A DNA stretch of 64,000 nt from Vulcanimicrobiota bacterium (GTDB lineage Bacteria; Vulcanimicrobiota; Vulcanimicrobiia; Vulcanimicrobiales; Vulcanimicrobiaceae): the NCBI GenBank assembly GCA_963777315.1, contig CAVZQC010000001.1, forward strand, positions 96,001 to 160,000, read 5' to 3'. Below the pieces are notes generated by a model that did no database searches, had not been told where the DNA came from, and saw only the letters and a program-made list of their open reading frames with translations. Shown here piece after piece: positions 1 through 64,000 of the stretch. Position numbers and translations under genes: made by a program. How positions within the stretch are numbered: the stretch's first letter is position 1; each line of letters opens with the position of its first letter.

Positions 1-546
1 CGGTTCGAGGGCATTCAAATGGCGTTGCGCAAAGAGCCGCCGGTAGGCGTGGGTTTCGTCGTCAGCGGTGCGCTGCAGCGAGCGTACCCGTACGGCGTCG
101 ACCCGGCATTCTACGCCACGAGCGCGGGCCCGTATACGACCAACCTGGGCGTGCTGCCCGGCGTCAACTTCATCGGCGACAACAAGCCCTTCTTCAACGG
201 CATTTCGAACAAATCCGAAGCCTACGCGCAAGGTTTCGCGCAGATCGACCGGCGGTGGCCGCACGGTCAATATCTTGCGCTGGGCTTGACTTACTACGGG
301 CCCAACAATACCTATAACGTGCCCGCATTTGCCGTGATGAATGGCACGTACCGTTTAAGCATCGCGCCGCAAACGACGCTGCAATTGAGCGCGGACAATA
401 TGTTGGGATCGTATCCCTCGCCGTGGATTGCGGCCGGCGCGGGCATTCCCGCGCCGCTTATCGATGGCCAAACCGGTTTGCGCAACCTTGTGCCGTATGG
501 GCCGGCCGCGGTTCACCTCCAGCTGGAGCACCGTTTCGGTCCCTAG
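1..546 (+). CDS. TonB-dependent receptor-like outer membrane protein, C-terminal part (5'-truncated by window edge)
   Basis: Frame open from base 1; alternating beta-strand pattern, 'YYGPNNTYN', 'TLQLSADNMLG', ends 'LQLEHRFGP' like a barrel C-terminus. Confidence 0.65.
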   Translation, partial: RFEGIQMALRKEPPVGVGFVVSGALQRAYPYGVDPAFYATSAGPYTTNLGVLPGVNFIGDNKPFFNGISNKSEAYAQGFAQIDRRWPHGQYLALGLTYYGPNNTYNVPAFAVMNGTYRLSIAPQTTLQLSADNMLGSYPSPWIAAGAGIPAPLIDGQTGLRNLVPYGPAAVHLQLEHRFGP

Positions 547-1304
547 CCTCGCACGCTTGACACGAACGCCGCCACGCAGCTCGCAACGATCCCGGGACGC
601 TCGCGATGCGGCGAGTGGCCGCAATGGGCGAGGTAGAGCGAATCCACCGCGCCTTTCGCGTCCGCGTGGATTGCATCGATCTGAGCTCGCGTTCCGTACT
701 GGTCGCCGGCGCCTTGCAGCAACAGCATCGGCACGTCGATTCGCCGCAGGCGATCCCGAATGTTCCAGGCGCGAAACCGCGGATCCAGCCAGATGTCGTT
801 CCAGCCGTAAAACGTGCGGTCGACGTCCTGGTGGTAGCGTTTGAGCCGAGTTCGCAAATCCCCCGTTTCGTATGCGAGCTTCGCGCGGGCGATACCCTCA
901 ATCGAGCGGTCTTCCACGAACACGTGCGGAGCCGCAGTGATGAGCGCGCGAGTGCGCACCCGAACGTCGGCTGCGTAAATGAGCGCGATCGAGGCGCCAT
1001 CGCTATGCCCGAACAGGATTGCGTCATGGACCTCGAACGCGTCGAGCACCTGGCCGAGCGCCGTGTGCGCTTCATCGTGCATGTACTCGACATTCCGGCT
1101 TTCGTTCAGCGGTTCGGAAAAGCCGTTGCCGTACCGGGAATAGAGCAGCGCGCTGCATCCCGTACGCTCGACGAGCGCGTGCGGAAAGCGTTTCCACATC
1201 GCAATGGAGCCCAGGCCCTCGTGAAGGAACACGAGTACGGGCGCGTCGCCGTGGGCGCCGGCAATGAATTGCGCGTCTATGCGGCGGCCGGCCGCGGTAA
1301 CCAC
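543..1304 (-). CDS. Alpha/beta fold hydrolase
   Basis: FLHEGLGS oxyanion motif, GHSDGAS nucleophile elbow, C-terminal GHSPH. Confidence 0.9.
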   Translation of the reverse strand: MVTAAGRRIDAQFIAGAHGDAPVLVFLHEGLGSIAMWKRFPHALVERTGCSALLYSRYGNGFSEPLNESRNVEYMHDEAHTALGQVLDAFEVHDAILFGHSDGASIALIYAADVRVRTRALITAAPHVFVEDRSIEGIARAKLAYETGDLRTRLKRYHQDVDRTFYGWNDIWLDPRFRAWNIRDRLRRIDVPMLLLQGAGDQYGTRAQIDAIHADAKGAVDSLYLAHCGHSPHRERPGIVASCVAAFVSSVRG

Positions 1305-1311
1305 CGCCGGT

Positions 1312-1722
1312 TTACGTTTCGGGTTTAAACTGCAGCGAGAGCGAGTTGATGCAGTACCGGGTTCCGCGCGGTTCGGGACCGTCTTCGAAGACGTGTCCTA
1401 AGTGCGAATCGCAGCGCTTGCAGCGAACCTCGACGCGCTGCATGCCGTGGCTGCGATCCTCCAGCAGACGCACGTTCTGCTGCTGCTCCGGATGGGTGAA
1501 ACTGGGCCATCCGCAGTGCGAGTCGAATTTGGCCTGCGAGGCAAAAAGCTCGTAACCGCACGCCGCGCAATGGAACGTGCCCGCACCGCGCTCCTGCAGC
1601 AAATTCCCCGTAAACGGCGGTTCGGTCCCCGCTTCGCGCAGCACGTGATAGCGCTCGGGCCCGAGCTCTTGCCTCCACTGCGCTTCCGGCTTGACGACTT
1701 GCGTCGTACTGTCGTGTTTCAT
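1312..1722 (-). CDS. msrB: Peptide-methionine (R)-S-oxide reductase
   Basis: GTEPPF, CAAC, KFDSHCGWPSF, CKRCDSHLGHVFEDGP, RYCINS. Confidence 0.97.
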   Translation of the reverse strand: MKHDSTTQVVKPEAQWRQELGPERYHVLREAGTEPPFTGNLLQERGAGTFHCAACGYELFASQAKFDSHCGWPSFTHPEQQQNVRLLEDRSHGMQRVEVRCKRCDSHLGHVFEDGPEPRGTRYCINSLSLQFKPET

Positions 1723-1728
1723 GCGATT

Positions 1729-2400
1729 TTAGTCCATTTCGATGTCGGCGCCGCTTTCGTCGAACAGAAAGCGGCTGTCATAGGAGCGGGTTTCTCCGCC
1801 GGCGTCGTCGATCACCCGCGAGCGAATGGAGAGACGGTGCATTTTCTTGCCGCCATGCGTTACCGGCCCGCCGTAAAAATATTGCACCAGCGGTATTTTG
1901 TCTTTTTCCAACGCGGACAGACGCCGCGCATCCACCAGCATCGCGAGCATGCGTTCCTGCAGGCGCTGCGGAATCAGGCGAACGACGTCGTCGGCCTGCA
2001 TCCGCACCAGTTCCAACTCTTTTTGGGCCTTGTTTTCGATCTCGACGGCTTCATTGCTGCAAAAGCGCACCAGCGCGTCCCAGTCGTCGGCCCCGATTCC
2101 GGTATATTGCAGCCCGTAGCGCCACACCGGTTTGCCGTGCAGCGTGCCGGGCGTGCACCACACTTGCTTGGCACGAACCGCGATCGATTTGTTCTCGGCG
2201 GCAATGCGAAAGTTCATTTCCGTTTTGTCGAGTTTGACGCTGGATATAACGCCCATCCCGCCCGCTGAAATGTCTACGGGCACCAGCGCCTTCCAGTCGG
2301 AATCGCCGGCCGACCACGCGCGAAAACCACCGGCGCGGCGCGGGTAATGCCTGCGGTTGCCGCGCCGGCGAGAGAACCAGGACAGTAACCCGGTGAGCAA
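1729..2400 (-). CDS. PilZ-domain protein (putative c-di-GMP receptor) with unknown C-terminal domain
   Basis: RxxxR (RRHYPR) followed by DxSxGG (DISAGGMG). Confidence 0.7.
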   Translation of the reverse strand: MLTGLLSWFSRRRGNRRHYPRRAGGFRAWSAGDSDWKALVPVDISAGGMGVISSVKLDKTEMNFRIAAENKSIAVRAKQVWCTPGTLHGKPVWRYGLQYTGIGADDWDALVRFCSNEAVEIENKAQKELELVRMQADDVVRLIPQRLQERMLAMLVDARRLSALEKDKIPLVQYFYGGPVTHGGKKMHRLSIRSRVIDDAGGETRSYDSRFLFDESGADIEMD

Positions 2401-2412
2401 CCCTTCCAGCCG

Positions 2413-3531
2413 TTATTCGCCGGACTGCGAACTGGGTTCTACGACCACCGCGCCGGTTTCGCGTTTGACGTCGCTGGCGATGTCCGGCGCCTTTCCGCCG
2501 TGTTCTTCGACCCAGTGACACGCTGCAAAGTGTCCGGGGCGGTATTCGTTAAAGGGCGGAACCTCGATTTTGCAGCGCTCGAACGCGATCGGGCAGCGCG
2601 TGTGGAAGCGGCAGCCCGAAGGCGGATTGACCGGCGAAGGAATGTCGCCGGTGAGGACGATGCGTTTGCGCCGCCGTTCGACGTGCGGATCCGGTATCGG
2701 GATGGCCGAGAGCAGCGACTGCGTGTACGGATGCAGCGGCTCTTCGTAGAGATCGCTGCGGTCGGCGAGTTCCATGATCTTGCCCACGTACATGACCGCG
2801 ACCCGCGTAGAGATATGGCGAACGACGGAAAGATCGTGCGCGATGAACAAGTACGTCAACCCCAGCTGATGCTGCAGATCTTCGAGCAGATTGATCACCT
2901 GCGCTTGAATCGACACGTCCAAGGCCGATACCGGCTCGTCGCAAACGATGAACTTGGGGTTGACGGCCAAGGCTCGGGCGATGCCCACGCGCTGACGCTG
3001 ACCGCCGGAAAATTCGTGCGGATAGCGGTTGGCGTGATAGGGCTGTAAGCCCACCACGCGCAGCAGTTCCTGCACGCGCGCGCGCGCCGCCTTGCCGGTT
3101 GCAAGTTTGTGAATCTTGAGCGGTTCTCCGACGATATCGCCGACCGTCATGCGCGGATTGAGCGACGCAAACGGATCCTGGAAGATGATCTGCATCTCTT
3201 TGCGCAACTTGCGCAGCTCTTGCCGGTTGCAGTTCAGGATGTTTCTACCGTCGAACCATATCTCGCCGCTGGTTTCGCGCAGCAGGCGCAGAATGACGCG
3301 GCCCACCGTCGTTTTTCCCGAGCCGGATTCGCCTACCAGCCCCAGCGTTTCGCCGGCCGCAATGGTGAAGTCGACGCCGTCGACCGCTTTCACGTCACCG
3401 ATGTGGCGCGACAGCAGGCCGGCGTGGATGGGAAAATACTTGTAGAGATCCTTGATTTCGATGAGGTTGGATTTCAGCTGCGATTTGCCGTCGGCCAGCT
3501 CGGGCTCTCTGGACATCTCGGCGTGGCTCAT
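2413..3531 (-). CDS. oppF: Oligopeptide/dipeptide ABC transporter ATP-binding protein (OppF/DppF type)
   Basis: [25 protein letters not shown]-terminal GCRFHTRC. Confidence 0.92.
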
Positions 3532-3552
3532 CGTTTCACGGCCTTCGAGCGC

Positions 3553-4608
<1,056 letters not shown>

Positions 4609-4620
4609 ACGCGAAGCCGG

Positions 4621-4980
4621 CTAGATGCCGGTCAAAGAGAGAATCGTGCCGACGATGACGAACGCGACTGCCGCCACCCCGGTGATCCGCTTGAGCTGTT
4701 CCTCGGCCCCCGGCCGGCCGTAGGCCGATTCAACGCGGCCGCCGATCGTGCCGGACAGGCCTTCCTGTTTGGTCGTCTGCGCGGCGAGCAGCGCGATGAG
4801 CGCCAGTGCGGATATGATGAAAATCGCTCCCAGCGTGTGGGTGAGCCAGCCGGCATGCTGCTGAAACCAGGTCTGATGCACGTAGTTGAGCCCGGGCGCG
4901 ACGCGCAGGGGGCCCGGCGTGGGAACGTTGCTGAGCGGAACTTTGATGGGCGCGGCCGCCGCGAGCAGAAAAGACGTCAA
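4621..4980 (-). CDS. secG: Preprotein translocase subunit SecG with N-terminal extension
   Basis: Two TM helices flanking Q-x-x-K-x-EGLSGTIGG; 'GAEEQLKRITG'; TTG start after AGGAG. Confidence 0.85.
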   Translation of the reverse strand: MTSFLLAAAAPIKVPLSNVPTPGPLRVAPGLNYVHQTWFQQHAGWLTHTLGAIFIISALALIALLAAQTTKQEGLSGTIGGRVESAYGRPGAEEQLKRITGVAAVAFVIVGTILSLTGI

Positions 4981-5041
4981 CCGAAAAGCTCCTGAACGAA
5001 AACGCGGCGCGTTGCACGCGCCGGCAAACTGAGCAATTTTA

Positions 5042-6934
5042 TCATGGACTGACCGGGGCTACAATGAGACTTGCCACCCGTGCGGCCACTTGCTCGCCGG
5101 CCAGCCCGAACAGGGCCCGCTGTTTGGGCTGCGCGTCGTGCTGCACCAGCACGTTATTGGGAACGCCCATTCGCTCGACCTTCACTTCCAAATCGCGGTC
5201 GCAGACCAACTCCGCGACCGCCGAACCGAAGCCTCCGGCCAGCGAATGTTCCTCCAGGGTCAGAAAATGGGAATGCGCGCCGGCTAAGTCGAGCAGCAGC
5301 GCCTCGTCCAGCGGTTTGACGAACCGCATGTTCACCACGGACGGGCCGCCCGACAGAATGTCCCATGCGTCCAAAGCGGCGTCGACGGTATTGCCGTATG
5401 CCAGAATCGCGACGCCGGACCCCCGGCGCAGCACTTCGGCTTTCCCGTGCGCGATTGGAGCGATGGGATCGCGATGGGCGCCGCTGGTAGAACCGCGCGG
5501 ATAGCGGATCGCCGCGGGACCGTCCAGCGTGAGGGCATGTTCGAGCATCGGCAACAGCTCGTTTTCGTTGCGCGGCGCCATCACCGTGACGTTCGGCAGC
5601 GTGCGCAGATAGGCGATGTCGTACAATCCCATGTGCGTGGGCCCGTCGTCTGCCACGAAACCCGCGCGATCCATGCAGAACACCACCGGAAGATTTTGAA
5701 CGCACACGTCGTGGACGATCTGGTCGTAGGCACGCTGAAGAAACGTCGAGTAAATCGCGCACACGGGCCGTAGACCGCTGGTCGCGGCGCCGGCGGCAAA
5801 GCATACCGCGTGCGCTTCGGCGATGCCTACGTCGAAGTACCGCTCGGGGTACGCTTTGCCGAATGCGGCCAGTCCCGTTCCGTCCGGCATGGCGGCGGTA
5901 ATGCCGATAATGCGCGGATCGCGGCGCGCGATGCTGATCATCGCGGCGCCGAATGCCTGCGAAAACGTGGGCGGCGCGTCGGGCTTTTTGATCACCTGTC
6001 CATTGGACCGGTCGAAGCTTCCAAGGCCGTGAAACGTGCGCGCGTCTTTCTCGGCCGGCTCGTAGCCTTTGCCTTTGACGGTGCGCACGTGCAGCAGGAC
6101 CGCGCGGGGAATGGCTTTGGCGGTGTTGAGGCCGTCGACCAAAGCGTCGTAATTGTGCCCGTCGATCGGTCCGATATAGCGAAAGCCCAGTTCCTCGAAG
6201 ATGACCGCGGCCTTTTCGGCCGGCGCGATGAACCGCATTGCGCCCAGCTCCGCGGACTCGAACGCCTTTTTCGCCATCGCGCCCAGCGGCAGGTGATCGA
6301 GAACGGTTCTGCCGGTCGCGCGCGCGAGGTTGGCCAGCGGTTTGCTCCGCAAAACCGAAAGGTAGGATGCTATCGAACCGACGTTGGGCGCGATCGACAT
6401 CTCGTTGTCGTTCAGGACGACGACGAAATTCGTGCGCAGTTGGCCGGCATTGTTGAGCCCTTCGTACGCAAGACCGCCGGTGAGCGCGCCGTCGCCGAGA
6501 ACCGCCACGATCGTTTCTTGCCGTCCGGCCAAATCGCGCGCTTTGACCATTCCCAAAGCGGAGGAAACGCTCGTGCTGGCGTGCCCGGCGCCGAAGCAAT
6601 CGTATTCGGATTCCGCGCGCATCGCAAAGCCGGACAAACCGCCGCCCTTGCGTATCGTCGGAAACCGGTCGAGCCGTCCGGTGAGCATCTTGTGCACGTA
6701 CACTTGGTGGCTCACGTCCCACACGATGCGGTCGCCCGGCAGGTCCAGCACCCGATGGAGCGCCAGCGTCAGCTCGACGACGCCCAAATTCGGCGCGAGA
6801 TGTCCCCCGTTCTTGGCGCAAACCGCTACGAGCATGTCGCGGATTTCTTGCGCCAGCGCATCGATCTGGGGCCGGCTGAGCTGCTTGAGGTCGTCGGGAG
6901 AAGCAATGCGTTCGATCAGCATATCAGTGGGCAT
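5042..6934 (-). CDS. dxs: 1-deoxy-D-xylulose-5-phosphate synthase
   Basis: GGHLAPNLGVVEL, GAGHASTS, GDGALTGG, LNDNEMSI, DGPTH. Confidence 0.98.
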   Translation of the reverse strand: MPTDMLIERIASPDDLKQLSRPQIDALAQEIRDMLVAVCAKNGGHLAPNLGVVELTLALHRVLDLPGDRIVWDVSHQVYVHKMLTGRLDRFPTIRKGGGLSGFAMRAESEYDCFGAGHASTSVSSALGMVKARDLAGRQETIVAVLGDGALTGGLAYEGLNNAGQLRTNFVVVLNDNEMSIAPNVGSIASYLSVLRSKPLANLARATGRTVLDHLPLGAMAKKAFESAELGAMRFIAPAEKAAVIFEELGFRYIGPIDGHNYDALVDGLNTAKAIPRAVLLHVRTVKGKGYEPAEKDARTFHGLGSFDRSNGQVIKKPDAPPTFSQAFGAAMISIARRDPRIIGITAAMPDGTGLAAFGKAYPERYFDVGIAEAHAVCFAAGAATSGLRPVCAIYSTFLQRAYDQIVHDVCVQNLPVVFCMDRAGFVADDGPTHMGLYDIAYLRTLPNVTVMAPRNENELLPMLEHALTLDGPAAIRYPRGSTSGAHRDPIAPIAHGKAEVLRRGSGVAILAYGNTVDAALDAWDILSGGPSVVNMRFVKPLDEALLLDLAGAHSHFLTLEEHSLAGGFGSAVAELVCDRDLEVKVERMGVPNNVLVQHDAQPKQRALFGLAGEQVAARVASLIVAPVSP

Positions 6935-7043
6935 GCTTTTCGGTTACCCAGATTGCGGGTCCCCTCTTGCTTGACCGGCCCGCGGATGCGCGCCGGATGC
7001 ACCCGGACAGGCTCGCAGCCGCGCATGGAGGAAGGCGGAACGC

Positions 7044-7691
7044 GTGATCGACCTGCATCCCCGTCTAACGCCGGTGCCGATCAAGAACCGCCGCGTATGG
7101 CGCGATCTCGCGAAAATTCTCTCGACGATCTTCAACCCGTTTTTGACCGCGCTCGCCTTGTTCGTTATCCTGTCGCACATCCGCGCGCGCACGACCGAAG
7201 AATTTTGGTGGACGCTCTTCTTGAGCACGTTCTTTACGTCGATCGGCCCGATGCTGTTCATTTTTTGGCTATATGCAAGCGATCGCATCTCCGATTTGGA
7301 CATGTCCGTGCGCCAGGAGCGAGAGAAAGTGTTCGGCGTGTTCGTGGTTTTCTATCTGCTCGGAACGGTAACGCTGTGGTTCACGCACGTGCCCACGCTG
7401 CTGATCGCAACGATGGCGGGGTACACGCTGGCCACCGTCGTCGTACAGTACATTACGCGCTATTGGAAGATCAGTACGCACGCGCTCGGGATTACCGCAC
7501 CGCTCGTCGCGCTCAGTTTGCTGTATGGGCGCGAGCCGTTGCCGTTTCTGCCGCTCATACCGGCAGTATGCTGGGCGCGGGTGTACCTCAAAGCTCATTC
7601 GGTCGCACAGGTGATCGCGGGCGCGGCCTTGGCCGCGGGAAGCGTGGCGCTGCTTTTCTGGTTATTCCACGTCAAGACACTGGCGTGGTAA
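7044..7691 (+). CDS. PAP2-like integral membrane protein
   Basis: About 6 TM helices; WKISTHA and WARVYLKAHSVAQV resemble PAP2 C2/C3 motifs. Confidence 0.7.
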   Translation: MIDLHPRLTPVPIKNRRVWRDLAKILSTIFNPFLTALALFVILSHIRARTTEEFWWTLFLSTFFTSIGPMLFIFWLYASDRISDLDMSVRQEREKVFGVFVVFYLLGTVTLWFTHVPTLLIATMAGYTLATVVVQYITRYWKISTHALGITAPLVALSLLYGREPLPFLPLIPAVCWARVYLKAHSVAQVIAGAALAAGSVALLFWLFHVKTLAW

Positions 7692-8516
7692 CGCCAGCCG
7701 GCGCATCGCGGTTTCGACCGGCACTTTGACGCGCTGCGCGAGCCGCAGTCCGGCGAGCAATCGGATGAACCACCAGGTGGGGTCGATTTCGAACCAGCGC
7801 AAGCCGTGGCGCGCCGAGTACGGAAAAGCGTGGTGGTTGTTGTGCCAGCCCTCGCCCCAGGACACCAGCGCCACCCACCAGCAGTTGGTGGACCGATCGG
7901 CGGTATCGTAGCTGCGATATCCCAGAGAATGGGCCGCGCTGTTGACCAGCCAGGTGGCATGGTAGCTGACGACCAGCCGCACGAACACGCCCCAGATCAC
8001 GAAAGGCCATCCGCCGATCGCAAATAGCAGTGCGGCCAAAAGCAGCTGCAGCGGAACGTGCATCGTTTTAAGTGCTCGATAAAAAGGGTCGGCGCAAAGA
8101 TCGGGCGCGTAGCGCTGCAGTTCGGCCGCGGTCGGCATCGCGTCGTTATGCCGGTACAGCCAGCGCATGTGCGCCCAGCGAAAGCCGCGATCGATGCCAT
8201 GAGGGTCGCCTTCGCCGTCCGCGTGGGCGTGATGCTTGCGGTGCGTGGCGACCCAACGAATGGGATCGCCTTGAAGCGCGAGCGCGCCGAAAACGGCAAA
8301 CAGATATTCCAACGGTTTACTCAAACGCAGGCCGCGATGCGTGAGCGTGCGATGGTAGCACAGCGTGATGCCGATTCCGCCGGTGAGGTAGAGGACCACG
8401 GCCAGCACGGCGAGCACCGGCCAGTGAAACATGCCCGGAAGAAACGCGGCCAGTGCGCCCAGGTGAATGCCCGCAAGCCCGAAGCGATTGACGGCGCTTC
8501 GGGCCTGCGGACTCAT
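7662..8516 (-). CDS. Delta-9 acyl-CoA/acyl-lipid fatty acid desaturase
   Basis: His boxes HRTLTH, HRKHH, GEGWHNNHH; start reassigned to ATG 8516. Confidence 0.93.
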   Translation of the reverse strand: MSPQARSAVNRFGLAGIHLGALAAFLPGMFHWPVLAVLAVVLYLTGGIGITLCYHRTLTHRGLRLSKPLEYLFAVFGALALQGDPIRWVATHRKHHAHADGEGDPHGIDRGFRWAHMRWLYRHNDAMPTAAELQRYAPDLCADPFYRALKTMHVPLQLLLAALLFAIGGWPFVIWGVFVRLVVSYHATWLVNSAAHSLGYRSYDTADRSTNCWWVALVSWGEGWHNNHHAFPYSARHGLRWFEIDPTWWFIRLLAGLRLAQRVKVPVETAMRRLALPRQCLDVE

Positions 8517-8532
8517 GGACGCTGCTCTCGCG

Positions 8533-8844
8533 TTAGCGATAGCTGGGACGGCTGGCGAAGCAGTCCCGGCAGTACACGGGCTTGTCGCCGCGCGGCTGAA
8601 ACGGAACTTCGGCGACGCCGCCGCACTGGCTGCACGTGGCCTTGAACATTTCGCGTCGCGCGCCGCCGCCGTAGCTGCTGCCGCCGCCGCTTTGCGGGCG
8701 GGAGGACTTGCGAGCTGCGCGGCAGTCGCTGCACCGGCTGGGCTTATTGGTAAAGCCCTTGCTGGCAAAGAATTCTTGTTCGCTTGCGGTGAACGGGAAC
8801 GAACGTCCGCAATCCACGCAATTGAGCGTTTCGTCTGAGTACAT
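8533..8844 (-). CDS. Double zinc-ribbon protein (zf-trcl type plus CxxC-x17-CxxC)
   Basis: CVDCG..F.FT..EQEFF..KGF...PSRCSDCR, Gly/Ser linker, CSQCG..AEVPFQP..DKPVYCRDCF; AGGAG RBS before ATG 8844. Confidence 0.9.
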   Translation of the reverse strand: MYSDETLNCVDCGRSFPFTASEQEFFASKGFTNKPSRCSDCRAARKSSRPQSGGGSSYGGGARREMFKATCSQCGGVAEVPFQPRGDKPVYCRDCFASRPSYR

Positions 8845-8982
8845 AACGAGTCTCCTAACTCTTATCGTAGTGATTGTTTTGGGATCCGACTCGCCAGTAC
8901 TTGGAACGTAAACCGCAAACTTCGAAGCCTGTAACGGAACGCTAAACACCAGAGAGTGCCAAATGGTTGCGCCGAAGCGCTG

Positions 8983-9246
8983 CTACGTTCGCCTCGCTTC
9001 GCCGGCGCGGTAACGATACACGATACGGCCCTTGGTCAAATCGTAGGGTGAAACCTCGACGTCCACGCGGTCGCCCGGGAGAATCTTGATGCGGTGCCGG
9101 CGTAGGCGGCCGGCGATATGCGCCAGGATTACGTGCCCGTTGTCCAACTCCACGGAAAATGTCGTGCTCGGGAATACTTGCTTAACGCTGCCGTACACCT
9201 CGAGCGGCGACTCTTTTTGGTCTAGATTGGAGTGGCGGTTCTGAAT
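8983..9246 (-). CDS. infA: Translation initiation factor IF-1 (start uncertain: ATT 9246 proposed, GTG 9198 is the first canonical codon)
   Basis: [49 protein letters not shown]; similarity extends upstream of GTG ([10 protein letters not shown]). Confidence 0.9.
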
Positions 9247-9294
9247 GGTTGCGTGTCTCTTTGGGCGCGTGGGGTGAGATACTGCCGGAGTGTC

Positions 9295-11883
9295 TCATAT
9301 TTCCGCCCCCTCGACAAGCTTATCGGGATTGCGCCGAACCGGCAGCTCGACCGTGACGTGGTTGCCGTACCCGGCCACGTGCTCGACGTGGACGTCGCGC
9401 GCCAGACGCCGCACGATGAACAACCCGCGCCCGGACTCGCTCAGCGGATCGCCGGGCAGGCCCTCGGTTAGTTCGAAGGGGCTTCCGCGGTCGATCACGT
9501 GCAGCGTCGGGAAATCCGCGACCCAATCCAGGTCGATATCGATGGGTCCCGGGGAATGCCGCACGACGTTGCCGACCAGCTCGCCGAAGATGAGCTCCGC
9601 GATACCGACCTGCGCTTTTTCGCTTCCTCGTTCGAGCAAATATCGCACGAATTGACCGCGCGAATCCTGGGCCGCTCTGGCGTTCTCGGCATCGAACGTC
9701 CAGCGGACGGACGGTTCGAACGAGACCGTCAGCACTGCAACGTCATCGTCCGAACGATCCGTAAGGCACGATTCTTCGATGAACCGCGCCGGGTCGTGCG
9801 TATGCAGCAACGCTTGCGTTTGGACCACTTCGCGCAAACGCCGGTATCCCGCCAGCACGTCCCGCGTAGCTTCCACCAAACCGTCCGTGTACAGCACGAG
9901 CATGCGCGCCCCGCCCAGATCCGCTTGAACGGCCTGCGCCGGTTCTCCGCGTGAACGCAACCCGAGCGGCAGGCCGTCTGCACGCAGCTCTTCGACTTGC
10001 CGGCTGCGGCGCAACAACGGATGCGGATGTCCGGCGTTTCCGTAGCGCAGCGTGGTGCGGCCGGGATCGATGATTCCGAGAAACGCAGTAACGATCGCTT
10101 CGGGATACCGCCGCGCGAGCACGGTTTCCACGGTGTCCAAAATGCGCGCCGGATCGCGCTCGTACGACGGCGCGATGGCGATCAGATGGCGCACCTTGCC
10201 CATGATGACCGCCGCGTCCGTGCCGCGGCCGGTAACGTCGCCCACGCTGATGACTACGGAGCCGTCCTCCAGCGCGAACGCATCGTACCAATCTCCTCCG
10301 ACTTGTTCGCCGGTCGCGCTGGGCAGGTAGACCGCATTGAATCGCAGCCCTTGGAGAGACGGAACCGAGGGGGGCAGCAGCGACTCCTGCAGCGTTTGCG
10401 CTATGCGCCGCTCCCTGTCGAACACTTCGGCGTTCTCCATCGCCACCGATGCGTGCCGCCCGACCTCGGCCAGAATCTCAATCTCTTCGGCGGTGAAGTT
10501 TCTCGTACGGTCCGATGAGTACGCCACGATCGCGCCGTACGTCGTGCCGCGCGAGTGCAGTGGAATCGTCACGGAAAACGCAGCATCCAGCGCGGCAATC
10601 TCGTACGCCAGATACGGCCACGTCGAACGCTCAGCCACGCCGGGCCGCAGGCTGCGCGCGATCGTTTTGTGTCCCTTGAGACCTGCGATGAACTTTTTTT
10701 CGGCGTCGGGATGAAACGGCCGCACGCCCACGAGCGCGCCCGCCACGTCGCTTTTGGCGGGATCGCGGTGCGCTGCGGCCAACACGCGAACGCATTCGCC
10801 GCGTTCGATTCGGGCGATTGCCGCGAAATCGGCAAACGTCGAAACGATCAGCTGCGCGAGTTCTGCGAAGGTGGCGCTCAAATCGAGCGACTCGTACACG
10901 GCCTGGGTCGCCCGTCCGATAAACTGCAATCGCTGCTTCGCGCGCTGCTCGCGGCTCATCAACCGCCGCCCGGCGATGGCGGCGGCAGCGCGTTCGGCGA
11001 GCATGCCTACCACGTCCAGGTCTGGTTTTCCGAACGCTCTACCCGATTCAGCCGTATACAGTATGACGCCTCCCAGTACGGCGCCCTCGGCGTGAAGCGG
11101 CATCACGATTGCCGAATGCATTCCCAAACTGCGCAGCAGCCGCAGATGTTCTTCATCTCGCGCAGATTTGACGAGCATCTCGTCGGTAATCTCGCTGTAG
11201 AGCACCGGCTGGTTACGTTCGAGTAAGTCGGTAAGGTTTTGGTCGTCGGCTATAGGATAGCGTTCGACGTACGACCAGACTTCGCGTAATTTCTGCGGGT
11301 CGCGATGTTCGAGCGATGCCACGGTGTGGCGTCCCAATTCGTCGGTCAATACGACGACGCACCAGTCCGCAAACCGCTGCACGGCCAAACGAGCAAATTC
11401 GTTTGAAATTTCCTGCGGCGTCGCTGCCGAAGCGAATAGGCTCGAGGCCTGCAGCACGAAATTGAGATTTTCGTTGGCGCGCTTTTGCGCATCGATATCG
11501 GTGGCGGTGCCGACCCACATGCGCACGGTGCCCGCGCTGTCGCGCATGGGCAGAGCGCGCGCGATGAACCACCGGAACGTTCCGTCGCGAGCGCGGCGAA
11601 GCCGGTATTCCATTTCAAACGGCGTATTCGTTTGGACCGCCTGATTCCAGCGTTCCCACATCAAAGCAATGTCGTCGGAATGAACGACGCCTTTGTAGCC
11701 TGCGCCGCGCGACTGCTCGACGGTTTGGGCGGTGTAATCGATCCAGCGATCGTTAAAGAACTCTACGGTGCCGTCGGGCGCAGCCGTCCAGACGAAATGC
11801 GGCAGCGCGTTGGCCATGCTCGCAAACGCCGCGCCGCCCGCTTCGAGTGCGAGCGAAAGCGCGTTCAGTTCGGCGCTCGACAC
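9295..11883 (-). CDS. PAS-GAF-GAF-SpoIIE/PP2C phosphatase fused to HATPase_c (anti-sigma-like) domain
   Basis: PAS (FFNDRWIDYT..VHSDD), two GAFs (FADWC, FADFA), VGGDWYD, GDVTGRG, LYTDGL, DDVAVL, ELVGNVVRH, ESGRGL. Confidence 0.9.
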   Translation of the reverse strand: MSSAELNALSLALEAGGAAFASMANALPHFVWTAAPDGTVEFFNDRWIDYTAQTVEQSRGAGYKGVVHSDDIALMWERWNQAVQTNTPFEMEYRLRRARDGTFRWFIARALPMRDSAGTVRMWVGTATDIDAQKRANENLNFVLQASSLFASAATPQEISNEFARLAVQRFADWCVVVLTDELGRHTVASLEHRDPQKLREVWSYVERYPIADDQNLTDLLERNQPVLYSEITDEMLVKSARDEEHLRLLRSLGMHSAIVMPLHAEGAVLGGVILYTAESGRAFGKPDLDVVGMLAERAAAAIAGRRLMSREQRAKQRLQFIGRATQAVYESLDLSATFAELAQLIVSTFADFAAIARIERGECVRVLAAAHRDPAKSDVAGALVGVRPFHPDAEKKFIAGLKGHKTIARSLRPGVAERSTWPYLAYEIAALDAAFSVTIPLHSRGTTYGAIVAYSSDRTRNFTAEEIEILAEVGRHASVAMENAEVFDRERRIAQTLQESLLPPSVPSLQGLRFNAVYLPSATGEQVGGDWYDAFALEDGSVVISVGDVTGRGTDAAVIMGKVRHLIAIAPSYERDPARILDTVETVLARRYPEAIVTAFLGIIDPGRTTLRYGNAGHPHPLLRRSRQVEELRADGLPLGLRSRGEPAQAVQADLGGARMLVLYTDGLVEATRDVLAGYRRLREVVQTQALLHTHDPARFIEESCLTDRSDDDVAVLTVSFEPSVRWTFDAENARAAQDSRGQFVRYLLERGSEKAQVGIAELIFGELVGNVVRHSPGPIDIDLDWVADFPTLHVIDRGSPFELTEGLPGDPLSESGRGLFIVRRLARDVHVEHVAGYGNHVTVELPVRRNPDKLVEGAEI

Positions 11884-12653
11884 GAATTCTCCAAATGCCG
11901 AACCTGCGGCGCCAAATCGCCGATGAGCGCGCGCAGGCTCGTTTCGAAACGCTCGAGGTTACCGTTGGTCACGCAGACGAGCCGGCCGCTTCCGGCGGTG
12001 ATATCCAGGCGTTCGACTAAAGCCACCGCACGCTCCGCCTGCATGGCGGCGGGATCGACGATTGCGACGCCGCTATCCAGCGCCGCGCGAAAATGCTCGA
12101 AGAGCAGCGGATAGTGCGTGCATCCCAGCAGCACGGCGTCCACCGCGCCGGGCAGCAGGGCGCAAACGCTCTTGACGGCGCTTCGCGGCTGCGCACCGGC
12201 CAGATGTCCCGCTTCGACCAGTGGAACCAGCGCGGGTGCGGCAATCTCGAAGACCTGAGCGGCCGGCACGCGAGAGTGAATTCGACGAGCGTACGCGCCG
12301 GTTCTAGCCGTTGCCGCCGTCGCGATCACGCCGATGCGTTGAAACCCGCCGCGCTCGACGGCGATGGCGGCCGACTCGATCAGGTCCAACACCACGGCGC
12401 GCGACTGCGGCCATCCGAATTCGGACGCCGTCGCGCAGGTGGTATTGCACGCCATGATGATCGCGCGAACGCCTTCGTCGTCCAGCCATGCCAAGTTCCG
12501 GCGTACCAATCCCAGCAGATCGGCCGCCGATCGATCGCCGTATGGAACGTGCGCCTGATCCGCAAAAAACAGCACGTCGTGCGACGGCAGCACTTCCCGG
12601 ACGCGGCGCAGGACGGTAAGCCCGCCTAAGCCCGAATCGAAAAGCCCAAGCAC
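11865..12653 (-). CDS. murI: Glutamate racemase
   Basis: FDSGLGGLTV, PYGDR, ACNT, LGCTHYP; GTG start overlaps upstream TAG. Confidence 0.96.
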   Translation of the reverse strand: MLGLFDSGLGGLTVLRRVREVLPSHDVLFFADQAHVPYGDRSAADLLGLVRRNLAWLDDEGVRAIIMACNTTCATASEFGWPQSRAVVLDLIESAAIAVERGGFQRIGVIATAATARTGAYARRIHSRVPAAQVFEIAAPALVPLVEAGHLAGAQPRSAVKSVCALLPGAVDAVLLGCTHYPLLFEHFRAALDSGVAIVDPAAMQAERAVALVERLDITAGSGRLVCVTNGNLERFETSLRALIGDLAPQVRHLENSCRAPN

Positions 12654-14491
12654 TATTCGCCGCCGGCGTTGCCCGGCGCGGGCGGCGGCCCGGCATAGTC
12701 GGCAATTCCGTCGGCGATGGCCAGCGCGATTTTTTGCCGCCACTGGGGCGATTGCAGCAGCGCGCGATCGTCCGGGTTGGAGATGAACGCCGTTTCCACC
12801 AGCGCGGCAGGCATGTTGGCGTGGTGCACGACGTACAGCTTGTCCTTGACGGTGCCGTCGTCCGCGATGGCGCCTTCGGATGCGATGCGGCGATCGAGAG
12901 CCTGCGCGAGCGCGAAATCGATCGGCTTGTAATAGTACACCGTCGCTCCGTGCGGCCCGGCATTCATGAACGCATTAACGTGAACGCTCACCAGCAGCCG
13001 AGCCCCGTTGTTGTTTGCGATGTCGTCGCGCGCCTGCAGCTCGTCATCGGCCGAATCGTTCGGAGCATACACGTCCTTGTCGGTTTCGCGCGTCATGATC
13101 ACTTGCCAGCCGCGTGCCACTAAAATATCGCGAAGGCGTTTGGACATGTCGAGCGCAACCGTTTTCTCCACTACGTCGCCCCGATACGATCCCGGATCGC
13201 TGCCGCCGTGGCCGGGATCGATGACGATGAGACGAGGGTTTGCTGCAACGTATGGACCGGCCGCGGGACGCGGCGAAAACTTCCAGCGATTGCCGGAAGC
13301 CGGTGGCGAAACGTTCGCAACTGCGGAGTCGCCGATCGTTCCCGAGCCGGATCGCGGCGCCGCAGCCGATGCGAGCGCGCTTGCGACCCCGATCGTTACT
13401 CCGCCGGCATCGGGCGTTACGGCGACGGAGTAAAAGTCTGCCAGCGACAACGCTACCCGCACCGTGTCGGCGCTTTGCTGATGCACGCGAATGCCCGTTA
13501 CGGCGTCGTTTCCCGGACGGTCCGAGGGCGGATTGGCCAACCGCGCGCCGTGAACGTCGATCCACCATCTGTTGTCCGGCGGCCGCAAGCGATGCCAGCC
13601 GTACGAAGCGTTGCCGCTCACCGCGATGCGTACGACGGAACTGCCGTCTTGCGATTGCAACTGTACCGACGTTACCTGCGCGCCGCTGGTTTGCACCGCG
13701 GACGGCGCCGGGGCGCCTTGCGCCGGCGATGCACCGCTAGCGCCGCCGAAGGCGAGCGTGAAATCGCGCTGATCGTCCGTGCCGGGTGCGGAGTGCGCAG
13801 TGCCTGCGGCAACGTACAGCGTCGCGAGCGTGCGGGGATTTTCCGGCGGACCTTCGGTTCGAATATCTATGCGCCGCACCGGCCCCGCCGAGGTCGTCCG
13901 GGAAGACTGCAGCGTGCTTCCGACCCCTTCGAAAGCAATGACGATCGCGCCGTTTGCGTCGGAAACGATCTTGCCGTCGAGCGGCATCCCGCCGCGCGCG
14001 ATGAGTTTGGCTCCGTGCGAGTCGGCCGTGACGTCGATGGAAGTCAGCTGCGGCTGCAAAATGCCCTGCGCGCCGCGGTTCTTCTGCGCTAAATCCAGCG
14101 CGCCGAGCAGTTCGTCGAATGGAACGTACGCGTGTCCGCCCAAAACAAACGGCGCAAATGCGGCCGTCTGCGTGACGGGACCCACGTCGTAGCGGCGATC
14201 GCCGATTGCAAAACTGACGACGACGGGTTCCGCCGTCGTCACGAGCACGTAGCGCTCGCCGGGCTGCCACGTTACCGTCGCGCCAATCGATTCAAACAGC
14301 GCTTTCAGACCAGGATCGTCTATGGCAACCGCCGGGCCGCCGGGCTGCGCGATTAGCCGATCGAATTCAATGGTTTTGCCTTCGAACGTGAATGTGGTTC
14401 GCGCGCCGGCCGATGCGGCGCCCGTCGCGAATCCGGCAACGGCGAGCGCGAGTGCGAATATGCTACCAATCCGAACGGCGTAACGGCTCAT
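12653..14491 (-). CDS. N-acetylmuramoyl-L-alanine amidase (Amidase_3) with stalk and AMIN-like N-terminal domains
   Basis: Signal peptide; IVIDPGHGGSDPG, VEK, SVHVNA, ALVETAFISNP. Confidence 0.92.
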   Translation of the reverse strand: MSRYAVRIGSIFALALAVAGFATGAASAGARTTFTFEGKTIEFDRLIAQPGGPAVAIDDPGLKALFESIGATVTWQPGERYVLVTTAEPVVVSFAIGDRRYDVGPVTQTAAFAPFVLGGHAYVPFDELLGALDLAQKNRGAQGILQPQLTSIDVTADSHGAKLIARGGMPLDGKIVSDANGAIVIAFEGVGSTLQSSRTTSAGPVRRIDIRTEGPPENPRTLATLYVAAGTAHSAPGTDDQRDFTLAFGGASGASPAQGAPAPSAVQTSGAQVTSVQLQSQDGSSVVRIAVSGNASYGWHRLRPPDNRWWIDVHGARLANPPSDRPGNDAVTGIRVHQQSADTVRVALSLADFYSVAVTPDAGGVTIGVASALASAAAPRSGSGTIGDSAVANVSPPASGNRWKFSPRPAAGPYVAANPRLIVIDPGHGGSDPGSYRGDVVEKTVALDMSKRLRDILVARGWQVIMTRETDKDVYAPNDSADDELQARDDIANNNGARLLVSVHVNAFMNAGPHGATVYYYKPIDFALAQALDRRIASEGAIADDGTVKDKLYVVHHANMPAALVETAFISNPDDRALLQSPQWRQKIALAIADGIADYAGPPPAPGNAGGE

Positions 14492-14981
14492 CGATTTCAA
14501 GATGTCCCCCCGGAAGCGTATCGAGCTTCTGCCCTTGAACGCGGATGGCAACCTGCGCGACTCCGGGCAGCGCCGTCAGCGTCCAAACCAGCGATTTGAA
14601 CTCCGCGCTCTCACCCAGCATCCCGGCCTGGTTCTTCACCTGCGCCGATAGATCGACCATTGCGGTCGAATCGTTAACGTCGGCAGTCAGGACGTGCGTT
14701 CCGGGCGGAAACCGGACCGCCGGAACCGAGCTCGGCGGCCCTGCAACGGCTTGCGTTGCCGCATAGACGGCGGCATTGTGCAGATGCTCCCGGGCGCTTT
14801 CCCCCGGCTGCTGCGGGCGCATCGAAACAGTCCACGGCACCATGGTCCTTCCGTCGGGTTTGGCGTAATAGACGGTGATACGATCGCCCACGCTACTGGG
14901 CCGATGCGAGGTCCAATACCAAGCGATGATCGCGATAATCGCAAGAACAGCGATCCACAATACAACGCGCGACGTTCTCAC
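14463..14981 (-). CDS. GerMN-domain membrane-anchored protein
   Basis: N-terminal TM; 'FPPGTHVL', 'AMVDLS', 'SLVWTLTALPGV..V.IRVQG', 'LPGGHLEIDEPLRR'. Confidence 0.85.
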   Translation of the reverse strand: MRTSRVVLWIAVLAIIAIIAWYWTSHRPSSVGDRITVYYAKPDGRTMVPWTVSMRPQQPGESAREHLHNAAVYAATQAVAGPPSSVPAVRFPPGTHVLTADVNDSTAMVDLSAQVKNQAGMLGESAEFKSLVWTLTALPGVAQVAIRVQGQKLDTLPGGHLEIDEPLRRSDW

Positions 14982-15017
14982 GGGCCAAAACCTTCGTCGC
15001 GTTACGGAATGCGGCCT

Positions 15018-15569
15018 TTAGCGTTCTTCCGACACCGAAGAGTCTTGCTCTTCGCCCGTCTCGCGCTCGGCTTCTACCAGCGCTTGCGCGGCCTCGTGCA
15101 CGTCGGTGGCTTCGCGCAGCGCCGTGGGTTCGTCGGTGGTTTCGATCTCCGGATTGACGCGCCGCAAGTCTTCGATTGCGTTGAGCGCCTCGGTGATCTT
15201 CCTATCCTGAATGACGGCCAGCTGCAGCATGAGGCGCGCCCGCTCGCGCTCGACCGTGCCCTGCGTATTTTGCGAGCTGAGAACGCCGATCACCAACAGC
15301 AGGCTCACGAGTTGCGCGACGGTATTGAGCAGTCCGAACGTTTCTGAATCGAACCGCCGGTGCTGCGCGCGAAGGATCAAGTCGGCGACCACCCAAGCCA
15401 AAATGAAAACGACGACGGCGAGGATGAAGCGGGGGCGCCCGATCCGGTCCATCAGCGCCTGAACCGCTCGCTCGCGCGCGGGCAGCCGGCGATGGCGCTG
15501 CGTGCGCAATTCGTCGATCGCCTGCGCGGCCTCGCGCACGTGATCCGGATAATCGCTTTGAGAACTCAC
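15018..15569 (-). CDS. DUF1003-family membrane protein
   Basis: 'IGRPRFI', two TM helices, 'FDSETFGLL', 'VLSSQN'. Confidence 0.75.
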   Translation of the reverse strand: MSSQSDYPDHVREAAQAIDELRTQRHRRLPARERAVQALMDRIGRPRFILAVVVFILAWVVADLILRAQHRRFDSETFGLLNTVAQLVSLLLVIGVLSSQNTQGTVERERARLMLQLAVIQDRKITEALNAIEDLRRVNPEIETTDEPTALREATDVHEAAQALVEAERETGEEQDSSVSEER

Positions 15570-15581
15570 GGCGATCGGAGG

Positions 15582-15944
15582 CTATATTCCGTGAACGTTA
15601 TGCAGCGACACTCCGTACCATATCGTGAACACGATAAAAATCAAACCCAGAAGGCTGATGGCCCAGCCCACGATGCGGTACCGTTCGGGCCCGCGGTCGA
15701 CGACGCGCCGTCCGACGATGTAGGCGAACATCGCTATCAAGGCCGCGACGATGTGAATCCACAGCGTGGCGGGCAGCGGCGTGTGCGATGCTCCGGCCAA
15801 TGCCGTAACCAGTATTCCAATGAGTATCTGTATGCCGACGACCGTTACCACCACGCGCCGGCCCAATTGCACCCAACCGATGAACAGTCCCAGCAAAAAC
15901 ACGAAAAACGCAAAGCCCAAGTGAATTTCCAACAGAGCGTTCAT
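15582..15944 (-). CDS. Hypothetical 4-TM membrane protein
   Basis: Four hydrophobic segments; fills gap between co-oriented genes. Confidence 0.7.
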   Translation of the reverse strand: MNALLEIHLGFAFFVFLLGLFIGWVQLGRRVVVTVVGIQILIGILVTALAGASHTPLPATLWIHIVAALIAMFAYIVGRRVVDRGPERYRIVGWAISLLGLIFIVFTIWYGVSLHNVHGI

Positions 15945-16010
15945 GCTCGCTGCTTTTGGGAAGGCGCGCTTCATTCCCTTGAACGCCGCGACGGCGTCCC
16001 TACCTTACCG

Positions 16011-17987
16011 CTAATCGAATCGAATCGTGAGAATCGCTAAGTCGTCTTGCTGCGGCACGTGTACTACCGCGCGTTCGAGCGCGCGCGCAGGCGAGGCGGC
16101 GCGCGCAACGGCGTCCGATCGCAATGCGTTTACGATTTCGCGTTCGGCGCCGATGACGTCGCGGCTGATTTCGGTCAGGCCGTCGGTGTACAGCACGAGC
16201 AGCATGCCCGGCTCGATCCCCAATTCGCGGTTGTCCACTTCGCATTCGGACGTAACGCCGAGCATTTGGCCCGAAGGCAGCAATTGCTCCACGCTTGCAT
16301 CCGCGCGGCGTACGAACGGCGGCGGATGGCCTGCGCCGGCGTACGTAAGCCGCGCTGCGTTGACCGGAATGACTGCGACCCAAGCGCTCGCGAAGCGGTC
16401 GCCGCTCTCGACGAACAGCGAATCGTTCGCCAGACACAAAATTTCGGCGGGATCGACGGTTCGCACGCTCGCAACGCGGATCGCCTCACGCAACTGCACC
16501 ATCGTGCGCGCTGCGTGCACGCCCGTTCCGGCCACGTCACCGATCGCGATCACCACCTCTCCGCGTCGAGTTTCGAAGACGTCGTACCAGTCGCCGCCCA
16601 GTTCCACGTCGTCTGACGCGGGCCGGTACAGCGCGTCGAACCGCACGCCGGGGCGCAATGGAAACCCCACCGGCAGAAAGGCGTGCTGAAGCGTGGCAGC
16701 GATGTGCCGTTCGCGAGTATACAGCCGCGCGTTCAAGCAAGCCGACCCCGCTCGCCGTCCGAGCTCTTCGGCAAACTCCAGATCGGAATCGTCGAAGTCG
16801 CGGTCCTCTCCGGTGAGCACGAAGGTCAGCGCTCCGAAAATTTCTCCGTTTGCCACCGCAGGCACTACGATCAGTGCGCGATAATGCAGGCGCTGCATGA
16901 ATTCGGCATGGCGTTTGGACGCGGCATGCGCAATTATGACCTTGTCATCCATTCGGCGCACGAAATACGAGCGTCCCGTTTCGGTCACTCGGACGGTGTG
17001 ATGCACGCGCAATTCCCGGTCGTACACCAGCGCGCCGACGTCGAGCAGCTCTCGCTCGCACGCCGGATCCCGGTGCGCGGCCGCAGTCGAATACAAGCGT
17101 TCTTCCGGACCCTCGAGCAGATCGAAGATGCAGAGATCGCAGAAATCGCCCACGGCAAGTCTGGCTACGTTCCCCAGCGTTTCCCGAATATCGAGCGACC
17201 GGTGAAAAATCTCTCCCGCGCGCACGAGCAGTGAGAGGCGCTGCTCGATCCGCTTGCGTGCGTCGATGTCCTGAGCGGTAACGACGAACCGGTGAATCGG
17301 GGCGGCCCCTTCGTTGACCGCACGCACGATCCCGCGCATCCAGCGATACGAGCCGTTCGGACCGCGCAAGCGAAACTCGAACTCCGCCTGATCGCCGTTT
17401 TTCGCGCGAAACTTGGCCGCATCGACCGCTTCGAGATCGCCGGGGTGGACCAAGCGCTGCAGAACGTCGGCAGCGACCAACGCATGTACGTCCAGGCCCG
17501 CAAACTTCAGAAACGACGGAGAAACGTATTCGGCTTTAGCCGACAGTTCGTCGTGGACGAAAACGAAATGCGGCCCTTCGGTTAAAGCCGAAAAGACGCG
17601 CTCGCGTTCGTCGACGTCCGTGGCGGTGAGCAGCAGACGTCGTTCGCCGCAAGCGAGAAGCATGTCGCGCACGCGCAGCAAAAACCACCTGTAGCCGCCG
17701 TCATGCCCGCGAAGCCGAGCCGTGAAGCCGTGCAGCAGCGTAAGATTGGAGCGGGAATGCCAACCCGCCGCTTGTCGATCTTCGGAATGAATGTACGCGT
17801 ACGCTTCGCAGTGTTTTCCCGGTGCCCACGGCAGCCCAAGGTAGGCGGCTGCGGCTGCGTTCCAATATTCAGCCGTGCCGTCCGCATGCGCAAGCCAAAC
17901 GAGATGCGGAACGGAGTCCGCAACGGCTTGAAACGCCGAATCGCCCGCTTCCAGTGAAGCGCACGCATCCCGGCGCGAGGTTTGCAT
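16011..17987 (-). CDS. PAS-PAS-GAF-SpoIIE/PP2C phosphatase (RsbU/RsbP-like)
   Basis: Two PAS/PAC repeats (YRWF, YRWM), GAF (FCDLC), LGGDWYD, GDVAGTG, LYTDGL, DDLAIL. Confidence 0.9.
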   Translation of the reverse strand: MQTSRRDACASLEAGDSAFQAVADSVPHLVWLAHADGTAEYWNAAAAAYLGLPWAPGKHCEAYAYIHSEDRQAAGWHSRSNLTLLHGFTARLRGHDGGYRWFLLRVRDMLLACGERRLLLTATDVDERERVFSALTEGPHFVFVHDELSAKAEYVSPSFLKFAGLDVHALVAADVLQRLVHPGDLEAVDAAKFRAKNGDQAEFEFRLRGPNGSYRWMRGIVRAVNEGAAPIHRFVVTAQDIDARKRIEQRLSLLVRAGEIFHRSLDIRETLGNVARLAVGDFCDLCIFDLLEGPEERLYSTAAAHRDPACERELLDVGALVYDRELRVHHTVRVTETGRSYFVRRMDDKVIIAHAASKRHAEFMQRLHYRALIVVPAVANGEIFGALTFVLTGEDRDFDDSDLEFAEELGRRAGSACLNARLYTRERHIAATLQHAFLPVGFPLRPGVRFDALYRPASDDVELGGDWYDVFETRRGEVVIAIGDVAGTGVHAARTMVQLREAIRVASVRTVDPAEILCLANDSLFVESGDRFASAWVAVIPVNAARLTYAGAGHPPPFVRRADASVEQLLPSGQMLGVTSECEVDNRELGIEPGMLLVLYTDGLTEISRDVIGAEREIVNALRSDAVARAASPARALERAVVHVPQQDDLAILTIRFD

Positions 17988-17993
17988 GGCGAA

Positions 17994-18401
17994 TCAGCCG
18001 GCGCGGCGTCGCCGCAGCGGAAGCACGGCGCGAACGGTGAAGCCCCCGTCTCGGCGCGAATACGACACGTGCTCGCTCACTTCGCGCACGATAAATAGGC
18101 CTCGGCCCGACTCATTGCGTTCGTCGGGAACCAGATTCATGTGCCGGTCGCTAAAACCGCCGCCCGCGTCCGTCATGCAGAGCGCAAAACGTTCGCCGAC
18201 GGGCTCGAGCCAAACACGCACGCCGCCGTCGGGAGCATGCTTGATGACGTTGGAGAGCAGCTCGCCGAAGATGAGCGAGGCTTTGAACAGATCCCCATCG
18301 TCGCAGTGGTTGGATAGATAGCGTTCGAGCAGCCGCCGTCCTTCGAGAGCGTCTTCCGGTGCATCGGTCTCGAAATACCAGGGATGCTGCGCAACCGCCA
18401 T
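17994..18401 (-). CDS. Anti-sigma factor-like HATPase_c (RsbW/SpoIIAB type)
   Basis: GELLSNVIKHA, DAGGGF, ESGRGLFIV; start reassigned to ATG 18401. Confidence 0.85.
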   Translation of the reverse strand: MAVAQHPWYFETDAPEDALEGRRLLERYLSNHCDDGDLFKASLIFGELLSNVIKHAPDGGVRVWLEPVGERFALCMTDAGGGFSDRHMNLVPDERNESGRGLFIVREVSEHVSYSRRDGGFTVRAVLPLRRRRAG

Positions 18402-18516
18402 GTCGCCGTCATTTTTCCCCGGTACATTAGCCTTAAGCAAAAAACGCGACACTACTTCATTAAAAGAAGGGCGGGAAGCCGACCGCCGACTATGCTTGCG
18501 GCACCTTGCTCCGCGG

Positions 18517-19236
18517 TTAGCGGACCGTGATGCCGACCGAAACTGCGTTCCCCGCTTCATCGCGTACGACTGCCGTGCACGAACCCGTCGATACCGGTTT
18601 GACGGAATAGGTTGCGGCCGCTTCCCCGGTTGCCGCCAGCGTTACCGTTGCAATGCCATCGCAGGTGCTGCGCTCGGAAAACGCGGCCACCTTTTGAGTG
18701 CTCGACACCATGAAGAGCCGCGTTTCCGAGTTGCGGTCTACCTGCACGCTGGGCGGATTGGCTGAAAGCGGATTGGAGGCCGCGCCGGCCGGCGGCGGCA
18801 GAACCGCGGCTTCGCCGGCGCGCCAAACCGTGCCGTCCGTAAATCGAACGGACTGCACCGCGCACGTCAGCTTGGGCGCAATGAATTGCGGCAGGATGAA
18901 CGCCTGCCCGGCGCCGTTTCTAAACTTGTGCTTGATCTCGATATCCGGCGAGAACGTGCCTACGTCGCGTATGATGAACGACGTCCCGTTCGAATCGACC
19001 GCAAAATTGATCAGGTCGGCGGTTTTGGGGGTCGTATTGGTAAATTGGATTTGGATCCCGGAACTGCTCGAGGCGATTGGAATTCCCAGGACGTTTTGCG
19101 TCTGATTGTTGTCCAGCATCGGCCCGCACGAATTTATCGCGACCGGCACGGCACTGTTCTGCGCCCGAACACCGGGCGGTACGACGCTCAGCACGAAAGC
19201 CGCTATGCCTGCCGTTATAAGTACGATCGTGCGCAT
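18517..19236 (-). CDS. Secreted hypothetical protein with two beta-rich domains
   Basis: Signal peptide ending VRA; paired Cys; FTN...GTFSP...VRFTDGTVW motif. Confidence 0.75.
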   Translation of the reverse strand: MRTIVLITAGIAAFVLSVVPPGVRAQNSAVPVAINSCGPMLDNNQTQNVLGIPIASSSSGIQIQFTNTTPKTADLINFAVDSNGTSFIIRDVGTFSPDIEIKHKFRNGAGQAFILPQFIAPKLTCAVQSVRFTDGTVWRAGEAAVLPPPAGAASNPLSANPPSVQVDRNSETRLFMVSSTQKVAAFSERSTCDGIATVTLAATGEAAATYSVKPVSTGSCTAVVRDEAGNAVSVGITVR

Positions 19237-19295
19237 GGGGCGATTTTTCGCCGGATGCGCCGCCGCGGCCTCGTGCTCGAGCCGGAAATGTGCGT

Positions 19296-20021
19296 TCAAT
19301 CCAACATCTCGCGCAGGATGCCGGCATCGCGGGGCGCTGCTGCAAGCGTGTCGTTGTTGAAGTACACGAACACGTCGCGAGCTCGCTCGGATAGCGATCG
19401 AATGCGCCGCGCCCAATGCCCGAGCGACCGGCGCGGGTAAGATCCGACGTACAGGCCCTCGTAGCCGTGCAGCCGGACGTAAGCGAGCTGCGAACTTGTG
19501 ACGGCTTCCCGCACCCGCATGCCGGGGTAATCGTGAACGCACAGGGCGATGTCCCGCCGGCGCAATAGGGCTTCCACTTGCGGCACGTGCCACGACCGGT
19601 GGCGAAACTCTACGACATAGCGATGATGCGCAGGCAGCTTGTCCAGGAAGGCGTTCAAATGCGCGTCGTCGCGCTGCAGATACGGCGGAAACTGCACCAG
19701 AATCTGCGCGGCTTTCCCTTCATCGAAACAGGCAGCTCGACGCATGTAATTTTCGATGAACTCGTCGACGCGCGGCGGTAGCGTCTTGCGGTGAGTGATG
19801 AGCCGGCTCAGTTTGATCGTGTAAAGAAAGTTCGCCGGCACGGTTGCGCACCACACGCGCACCTGATCTTCTTTGGGCAGCCGGTACGTAGTTGCGTTCA
19901 GTTCGACCGTATCGAAACGGCCGGCGTAGTATTCGAGCCAGCGCCGCTGCGACAGTCCTTTGGGGTAGAAGCGGCCGCGCCAGTCGGCGTACACCCAGCC
20001 GCTGGTGCCGATTCGGATCAG
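19296..20021 (-). CDS. DUF72-family protein (CTG start proposed)
   Basis: IRIGTSGWVY, FYPKG, FDTVELNATTYRLP, YVRLHG, VFVYFNND. Confidence 0.9.
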   Translation of the reverse strand: MIRIGTSGWVYADWRGRFYPKGLSQRRWLEYYAGRFDTVELNATTYRLPKEDQVRVWCATVPANFLYTIKLSRLITHRKTLPPRVDEFIENYMRRAACFDEGKAAQILVQFPPYLQRDDAHLNAFLDKLPAHHRYVVEFRHRSWHVPQVEALLRRRDIALCVHDYPGMRVREAVTSSQLAYVRLHGYEGLYVGSYPRRSLGHWARRIRSLSERARDVFVYFNNDTLAAAPRDAGILREMLD

Positions 20022-20062
20022 CGGTCTAGCGCCATCGGCTCACGAGAAGACTTAACAGCCTG

Positions 20063-20500
20063 CTAGGCGACGGCCGCCGGGAGCGCTTCGCGGATGCGCG
20101 CGAGCAGGGTCGCGGTTTCTTCGCGGTGACGCCCGGCTAGAGCGGCGGTGGACGAAAAACCCAAAGCGCGCGCATTCGACTCGAGCATCAGCGCACCGGC
20201 ATGCGCGAGGCTGAGCGCGGCATAGTAGTCGCGCAGCGCCTTGGCGACGGGTTCGGGCGCCCGCTCGTCGGAGCGCAGTTCAACGAGCGCGCTTTCACCG
20301 CCCAAGCGGCGCAAGTGTTCGGTGAGATCGTCGACGTGAGTGCCGAGCGTGCGCACCAGCCGCTCGAGCAGCCCGCGAGTTTCCGGCAACGCCTGAATTT
20401 CGGCCGAACGCAGCTGCGCGGCGACCAAAGCCAGCGTTCGTTGAGTAGCGTTGCGCATATCGGCCACGTACGCGCGCATTTGATGGATGGCATTGCCCAT
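20063..20500 (-). CDS. Ferritin-like four-helix hypothetical protein
   Basis: Helical; 'HVDDLTEHLRRLGG', 'KALRDYYAALSLA'. Confidence 0.55.
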   Translation of the reverse strand: MGNAIHQMRAYVADMRNATQRTLALVAAQLRSAEIQALPETRGLLERLVRTLGTHVDDLTEHLRRLGGESALVELRSDERAPEPVAKALRDYYAALSLAHAGALMLESNARALGFSSTAALAGRHREETATLLARIREALPAAVA

Positions 20501-20584
20501 GTGCGGCACCTCGGTTCATGCAGATTGCCGAAACGGCGGTTGGGCAAACCTTGCCGGCGGGGAACCGGACGCAGTCTTTCGGCC

Positions 20585-21145
20585 CTATCCTTTATAGAAG
20601 CACGCTGCGCACATCTGCACGTAACGCGCCTGGCCCTCGATTGCGATTTGCGCGCCGCTGGTTATCCGATTGCCACGCTCGTCCACGCGCACGTTCATCG
20701 TTGCCTTCTTGCCGCAAGTGCACACGTTCTTGACCTCTTCCAGGCTGTCCGAAAGTGCCAGCAAGTACGCCGCTCCCGGAAACGGCTCGCCGCGGAAGTC
20801 GCTGCGGATTCCATAGCAAATGACCGGGATGGCCAGTACGTGCGCCGCACGGTGAAGATCTCTTACTTGCAGCGGCGTAAGAAATTGGGCCTCGTCGACC
20901 AGTGCGCATGCCAGGTCGCGTTCGCTCTCCAACCGCGTATAAAAGTCGGTCGCTTCGTCGAAGGTTTCCACGCTGCGGCGCGGCCCCAGCCTCGATGCGA
21001 TCACCCCAAAACCCGCGCGCGTATCCAAGGCGGACGTAAAGACCGCCACGCGGCGACCGTGCTCTTCGTAGTTGTGGGCTACCTGCAGCAGAGCGGTCGA
21101 TTTGCCGGCGTTCATTGCCGAATATCGGAAGTAGAGTTTTGCCAC
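20585..21145 (-). CDS. tdk: Thymidine kinase (type II)
   Basis: LYFRYSAMNAGKST, VDEAQFL, CYGIRSDF, CTCG...CAAC; GTG start 21145. Confidence 0.96.
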   Translation of the reverse strand: MAKLYFRYSAMNAGKSTALLQVAHNYEEHGRRVAVFTSALDTRAGFGVIASRLGPRRSVETFDEATDFYTRLESERDLACALVDEAQFLTPLQVRDLHRAAHVLAIPVICYGIRSDFRGEPFPGAAYLLALSDSLEEVKNVCTCGKKATMNVRVDERGNRITSGAQIAIEGQARYVQMCAACFYKG

Positions 21146-21150
21146 CGAGT

Positions 21151-21588
21151 CTAGAGGCGCACCACCAGCACCGGCACGGGCGCGGACCGCACGACGGCTT
21201 CGGCTACGCTCCCCAGCAGCAGCCGCTGAATGCCCGTGCGCCCGTGGCTTCCCATGACGATGAGGTCGGCATTGCATTTTTTACCGAAGGCAACGATGTC
21301 CTCGGCGGGGTAGCCTTCGACGATCTGCGTGTCGATGCTCACGCCCGCTGCTCGCGCGCGTTCGGCGGCCTGCTGCAGCACGTGCTTGGCATCCTCGCGC
21401 AGCGCTTCGAAATACGTTTGAACGACGTCCGCAGATGCAATCGTCATCGACGATGCGGCCCGGATGATGTCCACTACCGTACACGCCGTGCATTGCGCGC
21501 CAAGCGCTTTTGCCAGCGAAGCCGCAGCGTCCAGCGCTTTGGCCGCGCACTCCGAACCGTCAACCGCGACTAAGATATGCTTGAACAT
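21151..21588 (-). CDS. Universal stress protein
   Basis: ILVAVDGS, DLIVMGSHGRTG, LLGSVAE.V. Confidence 0.95.
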   Translation of the reverse strand: MFKHILVAVDGSECAAKALDAAASLAKALGAQCTACTVVDIIRAASSMTIASADVVQTYFEALREDAKHVLQQAAERARAAGVSIDTQIVEGYPAEDIVAFGKKCNADLIVMGSHGRTGIQRLLLGSVAEAVVRSAPVPVLVVRL

Positions 21589-21614
21589 ATTGCCGTTTGC
21601 GGCAATTACTTCTT

Positions 21615-22460
21615 CTACGCAGTTTTACCCGGCTGCCCGGCACCGCTCGCGACGGATGGATGAGGTTGCGGCTCGGGAAACGTTTGTTCGGTCTGAAACG
21701 GCGGCTGCAAGTCGAATTTCCAATCGCCGTGCGATGACACCAAATCAAATCCTGCGGGCTTCTCTTGAGCATTTTTCGCACCGTCGGTCGAATCGTTCAT
21801 GTAGGCGTGCGCGAATTTTTCGGTGCCGGGCAGATTGCCGGGCGGGAAGTTGGGCTCGATGGCGTCGAGCGCCGCTTCGAACATTTTTTGATGCGCGATC
21901 TCGCGGGTCATGAGAAACGTCAGCGTGTCTTTGCAGCCGGCATCGTCGCACTGTTTGATGAGGCGTTCGTATACCATCTTCGCGCGTGCTTCTGCCGCTA
22001 TGTCGGATCGTAAGTCCGCCGTCGGTTGTCCGATCGTGTCGTTATATGCGGCAGTCCACGGAGCGCCCATCGAGTCCGTCAGACGCAGGCCGCTGCCGCC
22101 GCTGAGCAGCGTGGCGCCGCTGCTTAGCGACATCTCGACGAATTTCTCATGATTGCCTTCGAGCAATTCCCCCAGGTAGTTACCCTCGACTTCGTCAATT
22201 TGCGCTCCGGACGTTCCCTTGAGCAGCTGCACGAGCGTTTGGGCCACCATCTCCAAATGCGAAAGTTCTTCGGTCGCGATGTCGAGCAGCATGTCGCGCC
22301 GCTTGACGTCGGATTCCGCCCAGCCTTGAGTAAAGTACCGCATCGCGGCGGCCAATTCGCCGTTGGGGCCGCCGAACTGCTCGAGAAGCATCTTGGCAAA
22401 CTTCGGGTTGGGTTCGTCCACCCGAACCGCATACATCATTCTTTTGTTATGAAGAAACAT
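21615..22460 (-). CDS. Manganese catalase family protein
   Basis: EQFGGPNGELAAAMRY, DIATEELSHLE, DIAAEARA, REIAHQ. Confidence 0.93.
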   Translation of the reverse strand: MFLHNKRMMYAVRVDEPNPKFAKMLLEQFGGPNGELAAAMRYFTQGWAESDVKRRDMLLDIATEELSHLEMVAQTLVQLLKGTSGAQIDEVEGNYLGELLEGNHEKFVEMSLSSGATLLSGGSGLRLTDSMGAPWTAAYNDTIGQPTADLRSDIAAEARAKMVYERLIKQCDDAGCKDTLTFLMTREIAHQKMFEAALDAIEPNFPPGNLPGTEKFAHAYMNDSTDGAKNAQEKPAGFDLVSSHGDWKFDLQPPFQTEQTFPEPQPHPSVASGAGQPGKTA

Positions 22461-22671
22461 TGAACTCCGATTCCTTACAGATGCTCATCATTCCGTTGCC
22501 GGCAGCTGCCCAAACACGCGCGCCGGAATGCGGCGCGCCGGAGCACACAAAAATCGAAAAAAAGGCGTAAGACCGAGCCCGGCTGAGGCAAGCCGACGCC
22601 TGGACGATATGGTCGCAGAGAGCGGCGGCGAATTGCATGCGGACACTTGGTGCCTCGTGAGGTAATCCATC

Positions 22672-24546
22672 GTGAGTTTTGCAAATATTTCCAACGCGCG
22701 CGCACTGGCTGTAGCCACTGCGCTAGGTCTATTGGTCAGCGGCTGCGGCGGTGGAGGCGGCGGGGGCGCTGCGTCCTCATCCGCGCCCGGAGTCCTGCCG
22801 CAAACCGCCGCCCGCGGCACTGCAGAACGGGCGCCCGGAGGAATCCGCAGCGGCATGGTGCGCATCGAAAAAAGCGACGCATCGCCCACAGCCAACGCGC
22901 GTATCGTTCAAACGCACGTCGGCTCTTCGCAGCCTGCAACGGCCGTGCCACCCGTGCCGCGGCCCGACGAACGGCCGTGCATCGTTCAGTTGTTTTCGCA
23001 TTTTCAATTCACGAACTTCACCTACCCGACGTTTCAATACACGCCTCCGTCGGCGTGCCCGGGACCTTGGGCGAAAGTCGTGCTCGACGCCGACTTTAAC
23101 GTAACGGCAGGACGCCAATTCGACCGGACGGCTTCAATTTGGATTGCCGGGACGAACGTCTACTTCGGCACTACGGCGGAACCATCGGCCACCGTCAGTC
23201 CATCTTGGCACGTCGAACGCGACGTGACCGCGCTGAGCGCAATCTTCCGCTCGCCCTCGACGGGCGAGGTCGTGCTGGGCAACATCGTCAACAGCACGTA
23301 CACCGGCATTATTTCGGCCAGCAGCAAACTCGAGTTCTACCCTGCCGGCAGGCGTTATCCGGCTCGAGTCGTCGCGGACGACGTCTATCCTCTCTCGGGC
23401 GGTCCGCTGGGCGACAATCAGTACATCAGCACGCAGCAGCAACCGCTTACGGCAACCTACACGCTGCCCAGAAACATTCGAGCCGCGTATTTGGACGTGT
23501 ACTTGCAGTCGCAGATCGGCGACGAGTTCTGGTACACGTGCTTTCCCAGCGACCTTGCAGCAAAGATCCCGAATTGCGGAAACACGGCGTTTCGTGAAGG
23601 CGACGTCGCCGTTGACGGACAGCCCGCAGGCATATCGCCCGTGTACCCGTGGATCTATACGGGCGGGATCGACCCGTATCTCTGGCGACCGATTCCGGGA
23701 GTCGAAACATTCGACTTTACTCCCTATCGCGTCAATCTGACGCCCTTTGCCGGGATTTTGAGCGACGGACGGCCCCATACGATAACCGTCAACGTGTTCA
23801 ACAACGGCAACTATTTTGCGGCCAACGCGGCGCTGCTGACGTTCCTGGATCACGGATCGTCGCAGGTTACCGGCGGAATCATTCGCAACACGACCTCGTT
23901 GTATCCCAGCCCCAGCGTAACGGAAAACGTGCGGTTCAACGCGCAAGGTTTGGGCGCCGGACCGGTCAGCGTGACCTCGACGCATCCCCTCTATATCGCA
24001 GGGTACGTCAACACGTCTCGGGGTCGCATCGAAACCCAAGTGCGCCAGCGCGTGACCTTCAGCAACATGCAGCAAATATCGGCGAACACCACCGGAACCA
24101 TCTTCGATCAAAACATCAAGCAGCAGACCAACGTGCTGTCCGACACGACCACGCTGGGCCCCGGCTTCCGACGTTACGTTCGTGAAGAGCAGCATTGGCC
24201 GCTGCAGCTGATCTATGACTACAACGTCGCCGCCGACGGCAGCGCCGTGCAAAAGGCTTCGGTGGAGCAAGGCAAGATCGACATTCGAGTTGCCGGCGGC
24301 GACAACGACGAGAACGACGATCGCGGCGAAACGGAAGGCGGCGGATTCCGCTCGTTCCTCTCCAACTTCGTGCAGTCGAGCGACACCCTTACGTTCCCGA
24401 CCACGGGCGGCTACACGCCGTCAGGCGGCGAAAGCAGGCAAATCTACATCAAGGGCAACAATCGCGGATATTGTTATGCCAAGACCGTCATCTCCAAGAA
24501 CTACGTGCTCACCGGGCAGTTCGGGGGATCCTGCTTCGGCCTGTAG
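22672..24546 (+). CDS. Peptide-N4-asparagine amidase (PNGase A / PNGase H+ family) lipoprotein
   Basis: Lipobox LVSG-C; GRQFDR, FGTTAEP, DEFWY, AFRE, WIYTGGIDPYLWRPI, NLTPFAG.LSDG. Confidence 0.88.
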   Translation: MSFANISNARALAVATALGLLVSGCGGGGGGGAASSSAPGVLPQTAARGTAERAPGGIRSGMVRIEKSDASPTANARIVQTHVGSSQPATAVPPVPRPDERPCIVQLFSHFQFTNFTYPTFQYTPPSACPGPWAKVVLDADFNVTAGRQFDRTASIWIAGTNVYFGTTAEPSATVSPSWHVERDVTALSAIFRSPSTGEVVLGNIVNSTYTGIISASSKLEFYPAGRRYPARVVADDVYPLSGGPLGDNQYISTQQQPLTATYTLPRNIRAAYLDVYLQSQIGDEFWYTCFPSDLAAKIPNCGNTAFREGDVAVDGQPAGISPVYPWIYTGGIDPYLWRPIPGVETFDFTPYRVNLTPFAGILSDGRPHTITVNVFNNGNYFAANAALLTFLDHGSSQVTGGIIRNTTSLYPSPSVTENVRFNAQGLGAGPVSVTSTHPLYIAGYVNTSRGRIETQVRQRVTFSNMQQISANTTGTIFDQNIKQQTNVLSDTTTLGPGFRRYVREEQHWPLQLIYDYNVAADGSAVQKASVEQGKIDIRVAGGDNDENDDRGETEGGGFRSFLSNFVQSSDTLTFPTTGGYTPSGGESRQIYIKGNNRGYCYAKTVISKNYVLTGQFGGSCFGL

Positions 24547-24589
24547 GTAAACGGCATGGGCGGTGCCCACCTCTACGGTGCGGCGCCGC

Positions 24590-24724
24590 CCCTGGCCGGC
24601 GGCGACCGGTTGTGGCTGTGCTGTGCGCGGAGTTGTAGAGATCGACTTCGTCGACGACGAGCTCAGTGGGCACGCTGGAAAGATGATAGAGGCGCAGCGC
24701 CGCTCCAAGCAGCACGATTGCAGG
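24590..24724 (-). pseudogene. N-terminal fragment of an ArnT/PMT (GT39/GT83-like) membrane glycosyltransferase
   Basis: LLGAALRLYHLSSVPTELVVDEVDLYNSAHSTATTGR matches the LR...L...P.....DE......A....TGR pattern, then similarity stops. Confidence 0.55.
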
Positions 24725-24725
24725 A

Positions 24726-25727
24726 TTATACTATAAGATGCACGTCCCCGAATTCGTGTTGGTAGTAGCCCAGCCCGGCGGCGTGCGCATAAGCCTGGCC
24801 GATCAATTGGCGGTCGGCAAACGCGCGCAGAATCCATTGATGCGTCGCGCCTGCGTCGTGAAAGCCGGTCAATAAAGCGTTGGGTATCGTTACGCCCCGG
24901 CGTTCGTCGACGACCAGATCGGTCCAACCCGACGCGGCGACGACTTCGCCGCCGTACACGGCGCTTTCCAGCGCGCGAACGACCGTCGTTCCCACGGCGA
25001 CGACGCGCCGCTTTTCGCGTTTGGCCGCATTGATTGCCTGCGCGGCTTGCGGGGATACCGCATATCGCTCCAACGCCGGCAACTCGGGCGCCTCGAAGCT
25101 CGCGACTGCGCAGTGCAGCGTTATCGTCGCTACGCCGACATTGCGTTTACGCAACGCTTCAATTACCCGCTGCGTGAAGGGGCGTCCCGCCGAAGGCATC
25201 TCCGACGAGCCGGGGCTCCGCGCAAACATCGTCTGGTAATCTGCCAGCGGAAAGCGTTCGGCAACGTAGCGGTAGCGAATCGGCTGGCCGAATCGCCCCA
25301 GATACGAATTCATCGCCTCGGGCAGCTGAAACCACGCGTACCATAAGCGGGGGCGTTCGGGCTCGACGGGTGCAATCATTACCGCAGACGCGTTCCCGGG
25401 AAGGCGCAACTCCTCGCCGCCCACGACCTGAGCGCGGGGCTCGGCCGTCCATACCCGCCGGTCGATCATCGTCGACACGTGCAGCGCAAGAGACTTGCCG
25501 TTAGCACGGTGCGCGAGCAGAGCCGCCGGCAACGTTGCGGAATCATTCACGACCAGCAAATCGCCGTCGCGCAGCACGGAGGGCAGCTCCAAGAAATGCC
25601 TATGCGAATGCGTGCGCCCTGCGCGATCGGTCACCAACATTCGCACGCAATCGCGTTCGATGCCGCGAGCCTCCGGCGGCGCGACGGCTTCGCGCAGTGC
25701 AGGTCCGCTTTGCATGGCAGCGCTCAT
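24726..25727 (-). CDS. QueA-like protein (non-canonical S-adenosylmethionine:tRNA ribosyltransferase-isomerase homologue)
   Basis: LVVNDSATLPA, YQTMFA, VVAVGTTVVRALES are QueA-like, but PIRY, SEMPSAGRPF, LTGFH, HEFGD replace canonical PLPPY, VAAPTAGLHF, TNFH, SYGD; ATGA overlap with SDR. Confidence 0.85.
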   Translation of the reverse strand: MSAAMQSGPALREAVAPPEARGIERDCVRMLVTDRAGRTHSHRHFLELPSVLRDGDLLVVNDSATLPAALLAHRANGKSLALHVSTMIDRRVWTAEPRAQVVGGEELRLPGNASAVMIAPVEPERPRLWYAWFQLPEAMNSYLGRFGQPIRYRYVAERFPLADYQTMFARSPGSSEMPSAGRPFTQRVIEALRKRNVGVATITLHCAVASFEAPELPALERYAVSPQAAQAINAAKREKRRVVAVGTTVVRALESAVYGGEVVAASGWTDLVVDERRGVTIPNALLTGFHDAGATHQWILRAFADRQLIGQAYAHAAGLGYYQHEFGDVHLIV

Positions 25728-26452
25728 GCCGGCGACGAGTCCGCTAGCCGAACGCGCTCGTACGGATGCTGCATCGACGCAATGGCGTGCAGCAGGGCGC
25801 GGGCGCAGTCCGCGGGGTCGAGTAATTCTTCGGGATCGGCATCGGGTATGGCGTCGCGGTGCATTTGGGTGTCCATGTCGCCCGGATCTGCGACGAGCAC
25901 GCGCACCGGCGTGCCCTCGAGCTCGGCGGCGAAAACGGCCGATACGTGCTCCAAGGCAGCCTTCGTCGATCCGTAACCGCCCCACGTTGGATACGCCTGC
26001 ACGCCCGCGTCGGACGTGACGTTGACGATCGTACTGATCCCGCCGCCGCGACGCAGGAGCGGCAAAGCGTGCTGCATCAGATGAATCGGCGCGAAAACGT
26101 TCACGTCGAAAAGGCGCCGGAACGTTTGCTGCGTGAGTTCGTCGATGCGCGGGAGCGGCACCTCGCCCAGCGTCGAAGCGTTGTTGACCAGCAGGTCGAG
26201 CCGGCCGAGCTCGTCTGCGGCGGCCACGAGCGCGTGCGCGTGATCTTTGTCCGTTACGTCGCCGGCAATCGCGATGACGTTACCGAATTCCCGAAGTTCG
26301 CTATGCGCCGCGGCGAGCGCAGGTGCGTCACGTCCGTCCACGATCGTCTGCACGCCGCGCCGGAGCAGTTCGCGGGCAATCTGCTTTCCAAGTCCGCGCG
26401 AGCCTCCCGTAACGATGGCGACGTGCCCGGGTTTGAACCAAGAATCATTCAT
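25724..26452 (-). CDS. Short-chain dehydrogenase/reductase
   Basis: TGGSRGLG, NNAS, YGSTK, DPGDMDT. Confidence 0.93.
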   Translation of the reverse strand: MNDSWFKPGHVAIVTGGSRGLGKQIARELLRRGVQTIVDGRDAPALAAAHSELREFGNVIAIAGDVTDKDHAHALVAAADELGRLDLLVNNASTLGEVPLPRIDELTQQTFRRLFDVNVFAPIHLMQHALPLLRRGGGISTIVNVTSDAGVQAYPTWGGYGSTKAALEHVSAVFAAELEGTPVRVLVADPGDMDTQMHRDAIPDADPEELLDPADCARALLHAIASMQHPYERVRLADSSPA

Positions 26453-26461
26453 ATAAGTGCA

Positions 26462-26492
26462 ACTCTACAACCTAAAGTATAGTTGAGGTCAA
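26462..26492 (-). promoter_or_regulatory. SoxR-type promoter: -35 TTGACC, 19-bp spacer containing SoxR box, -10 TAGAGT
   Basis: CCTAAAGTATAGTTGAGG at 26471-26488 resembles CCTCAAGTTAACTTGAGG; -35 at 26492-26487, -10 at 26467-26462. Confidence 0.88.
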
Positions 26493-26496
26493 TATC

Positions 26497-26937
26497 ATGG
26501 CCGATTTGCTGACGGTGGGCGAGATGTCGGCGCGCAGCGGCGTCGCCGTTTCGGCTATCCGCTTTTACGAAGCCAAAGGCCTCATTCACAGCGTTCGCAG
26601 TTCCGGCAACCAGCGCCGTTTTTCACGCTCGGAATTGCGGCGCGTCGCCGTGATCAAGGTCGCTCAGCGGGCCGGCATCGCGCTGGGCGAGATCGGCGAT
26701 GCGCTAGCGACGCTGCCCAGCGGACGCACCGTCTCGGCCAAGGACTGGGCGCGGTTGTCGCTCAGATGGAAGCGGGATTTGCAAGAGCGCATTGCGCGGC
26801 TCACTGCGCTGCGCGATCAATTGGGGGATTGCATCGGATGCGGATGCTTATCCTTGGACAGCTGCCCTTTGCGCAATCCGGGCGATGTACTCGCATCCCA
26901 GGGTCCAGGTCCGCGGCTGCTCGACTTCGAGGATTAG
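26497..26937 (+). CDS. soxR: Redox-sensitive transcriptional activator SoxR
   Basis: MerR HTH ([13 protein letters not shown]), [19 protein letters not shown] [2Fe-2S] motif. Confidence 0.97.
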
Positions 26938-27485
26938 CCCCATTGTGCGATGGTCAGTACGTCGGCTTGGCGCGGGAAGATTTTTTCCAGCAAAACGCGC
27001 TGCACTTCTTCGTCTGCATCCGCGCAGCAATCCGACAGCACGGTCAGCGCATAATCGCGATCCGCGGCTTCGCGCAGCGTCGACAGCACGACTCCGCTGG
27101 TGGCGATCCCGGTCAGGACCAGCGACTCGATCTGCCGTGCTCGCAAAACGACCTCCAAATCGCTTCCGGTAAAGGCCGAGATGCGGCGCTTGACGACGAG
27201 TACGTCGCCTTCCTGTGGGGCGATCGCCGGGTGCACGAGCGCCGCATCCGGATCGGAAAACATCGATCCTCGGGCGGCCATCCCCGCGAAGATCTTATTT
27301 CGAGCGCTGATCTCCGGAAAGCCCGGGCGAAACTGCACCACGACGTAGACGACGAGCAGACCGCCGCTTCGCGCGATCGCGATCGCCTGCGAAATGCGAT
27401 CGAGCAGGCCGCGATTGCCGGCATGGCGCTCCACAATGCCGCGCTGGACGTCCATGATCAGCAGCGCGGTATTCGATCGTTGCAT
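26934..27485 (-). CDS. Isochorismatase-family cysteine hydrolase
   Basis: [29 protein letters not shown]; start could be 27485-27524. Confidence 0.9.
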
Positions 27486-27589
27486 CACGGCTTCTCCATC
27501 AAGAGGGCTGGAGTTAGTCATCACCTATCGGCCGGTTGCCTGTTCCATGCGTGTGACATAATCGTTACATTCACGATGGAGGACGCAAT

Positions 27590-30307
27590 GTGATGCGAAC
27601 GCCGCACATTGCCGCGCCGGCCGGAACGGTGACGTTTCTGTTTACCGACATCGAGGCCTCGAGCCGGCATTGGGATACCGATCATGACGGCATGTCCAAC
27701 GCGCTTCGCCGCCACGACTCCATCGTGCGTGAAGCGCTCAGAGCGCACGGCGGGTATGTGTTTAAAACCGTCGGTGATGCCTTTTGCGCGGCGTTTAAAA
27801 GCGCACCGGACGCAATTGCGGCAGCACTGGACGCCCAGCGCGCCTTAGCAGCGCAGGATTTTGACGACATTGGCGGTCTGCGCGTGCGAATGGCGCTGCA
27901 CAGCGGCGACTGCGAGCACCGCAACGGCGACTACTTCGGCCCCGCGCTCAACCGGACGTCGCGGCTCATGGACATCGCGCACGGCGGCCAAATCGTGCTT
28001 TCGCGCACGACCGCCGATCTCATCGGCGACCGTTTACCACCCGGAACGGCCCTGGCCGACCTGGGCACGCATCGCCTCAAAGACCTGGCTCAGCCCGAAC
28101 ACGTCCAGCAATTGATCTCGCCGGACTTGCGTTCGCAGTTTCCCGCGCTTCGTTCGCTGCAAACGCATCCCAACAATCTCCCTTTTCAACTCACCAGCTT
28201 CATCGGGCGCCAAAACGAAATCGCGCAAGTTCTTTCTCTGCTCGAGGAACGCCGGCTCGTCACGCTCATCGGTTCGGGCGGAGTCGGCAAGACGCGATTG
28301 GCGCTTCACGTCGGAGCAGAGGTGCTGGGCAAGTTTGCAGACGGCGTTTCATTCGTCGATCTCGCTCCGGTGCGCGATCCGCAGTTCGTTCCGTCCGCCG
28401 TCGCAAAGAGTTTGGGCCTGGTGGAGATGGCCGACGTGTCGGTCACGGAGCTGGTTGCCGGATATTTGCGCGAACGCTGCGTGCTTTTGATCCTCGACAA
28501 CTGCGAGCATCTCATCGGAGCCGCAGCCGTCTTGGTGAACGAACTCCTGCGTCGCTGCAAAGACGTGCGGGTTCTGGCAACCTCCCGCGAACCGCTCAAT
28601 ATACCCGGCGAACATTCGCTGCGCGTAGCGTCGCTCCCCGAAGGCGACGCCGTTGCTCTCTTCATCGACCGTGCCACGTCGGTAAATCCCCAGTTCGAGA
28701 CCACTGCAGAAAGCTGCGCCCAGATTGCCGATTTATGCCGGCGCTTGGACGGTATTGCACTGGCAATTGAACTTGCGGCCGCGCGCGCTAAGGTGCTGTC
28801 GGTGGAGCACCTCAACCAAAAGCTGAACGATCGCTTTCGCATTCTCACCATCGGCAGCCGCACGGCGCTGCCGCGGCACCAAACGATGCGCGCACTCATC
28901 GATTGGAGTTACGATCTGCTTGCGCCTACCGAACAAACGTTGTTCCGCCGGTTTTCGGTCTTTGCCAATGGATGGACGTTGCCGCAAGCATGCGCGGTCT
29001 GCGGGTTCGACTTGGAGGAGTGGGACGTCGTCGACGGGCTCGCTTCGCTGGTCGATAAATCCCTGGTCGTTGCCGAAGTTGCCGCGTCAACCGAGCGCTT
29101 CAAGCTGTACGAATCGACGCGCCGCTATGCTCTGGAACGTTTGAACGATAGCGGCGAGCGGGAAACGCTCGAACGCGCGCATGCCGCGGAGTTTGCCGCA
29201 GTGGCCAAACGCAGCGACGAGATCTGGGAAGACACGCCCACTGCCGCGTGGCTCGATCAGCTCCTCCCGGAGGAGGACAATTTCCGCGCCGCACTCCACT
29301 GGACGCTCGAGCAGAAACGGGATGCGGAGCTGGGCGTGCGGCTCGTTTGCTACCTTCCCAGATTTTGGTGGACCGGCGGACGCCAGATCGAGGGAATCCG
29401 CTGGTACGATGCAGCGCTTATAACGGCACAAGTGCGCGAAGCCGACGTTCCCACGATGGCGCGCCTACGTTACGGGCTTGCGGTGATGTATTCGACGACG
29501 CTGATGCGGCGCGACGCGCGTGAAAATGCCGAGCTCGCAGTGACGCTATCCCGAGACAGCGGCGATGCGCTGCTGCTGGGATGGAGCGTGCTGGTGCTGG
29601 GAGTCGCGTGCGCGCTCATGGGCGACCCGCAAGCCGGCCGGAAACATTGCCGGGAAGGCATGGAGATTGCCGGCGGCTTGAACGCCACGCGGCTGATGGC
29701 CTGGCTGAGCTGGGCGCACGCACTCAACGATAGTGTGGCCGGTCAGTTCGACGCTGCGCGGGTCGAGCTGAACGAGCAGCTCGCGGTGTGCAAACGCCTG
29801 GGCGACGATTTGCTTTTAGGCTTCGCGCTGATTTTTTTGGGCATCGTCGAGCTCGGCACCGGAAACGGCCAGCGTTCGCTGGAGTGCACGCGCGAGGCGC
29901 TGGAACTCTACCGCCAAAAAGGCGACCGCGTGGGGTTGGCGCTGGCCTGGTCGAACATCGCGCCGGCTTATCTGGTTCTCGGGCAGATCGACGACGTACG
30001 GGAAGCGGCCCGCGAGGCGCTGTCCTATGCGCGGGACACGCACAATTCACGCTTAATCGTGATTGCGCTCGAGTATCTGGCAGCCGCCGCACTCCAACGG
30101 CCTACGGCGGCGGCATGCCTGTTGGGATTTTGCGATGCATGGTATGCAACTTCGGCCACGCCGCGCGATCTGACCGAACAGCAAACTCAGCGCCGCACGC
30201 TCGAGGGCTTGCGCGCTGCATTGCCGGGTGCGGAGCTGCAGACTTCACTGGAAGCCGGCGCGAGAATGACGCAAGCGCAGGCCATCGAAACGGCGCTGCA
30301 GAGGTAA
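27590..30307 (+). CDS. Class III adenylate/guanylate cyclase - STAND ATPase - TPR protein
   Basis: FLFTDIEAS, KTVGDAF, RMALHSG, YFGPALNR; GSGGVGKTRLA, LILDNCEH, LDGIALAIELAAA; helical repeats; GGAGG RBS. Confidence 0.9.
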   Translation: MMRTPHIAAPAGTVTFLFTDIEASSRHWDTDHDGMSNALRRHDSIVREALRAHGGYVFKTVGDAFCAAFKSAPDAIAAALDAQRALAAQDFDDIGGLRVRMALHSGDCEHRNGDYFGPALNRTSRLMDIAHGGQIVLSRTTADLIGDRLPPGTALADLGTHRLKDLAQPEHVQQLISPDLRSQFPALRSLQTHPNNLPFQLTSFIGRQNEIAQVLSLLEERRLVTLIGSGGVGKTRLALHVGAEVLGKFADGVSFVDLAPVRDPQFVPSAVAKSLGLVEMADVSVTELVAGYLRERCVLLILDNCEHLIGAAAVLVNELLRRCKDVRVLATSREPLNIPGEHSLRVASLPEGDAVALFIDRATSVNPQFETTAESCAQIADLCRRLDGIALAIELAAARAKVLSVEHLNQKLNDRFRILTIGSRTALPRHQTMRALIDWSYDLLAPTEQTLFRRFSVFANGWTLPQACAVCGFDLEEWDVVDGLASLVDKSLVVAEVAASTERFKLYESTRRYALERLNDSGERETLERAHAAEFAAVAKRSDEIWEDTPTAAWLDQLLPEEDNFRAALHWTLEQKRDAELGVRLVCYLPRFWWTGGRQIEGIRWYDAALITAQVREADVPTMARLRYGLAVMYSTTLMRRDARENAELAVTLSRDSGDALLLGWSVLVLGVACALMGDPQAGRKHCREGMEIAGGLNATRLMAWLSWAHALNDSVAGQFDAARVELNEQLAVCKRLGDDLLLGFALIFLGIVELGTGNGQRSLECTREALELYRQKGDRVGLALAWSNIAPAYLVLGQIDDVREAAREALSYARDTHNSRLIVIALEYLAAAALQRPTAAACLLGFCDAWYATSATPRDLTEQQTQRRTLEGLRAALPGAELQTSLEAGARMTQAQAIETALQR

Positions 30308-30355
30308 CTTCCATTCGATGTAAGCTTTACGTCCGCATGGTGAGGAGAGCGTGAC

Positions 30356-30652
30356 ATGTTCGGGCATTTCGGACAAATCGAACCGCTGATCGCCGCGGGC
30401 GTTTTTGTGAGCACCGCTTTAACCGACGCAGTATACGTGCTCTTCACCGCATCCGTGGCGGCCCGGCGGCGGGTTTCCGCCGCATCGTGGAGCAGCGTTT
30501 GGTATCTGCTGTCGTCGTTCGCAGTGATCACCTACACGCATGCGTGGGCCTATCTAATCTTCGCCGCCGCCGGTTCGTGGCTAGGCGCCTACGTTTCGAT
30601 GACGTTTCTGCACGGCGCGCGCAACCCATCATCGCCGATCGCACCGACGTAA
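30356..30652 (+). CDS. Small 3-TM hypothetical membrane protein
   Basis: AGGAG RBS, hydrophobic segments. Confidence 0.7.
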   Translation: MFGHFGQIEPLIAAGVFVSTALTDAVYVLFTASVAARRRVSAASWSSVWYLLSSFAVITYTHAWAYLIFAAAGSWLGAYVSMTFLHGARNPSSPIAPT

Positions 30653-30683
30653 CCTTCAAGGAGCCAAGAGCGGCAGCGTCACT

Positions 30684-32510
30684 TTACTTTGCATTTCGCC
30701 AGGACCACAGCGGAACGACCAAGAGGGGATCCTTGCCCGTGACTGTCGTCGTCCAGACATATTCCGCCGGCAAAGGATTGCAGTCCGAGTACACGCGGTA
30801 CCCATGGGAAGCATTCCATGCGAGCGACGTGTGGCTCGGGCGAACCGGTTTGAAGCCGGTACTTTGCGCGAGCGGATAGGTTTGCGCGCGCGCAACCGCA
30901 AGCACCGCATCGTCAAGCGCTGTGTTTCCGCTCGCGGTTACGAGAGACGCATTCGTCACCGAACCGGCGGAGTTGACCTGTACGCGCACCGATGCGCTCA
31001 AAGTCGAGCGTGCCGGGATAGCTTCCAGTGACGCTGGGAGCGCCGGAACAGCGGAGTGAAGCAGATTCGGCACCTTGCATGCCTTTGGGTGCGCTGCGCT
31101 CCACCCGACGGGATACGCTGGATCGACCGCGGACAGCGTCTGATGCCGAGGCCCACCAGGCTGCCCTACGTAGGCTCCCATTCGCACCGTCGATGATGTG
31201 GCATGGCAATCGCGCAGAGCCGGCTCATAGGTTGCGCCCATGAAGCTGCGCACGATTCCTTCCCGAACTCCCGGATAAGACGGCGCCGACACAATGACGA
31301 CTTTACGCGCGGTTCCCGCGGCATCCACCGTGAGGTCGACGCTCGCAAAGTGTTGCGCGCCGACCCGTCGAGCAAGTTCACCAGGCTTGGCGGGTCCGAC
31401 CCAGAGGCGTTCGACGCTGTTCGTGTGATCGATTTCCATAAGCGACCGAATACTGCGATTGGGCGTAGTACAACCGCTTGCAGCTTGAATGGACTGCGGC
31501 GACGGCGGCGCATAGGCGAGTACCGGCGAAATCGATTGCAGAACAATCCCGGTGAGCGCGAACGTCAGGAGCGCACCGCTAATGGCCGAAGGCGAAAGGC
31601 GAAGACGGCGGGGCCGAGCATCCAGGAGATGCTCGATCCGCGCGACGACGGAGTGACGCGAACCGATCGCGCTCGGAGCGGCGAGTGATGGGCGCGCGCC
31701 GGCGCAGCTCGCCATTGCCGCTAAAGCCCGGGCGAACACGTCGCCGGCGCCGAGTCTGGCGACGACCCAATCATCGCATGCAATCTCGCGTTCCGTCGCA
31801 ACTCGGCGCAGCACCAACCACGCAATCGGATTGAGGGTAACCAGCGCTTCGAGCACGCGCGCAAGTGCATTCGTCCAAACGTCGTTTCGCCGCAGGTGCG
31901 CGGATTCGTGCATAATGATGGCGCTCACCGCGTCATCCGGCTCTTCTTGCACAATCGACGTCGGTAGGACGATTGCCGGCCGAAGAAAGCCGAGCGCAAG
32001 CGGGACAGCCACGCGATGCGAGAGCGAAACGGGATAATCGTGGGTAGACGACCACGGCCTCGATTCGCGCCTAATCACCGCAAGATCGCGCAGGTTTTTT
32101 AGTAATAGGATGATACGCGCGCACGCTGCCAGCAGCCAAACGAGCGCCACAACCAGCGCAAGACTTTGCGAGACCGTAATGCGTGGAGCGTGCGGCGTTT
32201 CAACCGGATACGCGTCCGGCAGTTCAACGCCGGACACATTGGCGCGGATCACGGCAACGGACGCATCAGTCGACGTCGTGACCGGCGGCGGGGCCGAAAG
32301 CTGCGGCGACGCGGGCACGAGCACCGTAGCAACCGGAACCAGTACGAGCGCCGACAGCGCGCACAGCCAAATTGCATAGCGCGTTGCAGCGCCGACTTGC
32401 GGCATGCACCGCAGACCCAGCCATACGAGGCCCACGATGAGTGCGCCCTCCCACAGACTATCGAACAACGCGCCGGAAACGGCAAGTGCAGCCTGCATCA
32501 GCGTGTTCAT
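30684..32510 (-). CDS. M56 (BlaR1-type) metallopeptidase sensor with TonB-C-like extracytoplasmic domains
   Basis: RYAIW, GFLRPAIVLP, HESAHLRRND, EREIACD; 'VQVNSAGSV...SGN.ALDDA'. Confidence 0.88.
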   Translation of the reverse strand: MNTLMQAALAVSGALFDSLWEGALIVGLVWLGLRCMPQVGAATRYAIWLCALSALVLVPVATVLVPASPQLSAPPPVTTSTDASVAVIRANVSGVELPDAYPVETPHAPRITVSQSLALVVALVWLLAACARIILLLKNLRDLAVIRRESRPWSSTHDYPVSLSHRVAVPLALGFLRPAIVLPTSIVQEEPDDAVSAIIMHESAHLRRNDVWTNALARVLEALVTLNPIAWLVLRRVATEREIACDDWVVARLGAGDVFARALAAMASCAGARPSLAAPSAIGSRHSVVARIEHLLDARPRRLRLSPSAISGALLTFALTGIVLQSISPVLAYAPPSPQSIQAASGCTTPNRSIRSLMEIDHTNSVERLWVGPAKPGELARRVGAQHFASVDLTVDAAGTARKVVIVSAPSYPGVREGIVRSFMGATYEPALRDCHATSSTVRMGAYVGQPGGPRHQTLSAVDPAYPVGWSAAHPKACKVPNLLHSAVPALPASLEAIPARSTLSASVRVQVNSAGSVTNASLVTASGNTALDDAVLAVARAQTYPLAQSTGFKPVRPSHTSLAWNASHGYRVYSDCNPLPAEYVWTTTVTGKDPLLVVPLWSWRNAK

Positions 32511-32896
32511 TACTTACGCCCTCGGGGTCGGCGTTCGAGCAGTTCGCGAATCGCTTTGCGATCGGCTTCGCGCAGCGGGACGTCGTCGAGCAACGTTAAG
32601 GCCAGCGCGTTCGGCGAATTCTTGAAGAACCGCGCCATTACATGGCTGACTGCGGACTGCGCTGCCTCGCTGCGATCGATGAGGGGGCGATAGGTAAAGG
32701 CGCGCCCCGTCTCCTTATGTCCGACATAGCCCTTCTGCTCGAGCGTACGCATCGTCGAAAGAACGGTATTGTAGGCCAACGGCGGCGGCAGCAATGCCGC
32801 CGTTACTTCAGAAACGGTGGCCTGCCCCTTGGCCCAAAGGATTTCCATCAGGCGCAACTCGTGGTCGGTCAGCACCAGCGCTTTCTTCCGCGGCAT
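32510..32896 (-). CDS. BlaI/MecI/CopY-family repressor
   Basis: LTDHELRLMEILW, LAYNTVLSTMRTLEQKGYV, GRAFTYRP. Confidence 0.93.
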   Translation of the reverse strand: MPRKKALVLTDHELRLMEILWAKGQATVSEVTAALLPPPLAYNTVLSTMRTLEQKGYVGHKETGRAFTYRPLIDRSEAAQSAVSHVMARFFKNSPNALALTLLDDVPLREADRKAIRELLERRPRGRK

Positions 32897-32899
32897 ACC

Positions 32900-32966
32900 A
32901 CCTCCTAGATTTCTAGTTCATAGTAGCCGCCCGAAGCTTCGTTGTCAACTAGTATTCTAAGTTCAG
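32900..32966 (-). promoter_or_regulatory. Sigma70-type promoter of blaI-like operon flanked by two putative operators
   Basis: TTGACA (32948-32943), 17 bp, TACTAT (32925-32920); GAACTTAGAATACTAG upstream of -35 and GAACTAGAAATCTAG downstream of -10; AGGAGG RBS. Confidence 0.8.
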
Positions 32967-33039
32967 AGCCGGCCGTGCAAAAGCGGCGGCTTCCTTCACT
33001 GACTCGATTTACTCCGATGGAGTAGCCGGCGACAATGGT

Positions 33040-34017
33040 TCAATGCCTAATCATCTTCGGGGTGCGCGGGGATGGCGTGAAGCGATTTAGGGCGTCGACA
33101 ACGTGTTCGGGCAAAGACCCGGTTCCGTGACCGGCGTCAGCCACAATGTGCAACTCGCTTCCGGTCCAAGATTTGTGTAAAGTCCACGCAGTCTCCAAGG
33201 GGCTGCTGATGTCGTAGCGGCCGTGTACCAAGACGCCTGGAGTTCCGTTCAATGAGCCGGCGTTACGGAGAAGTTCGTCCTCTCCCAGAAACGCCGCATG
33301 CCGCCAGTAGTGCGTCACGATCCGGGCAAAACGCAAGCAGAATTCAGGGTCTTGGAACCGGCGGTTCGGCCTATGCCCGGGCACCAGCGAGACATGACTG
33401 TCTTCCCAGGCACACCATTTCGCAGCGGCCGCGGCGCAAACTCCGGGATCGTCGTCGAACAACAGTTTAGCGTAGGCGTCAACGATGCGCTCGCCCCTAA
33501 GTGACTCGGGAATATGAGACGTGAGCTGTTCCCATTCTTGCGGGAAAATGCGGCCTACGCCGCACGTGACCCAGTCGACCTCGCGACGCGACGTCGTTGT
33601 GACGCACGCCAGAACGAGCGTTGCGACGTGCCGGGCATATGCCTGAGCGTATGCGAGCGCCAATGTCGTGCCCCACGAGACGCCTAGCATGGTCCAACGT
33701 TCGACCGAGAGGCGCTTGCGCACCGACTCCATGTCGCCGATGAGATGCTCGGTCGTGTTGGTCTCCAATTGCTGCTTGTGAGTTAGCAGCGGTTGGCTGC
33801 GGCCGCAGCCGCGTTGATCGAATAGGACAATCCGGTACTTCTGGGGGTCGAAGAAGCGGCGCGCGCCCGGCGTGCAGCCCGAGCCCGGTCCGCCATGTAC
33901 GTAGACAGCAGGCGCACCTTTAGGATTGCCGCAGCACTCCCAATAGATGAAGTTGCCGTCGCCAACGTCAAGCAGCCCTCGATCGTACGGCTCGCTATTC
34001 GGAAACAACGCACCCAT
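33040..34017 (-). CDS. pip: Proline iminopeptidase
   Basis: GNPKG, HGGPGSG, FDQRGCGRS, GVSWG, HGRYD, DAGH. Confidence 0.9.
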   Translation of the reverse strand: MGALFPNSEPYDRGLLDVGDGNFIYWECCGNPKGAPAVYVHGGPGSGCTPGARRFFDPQKYRIVLFDQRGCGRSQPLLTHKQQLETNTTEHLIGDMESVRKRLSVERWTMLGVSWGTTLALAYAQAYARHVATLVLACVTTTSRREVDWVTCGVGRIFPQEWEQLTSHIPESLRGERIVDAYAKLLFDDDPGVCAAAAAKWCAWEDSHVSLVPGHRPNRRFQDPEFCLRFARIVTHYWRHAAFLGEDELLRNAGSLNGTPGVLVHGRYDISSPLETAWTLHKSWTGSELHIVADAGHGTGSLPEHVVDALNRFTPSPRTPKMIRH

Positions 34018-34173
34018 AAATTACGCGTTCAGGGGGCAAAGCGCGACTCCCGCTTAAGTTCGTTTGCCGCCTCCGGCACTGGAGAACGCCGACGCCCAAA
34101 ATGACCTCGGAAGATGGACCTTTGGAACACCGCAGATACGTCACGGTCGAGCGATGGGCGACGATCTCAAGGC

Positions 34174-34944
34174 ATGAACCGGCCGCTGTTTGCTCTCATC
34201 TTCGTTGTCGCTTTTGCGATTCCAATGGTCGTAGCGCGCGCGACGCTGATTCGCGATGGCGACTATGAGATGCGCGGTAAGTATCAAGGCGTGCTGTTTT
34301 GCTCGGATTGTCCCGGTATCTGGACCCAGGTTACGCTCGAGGACAACGGCCCGGACCTCGGCGTGGGCCACGGAACGTTCGTCATGACGCAACGGTACAG
34401 CGGTGGCATTCACAGAGGTGAGACGGTCGTCACCACTGGGACGTGGTCGGCAATCTCGCGGGACGAATATATGACGAGCGGCCTTCTGAGACTGCTGCCT
34501 GCGAGGCGTGACGCAAAGCCGCGCTACTTTCGATGCGAAGGCGGACGGCGACTGAGCGAGACCAATGGCGGCGGGATGCCGCTAACGACGCACCTGGAGC
34601 AAAGTATGCTGATGCGCGTGATCCCGCCCGAAACGCCGGCATTTGCGCCGCTCACGCAAGCCGAGGCCAATCGTACGATTTACGGACGCGTGGGCGATCG
34701 GTTTTCCATCGATTTGACGCCCAAACCGATAGCGGGCGCGACGCCAAACCCACAGCCCGATTTTTCCATCTTTGCGTTGGTCACGGTCACGCAACTCCCA
34801 ACGATTCCTGCCGCATTGGACGTCTACGGCCAGGACGCGTTCGTCGACATCGTCGCCGCAAATCCCGGTACGGCGAAACTCACCTTTCGGAGCCGTTCAA
34901 CGCCGACGCGACTCGTAAGCTTCGAGTTTGAAATTCGGCCATAG
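34174..34944 (+). CDS. Exported protein with NlpE N-terminal-like domain
   Basis: Signal peptide; YQGVLFCSDCPGI resembles NlpE Y.G.LPCADC.GI. Confidence 0.65.
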   Translation: MNRPLFALIFVVAFAIPMVVARATLIRDGDYEMRGKYQGVLFCSDCPGIWTQVTLEDNGPDLGVGHGTFVMTQRYSGGIHRGETVVTTGTWSAISRDEYMTSGLLRLLPARRDAKPRYFRCEGGRRLSETNGGGMPLTTHLEQSMLMRVIPPETPAFAPLTQAEANRTIYGRVGDRFSIDLTPKPIAGATPNPQPDFSIFALVTVTQLPTIPAALDVYGQDAFVDIVAANPGTAKLTFRSRSTPTRLVSFEFEIRP

Positions 34945-34971
34945 CAAGCATTCCACACGATTCACAAAGGA

Positions 34972-36414
34972 TTAGTACGTCACCGTGGCGATAACGGCGG
35001 CTCCGGCAACGAGTCCATCGTCATCACGGCTGTACGCGTAGAGCAGGGTTTTCTTCGGCGTTTTTACCGTGAATAGGTAGGCCGTGGTGGGAGGCCGGCG
35101 ATCCGTCGAAATCAACGTGTAGGTGCGCTTACCCAGAGCTGCGAGTGCCTGCAAGTCCGCGCGGTGTGGCGGAATCATGTGAGCGCGAAAGTCGGGCCGC
35201 AGCTGCGCCATGTCGATATGGCCCGCAATCGCATCCTCGAGCCAGCGCTGAGCCGCGGCGACTAGCGCGGGATTCGCTTGCGGTCGCGCGCGCTTGCCGG
35301 GCGTCGACCCGGGGTGCGGCGACGGCTTCACCGCCGCCGAAGGTATGAGAACGCCATACAGCGCCGAAACAGCGGTGTTGTAGCTGAATGTTCCACTGTT
35401 TGCTAAGACGACGATGCCGAAATGGTCGTCCGGAAAACGCGCATCCTGCGTTGCCGCACCCTCCGTGTTTCCGCCGTGCGAGACCATCAGGTGCCCATTC
35501 GGCAAACGCGACACCATGATTCCGAATCCATAATCCGGGAAAGGATCGTCTTTCCCGATGCGGTGCGGCGTCATCATCTCGGTCAAAGAACGCTTGGAGA
35601 GCAGTTTTCCGCCGGATAGCGCGGCGTTCCACTTTGCAAGGTCGCCCGCGTTGCTCACGATCCAGCCGGCGCCGCCGAACCAGGTATAATCGAGGTGCGG
35701 CGCATGCTCCCAAGGCCCCAGCGCAAAGGAATCGTACTCGGTCGCAACGTTGGGTCGCGTATCGTCCCAGGTGCGCACGAAGGTCGCCGTCATCCCGAGC
35801 GGCCTAAAGATTCGCCGCTCGAGAAAATCGCCGTAACTCATCCCGGACACCCGCTCGATAACCATCGTCAGCAGATTGTATCCGGTGTTCGAGTACTCAC
35901 GCGACGTTCCGGGCGTGAACGCAAGCGGCCGGTGATCGACCGTGTTCACCATCGCTGCCAGCGTCGTGGGACGATTGCCGATCTCATCGAACGTGCCGAT
36001 CTCGGTATATTCCGCATAGCCGCCGGAATGGGTGAGTAAATTTCGCAGCGTGACCTGGTTCGCGTGCGGAATTTCCGGCAAGTATTTGGAGAGGCGATCG
36101 TCGACGCTCAGTTTGCCTTCGTCTTGCAGCATCAGGATCGCCGCCGCGGTGAATTGTTTGGTATTCGAACCGATGGGATAGCTCGTATCTCCGCGCGCCC
36201 GTACCGCGTCCTCGACGTTCATGTAGCCGAAGCCCTTTGCGTAGACGACCGAACCGCCGTGCAGGATCGCGATGGTCAGCCCGGGCGTCGCCCGTCCGGC
36301 CACCGAACGGTTCCCGATGGCATCGATCGCGGCGAGTTGTTTGGGCGTCAGCGAAAGAGGCGCAGCCCCAAGAAGGCAAAGCAGTGCCGCTGCAGCGGCG
36401 ATCTTTTGAATCAT
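34972..36414 (-). CDS. Serine hydrolase, beta-lactamase class C / peptidase S12 family, exported
   Basis: SNTK (SxxK), LLTHSGG, YSN, HGG; signal peptide. Confidence 0.9.
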   Translation of the reverse strand: MIQKIAAAAALLCLLGAAPLSLTPKQLAAIDAIGNRSVAGRATPGLTIAILHGGSVVYAKGFGYMNVEDAVRARGDTSYPIGSNTKQFTAAAILMLQDEGKLSVDDRLSKYLPEIPHANQVTLRNLLTHSGGYAEYTEIGTFDEIGNRPTTLAAMVNTVDHRPLAFTPGTSREYSNTGYNLLTMVIERVSGMSYGDFLERRIFRPLGMTATFVRTWDDTRPNVATEYDSFALGPWEHAPHLDYTWFGGAGWIVSNAGDLAKWNAALSGGKLLSKRSLTEMMTPHRIGKDDPFPDYGFGIMVSRLPNGHLMVSHGGNTEGAATQDARFPDDHFGIVVLANSGTFSYNTAVSALYGVLIPSAAVKPSPHPGSTPGKRARPQANPALVAAAQRWLEDAIAGHIDMAQLRPDFRAHMIPPHRADLQALAALGKRTYTLISTDRRPPTTAYLFTVKTPKKTLLYAYSRDDDGLVAGAAVIATVTY

Positions 36415-36493
36415 GCGGCCTTCTTACGCCGCAACGCGATATTTCCCCGCAGGCGGCAGTATATCACCGCCGGCTGTGCAAAAGGGCGCGAAC

Positions 36494-38092
36494 ATGAGCA
36501 AGACGGTCTATGCCGGGGCAACGGTCGTCGACGGCACCGGCGGGCCCGCCGCCGCGTGCGACGTGTTCGTTGCCGGCGAGCGGATTGAAGAGCTCCGCCC
36601 CCACGCAGATACGCACGCGGGTTGGAACACCATCGACGCCACAGGTCTGGTGATCGCGCCGGGCTTCATCGACGTCCACTCGCACGGCGACAACGCCCCG
36701 CTGCTTCCGGGCGACGACACGATGAAGATACTGCAAGGGGTGACGACCGAAGTCGTCGGCAACTGCGGCATAAGCCTTGCGCCGACGTCCTCGCGGCACC
36801 GCGCGGCCCTGCTCGCGTCGCTCGAAGCAGTGATGCCGGTGCACGACGACATCGGCGCTAGTTTCGCCGATTTACTGCGCACCACGGATGCACGCGGCTA
36901 TGTTACCAATTACGTTCCGCTCGTCGGCCACGGCACGCTGCGTTTAGCCGCAATGGGAATGGAGCGCCGCGCAGCAACGTCGCGAGAACGGGCGTTCATG
37001 CGCGCGTCGCTCGAAGAAGCGATTGAGGCGGGAGCGTTCGGCCTGTCCACGGGACTCATTTATCCGCCCGGTGTGTTTTCCGATTCGGACGAGCTCGTCG
37101 ATTTGGCGAAATGTCTGCCCTCCGGAACGATATATACGTCGCACATCCGCGGTGAAGGCGATACGCTGCTCGATGCAGTCGCCGAAGCGTTAACGATTGG
37201 GAAAAAGGCGCACGTTGCGGTACAAATATCGCACCACAAAGCCTGCGGCAAAAAAAACTGGGGAAGAACCCGTGATTCGCTCGAGCTGATTCGGCAAGCA
37301 CGCGCGCGCGGCGTCATCGTTCACCAAGACGTCTATCCTTACACCGCCGGCAGCACGTATTTGAAAGCGGTCTTGCCTCCGGAATTTCATGAAGGGGGCA
37401 ATGCAGCGACGCTCGAGCGCCTGGGCGATCCGGAACAACTGCGTACATTACGAAAGACGCTCGAAAGCGATACGTCGCACTTTCAAAACTTCGTTGCGGA
37501 GGCGGGATACGATGGAATCCTGATCGCCTTTACGCCAAGCCATCGATTTGAAGGCAGCACGCTGGCCGAAATAGCCACGCAGCTCGGATGCTCGGCGTTC
37601 GATGCGCTGATTCACGTACTGGTGAACGAGCGTCTCGTCGCCATGATGACGATATTCTTGATGAAAGAAGACGACGTCGCGCGCGTCCTGCGTGACGAGC
37701 ACACCGTCATCGGTTCCGACGGGGCCGCGCCCGGCGTGCAAGGGCGCCATCATCCGCGATCCTACGGGACGTTTCCCCGCGTCATTGCTCATCACGTCCG
37801 CGAACTGGGGACGCTTACTTTGGAATCGGCCATTCACAAAATGACCGCGCTTCCGGCCCGCATCTTCAACATCCCCGACCGCGGTACGATCACCCCGGGA
37901 AACTTCGCCGATCTCGTCGCATTCGATCCGCGAACCTTTTCCGACGACCTCGACTTCCGAGATCCGGCACGGAACCCAAAAGGCTTGGCGTGGGTGACGT
38001 TGCGCGGTACCCAAGTCGTTCGCGGCACGGCGTATCTTGGCCGCCGGTGCGGTGCAAGATTGCAGCGCCAGGGGATCCGTTCTGCGCGATAA
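36494..38092 (+). CDS. N-acyl-D-amino-acid deacylase (amidohydrolase)
   Basis: PGFIDVHSH, GNCG, GLSTGLIYPPG, SHHK, DVYPY, GSDG, HPRSYGTFPR. Confidence 0.9.
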   Translation: MSKTVYAGATVVDGTGGPAAACDVFVAGERIEELRPHADTHAGWNTIDATGLVIAPGFIDVHSHGDNAPLLPGDDTMKILQGVTTEVVGNCGISLAPTSSRHRAALLASLEAVMPVHDDIGASFADLLRTTDARGYVTNYVPLVGHGTLRLAAMGMERRAATSRERAFMRASLEEAIEAGAFGLSTGLIYPPGVFSDSDELVDLAKCLPSGTIYTSHIRGEGDTLLDAVAEALTIGKKAHVAVQISHHKACGKKNWGRTRDSLELIRQARARGVIVHQDVYPYTAGSTYLKAVLPPEFHEGGNAATLERLGDPEQLRTLRKTLESDTSHFQNFVAEAGYDGILIAFTPSHRFEGSTLAEIATQLGCSAFDALIHVLVNERLVAMMTIFLMKEDDVARVLRDEHTVIGSDGAAPGVQGRHHPRSYGTFPRVIAHHVRELGTLTLESAIHKMTALPARIFNIPDRGTITPGNFADLVAFDPRTFSDDLDFRDPARNPKGLAWVTLRGTQVVRGTAYLGRRCGARLQRQGIRSAR

Positions 38093-38165
38093 CGTCGACT
38101 AGAAGCGCACGCGCTATGCACTGCGAAGGGCCGGTGCGTGCCTGAGCGCAAAGAGGCGAGTCAAC

Positions 38166-38996
38166 GTGATCGTTCATTTGATCGACGGAACCTACGAACT
38201 CTTCCGCCATTTCTACGGGCTGCGTCGCGCCACGAGTAATAAGGATCGGCCGTTCGGGGCGGTTATCGGCGTTCTCAATACGGTGATGCACATGATCGAC
38301 GATGGAGCAAGGTACCTGGGCGTCGCTACCGATCACGTTATCGAGTCTTTCCGCAATGAGCTTTGGCATGGGTACAAAACGGGGCTGGGAATCGAGCCTG
38401 CACTGCTTGCACAGTTCGAGCCGCTCGAGGACGCGCTGCGGGCGATGGGAATTCCGGTATGGGCGATGATCGAGCTTGAGGCCGACGATGCGCTTGCCTC
38501 GGCGGCCGCTATTGCCTCAAAGGATTCTCGCGTGCAGAAAATTTGCATTTGGACGCCCGATAAAGATCTCGCGCAATGCGTGCGCGAGGAGCGCATCGTG
38601 CAGATTGACCGAAGGAGCAAAGTCATCCGGGACGCCGATGGGGTGCGAGCGAAGTTTGGCGTAGATCCCGAGCTGATTCCTGACTATCTTGCGCTCGTCG
38701 GTGACGCCGCGGATGGTTATCCCGGCATCCCGGGCATTGGACCGAAGAACGCTGCAGCTCTGCTCGCCCGCTATGGCGCGATCGAAGTATTCCCGCGGCA
38801 AGTGCTCGGCGAGCGTCAGCGTCTCGCACTGCTATTCAAGGAATTGGCAACCCTTCGAACCGACGCTGCCCTTTTCGCCCATATCGACGAGTTGGAGTGG
38901 CGCGGACCCACTACCGAATTTTCCGCCGTGTGTACGCAATTGGGCGCTCCCGATCTCTTTGAGCGCGCCGCGCGGACGGCGCGAACCCCGACCTAA
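38166..38996 (+). CDS. Stand-alone 5'-3' exonuclease / flap endonuclease
   Basis: LIDGTYELFR, EADDALA, DKDLAQ, LVGD.ADGYPGIPGIGPK. Confidence 0.92.
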   Translation: MIVHLIDGTYELFRHFYGLRRATSNKDRPFGAVIGVLNTVMHMIDDGARYLGVATDHVIESFRNELWHGYKTGLGIEPALLAQFEPLEDALRAMGIPVWAMIELEADDALASAAAIASKDSRVQKICIWTPDKDLAQCVREERIVQIDRRSKVIRDADGVRAKFGVDPELIPDYLALVGDAADGYPGIPGIGPKNAAALLARYGAIEVFPRQVLGERQRLALLFKELATLRTDAALFAHIDELEWRGPTTEFSAVCTQLGAPDLFERAARTARTPT

Positions 38997-39037
38997 CGGG
39001 ATTTCGCCAATTTTCCGGATGTTCTCGCGGACGCTGC

Positions 39038-39487
39038 TTAGGCCCAAGCGCTCTCTTGTATGCGTGCGGGGACGATGTCCGTTCGTTCTATTTCGCGGTC
39101 GCAGTGCGTGCAGTGAAAACCCAGTTCGACGCTGCCGCCGCAGCCTTTGTGGACGACGTGACTCGTGTCCGCGCCCTTCGTAAATCGTTTGCCCCAAGAG
39201 CGTAGCGCCAGTACTACCGGCGCGAGCGCGTAGCCCTTTTCGGTGAGCAGATACTCGTAGCGGTCGGGATGCGTCTGATAGCGCTTTCGTTTCAGGATGC
39301 CCGCCTGCGTAAGTCTCTTCAACCGCGCGGATAGCACGTTGTCGGCGATGCCGGTGGCTTTGAATTCGTCGAACCGGCGAGCCCCGAGCAGCGCGTCGCG
39401 GACAATGAGCAGCGTCCACCACTCTCCCACGAGATCCAGCGTTCGGGCGATCGGGCACGGCTGTGCGGCCAAGCTGGCATGTCGCAT
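39038..39487 (-). CDS. HxlR-family winged-helix regulator
   Basis: CPIARTLDLVGEWWTLLIVRD, RRFDEF, YEYLLTEKG. Confidence 0.93.
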   Translation of the reverse strand: MRHASLAAQPCPIARTLDLVGEWWTLLIVRDALLGARRFDEFKATGIADNVLSARLKRLTQAGILKRKRYQTHPDRYEYLLTEKGYALAPVVLALRSWGKRFTKGADTSHVVHKGCGGSVELGFHCTHCDREIERTDIVPARIQESAWA

Positions 39488-39501
39488 GTCCAAAGCATAA
39501 A

Positions 39502-39550
39502 GACTTGCGTCACGCAAGTCAATATGCTATAGTCGCTTGTGTCACGCAAG
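39502..39550. promoter_or_regulatory. Tandem palindromic operators overlapping a promoter for the downstream membrane protein
   Basis: GACTTGCG-TCA-CGCAAGTC (39502-39520) and CTTGTG-TCA-CGCAAG (39536-39550); TTGCGT-17 bp-TATAGT at 39505-39533. Confidence 0.8.
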
Positions 39551-39573
39551 TAGCTATGTAACGTGAGGAGTCC

Positions 39574-40251
39574 ATGCTCGAAATGTTTCGCACCTTGGTC
39601 CTGGGAGCTGCGGTGGGGACGCTGTTCGCGGCAGCGCTCGGCTCGCTGCCGATCCGTCTGGGACAGCGGTTAGCACTCGGCGCCGGTATCGGCACTTGGA
39701 TCGCTTTCACCGTCGCGATCACCGCCTCGGGTGCGGCGCGCAGCTGGCCGCTCGTCGTGCCCGTACTGTTCATGCTGCCGCTGATTGCAGCAGGAGTCGC
39801 AGCAACGTCCGCTGCGAGCCGTTCGGCGATGATGGCTATACCGGTCCGGTTGATCGTTGCGCTCAACGTGATGCGCGTGCTCGGTGTGCTCATGCTTATT
39901 GCAGCCGTCACGGGGCTTATGAGCGGACCGTTTCCATACTTTGCCGGCATCGGCGACATCATCACGGGCCTTTTCGCCCTTCCGGTCGCGCGCGTGGCGG
40001 CACGAAACTCGCGCGACGTACGCATCCTCGAGTGGAATATTTTGGGTTCGTTCGACCTAGTAACAGCCGTGACGCTGGGCGTGATATCCGGGCGAGCAGG
40101 CTCGGCCGCGATGACGACGCTGCCCTGGGCCCTCATTCCGCTGGTGCTCGTGCCGACGTACCTGATCGGCCACGCGCTTGTCTTCGCGCACATGCGCGCC
40201 GCGGAAGGCGCGTCGAACGGCAGTAGGAGCAACTTGGCGCGAGCGATTTAG
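39574..40251 (+). CDS. Hypothetical multi-pass membrane protein
   Basis: About 7 TM; AGIGDIITG, WNILG..DL, PWALIP..LVP; GAGGAG RBS. Confidence 0.8.
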   Translation: MLEMFRTLVLGAAVGTLFAAALGSLPIRLGQRLALGAGIGTWIAFTVAITASGAARSWPLVVPVLFMLPLIAAGVAATSAASRSAMMAIPVRLIVALNVMRVLGVLMLIAAVTGLMSGPFPYFAGIGDIITGLFALPVARVAARNSRDVRILEWNILGSFDLVTAVTLGVISGRAGSAAMTTLPWALIPLVLVPTYLIGHALVFAHMRAAEGASNGSRSNLARAI

Positions 40252-40260
40252 CAACGAGAG

Positions 40261-40288
40261 AGCCCGGCTTTTACGGCCGGGTTTTCTT
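40261..40288 (+). terminator. Probable intrinsic terminator
   Basis: CCCGGC-loop-GCCGGG stem followed by TTTTCTT, 10 nt after stop. Confidence 0.6.
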
Positions 40289-40311
40289 AAAGGCCAACCG
40301 GCGATTGTCAA

Positions 40312-40404
40312 CCCGAAGAGGTATTCGCGTTCATCACTGAGTTGCTGCGGCCGATCGGAACCTATCTCTATGGGCGGCGGCTCTACGAGACGATAACGTA
40401 CGGG
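40312..40404 (+). pseudogene. Fragment of dihydrofolate reductase / RibD-C family gene
   Basis: Translates PEEVFAFITELLRPIGTYLYGRRLYETITY; no start codon, similarity ends. Confidence 0.6.
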
Positions 40405-40818
40405 AAGCGCCGGCGTGCTTCAAAGATTCCCTCAGTGAACCGTAAACGGTTCGTAAGAGCCTGGACGTGCGATTAGGAGCGCTCCTGCCTACGGCATACC
40501 GCCATCGTTTAGGCCGCGCAAATATGTGTCGATTTGCGGGCGGTGGTCTGCCAACTTTTCATTGTGCGTCACTCAGCTCGACGTCGAACCTGTCGCATAA
40601 GGATTTTACCAAAGTTGGCAACACGTCGTTGTCACAGTTTATGTACCAGCACTCATCCTCAAGTTCAAAGGAGATGTGCGCCATAGGCCGGTCCCTAAAT
40701 GGCAGCACGTATAAGTTGCTCGCCTCATGCTGATAAAGGATCAGAAGATCGCGAATATCCGAAATGAAGTTGCCCGGCTCTCGTGGACACTTCCGCTTTG
40801 GCGGAGAAGGGTCCACCA

Positions 40819-41136
40819 ATGGGCAAAAAGCGTCCGCACTCCTACCCGCCGGACTTCCGGCATAAAGTTCTTGAACTGCTGCGTACCGGTCGCCGCATAG
40901 ATGAGTTGGCCGCCGAATTCGAGCTTGCACCACAAACGATTCGCAATTGGGAAAAGCAGGTCGATCTCGATACTGGCAAGCGCACCGACGGATTGACCAG
41001 CGAAGAACGAGCAGAACTCTCGAAACTTCGACGTGAAAACAAGCGACTCACGATCGAGAATGAAATCTTGTCAAAAGCCGCGGCCTGGTTTGCTCGGGAG
41101 ACCGACGTGATCCCCAAGAAATCTTCCGACTCGTGA
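40819..41136 (+). CDS. IS3 transposase OrfA
   Basis: YPPDFR, HTH (QTIRNW), coiled coil, ENEILSKAAAWFA. Confidence 0.93.
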   Translation: MGKKRPHSYPPDFRHKVLELLRTGRRIDELAAEFELAPQTIRNWEKQVDLDTGKRTDGLTSEERAELSKLRRENKRLTIENEILSKAAAWFARETDVIPKKSSDS

Positions 41137-41975
41137 AGAGCTACCAGGCCAAATTCCACATTTCCACGATGTGCCGGGTTCTGGAGGTCTCCGCCAGCGG
41201 GTACTATGCGTGGCTCAATCGTCCACCGTCAGCGCAAGCGCGGCGCGACATTGAACTTGGTGATCGCATCGAGGCAATTCATCGACGCTCTCGCAACACG
41301 TACGGTCGACCACGCATCAAGGCCGAGTTGAAAGACGAGGGCATTACCCTGAGCAACGACCGACTTGCGCGACTCATGAACGAGCGAAATCTCGTAGGCG
41401 CAAGCCGCCGTAAGGGCGTTCGGACGACCGTGCGTGATCGAGATGCTCGACCCGCACCGGATCTTGTCGATCGAAAATTCATCGCTAACGCACCAGACAA
41501 ACTGTGGGTTGCTGATATCACGTACATCCCAACCTACGCCGGGTTCTTGTTTCTTGCAGTCGTTCTCGACGCGTTTAGCCGCCGAATCGTCGGCTATGCA
41601 ATGAGCTCGAACATGCGCACGCAACTTGTACTCGATGCGCTCAACATGGCGATTGAACGTCGTAGGCCCGAAAGCGTCATTCATCATTCCGATCAAGGAA
41701 CGCAATACACCTCGATTGCTTTCGGATCTCGGTGCCGGGAAGCTGGAGTTCGTCCGTCGATGGGTTCAGTTGGTGATTGCTACGACAACGCGATGTGCGA
41801 GAGCTTCAATGCGACGCTCGAATGCGAACTACTCGATCGGAACCGGTTCCGCACGCATAAGGAAGCCGAACTTGCTATCTTCGACTTCATCGAGGGCTGG
41901 TACAATCGGCATCGTCGCCACTCAGCTCTGGGCTACCGCTCTCCCGCCGCATATGAGCGGGAAACCGCGGCGTGA
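41133..41975 (+). CDS. IS3 transposase OrfB (DDE integrase core)
   Basis: SGYYAW, YGRPRI, WVADITY, HSDQGTQY, DNAMCESF, WYNRHRRHSALGY. Confidence 0.95.
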   Translation: MKSYQAKFHISTMCRVLEVSASGYYAWLNRPPSAQARRDIELGDRIEAIHRRSRNTYGRPRIKAELKDEGITLSNDRLARLMNERNLVGASRRKGVRTTVRDRDARPAPDLVDRKFIANAPDKLWVADITYIPTYAGFLFLAVVLDAFSRRIVGYAMSSNMRTQLVLDALNMAIERRRPESVIHHSDQGTQYTSIAFGSRCREAGVRPSMGSVGDCYDNAMCESFNATLECELLDRNRFRTHKEAELAIFDFIEGWYNRHRRHSALGYRSPAAYERETAA

Positions 41976-42699
41976 TTTCCAATCTAAAACTCTCCACGAG
42001 AGCCGGGCAACTTCAAAATTGTTTTGGGATAGAACGTGATCACATCAGCGCCAATATCGTAAGACGCGAGACCGATGTCCGTCGTGGCGCCGAACAGCTC
42101 TTGCGCCTCTTCATTTGTAACAAATTTCTCTGGAACGGATGGAGGCCAGTGCGGGTTAGGCTTTGCTGGCTGCGGCTGGTGGTCGATAAATTCTACGACC
42201 TTTGACCGGTAAAACTTCACCGTTATATTTGGCGGTGTGCACGCATTTCCCAGGACCCATGCCAACAGCGCACAAAACTCCGCCTTAAATTCAAGCGGCC
42301 TGTACCCAGTCGTTCTGATGAAAAGCTCTCCGCCTCCCACTGTTTGTGAGAGAACACGGCCGCCCGCTACGTCCTGTGCGCCAAAAGGTTGCGGTGCGCT
42401 CCAATGGTCTCCCGGCGTTTCATGAGGGGAGCAAAGATCGAAATACCAGAGTCGGCCCTGCTCATGAAGTGCAAAGAGCCGCGGCTTGACGTGTCCGCCG
42501 TGGTATTTAACCGAGCATACAGGCTGGTCAGCTCGATCAGACATCGCTAGCCATGCGGCTCAGCTGCATCGGTATGAACCGCGCCACCATGCCGCTACTT
42601 ATAGCCAGCGTAGCTCAACTCCCTCGATCAGAATGCCCTCGAGCTCAACGCTATGCTGTGACGCGCCTGACGACCGACGTTTGGCGTTTTTGTCCAACG

Positions 42700-42738
42700 G
42701 AAACAAAATAGTTGAACGAATGAGCATCCATTCAACTA
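42700..42738 (-). terminator. Probable terminator downstream of tmRNA
   Basis: Minus strand TAGTTGAATGGATG-CT-CATTCGTTCAACTA followed by TTTTGTTT. Confidence 0.65.
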
Positions 42739-42749
42739 AAGCAGAGAGA

Positions 42750-43103
42750 TGGTGGAGCTGTCGGGGTACTGCCCCCCGAGTCCGAAAAGCCGGACCAACG
42801 CGTTCTCCAGGCTCAGCTTCGAATTTATCTTACTCGCGCGTACGCCCCGAAGCCGGGCTTATCGCGCGCAGCAGGCTCTAAAGTCTCGCGCGCACGTCGA
42901 GCCAATCGTGCGAGCCAGCCCGAGTTTGTGACCGGAAAGCAAGGCGGTTCGGGCACCCCTTGCGTCCGGTGACTAGCCTAGATTAGGCAGCCAGTGCGTA
43001 TTCAGTGTTCGCGTGTATAACGCTTGCGATCGTTTTAGGAGTGCTCGCAACTCCGCCTGCTTACGTTGACCGCGGATCCTTCCGTCGAACCTATTTCAGC
43101 CCC
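42750..43103 (-). ncRNA. ssrA: tmRNA (one-piece, 354 nt); tag (A)ANTEYALAA encoded at 43012-42983
   Basis: 5' GGGGCTGAAATAGGTTCGAC, 3' CAGCTCCACCA, G3.U acceptor wobble, internal GCG AAC ACT GAA TAC GCA CTG GCT GCC TAA. Confidence 0.96.
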
Positions 43104-43208
43104 GCGAGTCGTGCCGCTTAGTATAACACGCGGCCGAAAGTCCCAGATGCGCCGCGGCGCGTGATGGGTATACCTGTATCCCGCTCCGTGCGGGACCTGG
43201 AGGCAATC

Positions 43209-43697
43209 ATGCGTACGGTCATCGCAGTCGTGCTGGCGCTCGGCCTGGGCGCACCTCTTGCGGCACAAGCCGCCACCACCGGAACCGGCGCCGACCTGGG
43301 GCAGCTGGTCGCGGCCTTCGATCGCGTCCAGAGCGTACGCGTCGTCGAAACCTTCGAGAACGGCACCGCCGCAACGGTGGACGTCCTCCCCTCGGGACAG
43401 TTCCGCATTGCCGCCACCGGCGGACAGGACGCGACGCTGGTGATGAAGCTCGCAACTCAGCCCGTGGACGGTGCCGTTTCCACTGGCGCCTACACCGTTA
43501 CGCCGGCCGGCAAAAAAACGGTTGACGGCATGCAACTCCTGGGCTACAACATCGTCGCGCCCGACGGCACCTACAATGAAACGGTCTGGGTCAACGACAA
43601 GCACCTGCCGGTTTCGGCGCACGTCCAAACCCAGGGCCATACCGTCGACGTTAGCTTCGGCGACTACAACGATTCAGCGCTCATAGCCAGGCCCTAG
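43209..43697 (+). CDS. Secreted hypothetical protein (possibly LolA/LppX-like beta fold)
   Basis: GGAGG RBS, signal peptide ending AQA, 'ETVWVNDKHLPV...VSFGDYN'. Confidence 0.7.
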   Translation: MRTVIAVVLALGLGAPLAAQAATTGTGADLGQLVAAFDRVQSVRVVETFENGTAATVDVLPSGQFRIAATGGQDATLVMKLATQPVDGAVSTGAYTVTPAGKKTVDGMQLLGYNIVAPDGTYNETVWVNDKHLPVSAHVQTQGHTVDVSFGDYNDSALIARP

Positions 43698-43728
43698 ACC
43701 GCGCCACGCCGTGCCCGCTGCCCTAGAT

Positions 43729-44112
43729 TTACCGGGTGGCGGGCTGCTGCTCCGAGCGGGGCGACCACATTTGCTGAAGGGCCGTTGCAATGACCATCAT
43801 GATTGCAGCGCCGACCAAATTGGCCAGCCACGCCGGCCAGCCCACGCCCGTATTCTCGAAGTGCGGCGCGATCCAAACGGTGAGCCAGAACAGAATGTAG
43901 TCGACGATGAGCGTGAACAACCCATGCGTTATCCAATTGAGCGGCGCGGTTAGCAGCCGCAGCACGGGTCCGATGAACGCGTTGACGATTCCGAAAACGA
44001 TGGCGGCGATAATCGCAGTACCGGCCCCGACGTTGTGATTGAAGCCCGGAACGAAATGCGCGATCAGATAGAGGACGATGGCGTTGATAATGAAGCGGAT
44101 GATGAGGTGCAT
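43729..44112 (-). CDS. YvlD/DUF360 4-TM 'phage holin family' membrane protein
   Basis: 'AAIVFGIVNAFIGPVLRLLTAPL..IT.GLF'. Confidence 0.85.
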   Translation of the reverse strand: MHLIIRFIINAIVLYLIAHFVPGFNHNVGAGTAIIAAIVFGIVNAFIGPVLRLLTAPLNWITHGLFTLIVDYILFWLTVWIAPHFENTGVGWPAWLANLVGAAIMMVIATALQQMWSPRSEQQPATR

Positions 44113-44113
44113 G

Positions 44114-46117
44114 TCACTCCCCTAAAGCAGCCTTGACGTGCGCAGCCAAGGCGGGTGTCATCCCTTTAACCGCCGCTATCTCGTCCACGCCCGCGCGCTT
44201 GATGGCGGCCAGCGAACCAAAAGCGGTCAACAAGCGCTTCTTGCGCACCGGACCAACCCCTGCCAACGCGTCGAGTCCCGAGCGCGTCATCGCCTTCGCG
44301 CGTCGCTGGCGGTGATACGCAATCGCAAACCGGTGCGCCTCGTCCCGCACGCGCATGACCAGATGCAATCCGGGCGAATTGGGCGGCAGCACGATGGGCT
44401 CGGACTGCCCGGGCAAGTACAGCCATTCGTGTTCCTTGGCCAGCCCCGCAACCGGAATGCCGGTCATATCGAGTTCCTCGAGCACCTCGACGACGGCCCC
44501 GAGTTGGCCTTTGCCGCCGTCGATGAGCAGCAAGTCGGGCTTTTTGTTGAATTTTTCTTTTTTTGCTAGTTCCGTTTCCAATCGTCCATCGGCGTCGGGG
44601 CGCGCAGCACCCACGTCTTCATCCGTGCGAGCGCGCAGATACCGTAGCCGCCGGCGCAGCGTCTCCTGCATCATCGCAAAATCGTTCGGGCCTTTGTCGT
44701 ATTGGATCTTGAACTTGCGATAGTCGCTTTTTTTCGCGCGACCCTCGACGAACACCACCATGGAGCTGACCGGGTTGGTGCCTTGGATGTTGGATATGTC
44801 GTAACACTCGATGCGATGAGGCGGTTCGGGCAACTCCAGCGCGTTCGCAAGCTCGGTCAGCGAGCGCGCTTGTGCCGTTTCCTGCACTTCTTGGTGCGCT
44901 AAAAAAGCTTTGAGGTTCTGCTCTGCATTCTTCTGCACGAGGCGCATATACTGCGATCGATCGCCCCGCCGCGGCACCAGCAGGCGCACGCGCACGCCTT
45001 TGATTTCGGTCAGCCAGCTTTCGATCACGCTCGCATCCCCGGGCAACGCTTGCACGAGCACTTCTTTGGGAACGGCGCCTGCGCTGCCGCGAGAACGCCG
45101 GGCCTTGACCGCAACGGGGGCTTGATTATCGCGCGCGACGCGCGCACCCGCAGCAGCGCCGCGCGCCGGTTCGGCAGCGCCCGCAGTGCGCGCGGTATAG
45201 AATTGCTTGAGGAATTCGCTGAACAGCACGCCGTCGCTCTGCTCGTGCACGCCGTCCAAAATGAAATGCTCCTGGCCGATCAGCTTGCCGCCGCGCACCA
45301 TGAACACTTGCATGCAAGCTTGCCCCTGCGAACGAGCGGCTGCGATGAGGTCCATGTCCAAGCGCGAACGCCATACGACCTTTTGGTCCTCGGTAACCCG
45401 GCGCACGGCTACGATGCGATCGCGAATGCGCGCCGCCGTTTCGAAATTATACCCCTGGGCTGCGTGGATCATCTCGCCCTGCAGGCGCGTCAGCAGCGAT
45501 TCCTGCTTGCCCTCAAGGAACAGCACGACTTCTTCGATCATCCGATCGTAATCGTGCTCGCTCTGATACCCGACACACGGGGCTAAACAGCGTTTGATGT
45601 GGTATTGCAAACACGGCCGGCGCCGCCGGCCGTCGATCGGTTCGGGACACGTGCGCAGCGGGAAGACCAAGCGAACCAAATCGATCAGCTCGCGCAGCCC
45701 ATGCGCGTTGGTGTACGGCCCGAAGTATCGCGCCCCGTCATCCTTCACTACCCGCGTAAACACCACGCGCGCAAACGGCTCGCTGGTGACTTTGAGATAC
45801 GGATACCGTTTGTCGTCGCGCAGGCGCACGTTGTACGGCGGCTGGTGGCGTTTGATGAGGTTGGCCTCGAGGATCAGCGCTTCGACCTCGTTAGTCACGA
45901 CGATCGTCCGCACGTCCGCAACGCGTTCCACCATAGCCTGGGTGCGCACGTGGTGGGCGGCGCTGTCTTGAAAATACGAACGCACGCGGTTGCGCAGCGA
46001 GACCGCCTTGCCGATGTACAAAATCTCCGCGTGCTTGTCGACCATCATGTAGACCCCCGGCGCATCGGGAATCTGGCTGAGCGTCTGTGCGAGCGCGATG
46101 CTTGCCGGCGTTGCCAT
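44114..46117 (-). CDS. uvrC: Excinuclease ABC subunit C
   Basis: PGVY, YIGKA..LRNRVRSYF, RIECYDISNIQG, LIDGGKGQL, RDEAHRFA, HhH. Confidence 0.98.
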   Translation of the reverse strand: MATPASIALAQTLSQIPDAPGVYMMVDKHAEILYIGKAVSLRNRVRSYFQDSAAHHVRTQAMVERVADVRTIVVTNEVEALILEANLIKRHQPPYNVRLRDDKRYPYLKVTSEPFARVVFTRVVKDDGARYFGPYTNAHGLRELIDLVRLVFPLRTCPEPIDGRRRRPCLQYHIKRCLAPCVGYQSEHDYDRMIEEVVLFLEGKQESLLTRLQGEMIHAAQGYNFETAARIRDRIVAVRRVTEDQKVVWRSRLDMDLIAAARSQGQACMQVFMVRGGKLIGQEHFILDGVHEQSDGVLFSEFLKQFYTARTAGAAEPARGAAAGARVARDNQAPVAVKARRSRGSAGAVPKEVLVQALPGDASVIESWLTEIKGVRVRLLVPRRGDRSQYMRLVQKNAEQNLKAFLAHQEVQETAQARSLTELANALELPEPPHRIECYDISNIQGTNPVSSMVVFVEGRAKKSDYRKFKIQYDKGPNDFAMMQETLRRRLRYLRARTDEDVGAARPDADGRLETELAKKEKFNKKPDLLLIDGGKGQLGAVVEVLEELDMTGIPVAGLAKEHEWLYLPGQSEPIVLPPNSPGLHLVMRVRDEAHRFAIAYHRQRRAKAMTRSGLDALAGVGPVRKKRLLTAFGSLAAIKRAGVDEIAAVKGMTPALAAHVKAALGE

Positions 46118-46127
46118 AAGGCAGCTG

Positions 46128-46742
46128 CTACGCCGCCTCGCGCTTTGTCCGGCGGCTTTGGAGAAACAGAAATACGATCAGAGCCACGATTCCTAAAACC
46201 AAGATCAGCAGTGCATATTTGCGCACTGCGTCCACGACGACGTCGGCATGCGTCCCCAGCGCGTTGCCCAGCAGGACTAGACCGCCGCAAAAGATCGCCG
46301 ATCCGCAGAACGTCCACAAATAAAAGGGGCCGAGCGGCATCTCTGCGATCCCCGCGGGAATCCCGACGATTCCGCGCACGACCGGAATGAAGCGGCAGAT
46401 GAATATCGCGAACTTGCCGTACCGTTGAAAGAAACGCTCGACGCGCTCCATCTGGCGATGGTGGAAGTGGATATATCTGCCGTACTTATCGATAAACGGG
46501 CGTCCTCCGAATCGCCCGACGGCGTAAGCGATGCTTTGGCCGACCAGCTCGGCGGCGACCGCGAGAACGATCGCGAGCCAAACGCTCGAAAGATGTCCGG
46601 TAGCAGCCAGCGCTCCCGCTGCCGGCAGCACGATTTCACTGCCGACGGGAGCGCCGATGTTTGCCAGCGTCATGGCGACGAACAGACCGGCGTAGCCGGC
46701 GTGGTCGACCAAGTTCAAAAAAAACGCAGTTAGGGCGTGCAT
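46128..46742 (-). CDS. DedA-family membrane protein
   Basis: PVGSEIVLPAAG, GRFGGRP, RFIPVVR. Confidence 0.9.
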   Translation of the reverse strand: MHALTAFFLNLVDHAGYAGLFVAMTLANIGAPVGSEIVLPAAGALAATGHLSSVWLAIVLAVAAELVGQSIAYAVGRFGGRPFIDKYGRYIHFHHRQMERVERFFQRYGKFAIFICRFIPVVRGIVGIPAGIAEMPLGPFYLWTFCGSAIFCGGLVLLGNALGTHADVVVDAVRKYALLILVLGIVALIVFLFLQSRRTKREAA

Positions 46743-47116
46743 GTGGCGTTGCGCACGATTTGGGCAGCCAAACTGCCGCCTTCAGCGAGTATCGCTTCGA
46801 GGAGATCGAGCGGTTCGACGGCGCGATTTCCGGCAGACTCGCTCGCCAAAGCAACGATTTTCCGCACTCGCGGCGTCACCAAGATTCCTTCCCACACGCG
46901 GTCTTCGCCGGTCCCCAGCGTTCTGCGCAACCGGGCATGCACGTCGCTGGCATCGATGCCGTGCGCGCGCAGCCAATCCGTGATGGAACCGTCCTGTTCC
47001 TCGAGCAGTGCAACGAGCAGGTGTTCGACGCCGACGTAGTAATGGTTGTGATTGCGGCACTCTTGTTCGGCCGCGCGCAGCACGCGCCCCGAGGCTGGGC
47101 TGAAGTTTGAAAACAA
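46730..47116 (-). CDS. Stand-alone Clp protease N-terminal repeat domain protein
   Basis: TTG start MFSNFSPA..VL.AAEQE....H.YVGVEHLL; second repeat TPRVRKIV..A. Confidence 0.8.
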   Translation of the reverse strand: MFSNFSPASGRVLRAAEQECRNHNHYYVGVEHLLVALLEEQDGSITDWLRAHGIDASDVHARLRRTLGTGEDRVWEGILVTPRVRKIVALASESAGNRAVEPLDLLEAILAEGGSLAAQIVRNATCTP

Positions 47117-47156
47117 TTCGCTGTGTGCCGGGTGCCTTTGAAAGACGGAGGGTACA

Positions 47157-47233
47157 TGGTCGGGGCGACTGGATTCGAACCAGCGACCTCTTCGTCCCGA
47201 ACGAAGCGCTCTACCAAGCTGAGCCACGCCCCG
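47157..47233 (-). tRNA. tRNA-Pro(CGG)
   Basis: CGGGGCGTGGCTCAGCTTGGTAGAGCG-CTTCG-TTCGGGA-CGAAG-AGGTCGCTGGTTCGAATCCAGTCGCCCCGACCA. Confidence 0.97.
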
Positions 47234-47372
47234 AGATTTCTCCGAGCAAGCCGGCCGGCGTTTCGGAGCATGCGTCCTGTTCGGGCGGTCGCCTCACCCT
47301 CCTGCCTAAGGAACGCTGCAACATGTCCCCGCGGGAAACTTCACCGGCTATCAGAACACGGTACATTCGGTC

Positions 47373-48062
47373 ATGAGATATCTTATCGTAGGGTGCGGCC
47401 GCGTCGGGTCGACCCTTGCAAAGCTGCTCGACGCAGACAGTCACGAAGTCATCGTCGTCGACGAAAACCCCGGAGCCTTCAAACGGCTGGGCCAGAAATT
47501 CAAGGGGCACGTCGTCGTGGGCACCGGCATCGACTACGACGTACTAAAGCGCGCGGGCGCTCAAACGGCGCACGGGCTCATCGCGGTTACCAACGGCGAC
47601 AACCGCAACGTCATGGCGGCTCTCATCGCGCAACGCATGTTTCACATCAAAAAAATCGTGGCGCGCATTTACGATCCTACCCGTGGGCTGATGTATCGCG
47701 ATTTAGGCATCGAAACGGTCTGTCCGACTACGGTAGGGGCCAAGCTGATTCGGGACGTGCTCACCGAAGCGCCGTGGGATACGCTGCAGTCCTTCGATTT
47801 CGGTAAAGTGACGTCCGTCACCGCCGTCGTGCGCGCGAGCGATGCGGGAAAGCACGTTTCGGAACTCGAGCGCGCGGGCCGCATTCGCATTGCTGCGGTG
47901 CGGACCGGACAAACGGTGCGCGTCGCGGCCGACGATACGATTTTGGCAGAAGGCGATGAAATCAATGCGATCGTTGCACCCGACGCCATTTCCGAGCTCG
48001 CGCAAATGTTTCAGATGGACAAAACACCGGTCATGCCGGCCGCTACGGGCAGTTTGCGCTAG
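47373..48062 (+). CDS. trkA: TrkA-family potassium-uptake regulatory subunit
   Basis: GCGRVG Rossmann, TNGDNRN, VARIYDP, RCK_C-like tail. Confidence 0.85.
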   Translation: MRYLIVGCGRVGSTLAKLLDADSHEVIVVDENPGAFKRLGQKFKGHVVVGTGIDYDVLKRAGAQTAHGLIAVTNGDNRNVMAALIAQRMFHIKKIVARIYDPTRGLMYRDLGIETVCPTTVGAKLIRDVLTEAPWDTLQSFDFGKVTSVTAVVRASDAGKHVSELERAGRIRIAAVRTGQTVRVAADDTILAEGDEINAIVAPDAISELAQMFQMDKTPVMPAATGSLR

Positions 48063-48064
48063 CC

Positions 48065-48481
48065 ATGTTCGTGCTCATCGTCGGCGGCGGAAAAGTCGGA
48101 TCGTATCTCACGCGTGCGCTGCTGCGGCAAGGCCATGAAGTCGTCATCGTCGAGAAGCAAGATCGCAAAGCCGCCATGCTCGAGCAGCTCATCGAACAGA
48201 AAGTCGCGGTGGTGGGCGACGGCTGCGACCCGCTCGTGCTCGAACAAGCCGGCCTTCGGCGCGCGGACGTGGTCGTCGCGGACACCGGCGACGACGAAGA
48301 CAACCTGGTCGTCTGCCTCATCGCTACCAAGAGCTCCAAAGCGCGTTGCGTTGCGCGTGTAAACAACCCGGCCAACAAAACGATCTTCGAATCGCTCGAT
48401 TCCGAACATCCGATAACGGTGATTTCGAGCACCGAAATCGTCCTCGACGTGATCAGCCAGTCGATTACTACCCCGGCTTAA
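48065..48481 (+). CDS. TrkA N-terminal (RCK_N)-only protein
   Basis: GGGKVG, GDGCDP, TGDDEDNLV, ARVNNP; no C-terminal domain. Confidence 0.85.
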   Translation: MFVLIVGGGKVGSYLTRALLRQGHEVVIVEKQDRKAAMLEQLIEQKVAVVGDGCDPLVLEQAGLRRADVVVADTGDDEDNLVVCLIATKSSKARCVARVNNPANKTIFESLDSEHPITVISSTEIVLDVISQSITTPA

Positions 48482-49581
48482 CCGCCTTCGAGCGGCAAAC
48501 GCCCGACGCGCCGGCTCAGCGTCAGGGATCCGATCAGAATCGTCACTACGACGACGGCGAACGTCGCATCGACGATGGCTGCGCGCTGGGGCACCTGCAC
48601 CGGAGTTGCCAGCGCGAGCGCCAGAGAGAGCGCGCCGCGAATTCCGGCCATGCGCACCACCGTCATCCAGTACGGCTGCAGATACGCACGCGCGAACCGC
48701 AGCAGTCCGTACGCCAGGATCGCGCGTGCCAGGAACACAGCGGCCAATGTGATTCCGGCGGCAGGCAGACTGTGCACCAAGCGTTCGAGGTCCAACGCCG
48801 CGCCGATCAAAAAGAACAGCACCACGTTGGCGGCCAGCGCAATGCCGTCCCAAAATTTTTCGACGCCGCCGGCCGACGCGGCACTGACCCGATGGCGTTC
48901 CAGCTCGCGCAGCGCGATGCCGAACGCAATAACGGCAAAAATGCCGGACCAGCCGAAACGCTCGGCGATTGCGTAAGCGCCGTACGCACCCGCAAACGTG
49001 GCCGCACTTTGCCAAGATGCGGTTACGGCGTCGCGTAACGCGAGCACCGCGCAATATGCCAGCGCGATCCCGATACCTGCACCGATCGCCACGCCTAGGG
49101 CCGCTTGCCCGACGGCGTGCCCGATCCCGCTCGCGCTCGCTCCGACCAAAGTTGCGGCAATAATAGCGCGATACAGCACCACCGCGACCGCATCGTTGAA
49201 CAGCGCTTCACTTTCGACGATCGTCGCCAACCGGCGCGGCACCGAAAGACGGCGAAAAACCGCGACGACCGCCACCGGATCGGTTGCGCTCAAGATCGCT
49301 CCGAGCACAAGCGCGGCCGCCCATGCCAGCGCGCCGACGTAATGTACGCAAACGGCGATGATCGCTGACGTCATCGCCACGCCGGGCACGGCCAGCAAAG
49401 CGATCGGCTTCCAGGCGCGCCGCATGACGTTCAGATCCAAGTGCCAAGCCGCCTCAAAAATCAGCGCCGGCAAAAATACGTAAAGGGTTGCCGCGCCGAA
49501 GATCCACGTTAGCCGGCCAGGCAGCGCGACTCCGGTCGCGATTCCGGCCAGCAGCAGCACGGCGATGTGGCGCAGTTTCAT
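48478..49581 (-). CDS. Cation:proton antiporter (CPA1/NhaP family)
   Basis: FLPALIFEAA, ATDPVAV, ESEALFND, GIRGALSLALAL. Confidence 0.92.
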   Translation of the reverse strand: MKLRHIAVLLLAGIATGVALPGRLTWIFGAATLYVFLPALIFEAAWHLDLNVMRRAWKPIALLAVPGVAMTSAIIAVCVHYVGALAWAAALVLGAILSATDPVAVVAVFRRLSVPRRLATIVESEALFNDAVAVVLYRAIIAATLVGASASGIGHAVGQAALGVAIGAGIGIALAYCAVLALRDAVTASWQSAATFAGAYGAYAIAERFGWSGIFAVIAFGIALRELERHRVSAASAGGVEKFWDGIALAANVVLFFLIGAALDLERLVHSLPAAGITLAAVFLARAILAYGLLRFARAYLQPYWMTVVRMAGIRGALSLALALATPVQVPQRAAIVDATFAVVVVTILIGSLTLSRRVGRLPLEGG

Positions 49582-49594
49582 GCGGTTCCGGGCG

Positions 49595-50803
49595 TTAGTG
49601 CGTGTGCGTAAAGTTGCCGACCTTCACGCCGGCACCGGCAATCGCGTGCAGCGCCGTTCGCATGCCCAGCGGATTGCGCGGTCTTCCGACGGCAGCGAAG
49701 TACCATTCGGGATCGATGTTGAGCGTGCGCGTCTGAATCATGTCGATGCGCGCGCTGCGCAGAAAGCCGGTCATCGCTTCGAGTTCTTCTCCATCGTCGG
49801 TGATCCCCGGATGCGTAAGCAGGTTGAGCGACACGCGCAACCCGTTGTCCGACGCAAGCCGGATCGACGTGAAGACGTCCTCTAACGAATAGCCGGCCGG
49901 ACGGTAATACGCGGCATACACCGGCGGGCGGAACGAATTCAAACTCACGCGCACGGCCTGCAGGCCGGCGTCGATGCAGCGCCGCAGCGCCGAAGGCATG
50001 CTGCCGTTGGTGTTGAGGTTGACGGTTCCGTTGGTTCGCGACGCGCGTATGAGCTCTATTGCGCGCGCGATCGTTAACGAACGCAGCAGCGGTTCTCCTT
50101 CGCATCCTTGCCCGAAGGAAACAATGCCGTCGTCGACGCGTTCGAGATGGTGAACCGCCACGCGCGCGAGTTCTTCGGGCGAGGTTTCGAACGAGATGCG
50201 TGCCTGCGGCGCAGGTAATCCCGTATCGGAGTCTTGCTCGGAAATGCAGCCGACACAGCGTGCATTGCACGCAGGCGAAACGGGCAGCGCCGCTTCACCG
50301 CGCTCCAGGAAGACGTTTTGCGCCGTAAAGCATCCGTACTCGGACGAACACCGAACGAGCTGGCGCAGCACGCGGTTGAGCCGATCGCCCGCCAGCCGCG
50401 CATCCAGGATGCTTTCGAGTTGTCCGGGCGCAAAATGCCGCGGTTCCCAGTCCGGGCTGCGATCGGTGCGCATCGCGGCCACGTGCAACTCGTCACCGAC
50501 GGCGCATACGAACGTATAACCGAAGAGCGGAAGCGCCGGCGCGTCCGCTGCTGGTTCGTACGCCGGCAGCAGCAAGCGCGTGTAGCCCGCGGGCAAAACT
50601 GCTGCCAGAGCGAAACGGCGCTTCGACGTTCCGGCGCGCGTCAACGGCCGACGCCCCGGCAGAATCATGGGAACCGTCCCCGTGGGCGCGGGCATCAATT
50701 CGTTAGTCGCGACGGTACGCACCAAGCCGCCGTCGGCCAGCGGTTCCTGCGAGGAATCGAAATAGATGCGGCCGGCTTTGTCGCAATACGCAAGCCCGAT
50801 CAT
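49595..50803 (-). CDS. Radical SAM protein of unknown function
   Basis: CNARCVGC (CxxxCxxC), SFGQGCEGEP, NLNTNG; ATGA overlap with GNAT. Confidence 0.88.
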   Translation of the reverse strand: MIGLAYCDKAGRIYFDSSQEPLADGGLVRTVATNELMPAPTGTVPMILPGRRPLTRAGTSKRRFALAAVLPAGYTRLLLPAYEPAADAPALPLFGYTFVCAVGDELHVAAMRTDRSPDWEPRHFAPGQLESILDARLAGDRLNRVLRQLVRCSSEYGCFTAQNVFLERGEAALPVSPACNARCVGCISEQDSDTGLPAPQARISFETSPEELARVAVHHLERVDDGIVSFGQGCEGEPLLRSLTIARAIELIRASRTNGTVNLNTNGSMPSALRRCIDAGLQAVRVSLNSFRPPVYAAYYRPAGYSLEDVFTSIRLASDNGLRVSLNLLTHPGITDDGEELEAMTGFLRSARIDMIQTRTLNIDPEWYFAAVGRPRNPLGMRTALHAIAGAGVKVGNFTHTH

Positions 50804-51243
50804 AGGTTTTTTTGCAGCACGTACTCGGTCTTGAGAAGTTCGTATCCCAACCGGTAGTAGAACGCATGCGCTCGTTCGCGCACCACGTTGGACAACAGCC
50901 GCATTGCTCTGCAGCCGTGCCGCTGTGCCCAACGTTCGGCGGCGGCAAGCAGCATTGCGCCGATGCCGTTGCCGCGAAACTCGTCCTCCACTACCAGTCC
51001 TTCGATGTCGGCGCGCTGCATCGAAGTCAACGTGCGGGAACGTGCGACGCCTATCCAGCCCACGACTCCGGCGCGCGGCACGACTGCGACGAACACGACT
51101 CGCTCTTGCCCCAGCGTACGCAGATGCCGTTCGACGTGTTGGCGCGAAACGCCGTATCCCAGCTGCAGGCACAGTCCGACGATCCGTTCGGCGTCGCCGG
51201 CGAACGCTTCGCGTACCGAGCATCCAAGTTCAGAACTGCGCAT
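50800..51243 (-). CDS. GNAT-family N-acetyltransferase
   Basis: LVV...RGNGIG, AHAFYYRLGY. Confidence 0.88.
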   Translation of the reverse strand: MRSSELGCSVREAFAGDAERIVGLCLQLGYGVSRQHVERHLRTLGQERVVFVAVVPRAGVVGWIGVARSRTLTSMQRADIEGLVVEDEFRGNGIGAMLLAAAERWAQRHGCRAMRLLSNVVRERAHAFYYRLGYELLKTEYVLQKNL

Positions 51244-51979
51244 CGAACACTCGCACGGCGGGGCCGGTCAGCGATGCTTCTCCCACGCCATCCCATTGCA
51301 CGCGCAACGTCCCTCCGGGTACGCGCACATCGACCGGGGATTCGATCATATTGCCGCGTATTGCAGCCGCAGCGCAAGCCACCGCGCCGGTACCGCACGC
51401 CGGCGTAATTCCCACGCCGCGTTCGTAGTGATTGACCGCCATGCAATGCCGATCGACGATGACGGCCAGATGGACGTTCATACCGCCCATCCCGCTTGCG
51501 AGGGCAGGCAAATCGACCGCATCGAGCGACTCTTCAAAGATGACGGCGTGCGGATTGCCCACCGAAACGAAAACGGCGCCCTCCATAGCCGGCACGCGCC
51601 CGTCGAACTGCGGCACGCCCATGTTCACCCGTACGCGGTACACCGCTCCTTTTTCCAGGACATCGGCGGTGATGATTCCCGCGGCAGTCTCGATTCGGAA
51701 ACGCTCGCCTTCGCCGCCCTCGCACAAGTAGCGCACCATGCAGCGCATGCCGTTGCCGCACATCTCGGCTTCCTTGCCGTCCGGATTGAGGATCTGCATG
51801 CGCGCATAGGCTCGCTCCGACGGCAAAACCACGATGAGTCCGTCCGCTCCCACGCCCGCGCGCCGGTCACATGCCGATCGTGCAAAAGCTGCAGTGTCGC
51901 CGATCGTGGGCGTTCGCTGATCCAGAACGACGAAGTCATTCAACGTGCCGTGCATCTTGGTCACGGCCACGCGCGGCAT
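51230..51979 (-). CDS. dapF: Diaminopimelate epimerase
   Basis: KMHGTLNDF, GVGADG, AEMCGNG, GNPHAV, ERGVG.T.ACGTG. Confidence 0.95.
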   Translation of the reverse strand: MPRVAVTKMHGTLNDFVVLDQRTPTIGDTAAFARSACDRRAGVGADGLIVVLPSERAYARMQILNPDGKEAEMCGNGMRCMVRYLCEGGEGERFRIETAAGIITADVLEKGAVYRVRVNMGVPQFDGRVPAMEGAVFVSVGNPHAVIFEESLDAVDLPALASGMGGMNVHLAVIVDRHCMAVNHYERGVGITPACGTGAVACAAAAIRGNMIESPVDVRVPGGTLRVQWDGVGEASLTGPAVRVFDAQF

Positions 51980-52242
51980 TATCCCGAGGTCACCTCGACG
52001 CGCGCCGGAGAGTGCTGCAGCTCGGCGTCGGCCGGCGCGGCAAATGGGCCTTGTGGCGAGATCGTCGAAACCGCGTGTTTGTAAATGAGATGCGTCTTGC
52101 GCTCGTATTCGATGAGAACGGTGAACGAATCGAAGCCCTTGACCACGCCGCGCAGTTGGAAACCGTTCATCAAATAGATCGTTACGGGTACGCCTTGCCG
52201 CCGGATTTCGGCGAGGTACGTATCTTGCAGGCTTCCCGGCAT
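51979..52242 (-). CDS. hfq: RNA chaperone Hfq
   Basis: LQD.YL, VTIYLMNGFQLRG, FDSF, LIYKHAVSTI. Confidence 0.97.
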   Translation of the reverse strand: MPGSLQDTYLAEIRRQGVPVTIYLMNGFQLRGVVKGFDSFTVLIEYERKTHLIYKHAVSTISPQGPFAAPADAELQHSPARVEVTSG

Positions 52243-52253
52243 GCGTTGGCCCT

Positions 52254-53150
52254 TCAAACCCAGCCGAGCATTTCCCTTGCCGCTCGCTCGACGTCGCCCG
52301 GCGCAAGCCTATGCGTATGCGGCTCGCTGCGAAACCATGTCGCCTGACGTTTGGCGTAGCGTCGCGTTGCGCGAACGAGCAGCGCGCGCAGTTCGGCAAA
52401 CGTGCACCAACCGCGCAGATGGGCAAGCGCCTGTGGGTAGCCCACGGCCCCGCCCGCAACCGCATCCGCACCGACGCGCTCGGCCTCTTCCAAAAGCCCG
52501 CTCGCGAGCATCGCGTCCGTCCGGCGTTCGATCTTCCTATCGAGCTGCGCATCGTCGACGCGTAAAAAGACTTTGAGAAACGGAATGCCTTGTGTTGCGA
52601 GCGAGGTGAGCGCCGTGTCGCGCAGCGTTTTATCCGCCGGTGCAAGCGCGACCTCGAGCGCGCGAACCACACGGTATACGTCGCTCGGGTGCAGCATGGC
52701 TGCGCGGCGTGCGTCTCGCACCTTGAGCCAGTCGTAGAGAAACGACGCCTCGTGCAATTGCGTTTCACGCGCCAGCCGCTGCCGAAGCGGCGCGTCGAAC
52801 TCCGGGGCGAGCTGCACGCCTCCGGTGAGCGCGCGAATGTAAAACCCGGTACCGCCCACGACGATAGCACGTCGGCCGCGCGCCTGTATCGCTTTGATGC
52901 TCGCCACGGCGTCGACCGAAAAACGCGCCGCCGAATAGCGCTCGCGTGGATCGAGAAACCCGATCAGATGATGCTCTACCGCAGCGCGTTGTGCCGCCGT
53001 CGGCGCTGCCGTTCCCACGGGCATCCCGCGATAGATCTGACGCGAGTCGGCGCCGACGATCTCGCCGTTGAACGTTTGCGCGAGCCGTATGGCGAGATCG
53101 GTTTTGCCGCAAGCCGTCGGGCCGGCGATTACCAGGACGCCGGCTCGCAC
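52254..53150 (-). CDS. miaA: tRNA dimethylallyltransferase
   Basis: GPTACGKT, ADSRQIYRGM, VGGTGFY, TRRYAKRQATWFR. Confidence 0.96.
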   Translation of the reverse strand: MRAGVLVIAGPTACGKTDLAIRLAQTFNGEIVGADSRQIYRGMPVGTAAPTAAQRAAVEHHLIGFLDPRERYSAARFSVDAVASIKAIQARGRRAIVVGGTGFYIRALTGGVQLAPEFDAPLRQRLARETQLHEASFLYDWLKVRDARRAAMLHPSDVYRVVRALEVALAPADKTLRDTALTSLATQGIPFLKVFLRVDDAQLDRKIERRTDAMLASGLLEEAERVGADAVAGGAVGYPQALAHLRGWCTFAELRALLVRATRRYAKRQATWFRSEPHTHRLAPGDVERAAREMLGWV

Positions 53151-53602
53151 AAGACCGGAAAATTCACCGAACGGGCGATAAAGCACAACTCATGCGCGCG
53201 TTGGTGCAGTGTCCCGGCTTGCGCCGCGCGCGACCGATCGGCCAGCCGAACCGCCGGATGCAGCGTCACCTGCGAAAACTCACCCGAACCGTCCGGGTTC
53301 AGGCGTAAGGTCCCTTCGGCCTTATCGCAATATTCGGTTACGGTGATTCCCGAGTCTGCGCAAAGGTGTAAGAACCAGAGCATGTGACATGCCGCAAGCG
53401 AAGTTATCAAAAGTTCTTCGGGGTTATACCGCGTGCCGTCTCCACGAAACGGCGGCGTGGAGGAACCGGGGATAACGACGGTTTTCGCCGGGGTGCCGAT
53501 CTCGTAGTCCCGACCGTACCCGCGATACGACGCCGTTCCGCTGCCCCGATTTCCGGTCCAGGTCGTGGCGATGCTGAAACGGTGCTCCGATTGCGGCTTC
53601 AT
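53129..53602 (-). CDS. OsmC-family protein
   Basis: WTGNRG, FRGD..RYNPEELL, ACHMLWFL, AHELCFIARSVN. Confidence 0.9.
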   Translation of the reverse strand: MKPQSEHRFSIATTWTGNRGSGTASYRGYGRDYEIGTPAKTVVIPGSSTPPFRGDGTRYNPEELLITSLAACHMLWFLHLCADSGITVTEYCDKAEGTLRLNPDGSGEFSQVTLHPAVRLADRSRAAQAGTLHQRAHELCFIARSVNFPVLCEPASW

Positions 53603-55263
53603 ATTCGTTTGAATAGTCTCGCAATGGTTTCTGCGTCCATTCTGACGATGGTCGGTCTCCCGTGCGGGCAGTGCATCGGATTATCGCATCGTCCCAGGCG
53701 TTCGACAAGCGTAATCATCTCGGAGAGTTCGAGCCGCTCGCCCGCACGAGTAACGGAGTGGCACGCCAGCGACGCCCAAACGCGTTCGCGCACGTTGCGC
53801 TGCTTGGGTTCCTCGCCGAGATCCTCCAAGAAGCCGGCAACGTCGAACGCGCGCGCGCCGTAACCGGCCGGCGTAGCCACGACGCGGTACGTGCGTTCGC
53901 CGAATGGCTCGATCTCCAGGCCGCCTTCGTGCAGAATGTCCAATGTGCCGTCCAGCGCAGCGCTTTGCGCAGCGCTCAATTCGAAGACGTTGGGAACCAG
54001 CATCGGCTCGCGCGCAACGCGATCGTGTGCGGCAGCGGCAATGCGCTCGTACGCAACGCGCTCGTGCGCCGCGTGCTGATCGACCAGAACCAGCGTTTGG
54101 CCGTCCGTCGCTACGATGAACGTGCCGTTCACCTGCGCGAGCACGCGCACGCCCGACGACGCCGGCTGCGCCACTTCAGCGTGCTCGAACAGCGTCTGCA
54201 AGTGCGCCAGGGCGCCGTCCATGTTCTGCGCAGCCGGTGAAACCGTCACGGCCTGCGAGAAGCGCGCGGTTGCGTTATCGCGCAGCGTCGTTGCAATGGC
54301 GCGTTTGACCGCTTCGAACACCTGTTGCCCGTAACGCAGCCGTACGTCGCTCTTGGTCGGATGCACGTTGGAATCAACCTGATCGGGCGGCAACGTCAAT
54401 GCCAGCACGCCGTACGGCTGGCGTCCGAGCATGGCGAACGTAGAATACCCGGCGCTCCACGCGCCTGCCATCAACGAGCTGCGCAGCAGCCGTCCGTTGA
54501 CGAACAGCAGCTGCATGCGGCGATCCGCGCGATCGAATCCGGGCAAACTGATGTAGCCTCGCAACTCGCCTTGCAATCCGCGCGCCGCCCCCGGATCCAA
54601 TGGGATGAGATTCTCCGCAGCGCTTTTACCGAAGACGCTCGCCAGACGCGCGCGAAGATCGTCGGTCGCCGGCATCACCCAGACCTCGCTTGCGTCGTGA
54701 TGCAGTGCGAAGGTGATGTGCGGATATGCCAGGGCGAACGCCGAGAGCCAGCCCGATACGCGATTGAATTCGGCGCCGGCCGAGCGCAAGTACTCGCGGC
54801 GCACCGGAACGTTTGCGAAAAGATCCCGCGCCCGGACCGTCGTTCCGGGCGGCCCGGGCGTGGGCACTACGGGTGCCGTGTGATCGGCGTGTGCGGTCAC
54901 GCGAGCGCCGAATTGCTCGTGCGGCCGGCGGGAGCTGACTTCAAGGTGCGCGACTGCCGCGATGCTGGCTAAACCCTCCCCGCGGAATCCCAGCGTGCCG
55001 ATGGATTCGAGATCGGCTGCCTGCGCGAGCTTGCTCGTCGCGTGCCGGCGAACGGCAAGATGCAGCTGGTCCGATGCGATGCCGTCACCATCGTCGACGA
55101 CCTCGACGAGCTCGATTCCGCCCTCGCGCAAGCTTACCGTAATTCGCGCAGCGCCCGCATCCACCGCATTTTCCACGAGCTCTTTGACCACCGACAACGG
55201 CCGCTCGACGATCTCTCCTGCGGCAATCTGGCCGATTGTGGTCCTGTCGAGGATGCGGATCAA
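53599..55263 (-). CDS. mutL: DNA mismatch repair protein MutL
   Basis: IAAGEIVERP, GFRGEGLASI, NVHPTK, DQHAAHE, CPHGRP. Confidence 0.97.
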   Translation of the reverse strand: MIRILDRTTIGQIAAGEIVERPLSVVKELVENAVDAGAARITVSLREGGIELVEVVDDGDGIASDQLHLAVRRHATSKLAQAADLESIGTLGFRGEGLASIAAVAHLEVSSRRPHEQFGARVTAHADHTAPVVPTPGPPGTTVRARDLFANVPVRREYLRSAGAEFNRVSGWLSAFALAYPHITFALHHDASEVWVMPATDDLRARLASVFGKSAAENLIPLDPGAARGLQGELRGYISLPGFDRADRRMQLLFVNGRLLRSSLMAGAWSAGYSTFAMLGRQPYGVLALTLPPDQVDSNVHPTKSDVRLRYGQQVFEAVKRAIATTLRDNATARFSQAVTVSPAAQNMDGALAHLQTLFEHAEVAQPASSGVRVLAQVNGTFIVATDGQTLVLVDQHAAHERVAYERIAAAAHDRVAREPMLVPNVFELSAAQSAALDGTLDILHEGGLEIEPFGERTYRVVATPAGYGARAFDVAGFLEDLGEEPKQRNVRERVWASLACHSVTRAGERLELSEMITLVERLGRCDNPMHCPHGRPTIVRMDAETIARLFKRI

Positions 55264-57764
55264 GAGTCGGCGTTCAACAGCGACAACTGCGCCGCCGGCG
55301 GGATCTTGGCCAGCTTGCCCCGCAGCGGAACCTGCTCTTCGACGTCTGCTTTGCCCGACAGCGCTTCGGCGATTTCTCGAGCGCGATCGACGACTGCGTC
55401 GGGAAGGCCGGCCATGCGCGCAACTTCGATGCCGAACGAGCGCGACGAACTGCCGGGCAGCACGCGGTGCGAAAACACCGGACCACCGCCCGCGCGCACG
55501 TTTTCAACCGCCGTAATGTGATAATTGGCGGCCGCCTTCCAATGCTCCGCGAGCGAAACCAACTCGTGGAAGTGGGTGGCGAACAGCACCATCGGAGCGT
55601 GCTCTTCCAAACCCAGCAGGAACTCGCACATCGCTTGCGCGATTGCCAGACCGTCCAAGGTCCCGGTACCGCGCCCCACTTCGTCGATCAGCAGGAGGCT
55701 GCGCCGCGTGCAGCGCCGCAGAATGTTCGCCGCTTGCGCCATTTCCAAGTAAAACGTCGATTGCCCCGAGGCCAAATCGTCGCCCGCGCCGATGCGCGTG
55801 AAGATGCGATCGACGATTCCCATTCTCAGCGATTTTGCGGGTACGAAAGATCCGATTTGCGCCATGATGGCGAGCAGGGCCGCTTGACGCAGATACGTCG
55901 ATTTGCCGCCCATGTTTGGGCCGGTAAGGAGGATGAAACGGTGTTCGCCGTCGCGCAGTTGCAGGTCGTTGGGAACAAAGCCGGTTCGGACGATCGCCTC
56001 CATCACGGGATGACGTCCGTCGGCAACATGCAGCTCGCTGCGCTCGACGAACTCGGGCTGCACGTAGCCCCGTTCGGCCGCACACTTGGCCAGCGAACAC
56101 AACACGTCGATTTCCGCTATCGCCTGCGCGGCCGCCAGCAAATCCTCGACCCGCCGCGCGATGCGATCGACAAGTTGCGCGAAGAGCCGTTCCTCGATTC
56201 GAATCCGGCGCGACTGCGCCGAAGCAATGGCGATCTCCAGTTCCTTGAGTTCCGGCGTGACGAAGCGCTCACCGCTCGTAAGCGTCTGCTTGCGCACGTA
56301 GTCGGCAGGAACTTGCGCCGCAAAACTTTTGCTCACCTCGATCGCGTAGCCGAACGCGCCCGAGAATTTTATCTTTAGCGACTTGATGCCGGTGCGCTCG
56401 CGCTCGCGCTCCTCCAGCTCGGAGAGCTTCGTTCGCGCGCTCGTGCGCAGTGAAATGCACTCGGCCAGATCGGCGTCGGCACCCTCACGGATGACTCCAC
56501 CTTCGGACAGCGCAGCTGGAGGATCGTCGACAAGGCTGCAGCGCAAGTCTTCCAGCAAGGCGTCGAAGTCGGCTATGGCGCGGCTCTGAGACCCCAAGGT
56601 CTTTGCGCAGAGTTGCCTGAGCGCAGGCACGATCTCCAGCGTGCGCCGCAGCGAGGCCAGGTCGTGCGGCTGCGCGCGTTTGAAACGCACCTTTTGCGCG
56701 ATGCGCTCGAGATCGTAGCAGCCGCGCAGCAGCTCTTGGACGGCGTCGCGCCGTACGTGCTCTTCGACCAGCGTTCGCACGCCGCAATGGCGCGCGTAAA
56801 TTGCATCGCGATCCACCAGGGGCGCCAAAATCCAGCGCGCAAGCATCCGCGATCCCATCGAGGTCGCGCACTTGTCGAGTGTGGCCAGAAGCGTTGCCTT
56901 CGGATTGGCGCCCAGCGCTCTGGTCAGCTCCAGGTTCTTTCTGGTGTGCTGGTCCAAAGCCAGGAATGTGCGTTCTCGATAAAACTTGGGCGCGCTGAGC
57001 ATTTGCGGCTCCTCGGCCGGCCCTGCCCGGTCGGATCCGATGCCTGCGCGTTTGACGAACGCCAGGAGTGCGTCGAGCGCACGATGGATCGCCAGCGATT
57101 CGTCCAGCGAGAAGCCGTCCACCGGCCCGCGCGCACGTGGCCCGACGACGGAAAGACCGGGTGCGGCCACGCGGGCGCCGAGCTCTTCGAGCGTGCTCGC
57201 GAGCGCCGTACGCAAATCGACGGGCATGTCGGCGACGACCTCGGCCGGAGCGACTCTGCCGAGCTCCGCAACCAGTTCGTCATACGCGGAATCGCCCGTC
57301 AATGCGGTGGCCGCGCACAAACCGGTCGACACGTCGGCATACGCCAGTGCGAAGGTGTCGTCCACGGCCGTGACGGCAGCCAAATAGTTATTCTGCTTAC
57401 CGTCCAACAGCTGATCTTCGATCAGCGTCCCGGGCGTGACGATCCGCACGACGTCGCGCCGCACCAGCTTATTGGGCTGCGGAATTTCGAGCTGCTCGGC
57501 AAGCGCGACGATGAACCGCTGCGCCACCAAGCGCGCCAGATACTGCGAGAGTGCATGATAAGGCACGCCGGCCATGGCGACGCGCTTGCCGCCGCCGGCT
57601 TCTTTGGACGTGAGCGCGATCGAAAGCGCAGGTGCGATCGTTTCCGCGTCCGGTCCGTAGGCTTCGTAAAAATCGCCGACGCGCGAAAGCAAAATCGCCT
57701 CCGGATGACGTGCCTTCATTCCGAAGTATTGTTCGAGCATCGGTGAGAACTGCTGCGCGCTCAC
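55260..57764 (-). CDS. mutS: DNA mismatch repair protein MutS
   Basis: GDFYE, TGPNMGGKSTY, GQSTF, DEVGRGT, FATHFHEL. Confidence 0.98.
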   Translation of the reverse strand: MSAQQFSPMLEQYFGMKARHPEAILLSRVGDFYEAYGPDAETIAPALSIALTSKEAGGGKRVAMAGVPYHALSQYLARLVAQRFIVALAEQLEIPQPNKLVRRDVVRIVTPGTLIEDQLLDGKQNNYLAAVTAVDDTFALAYADVSTGLCAATALTGDSAYDELVAELGRVAPAEVVADMPVDLRTALASTLEELGARVAAPGLSVVGPRARGPVDGFSLDESLAIHRALDALLAFVKRAGIGSDRAGPAEEPQMLSAPKFYRERTFLALDQHTRKNLELTRALGANPKATLLATLDKCATSMGSRMLARWILAPLVDRDAIYARHCGVRTLVEEHVRRDAVQELLRGCYDLERIAQKVRFKRAQPHDLASLRRTLEIVPALRQLCAKTLGSQSRAIADFDALLEDLRCSLVDDPPAALSEGGVIREGADADLAECISLRTSARTKLSELEERERERTGIKSLKIKFSGAFGYAIEVSKSFAAQVPADYVRKQTLTSGERFVTPELKELEIAIASAQSRRIRIEERLFAQLVDRIARRVEDLLAAAQAIAEIDVLCSLAKCAAERGYVQPEFVERSELHVADGRHPVMEAIVRTGFVPNDLQLRDGEHRFILLTGPNMGGKSTYLRQAALLAIMAQIGSFVPAKSLRMGIVDRIFTRIGAGDDLASGQSTFYLEMAQAANILRRCTRRSLLLIDEVGRGTGTLDGLAIAQAMCEFLLGLEEHAPMVLFATHFHELVSLAEHWKAAANYHITAVENVRAGGGPVFSHRVLPGSSSRSFGIEVARMAGLPDAVVDRAREIAEALSGKADVEEQVPLRGKLAKIPPAAQLSLLNADS

Positions 57765-57790
57765 GCCGCTGGCCGTTTCGGCGCAAAGCC

Positions 57791-57799
57791 TGTGGATAA
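57791..57799. promoter_or_regulatory. Single consensus DnaA box upstream of mutS
   Basis: TGTGGATAA (reverse complement TTATCCACA) in the miaB-mutS gap. Confidence 0.4.
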
Positions 57800-57824
57800 C
57801 TTGTTTACAGGTGCAGCAGGTTGT

Positions 57825-59222
57825 TCATACCAGCGTTATCAGCGGCGAAGCCACGGCAACGCCCGCGCCGGTGAAATACTGCGCGCGGCGTACGATCGTT
57901 CCGGTGCATCCCCAAGTGAACCCTTGTTGTATCTCGACATCGAGCCACGGCTCGCGCGCGTACAGCGCTTGCTCGAAATCCGGCGGCATCGGCGCGATGA
58001 CGGTGACGTTGTCCGTTGCCTTTGCCGCTAATTTACCGGCATCTTTTTTCGAAGGGCCCTGGATTAGGCAGCGGACCACGGTGCCGATCTTACCGGCGTG
58101 ATACGCCCGTGACGCCGCATTTTGCGCCTGCATCAACCGGCCGAATCGCTCCGAGGCGATCGCGGGCGCGACCTGTTCCCAGCGCGCGGCCGGCGTCCCC
58201 CGACGCGGCGAATACACGAACATGTACGCGTTTGCAAACACGCCGCTCTTGACGTAATCCAGAGTCAGCTCGAAATCCGCGTCGCTTTCGCCGGGAAAGC
58301 CCACGATGACGTCGGTCGTAATTGCCCAACCTGGCAAGTGCCGGTGAATCAGCCCGACGATTTCCCGGTAGCGTTCGAACGTGTACTTGCGGTTCATCCG
58401 GCGCAAGACCGCCTCGCTGGCCGATTGCAGCGGCAAATGGATGCGTGGATTCAGCTGGTCGACCTGCGCCAAATCGCCCAGGATCTTCTCGGTGAAATCC
58501 TTGGGATGCGGTGAGATGAAGGCCAAGCGCTCGAGGCCGGGAATCGCGCCCACCGCTTTGCACAGGTCGCCGAAGTCCAAACCGTTTACGGAATCTTTGT
58601 AGGCGTTGACCGTTTGCCCCACCAGCATGACTTCCCGCGCGCCGGCGCGCACGCGCTCCGAAACCTCGCAAAGAATTTCCGCGCTCGGGCGATGGTCGAA
58701 GCGTCCGCGAACGTGCGGCACGATGCAGAACGTGCAGTAGTAGGAGCATCCGCGCTGCACCGTAACGAAACCGCGCAAGTCCGAGAATGCGTCGGTCACG
58801 CAGTCCGCGGATCCGCCGAAGGGCACGAGCAAGGCCCGCTCCATCGAAAAATCGGTCTCCTCGAAGTCCGAATGCCAGCGCGCGATTGCGTCGCCCATTT
58901 GCACGAGTTGCGACGTGCCGAAAACGGCATCCACGTGCGGAACGATCTTGCGCATGCTATCGCGATCCTGTTCGGCCAAACACCCCATGACCGCAAGCCG
59001 TACGCCGGGATCGGCGATTTTCAAAACCTTGAAATGATTGATGCGGCCGTAAGCGCGCCGTTCGGCGTTATCGCGAACGGTGCACGTGTTCAGCACCACG
59101 ACGTTGGCGTCTTCGGGCCGCTCCGCAATCACGTAGCCGGCCGATGCGGCACGATCGGCGATGTATTGCGAGTCGGCTTCATTCATCTGACAGCCGAAGG
59201 TCTCGATATAGATGCTCGCCAC
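57825..59222 (-). CDS. miaB: tRNA-2-methylthio-N6-dimethylallyladenosine synthase
   Basis: TFGCQMN, NTCTVR, GCSYYCTFCIVP, DVIVGFPGE, YSPRRGT; GTG start. Confidence 0.9.
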   Translation of the reverse strand: MASIYIETFGCQMNEADSQYIADRAASAGYVIAERPEDANVVVLNTCTVRDNAERRAYGRINHFKVLKIADPGVRLAVMGCLAEQDRDSMRKIVPHVDAVFGTSQLVQMGDAIARWHSDFEETDFSMERALLVPFGGSADCVTDAFSDLRGFVTVQRGCSYYCTFCIVPHVRGRFDHRPSAEILCEVSERVRAGAREVMLVGQTVNAYKDSVNGLDFGDLCKAVGAIPGLERLAFISPHPKDFTEKILGDLAQVDQLNPRIHLPLQSASEAVLRRMNRKYTFERYREIVGLIHRHLPGWAITTDVIVGFPGESDADFELTLDYVKSGVFANAYMFVYSPRRGTPAARWEQVAPAIASERFGRLMQAQNAASRAYHAGKIGTVVRCLIQGPSKKDAGKLAAKATDNVTVIAPMPPDFEQALYAREPWLDVEIQQGFTWGCTGTIVRRAQYFTGAGVAVASPLITLV

Positions 59223-59269
59223 GCCGGGGAATACGCCGAGGCGGCCGGAAAGTCCCAGACGTGCACTCC

Positions 59270-60634
59270 GTGGAAGAACGCAGCGCCGTGCTGCGGCCGG
59301 CAACCGTTGCGATCGTGGGCCGCCCGAACGTCGGAAAGAGCGCGCTGTTCAATCGTTTGATCGGCAGGCGCCTGGCCATCGTCGAAGATTCACCCGGGGT
59401 CACGCGAGACCGATTGTACGCGCTTTGCGAATGGCGCGGTCGAACGTTCAGCTTGGTCGACACGGCGGGCATCGACACCGACCCGCACCAAGAGGGCGAC
59501 GTCGCTATTGCGACCCGGCGCCAAGCACAGGCCGCGGCCGCGCAAGCCGATGCGATCGTGTTCGTCGTCGACGCCGCCGGTGGACGCAACCCGCTCGACG
59601 ATGAAGTCGCTGCAATCTTACGCCGTACGCGCCGGCCGGTCGTCTTGGCCGCGAACAAAGCCGAATCGCCCAGCGCGTCCGCTGCGGTCTACGGCGAGTT
59701 CGCCTCGCTGGGCTTTGGACAACCCGTAGCGGTATCGGCCATTCACGGTGAAGGCACGGGCGATCTGCTCGACCGCGTAATCGAGCATCTCCCGCCCGAG
59801 CAACCGCAGGACGAGCAAGGGCGAGAACTCGCGTTGGCGTTAGTGGGTCGCCCCAACGTCGGAAAGAGCTCGCTCCTCAACGCCATGCTCGGCGAAGAAC
59901 GCGCGATCGTATCCGAAGTGCCGGGAACCACCCGCGATGCGGTGGATACGATATTGCAGTTTCACGAACATCGCATCCGCTTGATCGACACGGCGGGCGT
60001 ACGCAGAAAGCCGCAGCAGCACGGCGCAATCGAATACTATTCGGCCCTGCGCTCTTTATCGGCCATTGCGCGCTGCGATATCGCCATTCTGTTATTCGAC
60101 GCAATGCAGGGAATATTGGGACAAGAACGCCGGCTCGCGGGAATGATTTTGGAGGAACGCAGGGGTCTGGTGATCGCCGGCAACAAGTGGGATCTGGCCC
60201 GCGAACAAGGCGAGTATAGCCAAGGCGAGCTCGTCAACGTGATCTACGACCAGATGCCGTTCGCGCGGTTCGCTCCGGTCACGTTTCTTTCGGCCAAGAC
60301 GCGGCGGCGACTCGGCAGCTTGATGCCCGTGGTGATGAAAGTAGCCGCCAATCTCGACCGCCACGTGCCGACCGCGCGCCTGAATGCGGTCGTACGCGAT
60401 GCCGCCATGGCGCATCCGGCTCCGGCAATCGGCGGCAAACCCTTGAAGATGTACTATTGCTCTCAGCCGGCGACGCATCCGCCGCTGTTCGTCTTCCACT
60501 GCAACGATCCGGATCTCGTGCAGACGTCGTACAAACGCTTTTTGGAAAACGTCATCCGCCGCAACTTCGAATTCGAAGGCGTCCCGCTCACGCTCGAGTT
60601 TCGCGAACGCTCGCGCGAACATATCGAACAATGA
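59270..60634 (+). CDS. der: Ribosome biogenesis GTPase Der
   Basis: Two GRPNVGKS P-loops, two DTAG motifs, C-terminal KH-like domain; exact start uncertain. Confidence 0.96.
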   Translation: MEERSAVLRPATVAIVGRPNVGKSALFNRLIGRRLAIVEDSPGVTRDRLYALCEWRGRTFSLVDTAGIDTDPHQEGDVAIATRRQAQAAAAQADAIVFVVDAAGGRNPLDDEVAAILRRTRRPVVLAANKAESPSASAAVYGEFASLGFGQPVAVSAIHGEGTGDLLDRVIEHLPPEQPQDEQGRELALALVGRPNVGKSSLLNAMLGEERAIVSEVPGTTRDAVDTILQFHEHRIRLIDTAGVRRKPQQHGAIEYYSALRSLSAIARCDIAILLFDAMQGILGQERRLAGMILEERRGLVIAGNKWDLAREQGEYSQGELVNVIYDQMPFARFAPVTFLSAKTRRRLGSLMPVVMKVAANLDRHVPTARLNAVVRDAAMAHPAPAIGGKPLKMYYCSQPATHPPLFVFHCNDPDLVQTSYKRFLENVIRRNFEFEGVPLTLEFRERSREHIEQ

Positions 60635-61248
60635 ACGCCGCCGCGTACACCGGCATCGCTTTGGGTGCATTCTTCCTAGGATCGATTCCGTTCGGTCTGG
60701 TCATCGGCGGCGTCTTCTATCGCAGGGACATTCGCAAAAGCGGCAGCGGCAACATCGGCGCGATGAATGCATTGCGCACTTTGGGCAAAAGCGGCGCAGT
60801 TGCAGTGTTGCTTTTGGACGCGGCTAAAGGTTTCGTTCCGGCGGTGGCCATCATGCAGGGGCTTCACGATTCGCACCTGGCGGCGATCGCCGCCGCGTGC
60901 GCCGTATTCGCGCACTGCTTTTCGCCGTGGCTGCGATTGCGCGGCGGCAAAGGCGTGGCCACGTCATTCGGCGCCATCTTCGGGTTATCGTGGCCCGCAG
61001 GAGCGGTCGCGGTCGGGGGATGGCTGCTCGGAGCGCTCCCGACGACGTACTCGTCGGTCGGATCAATGCTCGGAAACGTTCTTGGGGCTCTGGCCTTGTG
61101 GTACTTCACGCGCGATCCGTGGCTGACCGGATACGGGGCGTTTGCTGCGATCCTTATCGTTTTCACGCACCGCGAAAACATCGTCCGTTTGCGGCAGGGC
61201 CGCGAAAGCGGCATTTCTTTTTTGGCGAACCGTCGCGTAAAGGATTGA
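60631..61248 (+). CDS. plsY: Glycerol-3-phosphate acyltransferase
   Basis: GSIPFG, GSGNIGAMN, GGKGVATS, HRENI.RL. Confidence 0.95.
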   Translation: MNAAAYTGIALGAFFLGSIPFGLVIGGVFYRRDIRKSGSGNIGAMNALRTLGKSGAVAVLLLDAAKGFVPAVAIMQGLHDSHLAAIAAACAVFAHCFSPWLRLRGGKGVATSFGAIFGLSWPAGAVAVGGWLLGALPTTYSSVGSMLGNVLGALALWYFTRDPWLTGYGAFAAILIVFTHRENIVRLRQGRESGISFLANRRVKD

Positions 61249-61250
61249 GT

Positions 61251-62141
61251 ATGTTCCACCGCATCGTTTCGGCGCTCGGCGCATCTTTTTTTCTGCTGAC
61301 TGCCGGCGCCGCCGCTCAATTCGTGCGCGTTCCCAGCAGCGAGCTGGTCAACGCGCTGGCAGGGGTTCGCGCGTTGAGCGACAGCAGCTTTGCGCAGCTC
61401 GTATGGTGGGCGCCCAATCCCATCGACCCGGGCATAACCGTTCCGGATTGGAATAACTCCGAGCGCCAAATCCTGCAGCTCAAACGCCACGACCGCGACG
61501 CGGTGCTGCAGTGGCTTACGGGAAACGGCCGCAAAGCGCTTTATGCGCGCGGGGCGACCGATGCGATGATCGGCGCGCGCGACCCGGCCTCGTTCGGCGC
61601 ATCTCCCGGCGCCACCCCGGCAGCGCGCTCGCGATATCGAACGCTCCCGTTGACGTCGGACGCGCTGCGCAGCGGCGTACCGCCAAGCGGTATCGTCGTG
61701 AACGGAGGTTTTGCGCTGATCGCGCGCGACGGTACCAAGGCAATCGTTTGTCTCTCCTTTACGAACGTTGCCGACCGCACCGCGACCCAAGTGCGTTTCA
61801 CGTTTCCGCTGCTGGACGTTAATGGCGCGAATTTGGGTGCTCTGTCGCTCGTGCGCACGGGTGAATTCTCGGCGCACGTCGCGATCAACGGGCCGCCCGA
61901 CGCGAATACGTACATCAACAACGGCCCGGGCCCGCGGGCGATGTTCGACAACTGCGTGGTTGCAGACCAAGGAACTGCCGCTCTGCCGCTGCTGCAGACG
62001 CGGTATGTTACGTACGCGATTTCCGCGGTGCGGTATGCCGACGGTTCGGTATGGCCGCAACCGACGCCGGCGCCAACCAGGGCTCGGCCCTCCGGGCTGC
62101 GTATTGGGCGGAGTCATGATTTCATCGAACGACCTTCGTAA
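61251..62141 (+). CDS. Secreted hypothetical protein
   Basis: Signal peptide; C-terminal domain FTN...GEFS...VRYADGSVW. Confidence 0.7.
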   Translation: MFHRIVSALGASFFLLTAGAAAQFVRVPSSELVNALAGVRALSDSSFAQLVWWAPNPIDPGITVPDWNNSERQILQLKRHDRDAVLQWLTGNGRKALYARGATDAMIGARDPASFGASPGATPAARSRYRTLPLTSDALRSGVPPSGIVVNGGFALIARDGTKAIVCLSFTNVADRTATQVRFTFPLLDVNGANLGALSLVRTGEFSAHVAINGPPDANTYINNGPGPRAMFDNCVVADQGTAALPLLQTRYVTYAISAVRYADGSVWPQPTPAPTRARPSGLRIGRSHDFIERPS

Positions 62142-62679
62142 CGGCGTCACGATCCTCGAGAACGGTCAGCTCTGGACCGTAATCGAGTTTTTGCACGTCA
62201 AACCCGGCAAAGGTTCGGCGTTCGTGCGCACGCGTTTGAAGAACGTCAAGACCGGCGCCACCGTTGAAAAAACGTTCCGCGCCGGCGAAAAGCTCGAACG
62301 CGCGACGGTGGACAACCGGCAGATGCAGATGCTCTACAACGACGCCGACGGCTACCACTTCATGGATCAGGAAACGTTCGAGAACGTGACGCTGCAGCGC
62401 GAGATCATCGGCGATCCGGCAGATTTCCTCAAGGACGGCATGGCGGTCGACGTGCAGTTTCACGACAGCATCCCAATCGGCTGCGACCTGCCGGCGCACG
62501 TCGAGCTGAAAATCGAGCAAACCGACCCGGGTTTCAAAGGCGACACGGCAACCGGCACGACCAAACCCGCCACGCTTGAAACCGGCGCAGTCGTCAACGT
62601 TCCGCTGTTCGTCAATCCGGGCGACGTGATCAGGATCGATACGCGCGACCGCCGGTATATCGGGCGAGTCGGCACATAA
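62116..62679 (+). CDS. efp: Elongation factor P
   Basis: HVKPGKGSAFVR, PGFKGDTA, KPATLETG, VPLFV. Confidence 0.98.
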   Translation: MISSNDLRNGVTILENGQLWTVIEFLHVKPGKGSAFVRTRLKNVKTGATVEKTFRAGEKLERATVDNRQMQMLYNDADGYHFMDQETFENVTLQREIIGDPADFLKDGMAVDVQFHDSIPIGCDLPAHVELKIEQTDPGFKGDTATGTTKPATLETGAVVNVPLFVNPGDVIRIDTRDRRYIGRVGT

Positions 62680-63449
62680 CCCCGACCCTGTTCTGGCTGT
62701 TCGCGACGGGCCTTGGCGCGAGCATCTTCGGATCGATGGTCGGTTTGGGCGGCGGGTTCATCGCCGTTCCCGTGCTGCTCCTGTTCTTCGGTCTTCCGCC
62801 CGCCCAGGCATCCGGCACTGCGCTCGGTTTGGTCGTCGCCAACAGCGGATCCGGCGCCCTGACGTATCTCGCGCAGCGTCGCGTGCACGTTCGCATCGGG
62901 CTGATCGTCGCATGCGGCGGTTTTCCCGCAAGCATATTGGGCGCGCTGGCTTCCGCGCGCATCTCGTCGCAGCTCTTCGACTGGCTCTTTGCCGCAGTTC
63001 TCATCGGCGTTGCCGGCGATATGGCGTTCAACCGGCGCAAACGCCTGGCTGGGCGCAGCGAACATCCGGCGCAGATCGTCGGCATGCCGTGGCACCGTGC
63101 TTTGGTGCTTGGGTTCGGCGTGGGCTTCATCTCGAGTTTGTTCGGCATCGGCGGCGGCGTGCTGCTGGTGCCCTCGCTGCTGTATTTCTCCGACCTGCCC
63201 GCGCACATGATAAGCGCGACCTCGCACTTCGGCATCGTGCTCACGTCGCCGGTGGGCTTGGCGGCGCACTGGGCGCAGCACGACATCAAATGGTCCTTCG
63301 TGGTTCCCCTGGTCGTGGGCGGCGTTCTGGGCGGCCCCATTGGTGCGCGCCTGTCGATGCGAATGGCGCAGACTCGACTGGTCGTGCTGGTCGCGTGCGC
63401 GCTCACCGTCGCGGCATTAGCCCTGGTGGCGCGGCATTTCGTACACTAA
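62676..63449 (+). CDS. TauE/SafE (TSUP) sulfite exporter family protein (ATA start at 62676 proposed; first ATG 62736)
   Basis: Two GxGGG repeats (GLGGGF, GIGGGV), ASGTAL / ATSHF, about 8 TM. Confidence 0.88.
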   Translation: MTPTLFWLFATGLGASIFGSMVGLGGGFIAVPVLLLFFGLPPAQASGTALGLVVANSGSGALTYLAQRRVHVRIGLIVACGGFPASILGALASARISSQLFDWLFAAVLIGVAGDMAFNRRKRLAGRSEHPAQIVGMPWHRALVLGFGVGFISSLFGIGGGVLLVPSLLYFSDLPAHMISATSHFGIVLTSPVGLAAHWAQHDIKWSFVVPLVVGGVLGGPIGARLSMRMAQTRLVVLVACALTVAALALVARHFVH

Positions 63450-63527
63450 CCTGCAATTCTCTTAGCACAGGCTTGACATAGCCGCAAGGAATGGGCCCCG
63501 GGCAGTTCTCAACTAGGAACTGCAGTC

Positions 63528-64000
63528 ATGTATCCCGTCGGATCGCTTTCGAGCGGCGCGGGTTCGGTCACCGAACTCGAGCGCCTCTTCGAGATCACGC
63601 GCGACGTTCTGGGCGCTCCATCGCTTGATGCAGCGCTGACTTCGCTCGCCCGCGGCGTTCGCGATTTTTTCGGCTGGCGTTTCGTCACGATGGTTGCCGC
63701 CGAAGAACCCGACGGCGAATTGAAGCGCCGCGTCATGCTCGGATATCAGGACGATGCGGTCAGCCAGCGCTTGTACGAAACGATCGATCGCACCGCGTTC
63801 GACGGAATGCTCAAGCAGGCCGTCCGATTTTTTGAAGACTGCTATTTCTTTCCCGCGGAACGCGAAGCCCATTGGGAGCGCTCGATCTATACGGGCGCCA
63901 ATCCCAACGGCGCGGTGCGCAAATATCCCAGTCAGTGGCACGAACGCGACGCCTTGGTGCTAACATTGCACGACCGCGACGGCGTGATGATCGGCTACAT
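63528..64000 (+). CDS. GAF-like sensor domain protein, 3'-truncated by window edge
   Basis: Open frame MYPVGSL...LFEITRDVL...WHERDALVLTLHDRDGVMIGY to the end of the window. Confidence 0.7.
   Translation, partial: MYPVGSLSSGAGSVTELERLFEITRDVLGAPSLDAALTSLARGVRDFFGWRFVTMVAAEEPDGELKRRVMLGYQDDAVSQRLYETIDRTAFDGMLKQAVRFFEDCYFFPAEREAHWERSIYTGANPNGAVRKYPSQWHERDALVLTLHDRDGVMIGY

Follow-up and report, generated by a model that had tools for sequence, protein, structure and literature searches.

A predicted SoxR-controlled operon pairing an SDR with a QueA-fold paralogue: a candidate redox-stress module in Vulcanimicrobiota

We analyzed a window of 64,000 nucleotides from a Vulcanimicrobiota bacterium (contig CAVZQC010000001.1, positions 96,001 to 160,000), in which soxR lies back-to-back with a two-gene operon running from an SDR gene to a QueA-like gene. 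A gap of 44 bp (26453-26496) separates soxR from the SDR gene. The features of the locus are as follows.

24726-25727, minus strand: QueA-fold paralogue of the HEFGD family, 333 aa, ATGA-coupled to the SDR gene
25724-26452, minus strand: classical SDR gene, 242 aa
26462-26467, minus strand: -10 hexamer TAGAGT of the predicted SDR promoter, read from the sequence, 19 nt from the -35
26471-26488, no strand assigned: predicted SoxR box, an 18-bp imperfect palindrome between the -35 and -10 of the SDR promoter (matrix score 40.9 bits), at a site shared with relatives
26478-26483, plus strand: candidate soxR -10, TATAGT, inside the SoxR box, read from the sequence
26487-26492, minus strand: -35 hexamer TTGACC of the predicted SDR promoter, read from the sequence
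26497-26937, plus strand: soxR, 146 aa, MerR-family [2Fe-2S] redox sensor with an intact Cys motif (TIGR01950, 220 bits)

In the gene calls, the TGA of the SDR gene and the ATG of the QueA-like gene overlap as ATGA, and an alternative start of the latter is possible at 25715. A soxR divergent from an SDR gene that is ATGA-coupled to a QueA homologue is also what the first-pass annotation had described. An Rfam search of 22000-29000 returned zero matches, and the one weak terminator-like site, within soxR, scored below the shuffle mean. The isochorismatase-family gene and the PNGase A-like gene that neighbor this locus do not recur in relatives.

Promoters activated by SoxR and MerR-type regulators have a 19-bp spacer, with the box between the -35 and -10. 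On the minus strand, the gap reads TTGACC, 19 nt, TAGAGT, 9 nt, and then the SDR ATG, so that the earlier description of a SoxR box within a TTGACC-19-TAGAGT promoter was accurate in every element, including the 9 nt between the -10 and the start codon. A promoter scan with 16-18-nt consensus spacers found none at the locus, as expected for a 19-nt spacer. The box differs at one of its 12 arm bases from the E. coli soxS box. Among 34 sites from other loci, which we used to build a SoxR-box matrix, the -35 was TTGAC[C/T/A] or TTAACT in all 34, as the search pattern demanded, and the ATG lay 6-10 nt past the -10 in 29. Given the 9-nt distance here, the bicistronic SDR-QueA-like mRNA is predicted from the sequence to be leaderless or nearly so. 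The TATAGT inside the box, by analogy with soxR autorepression in E. coli, suggests that soxR may also repress itself.

Scanning the 2.83-Mb genome with this matrix gave 40.9 bits for the box upstream of the SDR gene, the only strong SoxR site, against 13.4 bits for the best unrelated site and 15.4 bits for the best site in five shuffled genomes. SoxR itself scores 220 bits, where the TIGR01950 cut-off is 117, is the sole MerR_1 match in the genome, and carries a C-x2-C-x-C-x5-C motif whose spacing agrees with PMC4601167. Across 201 genomes of the phylum, 31 of the 33 soxR genes flank the SDR-QueA-like pair, and of the 33 soxR genomes, 31 contain the box pattern a single time, one contains it twice, and one lacks it. 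Because the genome has a single strong box and nearly all soxR genes lie beside the pair, SoxR in the soxR genomes of the phylum probably controls little besides this operon. The triplet with soxR is found elsewhere at 9 loci of Actinomycetota and in Alphaproteobacteria, where soxR was found at 31 of 74 loci and the box at 37 of 74. The predicted control of the SDR operon by SoxR, as proposed at first reading, is thus supported by promoter architecture, site uniqueness, and conservation in three phyla.

The QueA-like protein matches PF02547 at 219 bits and falls under both QueA equivalog cut-offs (168 against 324 bits for NF001140, 130 against 267 bits for TIGR00113). Databases label HEFGD family members QueA. 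The motifs P[LI]PPY, A[AS]PTA[GS]LHF, and TNFH were present in 20, 16, and 21 of 21 canonical QueA sequences, respectively, and in none of 90 HEFGD family members. The alignment confirmed the replacement, noted before, of PLPPY, VAAPTAGLHF, TNFH, and SYGD by PIRY, SEMPSAGRPF, TGFH, and HEFGD. The QueA core is kept (N61, Y164-Q165, E220, G246-T-T, R251, E254, H290, and G327-D328), whereas the conserved charged columns shift from 14 basic, 9 acidic, and 4 His in QueA to 9, 14, and 7 in the HEFGD family. Conserved basic QueA positions are lost or reversed; at position 212, for example, E stands in place of R. The loop past residue 205 is about 7 residues shorter and acidic. In a quick tree with a midpoint root and SH-aLRT support in place of bootstrap, a branch with 99% support separates the 21 canonical QueA rows from the HEFGD family; the phylogeny that had been called for therefore places our protein outside canonical QueA. 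On viral contigs, 29 loci had matches at 27-31% identity, which we take as mostly canonical queA at prophage edges.

The AF2 model (pLDDT 95) superposes on QueA 1wdi with a Foldseek E of 3.5e-23 and a VIA Z of 27.7 (rmsd 9.2, 275 aligned). QueA was the sole match above background in the fold searches, the other rows spanning the beta-barrel alone (Z <= 6), and ESM Atlas matches were exclusively PF02547 clusters. No liganded QueA structure was among the three matching structures. From the modeled fold and the conserved residues, we infer that the paralogue binds SAM.

The window holds no canonical que genes according to the gene calls. This agrees with the first-pass annotation, with the qualification that canonical queA, tgt, and queG are present in the same genome on other contigs, where a separate queA and tgt had been suggested as a check. 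The QueA-like protein is thus a paralogue of a separate canonical QueA. In this 90%-complete genome, QueF was not found and QueC gave weak matches only. Among 50 other carrier genomes, whose completeness is not given, tgt was not found in 28, including 10 cultured isolates, and none of these 28 showed a canonical queA. A separate canonical QueA, a branch of its own, and the many carriers in which tgt was not found together support the earlier view that the protein is not a queuosine enzyme.

The SDR contains TGGSRGLG, N118, S147-D148, and Y160-x3-K164, and with them the N-S-Y-K tetrad. In an alignment of 85 sequences, S147, Y160, and K164 were each present in all 85, R41 in 84, and R or K at position 19 in 72. 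Basic residues in the Gly loop and after beta-2 mark a preference for NADP(H) in classical SDRs, and R19 and R41 predict this cofactor here. The substrate-loop residues D148, Y154, and W157 were invariant in all 85, a pattern that points to a single fixed substrate more than to a variety of xenobiotics. No NCBIfam SDR family reached its cut-off for this protein. Its nearest solved structures by profile (E 1e-46 to 1e-35) include YciK-type SDRs, yeast YIR035C, and sepiapterin reductase, with YciK-type and other SDRs scoring equal to or above the sepiapterin/benzil reductase type. YIR035C and sepiapterin reductase are active on diketones and quinones.

The two genes travel together. The SDR gene lay upstream of the QueA-like gene at 22 of 22, 77 of 78, and 80 of 80 loci in our neighborhood surveys, and two SDR-QueA fusions occur (P0208 and P0230); near-universal adjacency and fusions support functional coupling of the two proteins. 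The unit is the pair and not the triplet noted at first, since its regulators are interchangeable and SoxR is only one of the four. Many soil bacteria carry the same pair, with predicted iron-based sensors of four kinds next to it. Rhizobium etli CFN42 has it at RHE_RS29355-29345, and Streptomyces coelicolor SCO1801-1804 is probably such a locus. We estimate that about 6,700 sequence stretches of species-representative genomes contain the HEFGD family motif.

SufR-like neighbors were found at 8 of 72 loci and, in another survey, at 21 of 80. GAF kinases with C-x-C-x14-19-C occurred at 10 of 28 kinase loci when read in frame, the count used here, since a six-frame regex, which gave 15 of 28, included off-frame false positives. 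Other GAF kinases were closest to the DosT/DevS haem GAF (E 2e-29), and 21 of 72 loci had none of these regulators nearby. In some genomes, genes for glyoxalase/VOC, luciferase-domain, or NIPSNAP proteins are inserted in the operon.

Since the pair stands beside four kinds of sensor, often in genomes in which we did not find the tRNA pathway, its likely role under redox stress is a reaction on a small molecule that has yet to be described. We see close to an even chance that the two enzymes act on a small molecule, not tRNA, and neutralize a redox-cycling compound once oxidized SoxR has switched on the operon. From MerR and SoxR biology, oxidation of the SoxR [2Fe-2S] cluster would activate the 19-bp-spacer promoter and yield the near-leaderless SDR-QueA-like mRNA, with soxR probably repressing itself. 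The SDR would use NADPH to reduce a carbonyl of quinone or diketone type, and the QueA paralogue would move the five carbons of the SAM ribose as one unit onto a nucleophilic N or O. This nucleophile may be held in a new acidic, His-rich pocket (E176, H205, E212, E215, H296, H324, and E325). The two enzymes would act in sequence, either step coming first, and the reduced compound, capped by the C5 unit, could not be re-oxidized. We infer that the substrate is a redox-active small molecule.

Several observations speak against detoxification. No constant transporter was among the neighbors of the pair, unlike known SoxR regulons, the DosS/T-like, AirS-like, and SufR-like models would sense drugs less than O2, NO, or Fe-S status, and an invariant SDR substrate loop would not suit varied xenobiotics. 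Given such sensors in many carriers, an endogenous substrate fits at least as well. The pair may instead repair or dispose of a single endogenous metabolite, be it damaged SAM, a by-product of SAM, or an oxidized nucleoside or cofactor, that accumulates when Fe-S or haem proteins are oxidized or nitrosylated. We regard this as unlikely, though a serious contender. It would account for four unrelated iron-cofactor-type sensors flanking the pair (SoxR, SufR-like, Cys-motif GAF kinases, and DosT/DevS-like GAF kinases), the invariant SDR pocket, the missing transporter, and the MetE-like gene that precedes the SDR gene in 9 Inquilinus-type loci. However, this MetE link is confined to one lineage, no SAM-cycle gene is a general neighbor, the presence of the pair in 54 of 201 phylum genomes is oddly patchy for housekeeping repair, and non-enteric SoxR answers to redox-active compounds (PMC7674942, PMC4601167).

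QueA builds epoxycyclopentanediol out of the SAM ribose (PMC5699537), and the paralogue could likewise make an (epoxy)cyclopentitol on a common acceptor, to be finished by the SDR as a protective or signaling carbocyclic metabolite. A partner-enzyme product as the SDR substrate would explain both the invariant pocket and the fusions, but no constant acceptor-supplying, tailoring, or export gene was found among the neighbors of the pair, and we consider such biosynthesis improbable. We rate slightly lower still a Tgt-independent RNA modification or oxidized-RNA repair, the latter an early suggestion that found no support. The fold is known from a tRNA enzyme alone, both QueA domains are kept, and queuosine loss alters oxidative-stress resistance in E. 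coli (PMC9508795); yet the loss or reversal of conserved basic positions and the shortened, acidic loop disfavor RNA, no translation or RNA gene recurs among the neighbors, and the obligate partner is a small-molecule reductase. A stress-induced isozyme making epoxyqueuosine-tRNA is hardly credible, as the QueA database name, the tgt and queG of this genome, and the entry of SCO1804 as QueA in PMC4932002 must be set against the 28 of 50 carriers (10 of them cultured isolates) in which tgt was not found, 0 of 90 members with P[LI]PPY, TNFH, or canonical A[AS]PTA[GS]LHF, the sub-cut-off scores, the separate branch, and the canonical queA already in the genome.

Returning to the neutralization of a redox-cycling compound, we place it tentatively, at somewhat below even confidence, within a broader reading: the HEFGD family may be a second, tRNA-independent use of the rare QueA SAM-ribose-to-carbocycle chemistry. 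With a dedicated NADPH reductase, it would form a two-enzyme redox-stress module, repeatedly wired to four different Fe-S or haem sensors, that is essentially the only SoxR output in one family of the phylum, and its product would be a redox-active compound or damaged metabolite conjugated to a cyclopentitol. The conversion of SAM ribose to an epoxy-cyclopentyl group has one known substrate. If true, this reading would add a new SAM-dependent small-molecule reaction and give SoxR regulons outside enterics a new output. Because HEFGD members are named QueA in databases, queuosine reconstructions in which queA is counted by family membership (COG0809 in PMC10570037; IPR003699 in a Bartonella preprint) may also miscount them. 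Our literature search, which covered the texts of mainly open-access papers, found neither the HEFGD family nor a SoxR-queA link.

Compared with known systems, the paralogue is closest to QueA (tRNA preQ1(34) S-adenosylmethionine ribosyltransferase-isomerase; PF02547, TIGR00113; PDB 1WDI, 1VKY, 1YY3), with which it shares the fold with an inserted beta-barrel, 24-33% identity, and N61, YQT, E220, GTT, R251, E254, H290, and GD. It differs in that PLPPY, AAPTAGLHF, TNFH, and the FS(Y/F)GD end are replaced in 90 of 90 HEFGD family members examined. Unlike QueA, the family has an acidic, His-rich conserved set, is linked to an SDR rather than tgt, adjoins stress sensors, and is present in genomes in which tgt was not found. 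Known SoxR targets outside enterics comprise small oxidoreductases, one monooxygenase, and one transporter (PMC7674942). The S. coelicolor regulon (SCO1178, SCO1909, SCO2478, SCO4266, and SCO7008; PMC7674942, PMC4146615) resembles the one predicted here: the Cys motif of SoxR is intact, the target promoter carries a box, and the few genes include an oxidoreductase. Unlike the locus here, its target list has no QueA-fold member (PMC7674942), and the regulon predicted here consists of a single operon that includes neither a transporter nor a monooxygenase.

The kinases beside the pair in other genomes resemble AirS-AirR and DosS/DosT-DosR in joining GAF and HisKA_3 domains with a NarL-type regulator. 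Their C-x-C-x14-19-C recalls the AirS Cys-x7-Cys-x-Cys-x17-Cys (PMC4601167), and an HP-x-M-x2-FLG segment aligns to DosT/DevS GAF-A. These predicted sensors differ in having one GAF domain and usually three, not four, Cys. The SufR-like neighbors match TIGR02702 at E 1e-26 to 1e-36, yet below its cut-off. Finally, the SDR resembles the YciK / YIR035C (Irc24) / sepiapterin reductase branch (PDB 4Z0T, 3F1K, 3KZV, 1NAS) in its N-S-Y-K tetrad, the W before the catalytic Y, and NADP(H)-type basic residues, and is set apart from that branch by invariants of its own, S147-D148-A149, Y154, and D189-P190.

The operon comprises an SDR gene and a coupled QueA-fold gene (hereafter the pair), which with the divergent soxR make up a triplet in the window:

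26497-26937, + strand: soxR (TIGR01950, 220 bits against a cut-off of 117)
26452-25724, - strand: SDR gene, its stop overlapping the QueA-like start (ATGA)
25727-24726, - strand: QueA-fold paralogue, 333 aa, PF02547, scoring under the QueA equivalog cut-offs
44-bp gap, - strand: SDR promoter read from the sequence, TTGACC, 19 nt, TAGAGT, 9 nt, ATG
26471-26488: palindromic SoxR box between the -35 and -10 of the SDR promoter

The sequence features named in the first-pass annotation (soxR, SDR, ATGA coupling, gap and box) were all found in the window sequence. SoxR-activated promoters have a 19-bp spacer, and the palindrome differs from the E. coli soxS box at 1 of its 12 arm bases. With a matrix derived from 34 distinct sites at other loci, the window site scored 40.9 bits (16.2 for its own reverse reading) against a maximum of 15.4 in five block-shuffled genomes. 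The matrix sites come from close relatives, and a high score was therefore expected. The informative point is that the source genome has no second site, its next-best match reaching 13.4 bits. The window SoxR carries the Cys-x2-Cys-x-Cys-x5-Cys cluster, a pattern reported for SoxR in PMC4601167, and its gene is the sole MerR_1 match in a profile search of this genome, which is 90% complete. SoxR very probably controls the pair here.

We then considered 201 genomes from the same phylum (G117 and G167 are flagged unpublished, and the conclusions are independent of both). The HEFGD family, meaning QueA-fold paralogues with HEFGD in place of the canonical C-terminal FS(Y/F)GD, occurred in 54 of them (rows of at least 165 bits), and soxR in 33. 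By coordinates, 31 of these soxR genes flank the pair, and the remaining two face an NmrA-like gene. A strict box pattern matched once in 31 soxR genomes, twice in one and not at all in one, and once in a phylum genome without soxR, while its reversed control had zero matches; all 33 soxR genomes belong to one family and are not independent, and weak boxes escape the pattern. SoxR of this lineage appears to exist for this operon, which seems to make up nearly all of its regulon there. In the two soxR genomes without the pair (L178:2531-3379 in G191; L179:2331-3188 in G195), a box precedes the NmrA-like NAD(P)-binding protein. Single extra matches lie away from the pair at L180:2464 (G093) and L181:2895 (G200); soxR was not found in G200. 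The QueA paralogue is split over two frames in L182 (G192) and L015, by pseudogenization or assembly error, and in L015 soxR and the SDR are separated by a gene for a 108-aa product that lacks a Pfam hit.

The first-pass annotation had also held that the QueA-like protein is not a queuosine enzyme, and several results uphold this. The source genome has a separate canonical queA (contig C4; 410 bits; PLPPY, VAAPTASLHF, TNFH and FSFGD), tgt (contig C2) and queG, so the operon occurs alongside late queuosine steps that are complete. A profile search of this genome found no QueF and only weak QueC hits, which fits preQ1 salvage. In a 111-protein tree (quick IQ-TREE run with midpoint rooting and SH-aLRT as the only support measure, the Rhizobium pair on a long branch), the 21 canonical QueA rows formed one side of a 99% branch, separated from the HEFGD family. 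The canonical motifs were each present in 16-21 of the 21 QueA, none of which had HEFGD; all 90 family members had HEFGD and none had a canonical motif. Most members were found via EM[PA]SA[GA]R, making that motif's 88/90 circular. We surveyed queuosine genes in 50 of 67 carriers outside Eremiobacterota, leaving out 17 on short contigs (G248, among the 50, is flagged unpublished; conclusions are independent of it). No tgt was found in 28, ten of them cultured isolates (genome completeness not given). Canonical queA was present in 14, of which the tool scored 11 over the cut-off and one was broken; each of these genomes was one of the 22 with tgt, which queA mostly adjoined. The other eight had tgt without canonical queA.

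Surveying neighbourhoods, as had been suggested, showed the SDR to be near-constant and soxR or its box to be present at part of the loci. The SDR lies directly upstream of the QueA paralogue in 22/22 close loci with upstream DNA, 80/80 loci of the proteobacterial/acidobacterial branch and 77/78 loci of a broad motif scan of species-representative genomes, the exception having two inserted genes between. Two full SDR fusions, one from Streptomyces, occurred among 150 representatives listed. The family motif is present in an estimated ~6,700 stored stretches of species-representative genomes (from 6/64 parts), in Eremiobacterota, Actinomycetota, Chloroflexota, Deinococcota, Acidobacteriota, Gemmatimonadota and Pseudomonadota. 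No constant third gene was found in the broad scan or the proteobacterial/acidobacterial branch; the conserved unit is the pair.

Its regulators vary. The triplet recurs in Rhizobium etli (p42f) and on a plasmid of R. bangladeshense (~31% identity), and the proteobacterial/acidobacterial branch has soxR at 31/74 loci and the box at 37/74. Among 72 broad-scan loci with enough flank, soxR was present at 15, a GAF kinase plus NarL-type regulator at 28 and a SufR-like protein at 8; the remaining 21 showed no regulator of these kinds. On the tree, the soxR label has to change five times, and well-supported branches force at least four of these changes; regulators were therefore swapped repeatedly. 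C-x-C-x14-19-C occurs in the GAF domain of 10 of the 28 kinases, resembling the Cys pattern described for AirS (PMC4601167); a strict DosS/T-like segment occurs in 10 kinases, and the nearest structures to the one kinase searched were DosT/DevS haem GAF domains (E 2e-29). SufR-like proteins match TIGR02702 below its cut-off. All four regulator types are predicted to be iron-cofactor sensors. A Cys-rich SufR-like regulator adjoins the pair in Acidobacteriota and Acidimicrobiia (L260-L290, L092-L144); no suf genes were seen in the flanking DNA that was fetched. At eight loci (L147, L156, L217, L235, L237, L239, L245, L255), a SoxR-type box precedes the SDR but the stretch fetched showed no soxR, suggesting regulation in trans.

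The AF2 model of the QueA paralogue (pLDDT 95, pTM 0.93) matches the QueA fold only. Residues shared with QueA include N61, Y164-Q165, P178, A180, E220, G246-T247-T248, R251, E254, H290 and G327-D328; family-specific conserved residues include H83, E96, E176, R182, H205, E212, E215, H296, H324 and E325. Conserved charged columns number 14 basic, 9 acidic and 4 His in QueA but 9, 14 and 7 in the HEFGD family, whose loop past residue 205 is acidic and about seven residues shorter. We read this as a putative SAM-processing core that was retained, with an RNA-facing surface probably remodelled to fit a small acceptor. In the SDR, the classical tetrad is present, R41 occurs in 84/85 sequences, and D148, Y154 and W157 are invariant; a basic residue at such a position goes with NADP(H) preference in SDRs, so NADP(H) is the predicted cofactor. 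The best solved relatives of its profile include YciK-type SDRs, yeast YIR035C and sepiapterin reductase.

Our best reading, held tentatively, is that the pair reduces and caps a redox-cycling compound. Oxidized SoxR would switch the operon on, the SDR would use NADPH to reduce a quinone- or diketone-type carbonyl, and the QueA paralogue would cap the compound with a five-carbon unit derived from SAM, stopping the cycling. Capping is proposed because of the analogy to QueA, described as moving the SAM ribose onto the preQ1 amine (PMC5699537). Glyoxalase, luciferase-domain and NIPSNAP genes at times inserted in the operon favour detoxification, as do the small oxidoreductases and transporters reported as non-enteric SoxR targets (PMC7674942, PMC4146615). 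The lack of a constant transporter beside the pair, the invariant SDR pocket and regulators whose models sense O2, NO or Fe-S status argue against it; the same points favour repair of one endogenous metabolite, which we consider unlikely, and synthesis of a carbocyclic product, which is improbable. Modification or repair of RNA is distinctly improbable and a QueA isozyme scarcely credible, these two being the worst-fitting readings. Of the two functions first suggested, action on a small molecule is likely when its readings are taken together, and RNA repair fits poorly.

Other features of the window were observed. Stress-type genes cluster at a distance of 2 kb from the operon (20063-22460, -): they encode Mn-catalase (PF05067), a universal-stress-like protein, thymidine kinase and a protein of 145 aa that lacks a Pfam hit. 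This cluster was not seen next to the operon in relatives. A secreted, lipoprotein-like PNGase A homologue (PF12222; 22672-24546, +) is convergent with the operon. Beyond soxR lie a 905-aa adenylate/guanylate cyclase, NB-ARC and TPR protein (27590-30307, +); by eye, a BlaI-like (128 aa) and a BlaR1/M56-like gene (608 aa, unusual C-terminal part; 30684-32896, -); and two overlapping ORFs resembling an IS3-family transposase (40819-41975, +), followed by ~1.2 kb without a gene call.

In the open literature, we found nothing on the HEFGD family or a SoxR-queA link; subscription papers and supplementary regulon tables could mention it. The system is real and conserved, and apparently undescribed. 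SCO1804, a putative family member, appears as QueA in a listing in PMC4932002; SCO1801/1802 form an unnamed pair of NarL type and SCO1803 is a dehydrogenase homologue, a layout that matches that of Streptomyces purpureus (L134). The haem-type and SufR-like regulators add to the regulator types found beside the pair. As a whole, the system is assembled from known parts, with well-supported regulation and predicted chemistry.
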